NCBI GenBank assembly: GCA_035084275.1
Contig: CM068746.1
Location: 3,782,001-3,846,000, forward strand
From: Hydrolagus colliei
Lineage: Eukaryota
Direction: 5' to 3'
DNA: 64,000 bases
Every line of letters starts with the position of its first letter. Positions within the stretch are counted from its first letter, which is position 1. This document shows, piece by piece, positions 1 through 64,000 of the stretch. Under the pieces are notes generated by a model. That model did not search any database and was not told where the DNA came from. It was given only the letters and a program-made list of their open reading frames with translations. Both the position numbers and the translations under genes were made by a program.

Positions 1-335
1 GAAAGAATAAGCCTAGCCTATCTAGCCTTTCCTCGAAGCTGAAGTCCCTCATTCCTGGTACCATCCTAGTAAATCTCCTCTGCACCCTTTCCAACGCCTT
101 AATATCCTTCCTGAAGTGTGGTGACCAGAATTGTACACAGTACTCCAGCTGAGGCCTAACGAAAGTCTTATAGAGGTTATCAGCACTTCCTGACTTTTGT
201 ATTCTATAACCTATTTATAAAGCCTAGTATCCCATACGCCTTCTTAACGGCTTTGTCTACCTGTCCTGCGAACTTTCAAAGAGTCACTAACACAAATCCC
301 CAGGTCTCTCTGTTCCTTCACACCCTTTAAAATTG
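1..335 (-). mobile_element. CR1-clade LINE fragment (ORF2 C-terminal region), cut by window edge
   Basis: Minus strand translates [57 protein letters not shown], typical of CR1; overlaps the family at 44869-45347. Confidence 0.9.
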
Positions 336-340
336 TACTA

Positions 341-715
<375 letters not shown>

Positions 716-1429
716 TTAAAGCAAATTATTCACACTAAGTGCCGACCAGATTTTTTTTTAAAAAACCTTTATGATGAAATGTCAGCCGCAGACAAATCTA
801 TTTTCGAAGCCACGTCCCGCAGAACGACCTTAAAATTAGTTCCCAAAATAATTTATGAAGGCTATAACACACAATAGGACTGTAGGCCATGTCCTAAGGT
901 TATAAGAAATTGAACTCTAAACGTGAATTTTAAAAGCAAAGCTGCATTTCACTATGCGAAACGCCATATTCAGAAACCAGATTTGTGGTGATAAAAAGTG
1001 TAACAATTTGATTTGCAAATCTTGGGCTTGCAAACTCTGTGGTGAGAAGCCAAAACGGAGGAAATCGCAAGTCGGCGAAGTCTAAATAAAACTCTGGTGC
1101 ATGATCCCGGACGGTGTAATGCTTTCGAACATGTCAAAAACAGTGCGAGGCAGCAACTCAAAAAACCGTTTGCTCATTTTGCAGGGTCAGCCGGGGGTCC
1201 GATGCACGTGAAAACCCATCACCAAGTCACCAACCCGAAGAGTATCCAAATCAAACTGAAAATTCCATGGATCCCACCTACACTCTCCCGAGATATGCTC
1301 GACTACTTTGCAAAAATCAATCGTGTTTGTGTCCACAGCTCCGGAAGTTACGCTCGCGCTGTACATGGCTGCAAATCAGGTAAACAAGTTTAGTGCTCGG
1401 TCATCAGAAATGTCGATTTCCCCATCGGC

Positions 1430-1655
1430 GGATCGTTTTTCTGGGGGGGGAATAATTTATGGCTTTGGAAAAAATAATAACGAAATGATCACTTCAATCC
1501 AAGACTGATTGTGGGACACCGCTGTGCGCAATTAGCTGCTGCGTTTAGCCCACAATGCATACAACCAATTCACTTTACAATATTTTCTGTGAAATGCTTT
1601 TATGAGACGTCTCAAAGACAAGGCACTATATCAAACGTAAGGATTATTATTATCA
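1430..1655 (+). mobile_element. SINE 3' body and tail
   Basis: Shared family body gtgggacaccgctgtgcgcaatt...attcactttaca...ggattattattat. Confidence 0.85.
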
Positions 1656-1779
1656 CAGTAATAATAAGGATAATAAGAATAATCCTGTTACCCATATTAG
1701 AGAAATGAGCTGTGAATAACCATTAGACAAGCTCCTCAGCTTTGAAAAGAGAAGTTTCAGAAGGGATATAAGATTCTAT

Positions 1780-1992
1780 CATCTTCTAGACGCCTCAAAG
1801 TGTTTCACAGAATATACTGCAAAGTGAATTGGCTGCATATCTGTGGCCGAAATGTGGCAGCCAATTGCGCACAGCGGTGTCCCCACAAACAGTCGTGGAT
1901 TGAAGTGACCAATTTATTATCGTTTTTTTTCTTGAGGGATTATTATCAGGTGTGTGGAGTAAGGAAACTTGCCTAAGCTTTCACCCTGCCAG
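1780..1992 (-). mobile_element. SINE, partial
   Basis: Reverse complement of the family body including ggagtaaggaaacttgcc. Confidence 0.85.
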
Positions 1993-2479
1993 TTTGCAGT
2001 TTCAAATCAAGACACCAGGAAGTTTTTTCTTTACCCAGAGAATGATTGACAAGTGGAATGGTTACCAGAAATAATAATAATAATCAGAATCATAATAAAG
2101 AAAGCTGGAGTCTCTTAAAAGCAATGATGGGATGAGGTGAGGCTGAGATCAAATGGGCTGAAGGGCCTTTTCCATCTGTGTAGATTTTGTGATATGATGA
2201 ATAATTCACGAGCTTTCTCTCCAAGGTATTATTACATTATCTTTGTCAGTAGGTCATTCATTGAGAGTTGCTGAGGAGGTTATAGTTCCTCAGGGGTCTA
2301 AGTGATTGATAGGTGTCAGAATGTATAATGCATTCCAGGCATTCCTAACACATCAAAGGATGTCACTGACCATGTTGCAAATATTCTTGGCTTATATCTC
2401 CTCAAATGCATGGCCAATGCAATATTAAAAATATATACAGTATATTTATATTTATACCACACACATTTATACCCGCACA

Positions 2480-2920
2480 GGTTTCAGCCATTACATACTC
2501 CCTCTCATATCTTCTATTCCCCTCTCCCTCATTTAGAGATCTTGAAAATCTGGATCTTGAAAGCATCTTGCTATCTGATTCAACCACAGATTCAGACAGT
2601 GAGTTCCACAATCTCACTACCCTCTGCGCAATGACGTCCCTCCTAAATTCTCTTTTAGATCCCCTTGTCTCTATCTTCTATTTGTGTCCGCTGGTTACAA
2701 CTCGTGGAAACGGCCCATTTATGTTAACGTTTTATAACCTTTTATCGGACCCTTTTAGAATTTTAAACACTGTTATTCGGTGCCACCTTAAATGTCTTCT
2801 CTCTCGCAAAAGAAAAAGCTTAAGCTATCCAGTCTATTCTGTGAGCAGTCACCTGCCAGGACTGGTATCATCCTCGTAAACCTATATTGTACTCTGCCCA
2901 TTGCTGCTACATCTTTCTTA
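2480..2920 (-). mobile_element. Old CR1-clade LINE 3' fragment
   Basis: Minus ORF RLWNSLSESVVESDS resembles the CR1 WNxLPxxVV motif; decayed. Confidence 0.7.
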
Positions 2921-5019
2921 AAGCAGAGACTAGAATTGGAAAGTATAAAAGGTCCCTCAAACAACAATTTTGGCAGTGATTGTTGTGAGGTGGGGACGGA
3001 TGGACTTCTGTGCTGTTATCTCTAACTCAATAGACTACAAGTTAATTAAAACAAACTCTGTCTCTGACTCCATGTATTACAATGGAATATTTGGGCAACT
3101 AATATTGTTTCCAGGTCTGCAGATTTCCCACTAAATAATGTAGTTATTTGTTCTGGTGTAAAATAACTGTATGTTTTTTTTAAAATCATGATGTGATTCC
3201 ACATGCGTCAGATCAAAATTCGAAAGTGATTGCCAAAATTTGACAAAATTCCTTGGAAATTGTCGCGTTTCGTTTTTATTTCAAAAACACTTCAGCGAAT
3301 ATGACTGTAGAAAATTCATAAGAAGAATGCAAAGTATGTCTATTCCACCGTTCTATGTTACGCCTAAAGTAACGCAAGTAAAACAGATTGTAATAACAGC
3401 ATAATTAGATGAACTGAAACAATGTGATTAGTTTTGAGATGGCATTGTTACGCTGTATCCATACACAGGAGGATTTGCATCAATTGAATCTTAATAACGT
3501 GGCTTCACAAATCTTTCAATCGTTTGTTTGCCTGCTCCATTTTCAGCAAAATCATGCTATTGGGCCCAATTTTCTTGACGGAATGTTGCTGCAAATAGTT
3601 GTGGTAGTGAAAAAAACATCGATCTTTTTCTTTATCTCAATGAAGATTGATTTCACATAACGCAGAGTGTTCATGCTGCAGAATTTCAGAGTTTGAGCAT
3701 TGGGTGTTCAATTTCCTCACTGAATATATTAATTAGATTGCACACTGAAACCTGTATTCCAATTTGCACCTAAATAAAGCTTAGGCAGTCCCTCGAGCAC
3801 TGAATGAAGTAAACAGTTTAGAAGCTGATGAGGCAAAAAACAAAACTGACCCAGTTGCTGATGAATATCTGAGCAGCCTTGTTTGCCCCTGAAAGCCTGG
3901 CAAGCTGAACTTTGCTAAAGTATTTATTGGGAAGCGTAAGTGTACCACAAATACCATATATTGACCCTGACATTTACAGGCTAACTGGAAGTTGACAGGC
4001 TGTACACATTACTGTGCACTCTTGATTCCTGGAATGACTTCATTTCAAACACTAATCGATAATCTTCTTTGTGGGGAGCCAAATGACCACTCTATGTAAT
4101 TCAATGAAAGATTCCTGCAGCCAAACGAGGAGTGAATTCTAACATCTCCACCTCTATTTGGACCATTGTGGAATACAATACAGTATCGCACATTTATAAA
4201 CCTCCAGGTTGATAAACTTCTTTTTTTTAAAAAAAAAGAAACTGCAATGAGGTCAATATGAAAGAGGAGGCATTTGGGAAGATTGATTCATGAAAAAGAA
4301 TTGACGGATGAAGGAATGATTAAATGATATGTTATTGGGAGAGGGCAATGTTACCTCTTCCCACAGCCACCCACCAAAACACCCACCATATCTACACTGG
4401 TCAATTATCTCGAAATGGAGGAAAACATGTGAAGATATTTGAACGACAGCTACATTGTTATCTGTATTCATTTGATATTCACACCACGGGAATTTGCTGG
4501 ATGATTCAACTCGGTTTGCTTCTGTTTGTTCGAGCACTAATCTGAAAATACAGCGTTTGTTTCAGAAATAGATTCTTCTCTGAGAGACAGAAATTTAGTC
4601 CCTCTGACTTCCAACGATTTGTAAAAGCGAACTCAATTTACATATGATTAATGAGACCTCAACAAAGGAATAGGTATTGCTAACAGTTGTCTGAGCTGAT
4701 GTTGGTTTCCTCTTAGGAGACCAAGATTTTGAAGCTTGCAGCAAATTGTTCATCCTTCAGCACCTCTTGTCACAAAGAAAGGCTGAAATGACTGAAACAT
4801 ATTTTTAATCACAATGAATTAGGTGAATGGAAAGAAAACGATTATGCGACTCAGAAGCCTGACAAAACGCCATCCTTAAAACACAATGGTTTGAATTAAT
4901 GGCTCTCACAGGATGGCAAAATACTTCCAATTTAGAGAGAGAGAAAAAAAAACGGAAGCTAAAATTTCAAGACTTCAAAGAAATAGTGTGATATGGGATG
5001 GCGAAATGCTAGAGATACA

Positions 5020-5285
5020 GAACAGGGAGAAACCTTGGGGAAGTTTCCTTACTCCACACACCTAATAATAATCCCTCAAAAAGAAACACAATAATAAAAT
5101 TGGTCATTTCGATCCACGACTGTTTGTGGGACACTGCTGTGCGCAATTGGCTACCACATTTCGCCCACACAAAAAAACTACAATCAATTCACTTTATAGT
5201 GTATTCTGTGAAGTGCTTTGAGACATCTGGAAGATGTGAAAAGCACTACAGTATATCAAATGCAAGGATCATTATTATTATTATC
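5020..5285 (+). mobile_element. SINE, 5'-truncated, abutting an opposite-strand SINE head/CORE fragment (about 5290-5380)
   Basis: aaaccttggggaagtttccttactccacac...tgcaaggatcattattatta, then tactgctaggcaaacagaagcatgtgg...gaaacttgcccaagg. Confidence 0.85.
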
Positions 5286-6724
5286 GAATAACAACTGGGT
5301 TGCTACTTACTGCTAGGCAAACAGAAGCATGTGGCGTATGGAAACTTGCCCAAGGTTTCAACCTGTGCAGGAATCGAACCAGCTCAAATCAGTTAACTCA
5401 GTACAGACCAGAGATCAAATGCAATAACTTTCTGGTGTTGGTGTGAATGGCCCAAGAATCCACCAGTGATGCCTTTCCATGTTGAACTGGAAGAGGTTTA
5501 TTATTTGTCCGAATAATTCCAATGTATGTGGGGTAAAGACCCTTCAACATATCCTCCCTTCATTTATTTGACACTGGCTTACATTGAGAAATGATATTGG
5601 TCTTTCCGCCAAAATTATCTTTCTATCACAGATCAAAAATCTGAAATATTAAAAAGCCATAGGCACTTTGGAATATCACAACATTAGGAAATACTCATTA
5701 AATGCATCTATTTCCACTTCAGTAGATCATGAAAGGGTACAAAATAAAAGGAGACATTTTCAATGTATCCCTTGTGCCTGCTTCTGTGTAATAAAATATT
5801 TATATTATTTTCATTTTTCATTTTGGAGTCAGTGAACCACATATATGCGCCATCTCTGCAACAAACTATTCCCATCTATTATTCTTGGGAGATAGAAGTG
5901 AGTTACTGTGGGCTGCACCCTGTTTCTGCTTGAAGGAGAACTTGTTTTACAAATAATATATTTGGTTGTTGTCAGCAAAATACATGGTGAAGAATAAAAA
6001 TGAAATATTAATTTTAACTTTAATATTAATTACTAAAGCACAGACAGGTTGTATAAACTTGGGTCTCTATCAGGTGGTTAGATTTCTGTGCCTAGGAAAG
6101 TGTATCGAGGGCTAGGCGGCAGGGGAGGGTGATCAGAGCTGAGGTACAGATCAGCTATGATCCTACACAATGGCAGAACAGCTTTGCGACACTGAACAGC
6201 CTACCCCTGATCCTGTGTTCCTCATTACATTTCTGGAATAGCGCATCTCACTAAGTGATCTGTGGTTAGATGCCGAGGTTCTTTATGCGATGATATCAAG
6301 GTCCAAGTTACTCTGACATCTCGTGCTTTCCAACTTTGACCTCCGGCAAGTTTGCAAATGTCACTCGGTAAAAGTAGAAAGATGTTAGAAAGAAACATTT
6401 AAAAGGAAAAAGTGTTGGTGAATTCTGCAAATTATTCAAAATGGCCAAACAATGAGACAAGAAGGAAAAATACAAAGTCACGCAAAGATCTCTGCAAGTG
6501 GCATTTTCAAATGTCATCGGGAAGTGAAAATATATTTAGAGATGTTTTTTTTTCCCCAAAGCTTTGACTTTCACCATCGCAACTAAAATATATCAATATA
6601 AATTATTCATAGGCCTCAAAAATACGAGCCTGAAGAGCTCATTGTGTATTGTAGGAAAAGTGCAACTCGGGCAACCGTGTTAGGAAGAGAAAAGGTACAG
6701 CACAAAGAGCTGAAAACAACAGCA

Positions 6725-7150
6725 GCAAACAACAAAATGACACTTACACAGCGTCTTTCACATTGGGAGGCCTGGAAGACGCTGGACAATCAGTGTTTCA
6801 GTCCCAAGCTAGGGCTGGGATTGCGGAGGGTGGAGGGAAAGGAGGGAAAGTGGGGTGACCGATGGCACGGTCAAAGAGGAGGGTCATCATGCTGGACTTG
6901 AAGGAGGCTAGGGAGGGGGCGTAACGGAGGGATTGCGGGATGGCATTCCAACGGTTGGAGGCAGAGAGGCTAACGGCTCACCTACCGATGGTGCGTCAGG
7001 GGACATGGAGCAGACTGGAGCCCACTGAGCGGAGGGAGAGGACAGGTTGGTAGGGGGGGTTAGGAGGTCACAGAAGTGGAGTGGAGAGGGCAAGGTGGTG
7101 GAGGGCTTAAAAGGCGAGGACCAGGATACAAGCTCAACCTTGTTAAGATA
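6725..7150 (-). mobile_element. L2-clade LINE 3' fragment
   Basis: Reverse complement of the L2 3' end at 33540-33945; (AAC)n tail followed by aaatgacacttacacagcgtctttcac. Confidence 0.75.
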
Positions 7151-7847
7151 TCCGTAGTCAGTAAGATGCCTGAGTGCTCCTTGCACTTCAAAAACACTTG
7201 CTGGGTTGACTCATTTTACTTTATCTCTATCGTGTTTCGCTTCCGTTAGACTCTAGGTAATCTTGGTTTAGAATCCACCTGCAAATCTTGAATTTTCCAT
7301 CTGCAGACTTTGAAATTCTGCAGGATTTTCAATTTCCAAAAAGTCAATCCGAATCTCTGTCCTCCACCTCCTGCACACACACGCACGTGGATCAGGGAGG
7401 GTCCGGGGAGCGGATTCACTGATGATTCAACCTTCTACAGGATGGTGCGGACTGGCACTCAAAGAGTTGAGATTGTGTCGCTTCCTCTCATTTGTTACAA
7501 CATAGCCCCTGCTGGGATACAGTGAGCAACAGCTGGCTTGAAACCAACAAGATTTCCTTTCTCTTGATAGTTGTCGTGTTTTAAGCAAGCCAGCCAATTC
7601 TCGAACTTCACAGTGTACGCAAAAGGCACAAAACAAAACGACAATAAAAAAAAACTGTTCAATTTTCTTCACAATAAATGAATTGTTACACTTTGCTCAA
7701 CACATTTTAACATCACGATGCAACTTTAATTAATGAGAGATATAGCCCTTTATGATGGATAATAGAGCAAGCAGCATTTTGTGTTTTAGAAATAAATCAA
7801 ATCGGTTTGAATATTTCAATTGTGTACATTTATACAGATGGACTTAC

Positions 7848-7894
7848 CATTTGATGCAGTAAAATCAATGGCCACTGTGAAGTTGATTTGTGTC
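7848..7894 (-). CDS. CPNE8: Copine exon 8 of 9, 47 nt (vWA start)
   Basis: tcttgtag|G ACA CAA...AAT G|gtaag, giving TQINFTVAIDFTASN(G), the copine vWA MIDAS-like motif. Confidence 0.95.
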
Positions 7895-8334
7895 CTACAA
7901 GACAAAAGCAAGCAAGACATTTATTAAATCAAATTATGTTAACCCACTCAAAACAGTTGTCTTTCAAAGTTGAAGTGTTCTAAAGAAAAGTTTCTCCAAG
8001 AGTCCTATCCAATAATCCCACAGATAAAACTATTCATTCACTTCCATGACTGTTTGTGGAAGATTACAGTATGCAAATTGTCTGTCATGTTAACCTACAA
8101 AGTACACAGCCACTATACTTTACAGTGAATCACGTGAAGCGCTTTGAGGATATCCGGACATGAAAAGTGGTATTGCAAAGGCAAGAATTATTTCATTATT
8201 ATTTTGCATTTTATAAAGTTTTCAGAAGATGATTGGCGAAAAATGTATTTGTTCAAATTGTCACATTATTTGGCAAGTGTAGTACAGTAAATAGTTTAAT
8301 TGTTGATCACAACAAATCAATTTGGAATGAAAGC

Positions 8335-8690
8335 AGAGGTCACTGGGGAACACTCGGCAGGTCAGGCAGCATCTATGGAGAAAGGAAAGTGAGTCAATGT
8401 TTCGGGTCCACGACACATTGTCAGAACTGGGGCATGTTGGGAGGGTGGGGGGGAGTGGAGTGGGGGGAAATTGCAACAAAACAGGCAGACCTGAGAGAGA
8501 AAAGCTGCGTTGGAGACCCAGATGATGTGGTAATGGTCATAGATGAGGGGAGGGGGAAGGTGAGCTGTTATGGTCTGAAATTGTTGAAATCGATATTGAC
8601 AGATACGAGATGGCAGATACGAGATGCTGTTCCTCAAGTTTCCTCTGTGATTCATTGGAAGAGTCTAGGAGACCCTGGATGGGGAGCTCA
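8335..8690 (-). mobile_element. Penelope-like retroelement 3' remnant (GIY-YIG C-terminus plus pLTR with decayed hammerhead)
   Basis: Minus strand reads SNESQRKLEEQHL, then a frameshift, then NIDFNNFRP*. The 8340-8430 segment is homologous to the left arm of the 23937-24177 palindrome; its hammerhead core is mutated (CTGACAA, GAAACATT). Confidence 0.75.
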
Positions 8691-8749
8691 GACAATGAGT
8701 GAGAATTTATTTTTTCCCCAGTGTCAGTGTCGCCAGCAACTTCTGCTTT

Positions 8750-8978
8750 TGTTCCTTACTCCACACGCCTGCTGATAATCCATCAAGAAAAAAAACAGTC
8801 GTAAACTGGTCATTTCAATCCACGACTGTTTGTGGGACGCTGTTGTGTGCAATTGGCTGCCACATTTCGCCCACAAATATACGGTCAATTCACTTTACAG
8901 TATATTCTGTGAGGCGCTTTGAGACGTCTAGAAGATGTGAAAAGCGCCTCTATCAAATGCAAGGATTACTATTGTTAT
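8750..8978 (+). mobile_element. SINE, 5'-truncated
   Basis: ttccttactccacacgcc...gcgctttgagacgtctagaagatgtgaaaagcgc...tgcaaggattact. Confidence 0.88.
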
Positions 8979-11164
8979 CAGCTAAACTTTGCCAGTAAAA
9001 TAATTATTAGGTTTCAATGAAAATGAGTGTTCATAAGGCTTGATATACAACATAAGACCCTAATATAGTATTTGTGGTCTGGGTAGGAGTAACTAACAAC
9101 AACAAAATGACATTTGTAGAATGCCTTTCACTTCGGGAGGATGTCCCAAGGGGCTGATCTTATATAAAATCTTATAGCAAATCTTATATCAAATTAATGT
9201 TAACAAAAGATATGATCTGTTCTTAAATTGGACGCAGTATTACCTTATATAGCAGACATTATCTGAAATGCATAGCATTGAATGGAAAGTTTTGCCCTTG
9301 GTAAATGGTGCATCTTCAATGGACTTTGTTCTTAGAATTCTAACCTGTAAATATTGTGGAACCCATTTAACCAATCTCAATTGGATACCATGGCTAATAT
9401 TTTCTGCATTTTTAAATATTGACATGCCTTTCAAAATTCAAGATAAGTCTATTTTCCGCAGTAGTTTCGTTGTTCTGGTTATGTAACTGCTCATTAATGA
9501 ATATTAGACTCCACGAGATGCCTCAAGAATAACAAGGCTGAAGAACAGAACATTTCACCTCATTAGGGCAAGAATGATTACACGAGGTATCTAAAATGGA
9601 TGTTACCGTTGATTTCGTTAAGGGAATGCTCACTCTCTTCTCTGTGAGTTTTATGAAACTAATAAAATGGAAAAGTTTGGTATTTAGTTGACATTTGGAC
9701 GTTTAACATTATTGAAGACCTGGGTTTTAAAGTTCAACGTAACAACACTGGGAAACATACAACGCTCTGCTTAAATCATACAATATTTAAGTTAGCATGG
9801 TCATTTTAATGATCCTAGACTTGCCAGCTCTTGCTAAACAGTCATACAAAGCCTATCCCCTGAGATCATATTGCACAATGATGTTAAACGCAGCACGTTT
9901 TTACATCCTCACTATAATTTTTGTTTCTCACTTCTGTCGGTCAAGAGTTTATGTCGTGCCGTTCCTCAAAATCCATCTTAATTCTGTGACAGACCTGTCC
10001 TGTTTCCTAACAATACTTTGAAAAGGCTTCCACACAAACCATTCAGTTTAACTGATGATACTGCAGCGTTCCCACAGGCTTCCAACCCGTAATGTTCTTT
10101 GCAAAGTACAATTGATGACAAAATTTTACGGAGAAAAAGGGCATTTCGAGTTTTAATAAATCATATTGCATGGAATCATATTGACAATCTTAATATTGTT
10201 ACTATTGACTAATAGTAATGGAAATTCGAGCAGACCCGTTTCATAGCATTTGGCAGTCAGATAATTTTGTTTTACAGATGCTTTTTTCCGTAAAAATATA
10301 CTTCCAAGTCACAGCTGTGTAGAATTCTCTCCTAGCCCCCAACACCTCACCTATAATAAGATTATGCAAAAATGTGTTTGAAATGATTTAAAGGTTGAAG
10401 CGAAAATATTTTTATTTTGAGACACTTTCATTTATCATAATAATCGTTGCTTTTGACATTGGGAGAATGCTACACACGATTTACTGTACAGCATTACAGA
10501 CTGTGTACTTGAGTAGGTGAACGCAGCAGCAAATTTGCACATGGCAATATTCCACAGAGAGTTATGAAGTGAATGACCAACTTTATTTGGTCAATTTTTG
10601 GGGGGGAAATTATGGATCAGGACACTTTTCTCGTTCTGACAACAACAACTTAAATTGTGGAGGGGACGAGGAATGAACATGAGCTAGGCGGGTAAGCAAA
10701 TCGGATACATAGTGAGGTGCGAGGGAGGGAGGGATTTGAAAATGTTTTAACATCCACTCGAACATACAGAAAGAAGTTTGGTTTAAAGTCTCTCAACCTC
10801 CACAAATGCACCATCCCCCCAGTGCTCCATATTACTTCAAGATCCAAATGTGGCACCCGATCTACAGGCTTTGTGATTCACAGACAAGTAGGTTTCCAAT
10901 TGAGATACAGACTAATTCACGAGCAGTCAGTGAAAATCAGCAAAACGATTATTTGGTCACAATTCTGTTTGTTATGCTACGATGAGCTGAATAGTCTTCT
11001 GTGTAAATGCTAAGAAAAATTCTGTGGTTTATGGTCGGACTGATTAGATGCTGCATTTATTTCTATAACAACAGTCACTACACTTCAAAGCAACACATTG
11101 TGTGAAGAGCTTTGATGTGATAAGGAACTGTGCACATGAAATTCAAGACAATATACACATACTG

Positions 11165-11188
11165 TATATATAGATATATCTATATATC

Positions 11189-11231
<43 letters not shown>
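11165..11231. repeat. Compound (AT)n(AC)n microsatellite
   Basis: tatatatata...cacacacaca read directly. Confidence 0.95.
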
Positions 11232-11233
<2 letters not shown>

Positions 11234-11755
11234 CAAAATTACACTTGTATAGCAGTTGGGGGCAGAGTGGCTAAAGGCTTGCCAGCCAATGTTGGGGGGT
11301 GGGGGCGGTGGGCGGGGGACGTGGAGCATGCCAGAACTTGTAGAGTGAAGGGGACAGGCAGGTTGGTAGGGAGTTAGAAGGTCACAGATGTAGGGTGGGG
11401 CAAGGTTGTGGAGGGCTTTAAATGTGAGAACCAGGATCTTGAATCGGATTCTCTAGATGATCGGGAGCCAATTCAGCCAATGGAGTCGGACGAGAATAGG
11501 GGAGATGGGGTCAAGGAGTTTGGAGTGGTATATAGTGGGTGTATAGTGGGTGAAAAGCAGCAGCCATTTGCAAACAACAGTATCCCACAAGCAGTCGTGG
11601 ATTGAAGTGACCAATTTAGGTTTTTTTTTGTTTAGGGATTATTAGCAGGCATGTGGAGAAAGGAAACGTGCCCAAGGTTTTGTCCCCTGCTTGGAATCGA
11701 ACTCAGGTGTCTCACTTGTTAGGCAAGGGCTCTAACCACTGAGCTACAGGACTCT
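11232..11755 (-). mobile_element. L2 3' fragment (about 11232-11525) followed by SINE 5' half (about 11555-11755)
   Basis: ORF EGFKCENQDLE matches the antisense of L2 at 33207..33569; the SINE ends ctctaaccactgagctacaggactc. Confidence 0.75.
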
Positions 11756-13269
11756 ATGTTTTTGCTTTAACAGGGCCTGAGTGAAATTTTTGAAAGCAGA
11801 TTTATACATCAATATCATTCATATACTTAGCACCACACTGACTTTGTACACATTTGAGGCTGAACTTGTTTAAAAGAGTCCTTTTTTGTTGGACAATCCT
11901 ACTTTTGTATTTCCCTTTTTAAATGTCTCCTTTTCTCTACATTGTAATCTGATCACAAAAAATCTGAGGCAATGTTTGTTTTTTGGGGGTTGACCAACAA
12001 AATAATCATAAAAATCAAAGAGCACAGATTTATGCCAGAAATCAAGAAATGATCAGGAAACATTTATTTTGTTGGCCAACGAAACATGTCGGCCAACGAA
12101 ACATGTCGGCCACCAACAATTTAAAACCTCAATGGTTTCGCACAAGTTTATTCTACTGGCATTGAGCTCAAATATTAAAGAATAATAATCGAGTACCTTT
12201 TGTGGCTGTCAGATTCAATTGGCAGCATTCTCACTTCTGAAGATTGTGGATTGAAGTCCCATGTTGGGACTTTGAGCTCATAGTCTAGGCTGCCGCTACA
12301 GTACAGAGCTACACTGTCAGTATAGTCAAATTGCTTCAGAGGAGTTCAGATTTGAAATCAAATTTAATGAGCGCTGAAAGTTTCATACAAAACCATTGGT
12401 GGATAATTAAACTTTGAAAGCTTGCTAGGCACGTCTCTGACATGTACATCCCTCTGGAATACAACATAGAAGGCTAGGCTGAATACGAGGCTCTTATCTG
12501 CGCTTTGAAAATTTTGAAAAGGATACTGGTCATTGCATATTCCGCACTTAATTAGATTTTTTTTTAATAGATAAAATGGCTTTGTTTCTCCTATACTGCT
12601 GTTTGTTTCCATCTTGTTGATGTTTGAGGAATTTGCCCCATGGACTTGGTGGGCCCATGATACTGTTGATGTTTGACTCTCACATTATATCAAATATCTC
12701 AAAATATACGGCCGAAATCCTTTTGGATTTTGGCATAAATCACCACAAAATAGCACCAGAAGGACTGCCGAGCATTTAAAAACAATAACAAAGCAAGTCT
12801 CAGTGTCTGAACATTTACCCTTTTAATCATCAAAAAAAGGTCAGTTACTTTCAGTTGGAAGAACTAGCCTAGCTCCGATTTCCTTTGTTTTACTTTTCCT
12901 TAGCAGTATTAAAGGATCAAATTACATCACTTTCAGCCATTGGAGAATAATAAAAATTCAATAGCATGAATCATCTGCAGTCATTATAACCAAGTGCCCC
13001 ATTTTCTCTTCTTTCTCTACATGAAAAACAAAGTCACTTTTCAAATATCTGTGATCTATTATGTTTTCACAAGAATGGCGCAGCCCATTTGAACTAATTT
13101 TTCTAAGATGCCAACCCTTAATCTCCTTGCTCAGATGTTGATTTTACTCCAAGTCAGATTTATTTTTCTGAGATTGCGCTTGGAATCCTTGTTTTGCAAT
13201 TGATTTGTTTTAAAACCAAATTATCTATGGTGCATGGCTAGAATTAGAGGTGGTTCAGCTTCCCTCCTT

Positions 13270-13525
13270 TTCACACTGAGTTGAGGAAAAACATCTTCAC
13301 TCAGAGGGTAGTGAATTTATGAAATTCTCTAACCCCAAAAGGCTCCAGATGCTCAGTCCTTGAACATATTCAAGACTGAAATTGATAGATTTCTTACGGA
13401 TAAAGGGATATGAGGATAAGGTGGGTAGGTGGAGTTAGATTAGAAGATCAGCCATGATTTTATTGAATGGCGGGGCAGGTTTGAGGTGCCGAATGGCCTA
13501 CTCCTGCTCCTTATTCTTCTGTTCT
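13270..13525 (+). mobile_element. CR1-clade LINE 3' end, older subfamily
   Basis: ttcttcactcagagggtagtgaat...gccgaatggcctactcctgctcct tail. Confidence 0.75.
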
Positions 13526-14489
13526 TAAAAAAGCATCAGCTCACCAACATTTTGGCAGTTTGGGCATCAAATACGCACTATAAACTAGACAACAACCAAA
13601 GCCAGCAGCTTCGCCCTAATACTACACTGCTGACTAAGCAGTGTCATGTCTTACCCTCAAACCAATTTCATGTCTTACTCTCTTGCCTCTGCTCAGCAAG
13701 ATCTGGGCTTTGCAAATGCAATTGGAGTTTCGTCCTTGTAAGTACTGTCTTTTTAAGGGGAGCTGGCATGTCGAAGCCTAGAGGAGGACCACAGACAGTC
13801 CTCCAGTTGCCCCAACCTTGGAGATGCCTCTAGGATGGGTCCCTCTCCCTTTTTGTCATCGGCACCCTCCCACGTCTGTTCTGGAGGGTAGCTTGTTGTA
13901 GGGCCTTTGATGGACCTGTCAGTCAAGCCAATGGCTCACCCATCTCAAAGAGGATGAGCCATCATTCAATGGCTATTTGAGTTAAGAATGCGGCCGCCAA
14001 TTTTCCCACAGCAATGTCTGCCACCTTAGTACGAGAATTTCTCTTTATTTGAATGGAACGCATATCATCTCTAGGGCAGACACACTTTGCTTACCTAATT
14101 CTGGAAAGGATTAGATGCAGGTTGGCAAAAGCCAAGGCTTGGTGACCCCAGTGTGCAGTGAGATACTGCTGGAGTGTAACGAGCTAAAACATTAAAGCTT
14201 GACACTGAGAGCATTCTCTGCTAAACCTGCTTCTTGTCCATGTAAGAACACTGTAATCATTTGGGTTTTGCTTGTAGGTTTACAGGAGATGAGTGGTAAG
14301 ATTCTTTGCCCCATCCCATCCCCACCAATGAATAGTTTGCCCATCCAAGTTCTGCTGGCAAGCCAGAAAATAGGCTACCATGATTGGCACAGAGGATTGA
14401 CTCACAGAATTGGTATTTTAATTGTAAAGTGAAATTAAAAGTAGCGCAAATGAGGGTATTAAAAGTCCTTTTTAAATGTTATGCTTTTA

Positions 14490-14547
14490 CAAAAATAAAG
14501 TTTGGCCTATGCCAAAATTTTTGGCATAGGCCAAAAATAAAGTTTGG
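14490..14547. repeat. Perfect 17-bp-arm palindrome overlapping a 16-bp direct repeat
   Basis: tttggcctatgccaaaa-t-ttttggcataggccaaa at 14501-14535; caaaaataaagtttgg at 14490 and 14532. Confidence 0.95.
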
Positions 14548-16453
14548 AGTTTATTAAAGAGTATCAATAAAATAAATATCAAACCAAGACAAGCTGTGGG
14601 TAATAAAGTCATTGTGTCGTGTTTGTAATTTTAAAAAAATTTCACATGTCCTGAAATTTCATTTTCAATCTTTTAGTAATGTGATCATGATATATTTTCC
14701 AGCAAGAAATGCTTGCTTTTTAGGAAATTATGTAAAACATTCAATTCAAGAGTTCTCCACTCATTATGCTCTGCTTCATGGTTACAAAAATACTGCATTA
14801 AATGAGACATTAATCTTTGCTATGACATTAATGATAGCTTCCTATGATATCCTCATGCAGTGTTGAAGTAAGTATCATCATTTCTTCATTCATCTATGTC
14901 AGTTAATTCTAATTCCTGAAGTGGATTACTGATTATTGTGCTATTTATACTGCACTTTTTGCATTGATGTGATGCAAAACACTCAGTTAAATCATTACAA
15001 AAATGCAGAGAACATTTAGTTTGCAGATCGTAGTCTCCAGGACATCAAATCAGAGCGTGTCGACTGAAGTCACAATGTACGGCTGGGAACCTGTGCACTC
15101 TGTTCTATGAGTCTTGTTCTCGAGTGTATTGCATGGTTGTGCGACCAGCTCTTGAATAACTCTTAATGTCTTTAATAACATTAAAATAAGTAAACACCGG
15201 TTCAAATTGATCATTCATTTCATGGACATTATCCAAGTTCACTCACAAAATGCACATTCATTCCACTTTACTGCATATCCTGTGAAACGCTTTAAGAGAA
15301 ATTCTAACGCTTTAAGAGGTCCTCCTGATGTGAAAGTGCTGTCTGTATCAATGCAAAGATTATTATTATACTCCTACTGGTATTGATTTTCCATCAGTTC
15401 CAGACACTCTGCTGATCATAAAGAGATCAGAAATACTTCCCATTCTCTGGACAAAACTGCACTTCTGTGAGATTAAACACATTTTGTTTCATAGTCAAAA
15501 TCTAGCAGCCTGACATTGACATAACAGTTTTTACCCTCTGATAGAAAACTCAGCTGTGGCACAATCTGCCATGCAGTGAATCGCCAAAACCTTGTGAAAT
15601 ATAACACTGTGAAACCTTGTGAAATATAACATCAGTCACTTCATAGTCAACATCTAGCAATCTGACATTGAAATAACTGAGCCAACACACAACTAAAACT
15701 GTTACAAAAGATGTAACGTGTAGAACTTTGGCAAGAAAACGGTGTAATAATTGTGTGTTCCAAGTACTTTTACAGAAGAAAAACTGAGATTCCCAGAAAT
15801 TCTCTTTAAACATTGCTTGCTGTTCGAGCCCGTTCAAGCAACAAAGGAAAAGGGTAAACTGGGCGTAAATTAGACTTCCCATTTTTTTTAAAAAAAAGGA
15901 TGACACTCACTTATTGCTGCAGTTTTACAGTATCTTACACTGCAATTTCTAAGACAAATCTTTGTTATCAATTCATATCATTAAGGTATGTCAGGTTAGC
16001 GATGATTTGTAGCATTTGGATTTACTTAACATTATACTTGAATTGGAAATCGCCGCCTTAAAGTATTCTCTCAATATCTCATCAACTCACAAAATCTACT
16101 TTTTTTTCCCCCATTTGAAAAGTGGAAACGAATTGAGAAACTAAGTTGAAGGTAGTCCCTAGTACTGGCGTCACTGAAGCATAGGAAAGAAACAAGAAAG
16201 GCAAGGAGAAGCTGTTGGATACCAGGCTTCCGTTTTGAAAGCCTGAAGATGATATGAGGAAAGGAGAACTGAAGGGCATAAAGTCTTTATATATAAATAC
16301 TATCATTATTACTATCTTTATGTCCAAAGGAAAGAATACATTAGAATGTAAAGCATCGAAATGTGAGGAAACAGCAAGGAAGAAATGCATAAAGGACAAT
16401 ATTATTTGAAGTTCGAGAGAAACAAGGGCAGGAAGTTCAGATAAACAAGAAAC

Positions 16454-17239
16454 TAGGGTCCGGCGATATATCGATATATCGCTAAAACCCGATAAAATTT
16501 TCATATCGATACGCCGATATAGGCATTTCAAAAATATTGATATATCGAAAAGTCAATATATCGAGGTTATAAAATCTGCATGCCGCACACTGAACTACAA
16601 GACCCAGAATGCTCATCTCTATATACAATGCACAGACCGAGGTGCAAAGCCGCCATATTGTATTCACAGTCCTCGAACACAATATACAGGTATGCAAGGG
16701 GTGGGGGGGGAGAGACGGCTGGGGGGTGGGGGGTGTGGAGGGGAGAGAGACGGCTGGTGGTGGGGGTGGGGGGGAGAGAGACGGCTGGTGGGGGGCGTGG
16801 GGGGGGAGAGAGATGGCTGGGGGAGGGTGTGGAGGGAGAGAGAGATGGCTGGTGGGGGGTGGGAGGTGAGAGAGACGGCTGGGGGGAGGTGGGGAGGAGA
16901 GAGAGACGACTGGGGGGGGTGGGGGGGGAGGGATAAAGATGGCGGTGGGGGGGGGGGTGGGGGGGGGGAGACAGGGTGGATGTGATAATATACAGATAGA
17001 TAGAGATGGGTGGGATGTGAGAGAGACACAGACAGAAAAACACAGAGATGGAGAGAGTGAGAGACACAGAGAGAGAAAGATATTTACCTCCTGAGGAGAT
17101 AGGCCCAGAATGTGCGCGAACCCGGAATGCGCGCGCCGCGCGCACATGCGCAGTACGAAAACCCCGAAAATATCGATATATCTCGATATGAGCCGATCGA
17201 TATATCTAAATCGGAAAATTTCCATATCGACGGACCCTA
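16454..17239. mobile_element. Non-autonomous hAT DNA transposon with internal minisatellite, copy 1 (786 bp)
   Basis: TIRs TAGGGTCCGGCGATAT and TAGGGTCCGTCGATAT; perfect 8-bp TSD CAAGAAAC at 16446-16453 and 17240-17247; subterminal CGATAT/ATATCG repeats. Confidence 0.93.
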
Positions 17240-17974
17240 CAAGAAACATAACAGTATCAATAGAGAAATGACCAATGTTGACAGAGAAAAAGGGAAAGGA
17301 GGCCAGAGGTGAGAGAAGAATTACTATATTACAATCTTTTACCAGAAAATGCCCTTTCTTGTATTATGTGCAAAAGTTCAAAAAATGTGCTAGATATTTT
17401 CAAGTTATATTCACCTCAGACAAGCCGGGTCTTTATAGAATTTAAAAGATGTCAAAGTAGAATCAAAATGGTATAACAATGCACTCTAATTGTGATACTA
17501 TGTTTATTTTGATAGTCTTCAAAATTAAATGCAATATCTCATTTACTGTCTAGTTATTATGCATCTGCAGAAATCTTGGACCAATAACTTGTTCCTCAGA
17601 ATGGTCTACTTTCCACGCAGATTATTACTGCGTCATCTCATAATACATCTTACATCTACAGAGAGCATTAACAAATGTTATGGATTACAAGGTTCACTGG
17701 CAGATTCTAGACAAGATAGTCATGCCAATCTCCAATTTATGGCTTTATCTTGGACCCCATCAATTTAAGCCTCTTCTGAGGGAATCTATCAAACAGTTTA
17801 TGCAAGTTAAAAATACAACAACAACTACATCAAGTTCAACCGTCAGCTAGGTTACAGGTAGAGCCAATCCTTATCAGCCGTATGTTGCACAAGGACTATG
17901 CGAAAGAGATTCAATTCTTATTTAAACTGATAGTAGAATAGTACAAAAGTAGAACGGCCCCCAACACGTTTAGA

Positions 17975-18197
17975 CTCCATTCCGCAGTCCCTCCGCCTCG
18001 CCCCCTCCCTGGCCTCCTTCAAGTCTCACCTCAAGACCCTTCTCTTCCACGGTCCCATCGGTCACCCCAAATCCCGCTCCCCTTTCTCTCGTCCATCCCC
18101 GTCCCCAGCTCGGGTCTGAAACACTGACCGTCCAACTCATTGGGACATCTTTCTTGCATGAAAGGCGCTATACAAGTGTCATTTTGTTGTTGTTGTT
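17975..18197 (+). mobile_element. L2 LINE 3' end
   Basis: cccagctcgggtctgaaacactgaccgtcca...gaaaggcgctatacaagtgtcattttgttgttgttgtt. Confidence 0.8.
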
Positions 18198-19367
18198 TCT
18201 ACAGTTCAAGAAGGCACCAAGCCACACTTATCCATAAGTCATCAGTCAAACGCTCTTGTAAACAATGAATAATTATCATATATAATAAATCATGTGTGCA
18301 TTTGATATAGCTTCTTAGTACGTTACTGTGAACTGTAATACAGTACATGCATATTGTGTCGGCAAATGCGGCAGCCAATTTATACCCCACAATGTGTCAC
18401 AAGCAGCTTTGAAGCACCTAGCCAATTTTAACTGGTGAATTGTTGGCCAGAATACTTGTGAAGCCATGAGAAATGCCCTTCTTTTGTGCACTAGTGCCAA
18501 GCAATATTTAACAAACGCACGAACAGGCAGATGGGGCCTTGGTTTAACTCGAAGGACAATGCTTTGGAAATGTCGTTGCTGTGAAATTGAACTTTAGGTT
18601 TATATTTAAAGGTAAGCCACCAGGAAGTAGGTTTCTTAAGAACGTGCTTTATAATAGACCCGGGAGATTTTGTGAAATAAAAAACAACTGAACTTTTACA
18701 TTGGCCAAATAATTCTCAGCGACTGCAAAGCAAAAAGCAGTTTGATCCTTTGACTTGAGACAAAAATGAGACAACTTGCCGCAATGTTGAACAAAATGGA
18801 AGCCATACTCCCTGGCTCCCATCATCATCCTGAAACTCTGGAACTCTCCGACTCAATCAACTCCACTTTGCCACCTCCTTGTCTGTCTCCAGATCACACC
18901 TTCAACCATGGTTCCCGTCACCTCCCTCCTCTCCCTGGCTCGGCTTCACACTCCACTGATGTTAAGCGTTATTCCGAGTGGACTGTGTTGTGTAATAATA
19001 ATCCTTGCATTTGATATAGTGCCTTAATATGTCTTCAAGGCATCTCAAGCGCTTCACTGAATATACGGTAAAGTGAATTGACTTGCACATTTTGTGCGCA
19101 AAATGCTTGCAAAATGTTCTTATTGCTTGTCAACTCGCCCTATTTGATGACAGCATGGCCTTGTGACTACAGGGGAGGCCAAGGAAATATAAGACTTGCA
19201 AGTCATCTAAAAATACATGGGTGTTTGCTCTATTAGAGCGAGTGGGAAACATTGTCCTATATTTATAATCTAGATAATTTAAGTACTAACGTGCCTTAAA
19301 CAAAATGCAAATTGTATTATTAAAATACTGTGGTACACTGAGTTCAGCATCAGGTTAAACTACTCAC

Positions 19368-19429
19368 CCTCCTTTGATAAAGTCAAGAAAAGTGCTCTCA
19401 GTTTCAACTGCAAACGAAAGCAACGTTAC
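19368..19429 (-). CDS. CPNE8: Copine exon 7 of 9, 62 nt
   Basis: tttttctag|GTA ACG...GGA GG|gtgagt, giving VTLLSFAVETESTFLDFIKG(G). Confidence 0.95.
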
Positions 19430-20909
19430 CTAGAAAAAATAAGAAATGGCAGCACAACGGTTCATTAGAACATTCTGGGTATAGTACTACAAGTATACCA
19501 GCTCATTTCTGTATTTTAGTTTTGATGAACCATGAACCATTTTTAAAACGTACATTTCCCCCATAACAGCATGATACAGAGAGCATTTGACATACTTTTT
19601 CTATCAAGAATGGAGCAATAACCAACGACAGCCAAATTAGCAAGAGTTACAATGAAAGCTAACTCATTTAACTCTATTGGTCAATGTTGTTTTCTTCTAT
19701 CCCTGAATTAAACACAGATACTGAAGAGACATGACTCAAGGCCTTTTTTTCCTACTTTAACAGACTAGTTAGTGTAAAGCTGACTGAGCTTTACATAGTT
19801 GGAAGAAAAGAGCAGCAGTTATTGCTGTACACATTCAGATTGAGGATTTAAGTATAACAATATTTACCATAAATTTAGTTTTATTGCAATTTAAAGATAG
19901 TATTTATCAAATGTAAGAGATCAGATAAATAGTACCACAGACAGATGAATGAATCATACACCATTGTCAAAATAGTGATGATGTTTTGTTACTTTTTAAA
20001 TAAAAAGAATTCACCAACAATGTTTTAGTGATCCTCATATGATAGGCTCCATACTGCAATCTAAGAATATTAAACATATGGCGGAGGTGATGAAGCCACC
20101 ACAGTTTTACAGTTAACATGGAAACAATTAAAATATCAAAATAGGCCTCTGACAGTTATATGCAGTATTTGTAGACAATTGAAAATTAAAACGTTGATTG
20201 AAACAGTGCAGGAACACACAGAAACAGGAATTCTATAAACCCGACAAAGATTTAAGTTGGATGCCATCCAAAAGCAAGATTGATTCAGATGCACACACAC
20301 CCGCCCTCGGCTGCCTGAACCAGAACCATTGTGTTTATAAAATATAACATCTTTGAAGTTGGTTCCATTGGTTGGATGCAAATAGATATTAAGTGAATTT
20401 TCAGTGGGTACACTTGATTAACAGATTACACGGAAAAGTGCATTACTACTTCTGCGAAACATTGCTGTATAAATGGGGCATACATACAGAGGATAAAATC
20501 ATGATAGACGACTAGTTTTTAGGTTGATCCTAAGTGAATCCTAATGCACGTAAAACAAATCACAATGCCAGAAAGTACTTAGTTTAAAAAAATGCTAAAT
20601 TAAATAGAAATGCAGCCAAGGGAGGGAATTTTCTTTAATTCCACGTAAATTGCACACAAGATAGAAATTTCCCACACACATGCAGTAACACATGAACTAC
20701 ATCCACACTTTACCTGCAGCATGAGTCAACAAATATTGTGAACTAAAATATGAAAATATAAAATCATAATTGTAAAGATGCAGAAATGAATAAGACAACT
20801 TTGAAAACAAAGCAACATAACTAGACAGATACACCGATTCACTAAACAGTTTGATCATTCCTCCAAATATATTTTTTAAAAAAGTTAAAACATCCAAGTA
20901 AATACTTAC

Positions 20910-20963
20910 TGTTCCAGAATTTATGTATTTTTTCTTTTTTTCTTTCTTTTTGGGATTTAGCAC
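20910..20963 (-). CDS. CPNE8: Copine exon 6 of 9, 54 nt
   Basis: ttttcag|GTG CTA...GGA ACA|gtaagt, giving VLNPKKKEKKKKYINSGT, the copine polybasic loop. Confidence 0.95.
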
Positions 20964-21944
20964 CTGAAAAATAAAATAAAATACTGCATGTCCTCGTTTC
21001 CGCAAAACTTTGAACAGGATTCAAAAGCACTATTATATCAAAATGCTAACAAAGCTGGCAACCTTTCCAATTGTTGGATTGAAAAGCAGCGACTGTGTTT
21101 TCAGCCACTTTGCCCTAAACCTCTGGACCTCGCTGCCTCAATCCCTCCACATTGCCACCTCTTTGCTATTCTTTAGCTCGTACCTGATGACTTTCCTCTT
21201 CGATCGTTCTTCAGGTTGCCTTCCCCTTTCTCCCCAGCTCAACATCAAACAATGCCACTGTTAAGCACTCAAACACCCTATCAAGACCATTAAATGCTCT
21301 CTGTAAATGCAAGCTGTTGTCGTGACATTCAGGGTGGATGGGAATTAACTGTTTTAAATGAAGTATTTAAAAACATTCTTGCAATACTGTTAATACATCC
21401 ATAAATAATATATTCAGTTACCAATGTCGTTATAATGCATTCATGCAAATGAAATGAATTCATGCATACATCCCCTCTGCTAGGTTTGGCAGAACATAGT
21501 AATGATTCCAAACACGTGTGAGTGATTAGTCTAGTATCATATGGGTGCCCGTCTAGACCATTGCACCAACTGGAGGTTGGTAGTGATATTTGATGTTTTG
21601 GATTGGGTTCAACAACCAGTTCCAATTTTCAGTTCATGGTAGAATGCCATAAAATCAATTAATCCTAACTCGCCCATCGGTTAAGCCTTTCAAATATACA
21701 GCGAGAACATCTCTGGACTAATGTATTCAACAACCGAGTCAAACTGAGAGGCAAGTGCAGTTTCCGGAGGGCATTGCGAATGTTTACCATTTACCATACA
21801 CAAGTTACGCATATTCCTGACTGACCTGGTTGGTTCCTCGCTACAAAAATAACTCGCAATCATTATTCCACCATCATATGATGTAGAGTGACGCTCTGGG
21901 ACACTACCCTGTGTGAAGGACGCTATACAAATGTAAGTTGTTAG

Positions 21945-22198
21945 ATTTGGCCTTCAGCCAATCTGCCACCACTCTCTCCAACTCCATCCCATGGACTCTC
22001 TGCATCTCAAGACCCTCCTCTTCCAGACCCACCTCAAGACCCTCCTGTTCGACCGCGCCTTTGGTCATCCTCCTTTCCCAGCACTTTCCTCCACCCTCCC
22101 CGATCCCCAGCTCGGATCCAAAACATTGTCTGTCCAATGCCTTGGGACATCCTCCTGACGTGAAAGGTGTTATTGTGTAATTTTGTTGTTGTTGTTGA
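21945..22198 (+). mobile_element. L2 LINE 3' end
   Basis: gccttgggacatcctcctgacgtgaaagg followed by a (TTG)n tail. Confidence 0.8.
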
Positions 22199-22694
22199 AA
22201 CACTTGGATATATTAAATGATAGTAATAGCCACACATACCCACAACCGATGTATCTCAGTTTTGACGTTTTCATAAATAATTTTAATTACAAACCTCATG
22301 GTGCATCAATTAGTCTCAGTCCCCCTCACACATGATAAGGTTTAAACCATGATATATTAAGTTACTCTGTCATGGCTCCCAAAAATGCTGATCATTATAC
22401 AGTACCAAAAAGATGTGTCCAATGTACACCTACAACATTTGCAGTAGTATATTCTCATTTAACTGGAACCAATTCACATAGATGCAGTTTCTGCAGAATT
22501 TCACTGCAATCATCGGAAAAAGCCATATTGCCACTTGACATGAAATGGTGTTCTCCTCTATGGGGTAGAAATTCCATAAGGCACTCGCATCAATTAAAAA
22601 TCTGTGACCTAATTTGGAGAGTTAATTAGGATGATGATCATTAAATAACATCTAAAATTCCTGTCAGAGTTTCTTTGGTATTTAATAATACATA

Positions 22695-23019
22695 TAATAA
22701 TCCTTGCATTTGATGTAGCGCTTTTCACATTTTCTAGACGTCTCAAAGCGCTTCACAAAATATACTGAAAAGTGAATTGACTGTATATTTGTGGGCAAAA
22801 CGTGGCAGCCAATTGCGCACAGCAGCGTCCCCACAAACAGCCCTGGACTGAAGTGACCAATTTTTTAATTACAGTATCGTGCTTTTTTTGGAGGGATTAT
22901 TATTAAACATGTGGAGTAAGGAAACTTGCCCAAGGTTTCTCCCTGATCTGCCTGGATTCGAACACAAGTCTCACGCTTGTAAGGCGAGTGCTCTAAACAC
23001 TGATATATACAGGAGCGCC
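22695..23019 (-). mobile_element. Full-length tRNA-derived SINE
   Basis: Reverse complement of the 59322-59640 copy from tail to tRNA-like head. Confidence 0.92.
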
Positions 23020-23992
23020 ATGTGGTAGTTGGGTCCAACCCGCGCAAAGCGACCAAAATATCTACCTTTTTCTCGTGCCATTATTTTGAGCAGGACGTAA
23101 ACAGATTCTATACACATCTCCCTACAACAGGGTAAACAACACTGACAATTTTGCTGGTGTTTGGGGAACCCCATAGATTTTGTGATGATTGACACCCATT
23201 CGAGAAACATCAACAGAGAGAACAAGAAAAAAAAACGATTCCGGGCAACAGTCATTTTCAAACTGAATGGATGGGTTTGGGGAAAGGGACCGTGTGGGGG
23301 GAAAACAGTCAGGACATTTTCTCTTGACTTTATCTTGCATGAGTGGCAGTTTGGGAGATCGCAATTGGGCGTTTCAGGAATATTGTAGAAATGATGGAAG
23401 TCACAATTGATCCTTCCCATCCTTTTTTTTAAGATATTACAATTGGCCTCTCAAAGAATGAAGGGGGGTGTGGGGGGGGGGGCAGTGGAGGGGTATAAAA
23501 CAGAATGATGGTAGATGATGCAAAACAGTGCTTTATTTACTCAACAACGTCGTATTTACAGTAAGCCTGCGAGCAGAGCATCTCCAACCTACGCACCGTT
23601 ATGTAAGACTGAGCAAGCGATGGGCACCTTTATAATGCCAGTGCTGAGATACTTTTTTTTATATATCTCACTGATGATACAGAACATTTATTGTTTGATT
23701 GTGCTAATGGATGAAGTCCAATGATTCCTAACAGACTGACTTGATCACTTTTCGATGGCCTTGCTCATAGTGGCTAAAACAGCATATCGTAAATTGTGAA
23801 TCACCTCAAGAGAGGTTTGGTGTTTCACCTATGACAAGTGCCCAAAACCCAGCAACAATAATAACTGGTGACAAGCCAGTGCGGATTTTAATCTGAAGAG
23901 AGTACACTGAAACATGAACGCATATTTTAATAAAACAAAAACGGCTGAAAACGCTCAGCAGCTCAGGCAGCATCTATAGAGGAAGGAAAAGT

Positions 23993-24030
23993 GAGTCAAC
24001 GTTTCGGGTCCACGACCCTTCGTCAGAACT
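23993..24030 (-). ncRNA. Minimal type I hammerhead ribozyme motif, sense to copine pre-mRNA
   Basis: AGUU-CUGACGA-A-GGGUC(GUG)GACCC-GAAAC-GUU-GACUC. Confidence 0.65.
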
Positions 24031-24035
24031 GAAAT

Positions 24036-24074
24036 GAGTTCTGACGAAGGTTTGTACGCCTGAAACGTTGACTC
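24036..24074 (+). ncRNA. Minimal type I hammerhead ribozyme motif
   Basis: GAGUU-CUGACGA-AGGU(UUGUAC)GCCU-GAAAC-GUU-GACUC: stem I GAGUU/GACUC, stem II, intact core, palindromic AACGUU in place of stem III. Confidence 0.7.
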
Positions 24075-25565
24075 GCTTGCCTTTCTCCCTGGATGCTGCC
24101 CGACCTGCTGAGTGTTCCCAGTGATTTACGTTTTTGTTTTCGACTTCCAGCATCTGCAATATTTTGCGTTTTGTACGTATTTTAATAAAACGGACTGTCT
24201 GGCTCTGATAACATGCACGCAATTGTTTATAAACATTTCAATGAGTATGTTTCAGACTATTTTATTACGTTCCAAAATGCAAGGATTATTATCATTATTA
24301 TTACAGTATTATTATTTTTTTCCCTTGACACATACAAAGAGGATTTCTGGGTGAAATTGGGATACTGCTTGAGCTGTTGGGATTTCCAACACTGCACAGC
24401 TTCCCATTGATAGAACTGTATGCCAAACGTTCCTGCTGCTTGCCCAACTAAGACCACCTATCCATTAGGACTTTGTCTTGCAGGGTTAACAGGAGCTGAC
24501 TGGGAGGATTCCCTTCCTCCAGTGACTGATGTGCCCTTCTGAGTCCTAATTATGTACTGGCTCGACTCCAGCATCGCTCCAATGCACACCACGGGGTTAC
24601 CAAGCCTTGAGTTCACCTAATACAGTACTTTCCGTAATTAGGAAATCAGGATACGTCCCTCCAAGGAGAGATTAGCGCATTCCATTCCTACAATTTCTCT
24701 CCAGAACAGAAATCCTCTTTGAATGTGTCAAGGGAAAAATATTTGGAAAACCACAAAATAATCTGCAACAAATTCACTGAAATATTCATAAACAATTATT
24801 CTATTTGCAAACACTGCACTTGCTATCAGACTTAGTCGGTCAATTTTTATTAAAACGTGTTCACGTTTCATCTGAAAGTATAAAAATGTGAATGGTAAAT
24901 GTGTATCCCCCTGCAGTGCTAATATTCTTTCATCAATTTTAATATATCAAGATATATTTTTACTGTTGAAATCATGCAGCACATGGATCCACAACTTCAT
25001 CTCATCGCCTCGTCCTGTCCCTGAAGCAAGGAAAAATTACAGGGCCAATGTTGTCAGTAGAGGCACTGACAAAGACCTCTGTAGATCACCTGCTAAACCC
25101 TCCCTCCTGTGCAACAGCATATTCTCATGACGCTCACAACCCTGCAATTGTATTTATGTTTGTGACTTTGTTTCTCGCTTCTATTTTCGGCCAGTCAAGT
25201 ATCAGGAATTTCTCTGGCTGACGCAGAAAAAAATTGTCTACGTTTGTTTTGTAGACAATGTAGTTGCTTTGTTGTAATATCAGCAAAATAAGCAAAACCT
25301 GTCTAGAAGTGTATACTGGAATCTCTCTGGAATTCCATCCCCGAGTCCATCCGATTCAGGCCATCTCCTCTCCTTTCATGGCACCTCTTTGAACATGTGT
25401 TCAGCCAATATTCCCTATCCCTCTCAGCTCCTTACTCCAGCTCGGTTGTCCATCCCGCACTATGAGCAACTTTCAGACATGTTCCCAACCATTATATAAT
25501 TGTATATTATATTGTTAAATCAATTATAATTTGTGAGTTTGTAAATGTGCGTTAATTAGCAATTG

Positions 25566-25897
25566 TGGAGCTCCTGTAGCTCAGTGGTTAGATAACTCGC
25601 CTTATAAGCATGAGACCTGTGTTCGAATCCAGGCAGGTCAGGGTAAAACCTTGGGCAAGTTTCCTTACTCCACACACATAATGCCTAATAATAATCCCTC
25701 CAAAAATACACACAATAATAAAGGTGGTCATTTCAACCCACAACTGTTTGTGGGACACTGCTGTGCGCAATTGGCTGCTGCGTTTCATCCACAAATATAC
25801 AGTCAATTCAATTTACAGTATATTCCATGAAGCATTTATGAGACGTCTAGAAGACATAAAAAGTGCATTATCAATGCAAGGATTATTTTATTATTAT
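25566..25897 (+). mobile_element. Full-length tRNA-derived SINE
   Basis: A box TAGCTCAGTGGTTAGA, B box GTTCGAATCC, body and (ATT)n-like tail. Confidence 0.92.
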
Positions 25898-27497
25898 ACA
25901 AAGAGAAAACATTGGATATTTCTAGTACACTATAACATCCATTAGCAAGTTAATAATTCAAAATTTGCAGTCAAGCATATCATGAATTGAAATCATCTAT
26001 GTTAGATACAATACTAGATAGTGTGCGTTCTCCATATATGCCACATTTGTGGCGTTCCTAAAGTATTTGTTAACTTATCTAAGCAAGTTGCTTCTTTCTC
26101 TAGGTCGGTGACTTGGAGTTATCTCATGTCCTTGCACCGTGAAAACAATGTTGCCCTACATGAATCTCCAGTATTTACCAAACGTCACATTTGTTCTGTT
26201 TGCCGTCAAGGACTAAATTCCACATTTTCTTTGCAGAAAAAATAACATTTTCAAGGAGCAATTGGGTGGGGAGTACAGTACAATACTACTGGGCTTGCAT
26301 TTACAATGTGGCAGCATGAGAGGAGCAAACCACTCCTGGACAGGGATCCACCAGATGACATTCCTATACCAACTTCAGAACAAGTTGTAGCAAAGTTGCT
26401 ATGTTCCTGTTCACATCCGCCGTTAAAAAACAGAGCTAAAGCATAGTTTGACCTCCCTCTCGCTCTCGCCCGTTTCTCAATAAGGGAGCGCCCAAAGATG
26501 TCGGAGAAACGTTAGCGCCACCATCAGTGGCAGACGCCGGAATATCAGACACCTATTGTAAAAACTAATGTAGAAGGATCAACAATTCATTCAACGATAT
26601 TTAAAAACTCAATAGCTAAGGTGGGAGTTGAAGCCCAAATCACTCAGTTCCCGCAACTTCAAATTGCTCTGATCTACTCCCAATCGTTGTAAATAGTTTT
26701 GCTCATAATAGCATTTTTGACCTAATTTTTTTTGTTCGTTGACAAAATCCATTCAAGACTAAACCGTGATTATTCCAAGGTGGCATTCTCATCGTTAATA
26801 TCCATCGAAAACCCCAGGATGAGTTTTACTTTCAAAGATGAGCTCATTTCTCAGCTCAAGATAAAATAAAAAATGCAGCTGGTTAGAAATTGGATAGACA
26901 GTACTTAATCCACCTGAAGGTGATAATACGTTTAAAACCATTCATCTGAAAAAAGCACAACAAAAGCAATTTTTATTCATTAAACTGGTTATTGATAGTG
27001 CTATTTTGTAATCATGCATATTATTAAACGATATCAAAACTATTTATCAGTCAAAGTAAAAATTTATATTTTTTTCTTGTTGTTATCTGCGTTTATTGGC
27101 TAAACCAGTGGAGTGAGTGTTCACTCACTGACTGAAAAATATACTTGGAATGAGTTGTGGTTCATTTATCATGGGAACAGCATGCTAACTGCGTAAGAGA
27201 CTTGAGTGTACACTGAGCTATGTAGCTGTGAAGTCAACTCGAGGGAACCCGGTTCCAAAAATAGAAAGAGGTGGAGAAACATTTGCGCATCACAAACTTA
27301 ATTTCTTATTTACGGAATTCACCATAAACTGATCCCCGTGGTTGCAAACGAGCTTATGTTATGATGTGAAATTGGTAAATGTCAATTTCAATTGTTGAGT
27401 ATGTCATATTTCACAGGGTATGCGTCTCTGAAGAGTAAAATTTCTAATATGGGTGTGAGTGTCTTACGATCCTCCAGTGCCTCTTCTTTCATCGATA

Positions 27498-27712
27498 CAG
27501 TAAAAGCCCGTTTATCCGTGTCTCGATCAACTGTAACTTCCGCATAACCGGCACCTTAAAAAAGGTCCCCATTCGATTAACCGGAATTTATCCGGCACAT
27601 TGTATTATCTTTAAAAAAGAAAAATTTGGGGTGTTTTCGGCCGAATGTCCGACATGTGCTTTAACCGGCATTGGGCAGGTCGCGAGGGTGCCGGATAAAG
27701 GGGCTTTTATTA
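27498..27712. mobile_element. Tc1/mariner-pogo (Tigger-like) MITE, 215 bp
   Basis: TA|CAGTAAAAGCCCGTTTATCCG...CGGATAAAGGGGCTTTTATTA|TA: 21-bp TIR with 3 mismatches and TA TSD. Confidence 0.8.
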
Positions 27713-28392
27713 TACATGCTTTCTAAGCTAATTGGCTAGTATTAGATTTTTTGTTGAAAATAAACTACTGTTATGTATTTGAGATAGACTAATGCTAACA
27801 TCAAAAGGGAAAGTACCTATAGTGTAAGTGGAATACACAAAAAGACAGCAGGGTTTACAGTAACAATCCATTAGAGACTTAAACTGTACTCTCATTGAAT
27901 GTTTGCTCTTTGATGGATCGTGTCACTCGTGTGACTGTTCATACCTGCACCCTGCTGATCTATGGGTTGAGTAATGGTGTCATAAATCCTGATTTCTAAT
28001 CATACCCCTGATCCACCAAGCGCTGCCCTTGAGGTCAGCTATCTCATTCAAAACCCAAGTGCACGTGACATACTAAAAGAGAAGACATTGCACACACCAC
28101 AATGATCTTTTTGAGGGCATCAAAGAACAGACAAGAGAATGATAGGAGTGGAACTTGACATGGTCGATGTACACCACAGATTGATTGACTGTCGGCATTT
28201 CCAGAGTCGACAAGACCCAATATGAAATAGAATTTAGTAAATGTCTTTTTATATACATTTGTGGCAATGGATGAGGCTGTTAAGACTGCTTGCTGACAGT
28301 GCACATGGACCCAGCCAGTACCGTGTCCAATCCACAGAAATTACCTCCCGATGATTGGAAAATAAGATGTTTTCCAACACTGCGCGTACCTT

Positions 28393-28913
28393 ACTATTAA
28401 TAATCCTTGCATTTGATATAGCGCTTTTCACGTCTTCTAGACATCTCAAAGCCTTTCACAGAGTATACCGTAAAACAGCGGCTTCCAAACTTTGAATAGC
28501 AGCGTCCTCCCTAACTCAGTAACGTCTATATTGCGCCCCCCCCCTCCTCCTTTACACTCGGCTCTGCGCACTCGGGTCCGCCTTGGCTCCTCACGCACTC
28601 GGGAACTCGAGACTCTAAAGCTCCGCGCTCCCCCAGCCAGCGGTACGGGCCCCCCCAAGGGAGGCGAGCTCCACAGTTTGGAAACCTCTGCTGTAAAGTG
28701 AATTGACTGTATATTTGTGGGCTAAACGCAGTAGTCAATTGCACAGAGCAGTGCCCCACAAACAGTCATGGATTGAAAATGACCAATTTATTATTGCTTT
28801 TTTGATGGGATTATTATTACTATTAAGTGTAAGGAAACCGGCCATCGCCTGGAATTGAACCCAGGTCTCTCGCTTGCAAGGTGAGTTCTCTAAACACTGG
28901 TCTACAGGACGCC
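28393..28913 (-). mobile_element. SINE interrupted by a hAT MITE
   Basis: Tail at 28393-28475; the body resumes at 28691 (ctgtaaagtgaattgac) and runs to the head at about 28913. Confidence 0.88.
28476..28690. mobile_element. hAT (Charlie-like) MITE, 215 bp
   Basis: TIRs CAGCGGCTTCCAAACT and CAGAGGTTTCCAAACT; 8-bp TSD ccgtaaaa / ctgtaaag derived from the host SINE. Confidence 0.85.
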
Positions 28914-29511
28914 ACAAATTATCTCAATCACGACTCTGAATTCCATATACTGTACCTGTACAGGCCAAGGCTTGACATTTGGAGATCTTTAACATTTCTT
29001 TCTTGTGTATGGTGTCGCCCCTGCCTGATCTTTTAGATTCTTAAATGTTTCAATCTGTTCCCAGGCAGAGAGTGATAGCCGCTGTGATTGGGGGGAGAGG
29101 GCTATTGCTGTACTGTACTGCCATTCACACCACAGCCATTATTTAGAAAAGATTAAGACTCGACACACGTGAACTGCGCCACTGGTATAGTGCGGTACCT
29201 GACAACTTCAAACATTCAACATGATAAAAACAAATTATTTAATTTTTCTCAACAGGTTAGATCTATCGACAATTAGTAAACTGGAGTTATGACTATTGTT
29301 AGCAATAATAAAAATCAATGCATTTCACATAACACCATTCACATCAGGAGCATGTCTGAAAGTGCTTAATAAATACCTTGTACACCATAAAATAATCCCT
29401 AAAAAAAATAATAATAATAAATTGGTCATTTCGATCCACAACTGTTTGTGGGACACTGCTGTGTGCAATTGGCAGCCGCGTTTCTCCCACAAATATACAG
29501 ACAGTTCACTT

Positions 29512-29905
29512 TACAACAACAACAACAACTTTGATGTATATAGCGCCCTCCACGCTGGACGGCGTCTCAGAGGGCTTCACAGTAACGGATCCCGGGACCG
29601 AGCCAGGGGCAGGGGGTAGAAAGGTGACCAAAGGCGCGGTCGAAGAGAACGGTCTTTAGCTGTGAACCTGAAGCTGGGAAGAGAGGGGGCGAGGCGAAGG
29701 GAGTGAGGGAGGGAGTTCCAGAGCCTCGGGGCGCGGTGGCTGAAGGCACGGCCACCGAGGGTGGAGCGGAGGATTCGGGGGGACATGGAGGAGGCCAGAC
29801 CCGGTGGAGCGAAGGCAGCGGGTGCTGGTTTGGGGAGAGAGGAGATCAGAGAGATAGGGGGGTGCAGAGGAGTGGAGGGATTTGAAAACAAGGATGAGGA
29901 TCTTG
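29512..29905 (-). mobile_element. Young L2 LINE 3' end nested in a plus-strand SINE (about 29385-29972)
   Basis: ORF 29577..29891 contains STLGGRAFSHRAPRLWNSLPHSLRLAPSLPSF (L2 ORF2 C-terminus); CpG-rich; near-copy at 60815-61045. Confidence 0.88.
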
Positions 29906-31044
29906 TTAATCTACGAAGCGCTTTGAGACAACTAGGAGCACCATATCAAATGCCAGGATTAATATTATTATTACAACAACATTTCCCTAGCCGTTTTTCA
30001 CAAGGTAGCAAGTCAACAACTGAAATATTATCCGCCACTTCACAAATCTACATTTCTCTCTAATCCTCATTTTAGCGCTCACGTTTAAAAAAACATCAAT
30101 AATGGAGGTTACTTTTACTCTGGTTGTCAAGAGAATTCAGATCTATTTGGTACACGTTTAGAATTTGTACTGGTATTTTTTAGCAATCAGAATAAATTGG
30201 ACACCAATTTTCAAATGCTTTAGCCGATCGCTTTTTGTGCCGTAGGAGCTGAATCTCAAGTAATCACACTGCAACAATGATTCATTCAGCCAATTCGATG
30301 CAAAGATATTTTGTGCTTTTTTGTTCTGCCTAGGGATCACTACTTATTTTGTCCTGCATTGGAAGAGTTCAATGGCAGGTTGAGACCAAAGATTTTAAGG
30401 CGACTGCAAGCAGCCAGGCAAGCCCGCAGTGCTGTTAATGTTAAGTATATTTCGCAAATAATTTCCAGAAAATAAATGACTGCTCAAAGAAATTCTACCA
30501 CATCCCTAACAAACAAACAGCAACAACAAAATTACATTTATAGAGCGCCTTTCACATCGGGAGGACGCAAAACACAATCTAAGATTTTATTTCTTTAAAT
30601 GCCAGTTCGCCTTGGCTTGCAATTGCCAAATGTAATGTAGAACATCTTTTCTTTTGAAGATTCATAAATGTGGATGACAAATGTAATCGTTTCACATTTT
30701 TTGCAACTTAGCCATGCTGGAATCAAATTTTGATTTGATGATCAGGATCAAAAAGAAAATGCCCCATTTTTGCAATGAAATGTTAGAATCAATATGTGGA
30801 ACTGTTGATAATGGAAACGTACTCCTAAGAACCATTGGTTTTCCAGTAAATGTAAGCTTTAGTAGAGTTGAAAGGGCTGAACTGATTTCATAACCCATTT
30901 TCCATTACATATCGTAATTATCATAATCAGAGAAAGATGTGGCATAATTATCAAGGGTTAAACACATCACTGAAAATCCACAAAACTTAAACATTTGCAT
31001 TGTGGAGTCCTGTAGCTCAGTGATTAGAGCACTTGCCTTACAAG

Positions 31045-31368
31045 AATAATAATAATAATCCTTGCATTTGATATAGCGCTTTTCACATCTTAGCGACGTC
31101 TCAAAGCACTTCACAGAATATACTGTAAAGTGAATTGACTGTATATTTGTGGGTGAAACGTGGCAGTCCAATTGCGCACAGCAGTGTCCAACAAACATTC
31201 GTGGATTGAAGTGACCAATCTTAATTATTGTGGTTTTTTGGGGGAGGGATTATTATTAGGCATGTGTGTGGAGTAAGGAAACTTGCCCAAGGTTTTGTCC
31301 TGACCTGCCTGGATTTGAACACAGGTCTCACGCTTGTCAGGCGAGTGCTCTAACCACTGAGCTACAGA
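31045..31368 (-). mobile_element. Full-length SINE, preceded by an isolated plus-strand SINE head (31003-31043)
   Basis: ggagtcctgtagctcagtgattagagcacttgccttacaag directly abuts the antisense tail aataataataatccttgcatttg. Confidence 0.9.
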
Positions 31369-31900
31369 CCTTTGACACCATGGACCATTGAATGCTCCTC
31401 CACCACCCTTCCTCTCACCTCAACCTTCAAGGTTCTGTCCTTGTCTGGTTCAGGTCCCATCTCTCACATCGTGTCCATTTTGTTTCTGCCAACGGTTTCT
31501 CTTCCAGCCCCCGCACTGTCTACTGCGATGCCTCTCAGGGCTCTGTCCTTGGTCACCTCCTCTTCACCCCTCTACAATGCTCCCGTTTTGTGGCATCATC
31601 AGCAGACATGGGCTAAATTTCCACATGTACGCGGACGACACCCAAATCTATCTCTCTGACTCCACTCTCAATTCCAGGACAATTGACATGCTGACAGACT
31701 GTTTGTCAGACATCAAGTCCTGGATGAGAGACAACTTTCTATGGCTGAACAGCAGCGCGACCGAGGCCCTCATGATTGGCTTGCGTCAGTGCCTCCACAC
31801 CTCAGGCACTAGCAGCATCAGCATTCATTGATGGGACACTCCACCTCACCAAGCCAGCAGTCAGAACTCTGGCTGTCTTGGTCTCATTTCAAGATTTTAG
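31369..31900 (+). mobile_element. L2 LINE reverse-transcriptase fragment (frameshifted)
   Basis: [11 protein letters not shown] and [22 protein letters not shown]...LTDCLSDIKSWMRDNFLWLN, including the YADD catalytic motif. Confidence 0.9.
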
Positions 31901-32448
31901 TGGACAACACAATCTCTAACACTTGATAGAATCGTAGAATCCTACGGCACAAAAGGAGGCCATTCGGCACATCGACTCTGCGCCGGCTCTTTAGAAAGAG
32001 CAATTTAATCCCATTGTAAGGCAGATTCAATTTTGTGGACCTCCAAACTGCTGCCTTACAAAAGGTTTCTCCTGTAATGCAAACACAGGTATATCAAAGG
32101 AAAGTAAACAGGCACAGATAAAGGTTGTGTTGGTAGAAATTGTTGCAAGCGTGAAAGAGACTAAAAGGATTAAAGTGAAGTCTTAGCTAGGCAGAATTAG
32201 TGCACCACAAAGGTCATCTGGAGCAGAAATAACTGATACGGTGCATGAGTTCTCGCATTAGAGGACTTGTAGGGATTGCTGGATTTAGGAAACATATTGG
32301 TAAACTGCAGCATCACACTGCTGCCCTCAATACTGATGCATCTGGCAGCCACTGAAAGGATCGTACTGTTTTCAATTGGGACAAAGAAAACCCTTTTCAC
32401 AATCCCTTCTAATGTTGTAGTAGGTTTCACCGAAAAGCAAACTCTTAC

Positions 32449-32524
32449 CTCATACACATTGAACTGCGACTGTCCTCTGGACAATTCTCTGTAACTGGTA
32501 GTGAACTCTCCGATAAAATCGTGG
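32449..32524 (-). CDS. CPNE8: Copine exon 5 of 9, 76 nt
   Basis: tttggcag|C CAC GAT...TAT GAG|gtaag, giving [25 protein letters not shown]; also visible inside ORF 32197..32577. Confidence 0.95.
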
Positions 32525-33074
32525 CTGCCAAAACACAAATACAATATCATGTTGAAGCTTTGGTGCACAGAACGCAATCTCCAGATAAATACAGGTCAAG
32601 AACAGCTAACTGCTGTGCGGTGAACGTTTTGCTTTCCTGAGCCGATGAGTAAGAACCAAGTGAAACATTCTAATTGCTCTAACACAGCACTTATCAATGG
32701 AAAAATAGGAGGAAAGGCTTCACAAACGGAAAAACTAAAGCCCTGTCCTTAATACTGAGACAATCTCTCGTGTTAATTCAAATCAGTGAAGTACCCGTGA
32801 ATCCCGAAGGCTGATCATTTCTAAATTTCATCAATGATGAATAATAATCCTTGCATTTGATAAGAGTTCCATATCGCGTCTTCGAGGCGTTTCGAAACAC
32901 TTCACAGGAAACACTGTAAAGTGAATTTACTGTACATTTTATGAGGGAAACGTACTCAAGTGGCAACGAAACATCAATCGCAAACTGATGGTTAAGCATT
33001 CTTATGTGCTATCAAGACTCATTGAAGAAGCTTCAACCTATACTCTACCCTCGACTCCAGGACAACTACTATCC

Positions 33075-33945
33075 TGAGGACTGTCTGCCGGACATCAAGT
33101 CTTGGATGAGAGCTAACTTTCTACAGTTCAATGTCAACAAGACCATGGCCCTCCTGATTGGCTCGCGCCAACCTTCACGGTTGCTCACTCGACCTCACCA
33201 AACCAGTCAGGAACCTAGGTGTCTTATTCGACCCTCAACTGTCTTCCCTCCTCGACATCCAAGCAATGACTCGCTCTGCCTTTCTTCATCTCCGCAACAT
33301 TGCCCGACTCCGCCATTACCCCCAAGGCCACTGAAACCCTCCTTCATGCCTTCTTTGCATCCCGGCTTGACTATGCAAACGCCCTGCTTGTCGGCCTCCC
33401 CAATTCCTCCCACCACAGGCTGCAGATAATCCAGAATTCTGCGGCCCGTGTCCTCCACCACTCCAAGCTTTGTGACTCCATCTCTCCCATCCTCACCCGA
33501 TTCCACTGGCTCCCCATCATCCAGAGGATTCAATTCAAGATCCTGGTCCTCACATTCAAAGCCCTTCATGGCCTCGCCCCATCCTACATCCTCAACCTCC
33601 TAACCCCCTACCAACCTGCCCGCCCCCTCCACGCAGCGGGCTCCGGCCTGCTCCGTGTTCCCCGACCCACCCACCTCACCATTGGCAGGCGATGCTTTAG
33701 CCACGCTGCCCGCAACCTCTGGAACTCCATCCTGCGGTCCCTCCACCTCGCTGCCTTCCCTGGCCTCCTTCAAGTCGAAGCCTCAAGACTCTCCTCTTCA
33801 ACCGTCCCATCTCCAAATCTATTATTTTCCCTCCACCCAACCCTGTCCCCAGCTCGGGTCTGACACAATGACTGTCCAGCGCCTTGCGACCTCCTCCTGA
33901 CGTGAAAGGCGCTATACAAGTGTCATTTTGTTATTGTCGTTATTG
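33075..33945 (+). mobile_element. L2 LINE 3' portion (ORF2 C-terminus plus tail)
   Basis: DCLPDIKSWMRANFLQFNVNKT; ETLLHAFFASRLDYANALLVGLP...LQIIQNSAARVL...HWLPIIQRIQFKILVLTFKALHGLAPSYI; tail gcgcctt...aaggcgctatacaagtgtcattttgttattg. Confidence 0.93.
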
Positions 33946-34344
33946 TAAATAGGCTTCTGAAACTTCTATATCTCACTAGGAGTTCATTCCGGCCCAAACA
34001 CCATGAACATTGTGTGTCCAACATGGTTTTCTCTCTGTAATTGTGATTTCTTTACTTAGTTAGCATACTCACTGTATTCCACTATTAAACGAGTCAAGAA
34101 GGGCTGCAAGATTATATGCATGAATGTTATTTGGACAGATCTTGCACTGATATTCTTTCATACTGAATATATCTTGTCCGACTGAATTTCAGTATGAATA
34201 GCTTTATCTAGAAGCCGGAAACTGCTCCCCCACTAAATCTATATTATTACAAATGAGACATGGTCTCCTTGCAACTTGTTTCGATATCTTAAACTTATTA
34301 ACGTAATTTTATGTGGTTTAACTGTGTTTAGCAGAAATGTACAA

Positions 34345-34660
34345 TATAATAATAATCCTTGCATTTTGATATAGCACTTTTCAAGTCTTCTAAATGTCTC
34401 AAAGCGCTTCACAGAATATACTAAAGTGATTTGACTGTATATGTGTGAGTGAAACGCGGCAGCCAATTGCGCACAGCAGTGTGCCACAAACAGTCGTGGA
34501 TTGAAATGACCAATTTATTCTGAGTTTTTTTTGAGGGATTATTATTAGGCATGTGGAGTAAGGAAACTTGCCCAAGATTTCGCCCTGACCTGCCTAGACT
34601 CGAAACACAGGTCTCACGCTTGTTAGGCGAGCGCTCTAATCACTGAGATACGGGACTCCA
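34345..34660 (-). mobile_element. Full-length tRNA-derived SINE
   Basis: Complete antisense copy ending cactgagatacgggactcca. Confidence 0.92.
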
Positions 34661-35921
34661 CGATTGCCAATTAACACAAATTTATAAACTCACACCATCT
34701 CAAAATTCTATCTTGATATTTAAGTTTAATATGGAAGGCAGAGCTGAAGAATGCCCCATTGAATCTCAGCCCAGTTCTCCATTAATATCCCAATTTGCCA
34801 GTAAATTTTCAGATTCCTGTCATATTACACGATCTCTGAGACAAGACTGGGTGATTATTCACTCCGCTAGACCCTGAATGTCATTATGGAATCCCAACTA
34901 ATTGCTCATTGTAGTGATATAGGAGTTTACTCCTACACGCACTATGAAGCTAAGCTATAACATGACCAGAATACATGCAGGCATAACTGTATGTGACAAT
35001 CACAGTAAAGCTATTTATATGGCATGGCTACAGATAGAACGCCTTTGATGTGCATATAGCATTGTACAAAAATTTATGAAGCAGTTACAAGTCTTACAAC
35101 CTATGATGCAAGAGAAAGATAATTCGCGGATAACTGCCTTTCTAACGCACCTTACACCTTAGACAGAAGTGAATTTGAAGTCAGGTTTTATAAGAGGTTG
35201 CAGTCAAGAGATAAGCAAACAATCGAGGTGATTCATTCTTAGGAAATATGTTATCATACGATTTGCTGTCCTTTTTTTATGCATTTACCATGTACATTTT
35301 ATGCTTGGGAAAATAAAGGAAGAATTAAAAGGTTTAAAAATGTTATTCTAAGACATAAGAAATATTGAGTTTAATATTTAACAAAGGGGATCTATAGATT
35401 TTTTATTAAAAAAACCTAAAGAAGAAGCGAAAGTTGGCAACACACATTGCCAGTTGCTTTATTATGGTTTCTGAACTGAGGATAGATAGCTTGTCAGATT
35501 GGTAAACTGGAAATTATCACAGTACTATATTTGGAACAGGCTGCAGTAGAGAATAATAGTACTTCAAAAAGTCTGACTTCACATGGATTGTCTTCCCGAA
35601 CAAGCCACAAATCTATATTTAGTAACTTTGTTCTATTTTCTGAATCTTTACTACAGAGTGCAATTCATTACACAGCAAGAGGTAGTGCGGGATATGAATC
35701 ATGCATTTGCCGTTTGATGGATGCTTCTCTCGCAGAAGCTTTATCCTCTGCTACCAAAGTTAGTGACCTGAGAATATTCACAAGATAATGAACACCCTGG
35801 AAAATGTGACACTATATATTTCATAAATGTTGTCACACGATAAGACCCCACATCTTCCAAGGAAAGCGATTCTCTTCCCGCTTTGTGTCATCAGGTTGTG
35901 GCCAGAACAACAGAGGTAACA

Positions 35922-36283
35922 GGTGGTTACTAATGGTTAGAGCACTTGCCTCATAAGTGAGAGGATCTGGGTTCAATTCCCAGGCAGGGTGAAACATTGG
36001 GCAATTTTCCTTACTACAAACACCTCTGTTATCTAGCAGTAAGTAGGAACCTGGTTGTTAGTCGATTAATGGATCACGTTTCCAGGGGTAGTTATGACTT
36101 TAAAAAAATTATTTGGTCATTCAATCCACGACTATTTGTGGGACACTGCTGCGCGTAATTTGCTACCACGTTTCGCCCACAAACTATACAATCAATTCAC
36201 TTTACAGTATATTGTGTGAAATGCTTTGAGATGGCTTGAAGATGTGATAAGGCGCTATATCAAATGCAAGAATTATTATTATT
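35922..36283 (+). mobile_element. SINE long variant retaining the full CORE-like segment
   Basis: After ttgggcaattttccttactac it continues cctctgttatctagcagtaagtaggaacctggttgttag, which most copies lack. Confidence 0.85.
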
Positions 36284-36554
36284 AAATATCACTAGCAGCA
36301 AGGCAATTCTCATTTAAAAAAACTCAAGAAGCGTGAGATATAAAAATGTGTTGGGTGTGTATTAAAAGCAATTAACATTTCAAAATTATATCTGTAATAT
36401 ATTTTTATGCATTGTTAAGCATTATATATACAGTACTGTACTTTGTTTTGGAGGATGAGACTCTTAAGTTATTGTCTTTCGCTTTGACCCACTGGAGTGA
36501 TGGTGGAGTGGTGGTTGACATTAGCTATCAAAAGGGAGCTGGATTATACCAATT

Positions 36555-36871
36555 GACATCCTGTAGCTCAGTGCTTAGAGCCTTACTCGCCTTATAGGCA
36601 AGAGACCTGTGTTCGATTCCAGGCAGGGAAAAACCTTGGGCAACTTTCTTCACTCCACACGCTGAATAATAATCCCTCAGAAAAACCCCAATAATAAATT
36701 GGTCATTTTCAATCCATGACTGTTTGTGGGGACACTGTTGTGTGCAATTGGCTGCTGCATTTCGCCCACATTATATAGTCAATTCACTTCACAGTATGTT
36801 CTGTGAAGCGCTTTGAGACATCTAGAAGATGTGAAAAGCGCCCTATCAAATGCAAGGATTATTATTATTAA
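36555..36871 (+). mobile_element. Full-length tRNA-derived SINE
   Basis: tcctgtagctcagtg...gttcgattcc...tgcaaggattattattatta. Confidence 0.9.
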
Positions 36872-37416
36872 TTCCCCAAGTTCAATGTTGCTGTCCCGGC
36901 TTGACAAACAACAACAGCAACAAATTGCATTTACATACTGTAGTACCTATAGTGTCAGGAGGATATTCCTAAGCAATGGACAAACATTGGGGTGTTTGCA
37001 GCCACGCTTTGGGTTGGGATGAGAGAGATGGGTGCACGGAAAGGGGGATGGATCAATGTTGGTCAGGGATCTGCTCCCATTCAGTGTAATCAGAATCATC
37101 TGCATTGCTAAATTGCCCTTAATCTTTAGTATTTAATATAAATGAGCAAAATATAGCTTTGAAACCTTTAATATTGCAATATAATTCATGATACATATAT
37201 CCGTATAACATTAAGATTATAATATATATAGGGTCCTACAAGGATTTTGCGTTTGTGATAAAGGAAACAGAGCTACATTGTGTTGATACATTTTCAATGA
37301 TGAGCAAGAACGTTCATTTAATGACTACAGTTACCAACAGATCATGTAGCAGGGGGAATCTCACAACAAGTAATAAATAAACAGCAATGGAGAGGGAAAT
37401 AAAAGGAGAATTCTAC

Positions 37417-37458
37417 CTTCCATCTCTGTCCCAGTCATAGACTTCCATTTTAATAGTT
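37417..37458 (-). CDS. CPNE8: Copine exon 4 of 9, 42 nt
   Basis: tcttgacag|A ACT ATT...GGA AG|gtagaa, giving TIKMEVYDWDRDG(S), the C2B Ca2+-binding loop. Confidence 0.93.
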
Positions 37459-38369
37459 CTGTCAAGATAAGTTTAAACAGAATCAGATACATTTATATTA
37501 TACGTACTTTAATTAACAGCAAATTGCCATTTCTGGAATATGTACATGGCTGTCATAAAGCACACATATTTTTGCTAGATGATATTTATTGCACATGACA
37601 TTTATAAATTAATCATCTCGTATGGTCACATTAGGTCACAAGAAAGAACATTTTCACAGGCCCCACACAATACTGTATTCAATATTAAAGCCAAACAAAT
37701 CATTATCTTGGTGGAAATTTGACAATTAAACATTGGGGAGGCAAGGCGGGTAACCGGACTGAGGCAGCGACCGTTTTCAATCGCAACTGAGATGTTTTGC
37801 AATCAGACCAAATCATTTGTCAGAAAGGTCACCCTTCCTTCACTAATGGCTATTAATGGTCACTTGAGAAATGAGTAATAGCATTCTAAATATAGACTGA
37901 AATGCAGGCTGTGTGAAAAAAATAACATTGAATAAGTCACGCAGTTACAGCAAATGTACTTTGAACATGTAAAAATTTGAATCTCACCTCAACAGCAAAT
38001 TGGACGATTTCAAGGTTAGCAATTAGGATTATGTCAAACTAATTCCAGAAACTATGAGAGAGCATCACACTTTTATGCCACCTAACATCCTTGCTTGGGG
38101 ATCACTGTGGCGAGTTCGAGCTCAGAATCATTGAAAATCCCCAAAAAATCTATCAAAATGTGAATTTGTTTTATCATACTTCATCTCAGGTCGTCCTTTC
38201 ATTTCAGTACAGAACCCAATATCCACACTATTTGGCAACCAGGCCATTATGGATATACTGTAAAAGCATTACAGATACCAGATATTTGTGTGACTGTATG
38301 TGTGCATCTCTCGCAATCTCTCTTTGCTCCCGAATTCTCCCACCCACCCATGCAATCCCTCCCTCCATG

Positions 38370-38510
38370 ACATTTATTTGGGAAGGACGGGTTTGCGCGG
38401 TTATGGGGAGAGAGCTGGGAATGGGATTGAATTGCTCTTTTCAAAGAGCCGGCACAGACTCGATGGGCCAAATGGCCTCCTTTTGTGCCGTAAGATTCTA
38501 TGATTCTATA
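38370..38510 (+). mobile_element. CR1 3' tail
   Basis: gatgggccaaatggcctccttttgtgccgtaagattctatgattctat. Confidence 0.85.
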
Positions 38511-41500
38511 ACCGACTGTGTGTCTGTCTGTCAATTCAGGTGTGAGTGTGTATCTATCTCAACTCCTTTGATTATCTGGATCTCATATCTCCGTCTCACT
38601 CTGAAAATATTCACATGCTTGCTAACAAATTAAGCTAATATTTTTTGTTGGCACTGCTGCCTGCCTCGACTTCCACATTGGAGTCTGACACATGAATAGG
38701 CTCAGTCTACTACATTGAACTTTCAAATCACTTTCTTTGTCTTTTCTCTTGTTTTTCAATTACATGGCAGTTCTCAGGTCCATGCAAACTCCAGTATTTA
38801 AAAACAACCTGTGTATTTGATGGAAAATTACATACCGAATGCTGCATTTTACTTTCAAAATGATTAGAAAAATTCTCAAAGCATCTGGGTATGGTTGTCT
38901 TTGGGGCTAGCAGCAAGCGCTGACAAGGTAGATAGTTCTATACTGCATTCCTAACATCAGCAACCAGGAAAATATTCCAAAAGAGAATGGCGAAGGGAAC
39001 AAACAAACCCAGACAGAGAGAGAGCCAGAGAGAGAGAATACAATAAGAGATGATAACTGAGAAGACAAAAGGGACTAGCAACAACAGAACAAAACAAAAG
39101 CAAAATGAAAGACAAACAAGGGAGTGATTATCAAAGTTAATCATGAGAACCAATGGTAGGAACAACAGACAAGATAGAGCAATATGTGTATGTTAGCTCA
39201 GACGATCCTAAATTTAATTGTTTCCATTATTTTTATATTGTACTTGATTGCCCGAAGGATTTGCAAGCAAAGTACCAGGAGAGGTTTGCAATCTTAAAAC
39301 ACCAAAATAGTTGCTTTCTCATTTCCTTACTTCTTTGTAAATTCATAGAAACACACTGGTCCAGTCACATAGAAAATTTCAAACAGATATTACTATCTCC
39401 ACTTCTAATATTTTACACTGTCTTTTTCTGCCGCAAAATTAAACAAAAGCTACTGAAACAAATGTGCCAAAAGAAATATATTGTTAAAAACATTGTTTCT
39501 TGATCCATTTCATTTGAATCATTTTCAAAAATAGCTTTTTGCAGAATGATTTTAAAAAACAAAGTCAAATTAACAACAGAAACTTGTCGCTAATATCTTT
39601 AAAACTGTTCTTCGTGACTGCTCATCAAACCCATGAACTTTTGTTCAGCTGAATATAAAGCAACACTTGATTACACTTGTAATTATTTTCCTAGTTGTGC
39701 ACAGTCATTCATGTAAAGTCACTTTTTTTAATCAACCAAGATATATATACAGTGCTAATAAAGTAAAGTCACTCATCCAAAACGATAATGTTTTATGGTA
39801 TGGTTAAAACGGAATTCAGGTCATCAGTTCACAATGTATTGCAAACACAAACATAAGCGTTGAAAAAAATCACAACAACAATGGTAGAATGAGATTCTCC
39901 CTCTTCCATTGTAAATTAATGGCCTTTAACTGAGTCCATTCTCTCAGCTGATCAAACCTTGGATTAATGTTTAACGTGCAGGAATGCAGCCTGTAAAATT
40001 GTATTGGAACGTCAGCCTAGAGTTCAAAGTCCCAACAGGGGGTTCGAATCCACATCTTTCTGACTCTCAAAAAGAACCGGCTTCTGAATTGAAACTAAAT
40101 TTAAATTTTTAAGACAAAATAGTCTAGGTAGGATTTTAGACTTGGGACATGCTGAAATCAGTGAACTTGTTATTCCACTCTTGTAATGTGAGTCAAATCC
40201 CCAGTGTCTCTTTCATTCTGAGAATCTATTTAGTTATTTTAAGGAGCGTTACATCGAAACATACTGACCTAATAACTATCTGACAACTAAAGAAAAGTTT
40301 GCATGAGGCATTTGCAGAACCAAGGGAAGAGGGAAAAGAGAGAGGAAGACTTTATCGAAGGTAAACAATTTAAAATCCTTTATTTGTTAGTTCATTCATA
40401 AAATAGTGTATACCAAACAAAGTGGTACATTTGTCAGAGCCGGCAGTTCTCCTCAATCAAATGTTAAAGAGTCTGTTTAGAGCACAAAGAACTGTACTAT
40501 CCTGAGCAATCATACCCAAGATACAAATAGTGTATAAATATAATGAATGATTCAATGTAGCTGCCTGCAGCAAGATAGGTGAGATGACATTAAACTCACA
40601 CAATGTCCATGAGTATTTTTAAGTCTGAAATTGGCTTCAGAAATTGGCTTTAAATCTGGACATTTATTTATGGCTTTAGGATGTATCCAGAATCTGTTTA
40701 CTAAATCCAAAGGAGTTATTTCAGATCTGCATATCATCATTCAATTGCCCGACATGAAAAACAAATGGATTCATTGCAAAGTGCTGAGGATGGGAAGAAA
40801 ACCGGTTGTTCTGGGATTTATGATTTTATGTTTAATCAGAATTAACTGCTTCAACTGAACTCGTTTTCACTGAAGAAAAGACTGAGTGAGACACATGAAC
40901 CAATTTAATCGTCTATTAAACCATGTGAGGCATGAACAGACCATTGTGTGTATGTTGCACTGAAGATTATAACATCAAATTAAGGAACCTCAATCAAGAT
41001 TAACTATCAATGAAAGGAAACTAATATAATATAGATTAACTGGTTGCAAAAAAAGTATGTTAAATATCCGATTGGGTTTGGAGATGAATATGGACAGAGA
41101 TAATCAAGTTTCGTATGACAGAATGCTTCATGTCGTGCTTTCCACAGAAAGCAACCAAGTCAAGAATAAAAAATGAAACAAGAGAGATCCTACAAATCTG
41201 CCTTGTTATTCTTATAGATCTGAATAGAAGTCCATGACTTTCAGAGCCTTTATATTACACCAAACAAGTATATTTTGCTCCATTTGGATCACAGGCTGTT
41301 TGGACAATTAAGGAAACAATCTGTTCCTATTACATCTAAATTGATATGAAATGAGTATAATGGATTGAAAGTTTGAAAATATAACATATACGCGTTGCGG
41401 CTTTCTGATGAACCTTTCTAATGTTTTAGAACATTTGAGAAACTTCGAATGAATTACTGATAGCAACTCAGGTAGATTCGAAATTCGAGTGTCTGGTCAT

Positions 41501-41666
41501 AAAGCAAATGTGCTTAAACAAGCTGTCAACATCGAAAAATTGTTGCACTTAGCATTTATGCATATTCATAATTATGGCTGTCATTTGTGAAGAGGTTTCA
41601 AATTATTCCAAAGTATCCTTGGTAACCAGTTAAAAATGCAAGCAGATTTGCATTCGTTTCCCCTAC

Positions 41667-41771
41667 CTGTCAAAGTCCCCATTGCAGAGAGCTCGAACAG
41701 GGAGCGAGAAGGCTTGCCACACTGGATTCAATGTGTTCTTTACAACTTCTGTTTTGTGGCAGATGGTAAAT
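41667..41771 (-). CDS. CPNE8: Copine exon 3 of 9, 105 nt
   Basis: tttttctag|A TTT ACC...GAC AG|gtaggg, giving [34 protein letters not shown](R). Confidence 0.95.
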
Positions 41772-43194
41772 CTAGAAAAAATATATGTTGAAATATTCTT
41801 TAATCTTCCCATCACTTTTTTTAAAAAAAATACTTGTCATACAGCTTGCACAAATTAATTCAGAAGTATCATATCACACATATCCCGAGAAATAAAAATC
41901 ACAAGGTACCACAATAAAATTAATAAAGGATTGGCATTTTCTAAGTTATATTACCTTACGATTGTTGGAAATACAAATTATACAAGAATTAGTTTTTCAG
42001 CAAATTTAAGGGGTTGAGTTGAATGTACGATTACTTTTGTTTAAAAAATAACACACAACAAAAATTGAACTTGAAACATGTTTGTAAAGCAAATACCTAT
42101 TTAATTATGTTTGTCTTCAACTGAGGGTAGAGTTGAAGCTACTGACACATCGGGGCAATATGGGGTTAAAGTATAGTTATTCAGAATGTATTAATTCTGA
42201 GTGCGGACACCCAGACATGGCAGAGTCAAGCCCCTTGTTCCTGCATCAACTCAGCACGATTGTCCATGAGGTTGCCAATGTCCGTGCAGCCAGATCATGT
42301 ATGAGATTTCCGTGGCTGGTCACACCATTCCCCTTGCTGGTCACCAGCACAGAGAACAACCGAACAAAATACCACGAGCTATGATTCCACGCGGCTGATT
42401 CCAGTCGAATGTTGTGATCCACTTGACAGAAGTCAAATGCACGACTCTGCTTCAGGGAAACCAACTGTGAGAGTTGAGGGGGTTGGCAAAGGTGACTGCT
42501 GCAGTACAATGGCGAACAAATCTTTACATTTCATTTGCATATTAGACCCCATTGTAGAATAATATCCACATTTTGGAATATTAACTATTCTTTCTCCTCG
42601 TTTGTTTTCTCCATATTATATTTCAAAACAAAGTCATTATTTTTTTCCCCCAAAAAAATATTTTTTATCCGATGTAATAGGATTGACTGATGCTGGGATA
42701 ATGACCCAAGACCTTTGGTATCACACCGATATCCCTAAGTTGCCTTTTATCAGTGAAACTGGTTCAATGATTGGCATTCAATTAATACATCCACTGGAAG
42801 GCATGAAGTTCCAGACTGTTCTCATTCATGCTGTCTCGTAGAAAGTTCACTGAATATGAACCAGGAATACAAACCGTCTTGAATTTCTGCTTCAAACCAG
42901 AATCACGAATGCCAAGCCTGAAAGCCGGCTAACCTTCCAGTAGAAAGCCCATGTTTTCATCCGGTGGATTAACTGGAGAGCCATATGTAATATAGAGGAC
43001 TTCAATGGTTCATATCTGTGCTGCGCTAAGATGGGTTGCTCGCCATGACTGATGACTTCAATCTCAAGGTTCAGATGAAAGCTGAGCTTTTACTTCTTTC
43101 CTTTCAAGTTTTATAAGTTGTGTTCAGAATATTTCACAAGTTCACAAGATTGGTTCAGAATGAAGAAAGCCCTTCAGCTATCTGATTTCATCCA

Positions 43195-43260
43195 TTTAGC
43201 TCTCTGATCTTATCCCTTTAGCTCTCTGATCTTATCCCTTTAGCTATCTGGTCTCAACCC
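43195..43260. repeat. 22-bp tandem repeat, 3 copies
   Basis: tttagctctctgatcttatccc twice exactly, plus one diverged copy. Confidence 0.9.
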
Positions 43261-43369
43261 TCCAGAATACCCACCCTACTATTCTTCCACCACACCCATC
43301 AAATTGCATCTTAAATAAATCCAGTGTCCTGGCCTCAACTACCTTTAGTTTGCATATTTTTCTCCACAT

Positions 43370-43930
43370 ATTCAGTTCTGGGCACCACACTTTGGGAAGG
43401 ATGTCAAGTCATTGGAGAGAATGCAAAGGAGATTTACCAGGATGGTAACAGGAATGAGGGACTTCAGTTATCACAAGAGGCTAAAGAAGCTAGGGTTATT
43501 CTCCTTAAAGCAGAGAAGGTTAAGAGGAGACTTAATAATAATATATTCCTTATATTTATATAGCGCTTTTCATGTCTTTTAAATATCTCAAAACGCTTAT
43601 AGAAATTTTCAAAATTACGAGGGAATTCAACTGAGTGAACAAGGAGATTTAAAATAGTTTAAAATTGTTGGTAAAAGAAATACAGGATGTGAAGAAATGT
43701 GTTCACTCAGCTTGGATTTGGAATGCATTGCCTGAAAGTGTGGTGGAAGCCGATTCTATAACAACTTTAAAGAGAGAAGTAGATAATTATTTGGTGAGGA
43801 CATGTTTGCAGGGCTATGGGGAGAGAGCAGGGGAGTGGGACACGATGTGGAGACATCTCTTTTCAAAAGGCCAGAACAGACACGAAGGGCCGAATGCTCT
43901 CCTCCTGGTTGTATAATTCCATGAATTCTA
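43370..43930 (+). mobile_element. Decayed CR1 3' fragment with a short antisense SINE-tail insert (about 43532-43600)
   Basis: cagttctgggcaccacac...gagatttaccaggatgg; WIWNALPESVVEADSITTLKREVDNYL. Confidence 0.8.
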
Positions 43931-44149
43931 AACTCAATAGAACATACTTTAATTGTCAAAAGTTTCAACTTAACTCAGTTAGTTTGGATGCAAATGAGCA
44001 GCAGAATTTGCAACTAGCAAACAAATTTGTAATTAGTGAATCCTGCAGATACCTGAATGAGTTGTAGACTGAAAGTCTCCTTTGGCCACAATTCAGCTTT
44101 CCTGAGAACAAGGACCCAAATGGAGTCCCCTGGTTGTCAGTCCAAGGCA

Positions 44150-44400
44150 TATCTGGGCATCAGATTTCTCCCCCACATCCATGCTTTGGCCATCCCTGCC
44201 TTCCCCCATCTCTGCAACATTGCCTGACACTGCCACTGACTCATCCCTCAGGCCACCAAATTCTGAGGTGCCTAGCACCTAGCTTGACTATGCCAATGCC
44301 CTGTTTGTTGGCCTTCCCAACTCTTCCCTCCCAGGCTGCAGATCATCCAGAACTCTGCAGCTCATGTCCTCTCCCACACCAAGCTCCAGGACCCCATCCC
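44150..44400 (+). mobile_element. Decayed L2 fragment
   Basis: gcttgactatgccaatgccctg...ggctgcagatcatccagaactctgcagc, homologous to 33365-33450. Confidence 0.75.
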
Positions 44401-44868
44401 ACCCTAACCCTAACCCCACCCCTTCCGTCCCTGGTGAATGTCCTCCCAGGGCAGGGAGAGAGAGAGAGAGAGTAGGCCACCAAAGGAGTAGACTGCCTGC
44501 TTCCACCTCCGCCATTCCACCAACTTGCGGCTGGACTTAATTGGCACCAGCATCCTGCTCGTCCATCACACCATCCGCCCCACCATCGGAGTTGCGCTTT
44601 CAACCACTGCGCCCAATATACTGGAAAACTCAATCCCACTGCCCCGCCCTGGGAATCAAACCAAGGTCTTTTGATGTGCAAGGTGAATGCTCTAACCTCA
44701 AAGCTAGAGGACACCACAGTGTTTGATACCTGATGAATATTTACAATAGGCACATTGCAAGTTTTGCGCAATGCTCTGATATATTATAGTATTTTCTTAT
44801 TGGAAGAAATGTCTAATGTATTCCGGGCTTCTTCGAATGGTTCAAAAATCATTCATCTTTGAATAATT

Positions 44869-45347
44869 CATAGATTCATAGAATTTTACGGCACAAAAGG
44901 AGGCCATTCGGCCCATCTAGTCTGTGCCGGCTATTTGAAAAGAGCGATTTAATCCCACTGCCCTGCCCGCTCCCCATAGCCTAATAGACCTGTTCTCCCT
45001 AAATAAAGATCTAATTCCCTTTTAAAAGTTGTTATCGAATCAGCCTCCACCACCTTTTCAGGCAATGCATTCCAGATTCGAACAACTCGCTGAGTGAAAA
45101 AATTTCTCCTCAGCTCCCTTCTACTTCGCCTTGAAACTATTTTAAATCTGTGACCACGAGTCACAGATTCGCCCACGAGTGGAAATAGTTTTTCTCTATT
45201 TGCCCTGTCGAAACCCCTCATGATATTATAAACCTCTATTAGGTCTCCCCTCAATCTTCTCTGCTCCAGAGAGAATAACCCTAGCCTATCTAGCCTCTCC
45301 TCATAGCTGAAGTCCCTCAATCCTGGCACCATCCTAGTAAATCTTCT
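44869..45347 (-). mobile_element. Young CR1 LINE 3' end with open ORF2 C-terminus
   Basis: ORF 44949..45332 [40 protein letters not shown]...RRNFFTQRVVRIWNALP; (ATTCTATG)n-type tail. Confidence 0.95.
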
Positions 45348-46542
45348 TTAATTAAACTGCATGAAACGGTAAGTAAGGGATGGAAATGGGAAATTAGCCA
45401 TTTATTTTGTCGGTCAGGTATGAGAAGAGGGTAGTGTAATATAATTTAAAAAAAACATCCCTGTGTGACTAGAGGATAGCATGTACCTCATTCATGATTA
45501 GCAGATTCCTTATTGGTAATAGTATGGCATTTCATACACAGTTACTACCAATGTTCATTGACTAGAAATGAATCCTCTTATGCATGCAGATTATCTCAAT
45601 ATTTTGGATTTATGTGATAAAACACTACAGCTTTGGAAGTCCAAACAAAATGTTGCAGTCAGTCATAATCACAGTAATTATGGACGTCTAATTTCCGAGA
45701 TTGTGCCAAAGAATAGTGAAATCTGCAGAAGCCTAGATATACGTATTTAAGACCAACGATTGGGAACTCTGCTGTAACCCGATCTCAGTTATCACAAAAT
45801 CAGATTGCGGCAAAAGAAGATTGCGGAGGAAGTGAGGAAGGAAAGTCTCTTTGACCAGTCAGTAGCTTAGCAGAATTTTGGAGTGTCAGTTGAAAGATTG
45901 ACCTGAGTACGTAGTGGATTTTGCTGTGTGGCAATCTTGTCAGTTAGCCCCCAATCTTATTGATGACTTGTGTATATCAGGAAAACAAAAACTATTTTCT
46001 GAATATTAGCCATGGTCCCCAGGTTAGAGATAGGCTCGTTTTACTACGTATGCATAAAATAATTCGCCCCAAATAAAAACAGTTTTTAATAAATCTCAGT
46101 TACGTGAACATCTGTTATGACAAAATGATTATAAACTATGTAGCAATCTGTAAGGCGTTGAAAGCTTATGTGATAACATTCTTAAATTATTAATGAAATG
46201 TAATGGAAAATAGCAGGAAGGGGAATAGGATAAACTTTTGATTAATAACCTGTCAATCGTACACACATTACACACATTCTGTATCAGAGGTTTGCAGATT
46301 AGGTCAAACTCCTCTCTGACATTCACACCAACCCAAGCAATTGCTGAAAATACAGTTTCAGAGAAGTTCTACATGCATCACTGAGATCCACAAACAAGCT
46401 GTAGGGAAGAAATTACTCTGAGTCTGAAGTAATTTCCTTCAATTTTCAAGGTAAAATAACCTTACTGTAAAAAGCCGCCACCGTTTGTAACATTAATATC
46501 TGTGAATCGATCTACTGGAAAACTAATTAATGAAACACTTAC

Positions 46543-46646
46543 GTTCCATCCTCGTTGCTCCTATAGAACACTAGAAAAGGGTCTGACTTTCCAAAAAAGT
46601 CTTTTTTATCTAATTTGTTGGCACAAAACTGCATCACCACAACATC
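46543..46646 (-). CDS. CPNE8: Copine exon 2 of 9, 104 nt (start of C2B)
   Basis: tttttgcag|GAT...GGA AC|gtaagt, giving [34 protein letters not shown](T), with the copine [13 protein letters not shown] motif. Confidence 0.95.
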
Positions 46647-47324
46647 CTGCAAAAATAAAAACAGGATCAAGTATGAAAGAAAGCAATCGAAAAGTTATTT
46701 TATGGTAACCGCACAGCTTATCAGTAAGAAACACTTATCCAGCTAGGATTGCCTTATTGTTGAGGGCTTTAGCTCACCAGGTTCGGGTCACATCCGTAGC
46801 TCCAATTCTCATGGATAAAATAGACAGAGCTCGACAAACTTGTGGAGTGCATCAAACCTCAGGGAGACAGACTCTGCATTACCTTCTTCCCATTAGGATG
46901 AAGGGAGTAGGACGAGGTCAATGTTGCCCTTGTTTCAGCGCCTTGGGACGTCCTCCTGACGTGAAAGGCGCTCTACAAATGTAATTTTGCTGTTGTTCTT
47001 GAAGGAGGCCGGATTTGAATGATGGAGGAGAATGAATATTCTAGAGTTTATTCTTGATTGCCTTTGTACTGTCTATGTACAGCAGATCTTTCCTCAGGAG
47101 ATACGATTGGCGAGTGAGTGGGAAATAATAGGGTCGGTTTTGCGTTGAAGAAGATGTAGACTTTATAGACTGGCTGGCTCTTTCTCGTTCCATGATTTCT
47201 TATATTTTTATGTTCTGATCAACATCTAGGCAGATACGGTGAGAAATTTGGATGGGAGTATTTATACTGATGTTTAACAAGAAATGTTTGAACATCAGAG
47301 GGCTGACATTTTGGCTGGTGTTCT

Positions 47325-47683
47325 AGGAGTCATGTAGCTCAGTGGTCAGAACCCTCACCTCACAAGCCACAGTCCTGTAGCTCAGTGGTTAGAGCCCTAG
47401 CCTCTCAAGTGAGAAACCTGGGTTTGATCTCCAGGCAGGGTAAAACCTTGCACAAATTTCCTCACTCCACGAGTCTGATAATAATCCCTTAAGAAAAAAA
47501 ACAATGATAAATTGTTCACTTCAATCCATGACTGTTTGTGGGACAATGCCGTGTGCAATTGGCTGCCTCGTTTCGCCCACACATATACACAGTCAATTCA
47601 CTTTACAGTATATTCTGTGAAGCGCTTTGAGACATCTAGAAGACGTGATAAGGCGGTATATCAAATACAAGGATTATTATTCA
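47325..47683 (+). mobile_element. SINE with tandemly duplicated 5' head
   Basis: gtcatgtagctcagtggtcagaaccctcacctcacaag followed by gtcctgtagctcagtggttagagccctagcctctcaag. Confidence 0.88.
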
Positions 47684-50600
47684 TTGACGATATTGGTCTG
47701 TGATGGGGTTTCCTCAATATAATTAAACATTGCCAAAAGGAACTATCTAATGCCTTTGTGACGTGCTTGCTCCCGACCTGAAAGGCGCTCTATCAATGTA
47801 ATTTTGTTGTCTGAAATTGCAGCTTTCTGCGGTTCTAACATTACTAACTGTAGAAACACAGTACAGTATTGGCTTATTGACCATCAGTCACTAAATAAGG
47901 ATTGATCTGTCAATCGGAAAGTGAATGGCAATGAAACACAACCATTGATGCACCTTGAAAAGGCGGCTTGCCTGGGACATCGATGGGCTTTGATCCAGGA
48001 GAAATGCACGTGGTTCATATCGATTCAGACTAACAGGCATTAATTAATTATATTCAACAGTAAAATTATTATTATCCCACATCAATATTAAATACCTAAC
48101 CATATATTAAAGGAGGTCTACGCATGACTATTTTACGCATGCATAACATTGCCTGCATTCAGCCCACAAACTGTCTTGGGACGTCCTCCTAATGTGAAAG
48201 ACGCTCTATAAATGTAATTTTGTTGTTGTTGTCTATCGCTGGTCTATGCACTGGTTTAATTGCACAAGCACAGTGCTCTCTCTCTCTCCTCGGCTCAGGC
48301 TTGCAGTGAGCGGTAACATTCTGCTTGGTGCTCTGATCCAGGGCGCAGTATGAATCATTCATACTTCCAACAATTAGAACTAATTGTCAGATATATTGGT
48401 TTGGTTATTAATTTGCAGAATTGGTGTCAAAATGCCATCTCGTCAGAGTGTGAAGGATTTGGAACAGATGATTTTTGTTGGGCAATGACTGTTGTTATTT
48501 CCTATTCACAGACAACCTGGATCTAGAATAACCGTGCACGCCTTCCCTGGCTGCTCTATTACACCCAGTGGACTGTGCAGCACCCACCTCAAATTGCTGA
48601 TCACATGTCAAAATTCATCAGGTGCTCTAACTGAACCGAGTATGATTAGACATATTGAGAAATTGTGGTGAGATGAACGATGCAACATTCAATGTAACTG
48701 TTTCAATCGCAGTATATTTGCTCCATGGTAATTATCACATGAAATGGTGCATTTATACCCTGATGTGTAATAATACATCTCATTATTAGAGTACTGTTTG
48801 TGTTGTGCGGTTGGCTTCTCTATGTTTGCAGTTTGATATTTAAGAATTCTTATTACTGTAAATGTATGTTCCTCATACAATTAATAAAAATAATTTGTGT
48901 TCCCGTAGCCTTATTTTAATTCTTTAAATTTACATATTTAATAGACTGGAAGCCCAAGGTTATATGAATTCCCATATCTATTAAGAGCGACAAGATTTCA
49001 GGGAGACTGACTGTAGATTATTTCTAGATATTAACATAGCACTGGAGTAATTCATTTACAAGTGACAATTCAGTTCAACACACACTGTAATTTTTTGGAT
49101 AATGTACAGGATTATTGATGAAATATTAAATATCACTGCTATCCACAGATACATTGCAAACTAAGCCTATAACAGAACTAATTGGACAATATTTTAATTG
49201 TCAATAAAGGGCCCTGATAGAAGGCTTTGTATTTCCTTAGCAACTGTATTCATTCTCTACGGCTATGTGTGTGCGTGTCATCATGCTTATTTTTGTTTCA
49301 ATTGTAATATTAATTTGTGGTGGAAATGAAAATAAAGAATAACTTTATCAATGACCATAAACAATTATGCACCTCAAAGATGCTACAGTTACTCAACACA
49401 TCTATTCGCGTTAAATCGGCTTTAAAATGTGGACGGGGAATAAAGTACAGTTTGTAATCCACCACAACATTTGAAGTTCTCTGTTTAACAATTTACATAG
49501 AAGATCAGCAGGCATATGTGGATTATTAGGAAAGAACAAATATAAATGTTGATTGCTGTGATGACTGAGTTTCGCAGAGTTAGATCTGATAGTCAGAAAT
49601 GAGAGACGGCAGAGCAAGAAAGAGGGCTATGGCCTTTGGCATTTGAAATCCTAATTTCAGATTCTAAATCCAAAGATTGCACTTTACAATTGAGTGGGGG
49701 GGTCACACAGCCAGGATTATAAAAGTGTTTTTAAAAAAAGGTCTCATTTTAATTGCTGAAACAACTAAAGAAACAAAGCCGAAATTGCTACATGGCTGGT
49801 CACGATGCGGAGAAAGAAGTGACATTTTGTGTGATAATTATTACTGGTGATGTTACCACATTGTGAGAAATTCTCCCCTGCCAAGGACTCAGGGAGTCTG
49901 AAAACCGTTCCGACTTCCATCCAAGTGGGTTTGGCTGGATATCACACGTGGAGCCATTAAGGCTGCCTTCTGTAGATCACAGCCTCCCAGTACGGGCACC
50001 TAACCGGCCAACGCGGATGCCAAGCGTTCTGACAAAGTCTGAGGGTTATTCACCTGGAAATGAACACGCCTGTGGCCAGACACTGACTGAGAGACATCTA
50101 CATGAACAACATTTTTTCACTCCAGCATTTACACATGAGAAGGTGATGCGCAAACCATTCACAGCATAAACTGAAGGCTGTTTTGTAAAATACATCAGCG
50201 GTTAGAAGCGTACAATTCCCGGAGAGGATTTCAAGATCCTCTTGTTTTCAAGTCTCTCCACTCCTTTGCACCTGCCCACTCCAAGTTGTTGTTGTTGTTG
50301 TTATTCAACACTACCTCTAAACGCACCCAAGATTGGAAGCAAAAATCCCATCTGCCTCGAAGTGAAGCGACTTTGGGAACTATTAAAGTGAGCATTTAAT
50401 GGGAAAATCTATTCTAAGCATTTACGGCCGATATTGCTACGTTTAGTAGCCGGCAGAAATACTATCCCTATTGTGAGACAAATCGATGTGCCTACGCACA
50501 CACTCATTAAAATTCTCGCTTTTCTTCTTTCTGCCACATTGTTCCACTGTTATTTTCTTTCTTCTCTAAACCTCGGCTACATCGTTCATCACTCCCGCCC

Positions 50601-51019
50601 ACGCTCTGTCTTGATTTCAACCATCCACTCTCCTGACGGGCTGCACCACGAACGTGGGAAGGCGCACGGCGCAAAGAATGGTTAAATCTCCCGGGATCCA
50701 GGCCTAAGCAAAGCCTCTCAGACTTTCCTAAGAAACTAGTGCTCATTGCACACAGTCGTAAGCTATTGGCAAATCGGCAGACTCTCTTAACAAGCTTAAA
50801 ACATCCACAGTGATCTATAAGCACTCAGAAGACAGTGAAAGTGGACACCCACTTATTAAGTGACAATTTTGCATTTAGAGATAATTTAAACGATTTGCAG
50901 CATACGAGATACATAAACGTGTAAATTCTAATAGATGATAATTAAGCATCAGATGGTGCCTCGACAATAATGGTTACACAGTATTTCTTTGGCAAAAATA
51001 ATAAATAGTTTGCTCTTAC

Positions 51020-51083
51020 ACGGCAATTGCTCAGCTCCTCCGCAGTTAGAATAATTGCTCCGCATTTCTTTCCAGGAATTCCC
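51020..51083 (-). CDS. CPNE8: Copine (CPNE8-like) internal exon 1 of 9 in window, 64 nt
   Basis: Minus strand reads ...gaatag|G GGA ATT CCT...TGC CGT|gtaag, giving [21 protein letters not shown], which matches the copine-5/8 C2A-C2B junction. Paralog assignment is less certain than the exon itself. Confidence 0.92.
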
Positions 51084-52847
51084 CTATTCAGTGGGGGAAA
51101 AAAAAAAAAAATTACACACGTTTAAATACATATTGAAGGATTTCAACCTATTTATTTAAATATAATTTCCACAACACAAGAATTCCTCAGAAAAAAATTG
51201 GTCTTTCACTTTGTGGTTACTTGTGAGAGAAAAAAAACACACAATCATGAGAAAATTGGTTGCCACATTCATAGCAGCGAAGAGTGTCAGCAAAGAAAGG
51301 TGCTGGACAAAGTGTAATTTTGTTGTTGTTGGATGTTGTTGGATGAGTTTCAAGTTCTAACATGGGCAAAAATCTACAATCTGAGCCAGATTGACACACC
51401 AACAGATCGAATATTTACCAAGTATTGAGAGTTCAAGAACGTAATCAACATGGGCGTAACAGGGTGTAAAAAAACCCACTATCATTTGGTCATCCATGCA
51501 AGGATCATTAACATTTTTCAATCCACGATTGTTTGTGGATCACTGCCGTGCACAATTGGCTGCTAGCGTTTGCCCACAAAATACACAGTCGACTCACTTT
51601 ACGTTATATTCTGTGAAACGCCCTGAGATGACCCCAAAGACGTGATAAGGCACTATAATCAAACGGAATGACTATTATTATTTTTATCGATAGTATTATT
51701 ATTATTATTCATGGCAATTATGTACAGGGTGACAAAAAAGTCTTAAGTTTTAGCTGCGCTATTCACCAAATAAATCATAATTTCGTTAAGATTTATAATA
51801 GTACTGCAACTTTTTGGTCAGCCTGTATACACCAGAGTTCTAGACAGAGGGATGAAAACCATTTGGTTTTACTGATGAACCAGGAGAGTGATGTGTCTGA
51901 TGAGTATTTGGAGTCGCTCTGACTAGCAGACAGACAGGTGCGGTCACAATAAATTGCATGAGAGAACACAAGACATTTCAGCTCAAATCCTCGCCATTGG
52001 AAAGCAGCTATTATTAGCACTGTGCAAACGTGTGCTTAAAACACCGCAGAAAATTTCCAAATGGACGACAGCGCGAGGAATGAAATGAAACAATCTCATC
52101 AAAAACTAAAAAAAAAAAGCTGTCAAAGGGCTGGCAATACGAAATATTATAGGGATGTTACAAGATGATTTAGAGACCTTCATCTGCTCTACTCTCATCT
52201 AAAGGTTTGAAATGACAGGCTTGCTGCCGTTCTGACACATGGCAAAACTCCTTAATGTAATTATCATTAAATCAGGAGATCAATCCAACCTCATACTATA
52301 CAGTACTCTATAATTACCATAATAAGGGTTATAATGTTAGGTACAGAACACATTAATGACTGTTCTTAGCACTACATGAAAAAATAAGATGGGCTTAGCC
52401 TATTATTAAGAAACGTAGCCCATGTCAGATCCTACGGCCCAAATACAATAGATGTCTATCAAAGTAAAGCAAACACTTTAACATTCCCATCCAGTCTTTG
52501 TTACGAAAATCCTATTTTAATCTCAGAAACCCCAGAATTGCTACAGGTGAATTATACTGTTCAACATCAAGGATATCCTCAACACTATAGAACCAACCAC
52601 TTTTGATCGAACACCTGCTTCTGGGCTGAGCAAAATTCTACTCAGAAACAACAAAAGACTGTTTGGGAATATTAACAACTGGTGTAGTTAATGATGCACA
52701 CAGGGTGAGTTTACAACTGTTGAAATGGCTGACAACAACTTTAAAAATTCAAATTTAGAAATTCAACTTTAGAAATTCAAAACAAAATTACATTTGTATC
52801 GCCCCTTTCCTGTTGGGAACGTGTCTCAAAGCCCAAGCAGAGGAGGA

Positions 52848-52905
52848 GGGGAGGGAGGGAGGGAGGGAGGGAGGGAGGGAGGGAGGGAGGGAGGGAGGGA
52901 GGGAG
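52848..52905. repeat. (GGGA)n microsatellite
   Basis: About 14 perfect GGGA units. Confidence 0.95.
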
Positions 52906-53359
52906 AAAGCATGGTCTTCAGATAAACTTTAATGATCGGGAGGTGTTGGAAGGGGGATGTGGAAGGACTCTAGAGTGTTGGGCCAGTAACTGTTGAAAGG
53001 TCGTCCTCAATGCATACAGTGCTCTGCGAAGTGCTTTCAGACATCTCAAAGATGCGATAAAGCACTATATCAAATGCAAGGACTATTATTATTTAATAAT
53101 GGAGTGGAACAGGCAGGAAACATTCAAGCAAAGACTTTCAGGAGTTACACACAAGTCCCAACTTCTATCTCTCAGGTCCAGTTTCGTTGCTTTAATGGTT
53201 TGAGCTCCTATTTGCATCAGGGCTGGGAGTTCTAGTGGCATTAAAAAGTATCCTTTCAAAAAGTTCAAAGGACCATTTCTGAGCAGAGGTCAAATGTTTT
53301 ATGCAGTACATGTTGATCTCAGTAGTGTGAATTGATTCCAATAGAATCCTATAATCCTT

Positions 53360-53660
53360 GCATTTATTATTATTTATTATTATTATTATTATTTGATATA
53401 GCGCCCCTAGTCACGACTTCTAGAAATCTCAAAATCTTTCACAGAGTACACTGTAAAGTTAATTGACGGTAAGTTTTGTGGGTGAAAGGCTGCAGCCAAT
53501 TGCTCACGGTTGTGGATTAAGTGACGAGTGTCATTTCTTTATTCATTTAGTTAATTGAAGGGATTATTAACCCCCCTGAAAAGCAATCCACCAAATGACC
53601 TAACAATCAGGTTCCCATTTACTGCTAGGTAAACGGAGGCGTGTGGAGTAAGGAAAGTGG
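53360..53660 (-). mobile_element. SINE long variant, decayed
   Basis: Antisense of actccacacgcctccgtttacctagcagtaaatgggaacctgattgttag...aataatccct plus body. Confidence 0.8.
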
Positions 53661-54576
53661 AGGAAGGAGGGCAAAAGTATCGATGTGATACGTTGGAAAG
53701 GGAGAGGACTTAGGACAACATAAAAGGAGGGAGGGTCTTCGCTGAACTCTGGGTAGCTTTTCACCTCATGTATCATCACATCAAAGAGGGTATGTGGCTG
53801 ACCTGAGAGCCTCACCTTCCAGGTCAAGATTGTTACTGAAGTCAATTGTCTGGTTGTATGAGAACCAATACACCCCACTACTGTACACTACTGTACACTC
53901 ATCAGATGTTTTTGGTTTAGTTACATGCACTTTATTTTGAAGTCATTTTTGCTACTCACAAATGTTTTCTTTAATATTAGAAACTGCGCTTACACTGAAT
54001 ACTTTCCATTTAGTAAAAAAAAAGACAGTTCTATAGGTCGACAGTAAGAGCACTGCAAAAACACCCATTGGCAAATAAAATCCCAGGGCACTCCACACTG
54101 CCAATTCTGATCACTTTTCCAACTGTCCTGCCAGGCTGAATGCTACACAGAGACCGGAGGAATCGTACTTCTGAGAAAGAGCAGAAAAAAATCATAGTGC
54201 TCCTCCTACACCCATTTCAAGCACTCTTCCTGACAGCAAATAACATAGCATTCACAGCTCACTCGCCATTAAATACCTCCCATCAAAACCCTCCCCAGCC
54301 AACTATGTTATATAGAAGCGAGCAAGTTGTTTCTTTTTCACTCTCTATATTAAGGTAGTTTTTAACATGGCCTTCCTTGCTAATACAGTGCAATAATAAC
54401 AGTTCATCACTGCTGTTTGCGAAGGAAAAAAAGTGCTCAAAGCTCTTCTACATGTCAGTTTAGAATAAATGGCCTCAATTTTACAGCTGGACAAATCCAT
54501 TACATTTTGTTATTTATGGACAGATCTTCAGGCATTGCAGCAGAAGACGAATCAACATGGTGCCATTACCGCGTTG

Positions 54577-55175
54577 GGGAGTTTCTGTAGTGCAGTGGTA
54601 AGAGCGCTCGCCTCTCAAGCGAGAGACCCGGGTTTGATTCCCAGCAGGGTGAAACATCGGGCAAGTTTCCTTACTCCACATGTCTGTTCACCGAGCAGTA
54701 AATTGGAATCCAGTTGTTTATAATAATAATAATTCTTGCATTTGATCTGGCGCTTAAACATCTCAAAGTGTCCCACAAACAGTCGTGGATCGAAGTGACC
54801 AGTTTATCATTGTTTTTTTATGAGGAATTATTATCAGGTGTGTGAAGTAAAGAAACTCGCCCATGGTTTCTCCCTGCCTGGTATCGAACCCAGGTCTCTC
54901 GCTTGCAAAGCGGGCGCTCAACCACTGAGCTTCAGGACTGTCATCAATTGACGGATCGCTTTTCCGGTTGTAATAATGATTTAAGAAAATACTAATGAAT
55001 AATTGGACACTCAATCCACCACTGTTTGGGGGACACTGCTGTGTGTAATTGGCTATTGTGTTTCTCCCGCAAAATATATAGTCAATTCACTTGATAGTAT
55101 ATTCTGTGAGGTGTTTTGAGACATCTCAAAGATGTGATAAGGCGCTATATCAAATGCAAGGATTGATATTATGAT
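54577..55175. mobile_element. Plus-strand long SINE split by an inverted, internally deleted SINE (about 54720-54940)
   Basis: Head and CORE at 54577-54720, antisense copy, then the plus-strand body resumes at about 54950-55175. Confidence 0.8.
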
Positions 55176-55332
55176 TACTGCATGTAAAGATCATGCCCAC
55201 ACCCACCCTGATGCTCTCTGGTTAAAGGGAAAGGCTTTGGCCAGATATAGTGGAGCTTCCTATGCTCTGTGCTCGAGCAGATGGCTTTTGGCATCGCATT
55301 CAGCCAATTAATCTAAATGCTCCACTGCATCT

Positions 55333-55648
55333 AATAATAATAATCCTTGCATTTGATATGGTGCTTTTCACATCTTATCGACGTCTCAAAGCACTTCACA
55401 GAATATACTGTAAAGTGAATTGACTGTGTATATTTTTGTGGGTGAAACGCGGCAGCCAATTGCGAACAGCAGTGTCCCACAAACAGTCGTGGATTGAAAT
55501 GACCAATTTTATTATTGTGTTGTTTTTTTGAGGGATTATTATTAGGCGTGTGGAGTAAGGAAACTTGCCCAAGGTTTCGCTCTGACCTGCCTGGATTCGA
55601 ACACAGGTCTCACGCTTGTAAGGCGAGCGCTCTAACCACTGAGCTACA
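55333..55648 (-). mobile_element. Full-length tRNA-derived SINE
   Basis: Near-consensus antisense copy ending gcgctctaaccactgagctaca. Confidence 0.93.
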
Positions 55649-56690
55649 TCTACACGATCTTTGGCTTCGAACACCAGCAAGGAACAGGTCACTAATTCCC
55701 TCTTACTTCCTCAAATGAATGCCCAGCCTACTAAAATAAACACTTTCCTTTCCAAAATGTGCACAGCCCCAAGCGGATACAATAATAATAAATATTCCTG
55801 GCATTTGATAGCACTCCTTTCATATTACAGTAAAATGATTAAAGTGCCTCACAGAATATACTGCTAAAATGTAATGATTGTGTAACTTTTAGGAAAAATA
55901 TATCAGACTGCTGGGCAGAACAATCATTTTAAAGAATAATATGTTCCCCGGGAACCCTCGATCTCTTCCAGATGTGGTGTATTTGGATTCTGGCAATATA
56001 TTTGCCATTCCCTCTGAGTTGGGGAGAAACTAACAAGACTCCCGAGGCAGCTCCAACTCCCCAATGATAAAAGCAGATTAGATCCCATCACCTCCGGGCG
56101 CTATTCAGCCGAGCAGTCCCAGAGTATCCTTTCCTGTGGCAAGACCTTCTCGCACAGAACTCCTCTGTGGGCGTGGAATGTAGTTGCGAGCTTGGCAGCT
56201 CTCTGCACACTTCCCCTTCATAGGCCTCTTGAACAGACCAGAGGGAGCCTCCAAACACCCGATAGTCCCATTGCAGCCGTGGGCAGTGAAGGGGAAGGCC
56301 TGCACTGCTGTAACGATCCCAACAACTCTCTCTGCAATCTCTCTGGAGGCACTTGCTATTAGCAGCTACAAGGCACAGCACTAGAGGGACAACAATATAA
56401 TAGCTCCACAAGGGCTAGGTACTGGATATGTTCCCCACACGCAGCAAGATCTCTTCCACTATCACAATCTTTCCTCCGCTATCAAATCCAGGAAAAAGTT
56501 CACCCACAAAATACGCAATGTCAAATTCACTTTACAACCGATTTCACAAAATGCTTTGAGACACCTTAACATGGTGTTCGGGCAATATATCAATGTGTGT
56601 GTCATCCCAACAGGTAGAATTCACAGCGGGGAATTCCCAATCCCAGCCATTCTGTTGTGAGGGTCTCCTGGTAGAAGAACATGCCTCTCG

Positions 56691-57995
56691 TAGGGAATGG
56701 CGATATGGGAATTTTCCGGATATGGATATATCGGTTGGCTCATACTGAGATATACCGAAATATCGATATTTTCTGTTTTTTCGTACTGCGCATGCGCGCG
56801 CGCATCAGAGTGCGCGCGCATTCCGGGTGCGTGCGCATTCCGGGTGCACGCGCATTCGGGGCCTATTTTCTCAGGAGGTAAATATCTTTCTCTCTCTGTG
56901 TCTCTCACTCTCTCCATCTCTGTGTTTTTCTGTCTGTGTCTCTCTATGTCTCTCTCCCTCTCTCCTCTCTCACATCCCCCCCCCATCTCTATCTATCTGT
57001 ATATTATCACATCCACCCTGTCTCTCCGCCCCCGCCCCCCCCGCCGTCCCTCTCTCGCACCCCCCACCCCCGTCGTCTCTCTCCCCCACCACTCCCCCAG
57101 CCATCTCTTTCTCCCTCCACCCCCCCCCCCCCCCCGCCGTCTCTCTCTCCCTCCCCACCCAGCCGTCTCTCTCCCCCTCCCCCCAGCCGTCTCTCTCCCC
57201 CTCTCCTACCCCCACCCAGCCGTCTCTCTCCCCCTCTCAGCCGTCTCTCTCCCCCTCTACCCCCCCCCAGCCGTCTCTCTCCCCCCCCCCCCGCCGTCTA
57301 TCTCCCCCTCTCCCCAGCCGTCTCTCTCCCCCTCTCCTCCTCCCCCCAGCCGTCTCTCTCTCCCTCTCCTCCCCCCCCCAGCCGTCTCTCCCCCTCTCCT
57401 CCCCCCCAGCCGTCTCTCTCCCCCTCTCTCCCCCACCAGCCGTCTATCTCCCCCTCCCCCCAGCCGTCTCTCTCCCCCTCACCCCCCCCCTAGCCGTCTC
57501 TCTCCCCCTACCCCCCCAGCCGTCTCTCCCCCTCTCCTCCCACCCCCAGCCATCTCTCTCCCCCTCCCCCCCCCCCCCCCCAGCCGTCTCTCTCCCACCC
57601 CCAGCCGTCTATCTCCCCCTCCCCCCAGCCGTCTCTCTCCCCCTCACCCCCCCCCCCCCCCCCAGCCGTCTTCTCCCCCTCACCCCCCCTCCCCAGCAGT
57701 CTCTCTCCCCCTTCACCCCCCCCACCCACAGCCGTCTCTCTCCCCCCACCCCTTGCATACCTGTATATTGTATTCGAGGACTATGAATACAATATGGCGA
57801 CTTTGCACCTCGGTCTGTGCATTGTGTAGAGAGATGAGCATTCTGGGTCTTGTAGTTCAGTGTGCTCGCATCCCGATTTTTTACCTCGATATATCGATTT
57901 TCGATATACCGATATTTTTTTAATGTCTATATCGGCATATCGATATGAAAATCATATCGGGTTTTAGCGATATACCGATATATCGCCATTCCCTA
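56691..57995. mobile_element. Non-autonomous hAT DNA transposon with internal minisatellite, copy 2 (1305 bp), inverted relative to copy 1
   Basis: Perfect 16-bp TIR TAGGGAATGGCGATAT; perfect 8-bp TSD GCCTCTCG at 56683-56690 and 57996-58003; unique segments match the reverse complement of 16454-17239. Confidence 0.94.
57015..57752. repeat. C-rich minisatellite, unit about CAGCCGTCTCTCTCCCCC(TC)Cn, inside hAT copy 2
   Basis: Over 25 variable-length units; the same unit forms a shorter array at about 16698-16975. Confidence 0.93.
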
Positions 57996-58254
57996 GCCTC
58001 TCGGCTTGGAAACAGGCCAAACATGCCCTCAGTGTTGGATCTGGGAAAAGGTTATAGCGTATTTGCCATGTTGGGAGATACTACATGGATTGTCTACCTC
58101 CCACACTTTTTACAGGGATGCAATTACAGCACCGTGTAATTTTCACTGAATCATCGATTCCAATCCATGTCGTACATGACTGGGTTGGTCGGTGATTGCA
58201 GCTCTTAGGTGACTTTAGTCACGGAGATGTTGAGATCCGTTGATGGAAAGCAAA

Positions 58255-59092
58255 TAATAATAATATAATAATAAGTAATCCTTGCATTTGATATAGCAAA
58301 CAAACAAACAAACAAAACTTACATTTATATAGCGCCTTTCACGTCGAGAGGACATCCCAAGGCGCTGTACAGTCAGGTAGGACAAGAGCAGGGTGGGAAG
58401 GATCAGGGCAGGATAAAGCATAGCAGGAAAAGTAACTGTATTAGTGGGCGAAACGCGGCAGCCAAATTGCGCACAGCAGTGTCCCACAATCAGTCACGGA
58501 AGTGGGACTAGGGGCAAAAGGGGGTAAAGAAGCAAAAGGGGAGGGGTCAAGGCAGGGGGAAAAAAGGCAGGAAAGTCGACTGTATATTTGTGGGCGAAAC
58601 ACTTTCCACATCTCATCAACGTCCCCAAATGCTTCACAGAATATACTGTAAAGTGAATTGACTGTATATTTGTGGGCGAATCGCGGCAGCCAATTGCACA
58701 CAGCAGGGTCCCCCACACAGTCGTGGATTGAAATGACCAATTTTATTATTGTGTTTTTTTGGGGAGGGATTTAGCCTTATGACTAAATAACAATCCTTGC
58801 ATTTGTTATAGCACTTTTCATGTGATCTAGACATCTCAAAGTGCTTCACAGAATTTACTGTAAAGTGAACTAACTAAATTGGTGGGTGAAACATGGTAGC
58901 CAATTGCACACAGCAGCGTTCCACAAACAGTTGTGAATTGAAGTGATTCATTTATCATTGTTCATTTTTCTCCAAGGACTATTATCAGGTGTGTGGAGTA
59001 AGGAAACTTGCCCACCATTTTGCCCTACTGGGAATCAAACCCAATTCTCTCGCTTGCAAGGTGAGTGCTCTAATCACTGAGCTACAGGACTT
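58255..59092 (-). mobile_element. Cluster of tandem and nested SINE bodies with an L2 tail insert
   Basis: Three antisense SINE bodies, an L2 tail at about 58298-58430, and a near full-length SINE at 58785-59092. Confidence 0.82.
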
Positions 59093-59321
59093 CACAAAAC
59101 AAGCACCTGAGTGTTGGGTTGATGGGAATTGTTTTGTTAATATTTTTGACAACCATTGTAGCACTGCTCACAGAGCAGTCATTTATCAAAATTATTCATC
59201 ACTTACATCACTCAAGAGGTAGCGGAATTGAAATGTAAAAAAGCAAAACATCTCAAAGTACTTCACAGGATTTTCTGAAAAAGGACGGTGACGGGATATT
59301 TGTAGGCAAGATTCCAACTCG

Positions 59322-59640
59322 GTGGAGTCCTGTAGCTCAGTGGTTAGAGCGCTTGCCTTACAAGCGTGAGACCTGCGTTCAAATCCAGGCAGGTCAGGGT
59401 GAAACCTTGGGCAAGTTTCCTTGCTCTACACGCGTAATAATAATCCCTCAAAAAAAATGGATCGTTTCAATCCACGGCTGTTTGTGGGGGACGCTGCTGT
59501 GCGCAATTGGCTGCCGCGATTCGCCCACAAATATACAGTCAATTCACTTTACAGTATATTCTGTGAAGCGCTTTGAGACGTCGAGAATACGTAAAAAACA
59601 TTATATCAAATGCAAGAATTATTATTATTATTAGTAGTAT
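59322..59640 (+). mobile_element. Full-length tRNA-derived SINE (reference copy)
   Basis: GGAGTCCTGTAGCTCAGTGGTTAGAGCGCTTGCCTTACAAGCG...GTTCAAATCC head; CORE-like ACCTTGGGCAAGT; Deu-like GCTGTGCGCAATTGGCTGCCGCG; L2-like tail with (ATT)n. Confidence 0.93.
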
Positions 59641-60054
59641 TATTAGACGATGATGCTGGATGCCTCGGGGGCAAAGTGTGCAGTTTTACTGACCCTTCAC
59701 CTCCTCGAGTTGCTGGCAGACATCGTTTCCCTCGGCTTGTTCGATCAGAGAATTTTTCAGCACAAAAGGAGGCCAATTTGGTCCATCGAGTCTGTGCCGG
59801 CTCTGTGAAAAGACCTATCAGGTGGCCTGTACCTGGGTCCACTTTGCAGTGGTTCTCAAGGCATCGCTCAGTCACCTCAGCCTGCGGAGGTCGTTTCCGC
59901 CGGACCACAATGAGGGTCCCACAGGATGACCAACACTTAGCCCAGACCCTACAGCTGTGGAGTGAGACATCTAACCCTCCTACAGAAAACAACGTCAGCC
60001 TTCACCCTGGCCAGGTGCTGTAAGATAAGACACACGGCACACATCTTACACATA

Positions 60055-60305
60055 GAGGGGAGCTGAGGAGAAATTTTTTCACTCAGCGAGTTGTTCGAAT
60101 CTGGAATGCATTGCCTGAAAAGGCTGATTCGATAACAACTTTTAAAAGGGAATTAGATCTTTATTTAGGGAGAACGGGTCTATTAGGCTATGGGGAGCGG
60201 GCAGGGCAGTGGGATTGAATCGCTCTTTTCAAAGAGCCGGCACAGACTAGATGGGCCGAATGGCCTCCTTTTGTGCCGTAAAATTCTATGATTCTATGAT
60301 TCTAT
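60055..60305 (+). mobile_element. Young CR1 LINE 3' end
   Basis: Near-identical to the reverse complement of 44870-45120 apart from a short deletion; (ATTCTATG)n tail. Confidence 0.93.
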
Positions 60306-60814
60306 AACGTTGATGGTCCCTACATTCCAAGACAAATTAAGCACTTGGTACATTCGGGATGTTCTTGAAACGCTAAGAAAACGGTTGTAAATCGAAACCC
60401 AGGTGGAACTTCTCCCCCTCAATGTGACAGTTATCACATTAAATGTGTTGCAACACATCACTTGTTTGAAGCAATTTCAAACTAAAAGACTGCAAATGTA
60501 TGCAAGGTTACTGGCTGTGGAACTAAATACTGTACACCCCCCCTCCCTCTTAATGAATAACACATTTTTACCAAGAGGGCGTTTCTATCAGTGCCTTGGA
60601 CAACAGTCCAGCCACAAATATTTTACAGGGTTTTTCAGGGATCACGCCTTTAATCACTGAGACACAGAAAATGCATCTTCAAAGGTCAAAGTTCCACTTC
60701 TATATATAAATCAGAAGCTTGATGTTGTTTTTAACTTGTAAAGTGCTTTGTGACATTCAACACCGAGGCACTCCAAAAACACAAGGTTTTTATGTAGAGT
60801 GATTATGGTATTCA

Positions 60815-61045
60815 ACAACAACTTTGATGTATACAGCGCCCTCCACGCCGGACGGCGTCTCAGAGCGCTTCACAGTAACGGATCCCGGGACCGAGCCAGG
60901 GGCAGGGGGTAGGAAGGTGACCGAATGCGTGGTCGAAGAGAAAGGTCTTCAGCTGTGACTCGAAACTGAGAAGAGAGAAGGGGGCGAGGTGAAGGGAGTG
61001 AGGAAGGGAGTTCCAGAGCCTCGGGGCGTAGTGACTGAAGGCAAC
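60815..61045 (-). mobile_element. Young L2 LINE 3' end
   Basis: Close match to 29520-29755. Confidence 0.88.
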
Positions 61046-63109
61046 GGCTGTTTTACCTAAATGGTAGAATATTGGCCGAGATGGCAGCCGTTTTTACAGT
61101 TGATGGCACCAGCTCCCCCCCCACCCCCCGGATACCTTGTGATACTTATTCAAAAATCCGTCGCTCAACAGTGTCACTGGCATAAAACAGATCAATTCAA
61201 GGAGATGAGCTCACACACGGCCGAGACTTCACACAGCCGCGCTCAAAAATGTTCTCCACCCTTTCCATCTTTAATGTTGGTAAGGAGCCAACAGCACAGT
61301 TTGCTCTTCACTCACATAAATTTGTTGTTTTTTTACTGGCATTCATACACTTGTGAGCAGAGATCTCTGCAGGCGAGGGATTCAGCATTGTCTGACACAG
61401 GGCCGTGCGGAGTTGTCTTTCTGAAGCTGTGCCGTTTTTCGGAGGCGAGTGAGAGACAAATCAGTAGCTGCACTATAAAGACACAGTATGAGAGAGACGA
61501 CATACTGTAGGGCAGTCGATGACCTGAAGACAAGGTTGGTGGCTTCCCTGCTTGATCAAGCCTTATGTGCCTTGGTAGCTTTTAGAATTTATTTTTCTTT
61601 AACCACTTAAAAGGTCAATCATTACACACAATCAATTAGTTGGTGCCGGAATTTTCTTTTTTTCAAAAATAAATTCCCCATTAACCTATGTTATTTAATT
61701 CAAGTGCACAATTGAAACAGGGAAAGAAAATAAAAAGTGCACAAATATAGCTAAGCACAACATAAACATTTATATATACAGTCCAATTTTTCTACTCTTC
61801 TTCATCCTGCCCTGATCCCCCCCACCCAATAATAATAATTATTATTATTATTAAGTGTCTCCAAATTGGCATGTTTGACAATGGAAGATCAGATCGAACC
61901 AGCCCTCGGTAGCTTGGTTCCTGGGCCAGGAAGGTCCGCAGTATTCCAGGGCACTACTGACAGCCCAGTTCATCGTTCATCAGCAGGATTTGGAAGGGAA
62001 GAGGACAGTCACTGGGAGTGGGGAATTCTCCCCCTCAGCTCCTGTTAACCCTGCAAACCAAAGCCCTAACAGATAATAATAAATAATAATAATAATAATA
62101 ATCCTTGCACCTTACCACATCTCTGAGACGTCTCATATCTTGTAAAGTCAGAATCAATAATTCATTAAATATAACCGATACATTTAATAAGCCCCGACAC
62201 CCATACTAATTATGTGCCAAATGGTCTTGTACGGTGAAATACAATTATTGCGTAGGACCCAACCTAATAGAAAATACAATTTTCAGGATACTAAATGATG
62301 TCAACTAATTTTGCCAAGTTGTTCTGTGGGAGGCAGAATTTCCAAACAGCCGTAAGCAAATCCCCTCCTCAAATTAAAAATAGTGATTTATCCTTGAACA
62401 CAAATATATTGCCGCCAAAATGCCCCGTTCTGCGTCGATGAGCGGATGATAAATGACGACTGACAGCCCATTACATCCCCCCGCTTCCAACTGGATATGA
62501 GTCTGCACTTTCACTGAGATACACACTCCCGAGGGAGTAAAATAAATGCAAGTTTAAACACCGTGAAATCCCCTTCCTCCTTCCAGGGCGCAAAAGGCAA
62601 CTAAATGAAAAGCACCAGGATGAATAATAGTAAATAATCCTTGCTTTTGGGATCGTTCCTTTCGCATCAAGAGTTATTGACATCTCTGGGCGCAGTTGGC
62701 TACCGCGTTTCTCCCACAAAATTCAATTCACTTTACAGCGTACCCTGTGAAGCTCTTTGAGACTTCTCGACGATGTGATAAGACGCTGTGTCAAATGCAA
62801 GGATTATTATTATTAATACTTAAGCGTAAGTATTTTGCAGGATATGTGGTTAAGTGGAGTGACAACTGTGTATTCCGTGGGTGAAAGGATATCAACATAA
62901 CAAGTTTTTGATCATCATCGTGTGAAAACATATGGAATAGGAAACCAGGGCAACAACAATAAAATAACAACTATATTACATTTATAGACAGGGCACTCAG
63001 GCTATAAAGTATATCTAAGAAGGAAAATACATCGATAAGATAAGGTTCTTTCCTTGTAAATTTACTGGCTGATCTATGCAGCATGTCCAGATTGGGCAAA
63101 ACATTGAAG

Positions 63110-63385
63110 CAAGTTTCCTTAGGCCACACACCTCTGTTTATTTTGCAGTAAGCAAGAATCTGGTTGTTAGTCGTATGGCTTTTCATTGGTTAGCAGGATT
63201 GCTTTTCTGCTTTTCCCTTCAAAAAATAACTCGAATAATAAATCACTGAATCCAAGACTGTGTGTGGGACATTGCCGCGTTTCGTCCACAAACTATAGGC
63301 TCAATTCACTTTACAGTACACTCTATGAAGCGCTTTGAGACATCTCGAGGACACAATAAGGGGCTACATTAAATGCAAGGATCAG
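63110..63385 (+). mobile_element. Decayed SINE long variant
   Basis: caagtttccttaggccacacacctctgtttattttgcagtaag...aaatgcaaggat. Confidence 0.75.
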
Positions 63386-63929
63386 TGTTTTTCTTGTTTA
63401 TTTATAATCTTTGAAGAAAAATGTCTGGCTATATTCCTCCCAATGTCTGATGGTAATTTAGTGGAAGTATTTATACCGACTTGTTCATGTATATAAATTA
63501 CATTCCAATATTCAAAAACACACAGCAGACTCTTACGTGTCAGGGAAATTAACCATCTACTGTATATCCATACTTATTATTCTCTGTCCCTTTTGATAAA
63601 ATAAATATTTTTGAAGTTCTTCAACACAGCATTGCCTGCTCTGATTGGAATCTGCTCTATAAATCTGCCGCATGAGAGACAAAATATTCTTTTAATCATT
63701 ACTCTTGCTTGAGGTCAACTCATTTGTATCTATGCCCTTTTAGCCCTGCAATTATTACATTAATGCATTTCTAAATTGTGTTAACCATGCTTTTTAGCAT
63801 TTTAACACTATCCACCTCTCACTCATCCTCTCTCCACAGAGAATGAATCAATTCTATTACACTAATCTGGTAAATTGATAATCGGAGTACCAGAAACTGA
63901 ACACACTTCTGTGAATTACAAGATGGGTC

Positions 63930-64000
63930 CTTCTCGGCTAAAGACCTTTCTTTTCGACTGCGTTTGGTCACCTTTTCTCCAACTGCCCCTGGCTCGGCCA
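63930..64000 (+). mobile_element. L2 3' fragment cut by window edge
   Basis: gctaaagacctttcttttcgactgcgtttggtcacctttt...tgcccctggctcgg is the reverse complement of about 29598-29660. Confidence 0.75.

Follow-up and report, generated by a model that had tools for sequence, protein, structure and literature searches.

The window analysed here, a stretch of 64,000 nt of Hydrolagus colliei (GenBank assembly GCA_035084275.1, contig CM068746.1, positions 3,782,001 to 3,846,000), includes part of a copine gene on its minus strand, recognised by a Pfam Copine match at 341-715 (E=2.5e-19). One exon of this gene ends at 32449 and the next begins at 20963 (minus strand), with GT and AG at the intron borders, so that a 241-bp insert lying between them, about 3.0 kb from the acceptor, is intronic, as had been predicted from the sequence. 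The insert consists of two inverted arms, and because the gene lies on the minus strand, the ribozyme motif of the minus-strand arm is the one found in the copine pre-mRNA. The features are as follows, with family positions counted from the A that opens hammerhead stem I (position 0; 24037 on the plus strand and 24030 on the minus strand).

20964..32448, minus strand: host intron of the copine gene, 11.5 kb, between two C2-region exons
23923..23936, plus strand: left copy of the target site duplication (TSD), 14 nt, exact; read from 23921, 16 nt with one mismatch
23937-24177: insert, 241 bp, TSD-flanked
23937..24031, minus strand: pLTR arm of subfamily B type, short and without a tail, covering family positions -1 to about +102 and bearing a 6-nt deletion; sense orientation within the copine pre-mRNA
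23994..24030, minus strand: minimal type I hammerhead, cleavage predicted after 23998
24032..24036: junction between the arm starts (centre), 5 nt, its final TG directly before the plus arm
24037..24073, plus strand: minimal type I hammerhead, core intact (24041-24047, 24062-24069), stem II damaged (24048-24061); antisense relative to the copine pre-mRNA
24037..24175, plus strand: long pLTR arm with tail, family positions 0 to about +137
24141..24175, plus strand: one-sided tail, about 35 nt, the stretch between two putative reverse-transcription start sites
24178..24191, plus strand: right copy of the TSD, 14 nt, exact, same as the left
8340..8429, minus strand: further family copy, lying in a different intron of this copine gene, sense in the pre-mRNA

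The original prediction of a single 241-bp insertion with a 14-bp target duplication was confirmed by the exact repeat at 23923-23936 and 24178-24191, as were the two inverted arms, each with a minimal hammerhead core and a closable stem I. The arms are unequal in length, the Penelope-like (PLE) tail being on the plus arm, and they are about 75-77% alike (18 differences over 89 aligned sites); around 4 nt at the outer end of the untailed arm are common to the arm and the TSD. The tail concept itself comes from PMC3846280 and PMC11167929. A pattern for the palindrome centre matched 69 exact loci genome-wide and none with a reversed control, and the palindrome anatomy is therefore not a product of chance. 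The insert was also present in a second data set, a set of DNA contigs; no empty-site allele appeared among the 15 listed of 88 joints there, although contigs cannot show absence. Adjoining the insert is a 36-nt inverted repeat pair (24314-24349 and 24707-24742, 94%, 357 nt apart), with outer arms at 24221-24276 and 24742-24797 and an enclosed repeat that has many genomic copies; this is possibly a MITE or DNA-transposon remnant. Elsewhere in the window, 56694-57923 is of low complexity and GC-skewed, with long stop-free frames.

Motif inspection bore out the prediction of minimal type I hammerheads without stem III: each has a closable 4-bp stem I and a stem III palindrome. An Rfam scan of the insert returned no hammerhead family at E<=10, evidently because minimal motifs without stem III escape its models. 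In the minus-strand motif (core extent 24026-23998), stem I pairs 24030-24027 with 23997-23994, core bases occupy 24026-24020, and a 5-bp stem II spans 24018-24006 and is the commonest stem II of subfamily B. This copy has everything expected of a minimal hammerhead, namely the core, stem I, a stem II with the G10.1-C11.1 pair, and a palindromic 15.2-16.2. The plus-strand copy (core extent 24041-24069) keeps the core but is missing the G10.1-C11.1 pair, which PMC4209133 describes as conserved in minimal hammerheads. The two differing stem II sequences had both been predicted to pair. This held for the minus strand; the plus stem II has two wobbles and two mismatches in the family register, and it can pair only when slipped by one base, so that the A that is usually bulged is drawn in. 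Its exact pattern occurs at just 2 genomic places (181 matches at up to 2 mismatches), which rules it out as a subfamily mark. What it shows is damage rather than compensation, and the idea that differing yet pairing stems are a sign of selection found no support.

The arm belongs to an abundant family. A random sample of 100 stretches of 10 kb, picked by position (1.0 Mb), contained 34 arms at 27 loci, six of the 27 being head-to-head, which extrapolates, per Gb, to about 27,000 loci, several thousand of them palindromic. The first-look searches gave 3,504 genomic candidates with the insert as query and 1,362 with the outer arm alone (40 scored in each case), and just 73 with the 5' part of the open reading frame. 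Long copies, every one of which was broken among those examined, carry reverse transcriptase (RT) motifs, a cysteine-rich linker and a GIY-YIG endonuclease (EN) upstream of the arm, on the hammerhead strand. When four frames of long copies were scanned against Pfam, the best matches were to PF00078 (RVT_1, E=1e-4) and PF01541 (GIY-YIG, E=5e-4), both under the cut-off, and the first upstream frames (L137, L138) matched 0 families. Matches to a 3' pLTR were present in 19 of 20 long loci, and in five of 30 (L279, L286, L290, L295 and L303) a direct 5' pLTR runs into the element body, which identifies the arm as a pLTR. The family thus displays the hallmarks of an EN+ PLE: RT followed by a C-terminal GIY-YIG domain, 3' and tandem 5' pLTRs, and an inverted truncated copy with a tail and TSD. 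The predicted Penelope-like origin is supported by these long copies, even though the domain matches fall under the Pfam cut-off. The linker that separates RT from EN, visible in L201-L204, suggests assignment to the Neptune clade, as that linker is described in PMC8557442.

Two subfamilies, A and B, differ from their majority letters by medians of 4.3% and 8.7% (70 and 91 arms, respectively); the window copy is of the B type, with a divergence above the median. In the copy at 8340-8429 the core is broken (G8 and G16.2 lost) and stem II is disrupted, and the sequence carries on upstream of the hammerhead. Several features of the family were seen in passing. At least 7 of 137 tailed arms (L053, L059, L133, L144, L147, L183 and L037) have the same other repeat on their 3' side, and in L059 the TSD lies within it; this suggests a preferred insertion target inside an abundant repeat. 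Some pairs of loci have the same flanks (L013/L020, L025/L026, L005/L130, L137/L138 and L295/L300) and are segmental duplications or assembly haplotype copies, by which the counts are slightly inflated. At full-length 5' ends (L290 859, L295, L286) an ATG stands about 30 nt past the tail. The arm also has two acceptor-like pyrimidine-AG sites, one of them at the short-arm end near +105.

The layout of the insert has already been published (PMC3846280, PMC8557442 and PMC4209133). Adineta (PMC3846280) and PLEs generally (PMC8557442, PMC8969392) are on record as having head-to-head junctions and an inverted pLTR with a one-sided tail and a TSD. The Pen2a_Av units of Adineta, as presented in PMC3846280 and in the scheme of PMC8557442, are alike in their head-to-head inverted pLTR, their 30-40 nt tail on one arm, the TSD around the whole unit, and long copies with RT and then GIY-YIG. 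They differ in that here both arms are cut to 100-140 nt and the coding sequence is gone, TSDs are mostly 11-16 nt rather than 8-10, and a sharp stop hotspot lies at stem I. The minimal hammerheads of PMC4209133 likewise have a palindrome instead of stem III, a bulged base before stem II and a 4-bp stem I. Pairs of them lie on opposite strands 100-700 bp apart in that source, whereas the cores here are 14 nt apart and the plus copy has lost G10.1-C11.1.

The palindromes were next considered as units. The proposed genome-wide search for copies with TSDs succeeded: a TSD of at least 10 nt flanked 32 of 53 palindromes, as against 1 of 53 shuffled flank pairings. The centres, however, are specific to each copy, with fillers of 0-20 nt, many of them seemingly copied from the arms (50 listed of 69 centres), and the window centre was seen once among those 50. 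The ends of the short arms likewise vary between palindromes, from +76 to +128. Since centres and arm ends vary from copy to copy, each palindrome was built at insertion, and together with the TSDs this makes each unit one insertion assembled on the spot. There is no common internal junction and there are no common termini of the kind that a MITE-like element would have, and the suggestion that the mobile unit was itself a coding-free mini-element had to be given up. A non-autonomous master, like a MITE or retrozyme, in which a ready-made palindrome is transcribed and copied whole, would explain why many copies have a common overall geometry and TSDs, and why the long arm of the window copy and one long arm on another contig share five non-CpG variants. 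That look-alike nevertheless has another centre, other flanks and an unrelated short arm, and tandem arrays of the unit were absent, unlike in retrozymes. Given also the varied centres and short-arm ends, we regard such a master as very unlikely, and as largely refuted already. Non-LTR retrozymes (bioRxiv 10.64898/2026.07.22.740005) are alike in being short, non-coding, PLE-related units with type I hammerheads. They form head-to-tail tandems with same-strand ribozymes able to dimerise (see also the review PMC6765202), whereas the insert is head-to-head, with one ribozyme per strand, and neither stands in tandem nor is amplified as a unit. At two centres (G000:C1:87935451-87935486, L128/L129; and C6:14725602-14725636) the first 17 or so bases are repeated back and forth, which suggests repeated template slips at the junction.

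How two arms come to face each other is indicated by their tails and by the long copies. Among the 53 palindromes, 51 combine one tailed with one untailed arm, one is doubly tailed and one doubly untailed; of these 53, 28 had been selected for their resemblance to the window copy, a choice that biases against untailed pairs, though not against doubly tailed ones. Nine long loci were aligned to a natural long copy, and six of them have an inverted arm opposite the truncation point (within 41 nt in five and at 345 nt in one). All six facing arms have the complementary tail state and represent the pLTR end without mirroring the truncation point, and they were therefore primed separately. A self-priming route, proposed in PMC3846280, would have a single cDNA snap back and copy itself, so that the second arm mirrors the first. 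Such a fold-back is favoured by the arm starts of short palindromes, which lie only a few bases apart, by the agreement of subfamily calls in all 39 callable pairs, and by centre fillers that often seem arm-derived. The agreement between subfamily calls is expected anyway, because A and B differ in age (4.3% vs 8.7%), and several short pairs have very unequal starts. A fold-back of one cDNA cannot give the facing arms of the six long copies, whereas two separately primed cDNAs can, and the fold-back route is accordingly unlikely.

The insert is very probably one of the decaying head-to-head end fragments of an abundant PLE, likely formed from two separately primed cDNAs, with hammerheads predicted to be inactive in the pre-mRNA. 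In the mechanism that we propose, the two target strands would be nicked by a GIY-YIG/RT complex at points about 14 nt from each other; priming would occur at a start site near +137 from one nick and at a site near +103 from the other. Both cDNAs would run to the same stop point, in the first bases of hammerhead stem I, and their far ends would then be joined by end-joining with a few filler bases. Double priming of this kind matches the in vitro behaviour of a PLE protein from Anolis, which cleaves each of the two target strands and extends it, starting from two internal sites that bound the tail, works on uncleaved RNA, and is a predicted dimer (PMC11167929). In this element, Poseidon PAc (Frangieh et al. 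2024, PMC11167929), the two internal sites for RT initiation lie about 100-140 nt beyond the hammerhead and define the tail, as here. Cutting and extension of both target strands, seen in vitro with PAc, is proposed for the present family, and in both the cDNA passes through the uncut hammerhead, the cDNAs here running through the predicted cleavage site. PAc differs in that its ORF starts inside the hammerhead; in the present family an ATG follows the tail, and the linker suggests Neptune (PMC8557442).

The arms of the window copy offer a hint, no stronger than that, of an origin from two templates. Its long arm (24037-24175, plus strand) and that of L008 (G000:C41:1984052-1984190) share the five non-CpG variants mentioned above and a sixth altered site, several of the variants creating a CpG; the short arms paired with them, by contrast, are unrelated and belong to plain subfamily B. 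Sharing of five such variants occurred in 1 of about 3,700 between-locus pairs, a duplicated locus aside; the L008 arm was, however, picked as a top look-alike from thousands. The common variants could reflect a rare source together with a second template, gene conversion, or an artefact of search selection.

A point at which many arms stop coincides with the start of the hammerhead. An 18-base pattern found 2,487 matching arms, the first 100 of which were read by eye: similarity ended within 7 nt upstream in 41, went on in 55 and was unclear in 4. Of the 34 arms in the random sample, 13 begin between -10 and +5, 6 further upstream and 15 downstream, and in the DNA contig set loose ends pile up at 24028-24031. 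The boundary in 77 stopped arms, a non-random set that excludes 35 loci picked by likeness to the window copy, was at +1 in 35, 0 in 21, -1 in 15, -2 in 5 and -3 in 1. The stop site fits the initiator consensus. Enzymes of the MMLV type add CAA or CA at capped ends (PMC6885630), which would be read as TTG or TG upstream of the junction. Of the 77 junctions, 13 carry TG, where 7.7 would be expected (p=0.04), and 25 carry G (p=0.20); TG was concentrated at boundary 0 (9/21, p=6e-5, post hoc), with 3/35 at +1, and in a stricter pattern for the cap G, G was present in 2 of 10. The cap signature is thus weak overall and strong only post hoc at one boundary. An internal promoter is reported for Penelope of D. 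virilis (PMC2377424). We put it at about an even chance that the stop point represents the capped 5' end of the element RNA.

The hotspot might instead be a structural or processing end, due to RT drop-off after the hammerhead, a splice acceptor, or snap-back at stem I. The site reads as a pyrimidine tract followed by CAG, an intron in D. virilis has its end at helix I (PMC4209133), and the TG filler is what one obtains by complementing the two bases that follow stem I in subfamily B. The stopped arms, however, lack a common upstream exon sequence and retain the base at +1 or earlier ones, and the base that snap-back needs is missing in 2 of 9 TG junctions. A full-length insertion, present twice with the same flank, also begins at +1, the others starting elsewhere. 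Such a structural or processing end is somewhat less likely than not. Returning to the capped end, a fuller account may tentatively be offered, at somewhat less than an even chance: the stubs would be strong-stop products of a capped RNA that begins at the first base of stem I, copied by a dimeric RT-endonuclease from two fixed start sites, sometimes on two RNAs, leaving TG read from the cap at some junctions. A literature search, outside which lay most subscription papers, Repbase/Dfam and supplements, found no publication on a stop hotspot at the hammerhead or on palindromic PLE stubs in sharks.

The remaining question concerns the ribozymes in their present host gene. When the insert was folded with its flanks, a long hairpin was obtained, as anticipated for the copine pre-mRNA, and the penalty for imposing the hammerhead was 39 kcal/mol for the strand of the pre-mRNA and 45 for the opposite one. 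In such a head-to-head arrangement, transcription of either strand reaches the antisense arm ahead of the ribozyme. The hammerheads would have been inherited from the source element and are predicted to be held in a hairpin of about 100 bp during transcription of the intron. The cores of the family decay neutrally, like their flanks. In 62 arms with flanks on both sides, picked without regard to the core, non-CpG changes affected 26 of 558 core sites and 152 of 3,038 sites of the 3' flank (p=0.83). CpG guanines in the core were changed in 26 of 124 cases, much like other CpG sites (58 of 248). All 11 core letters were kept in 30 of the 62 arms, and cores were intact in 8 of 18 random arms. A greater conservation of cores than flanks was thus not seen across the family, and the equal decay that the original prediction had named among its refuting outcomes was what the copies showed.

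It had been proposed that the copine pre-mRNA could go back and forth between a cleavable fold and a hairpin, which would make the insert an RNA switch used by the host, with the cores of the window copy under selection. In its favour, the ribozyme on the minus strand has the sense orientation in the pre-mRNA and is predicted to fold stems I and II when isolated, the insert recurs in the second data set, and the copy has kept its two cores whole despite being fairly diverged. Indeed, its 18 differences over 89 sites are the most among 13 subfamily-B palindromes compared, and the chance of two intact cores is 0.05-0.06 at this divergence, compared with 0.20-0.23 for an average unit. The two intact cores are the one result that favours selection, yet with thousands of palindromes in the genome such an outcome is common. 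Alternation is also opposed by the 39 kcal/mol advantage of the hairpin, whose antisense arm is made first, and by the family's lack of excess core conservation. Minimal hammerheads remained uncut as monomers and were weakly active as dimers, according to PMC4209133, and the only other sense copy in the in-window part of the gene, that at 8340-8429, is not usable as a dimer partner because its core is broken. We therefore consider a host-used switch to be extremely improbable.

The insert is ordinary, one of thousands of decaying PLE leftovers, and as one of thousands of intronic stubs that form hairpins it is probably without consequence for the copine gene. At most, it could form an imperfect dsRNA of about 100 bp, possibly a candidate for editing like many inverted repeats. 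What value remains comes from the statistics of the family, which bear on the way Penelope elements construct their inverted ends. The inverted and tailed structures of PLEs are described as still undefined in PMC8557442, and the present family is a natural record of Penelope integration, with its one-tail rule, facing arms and stop hotspot. The in vitro system of PMC11167929 would allow a direct test both of double priming and of a start site located at the hammerhead, and, if true, the strong-stop reading would settle the origin of inverted pLTRs in favour of double priming over self-priming.
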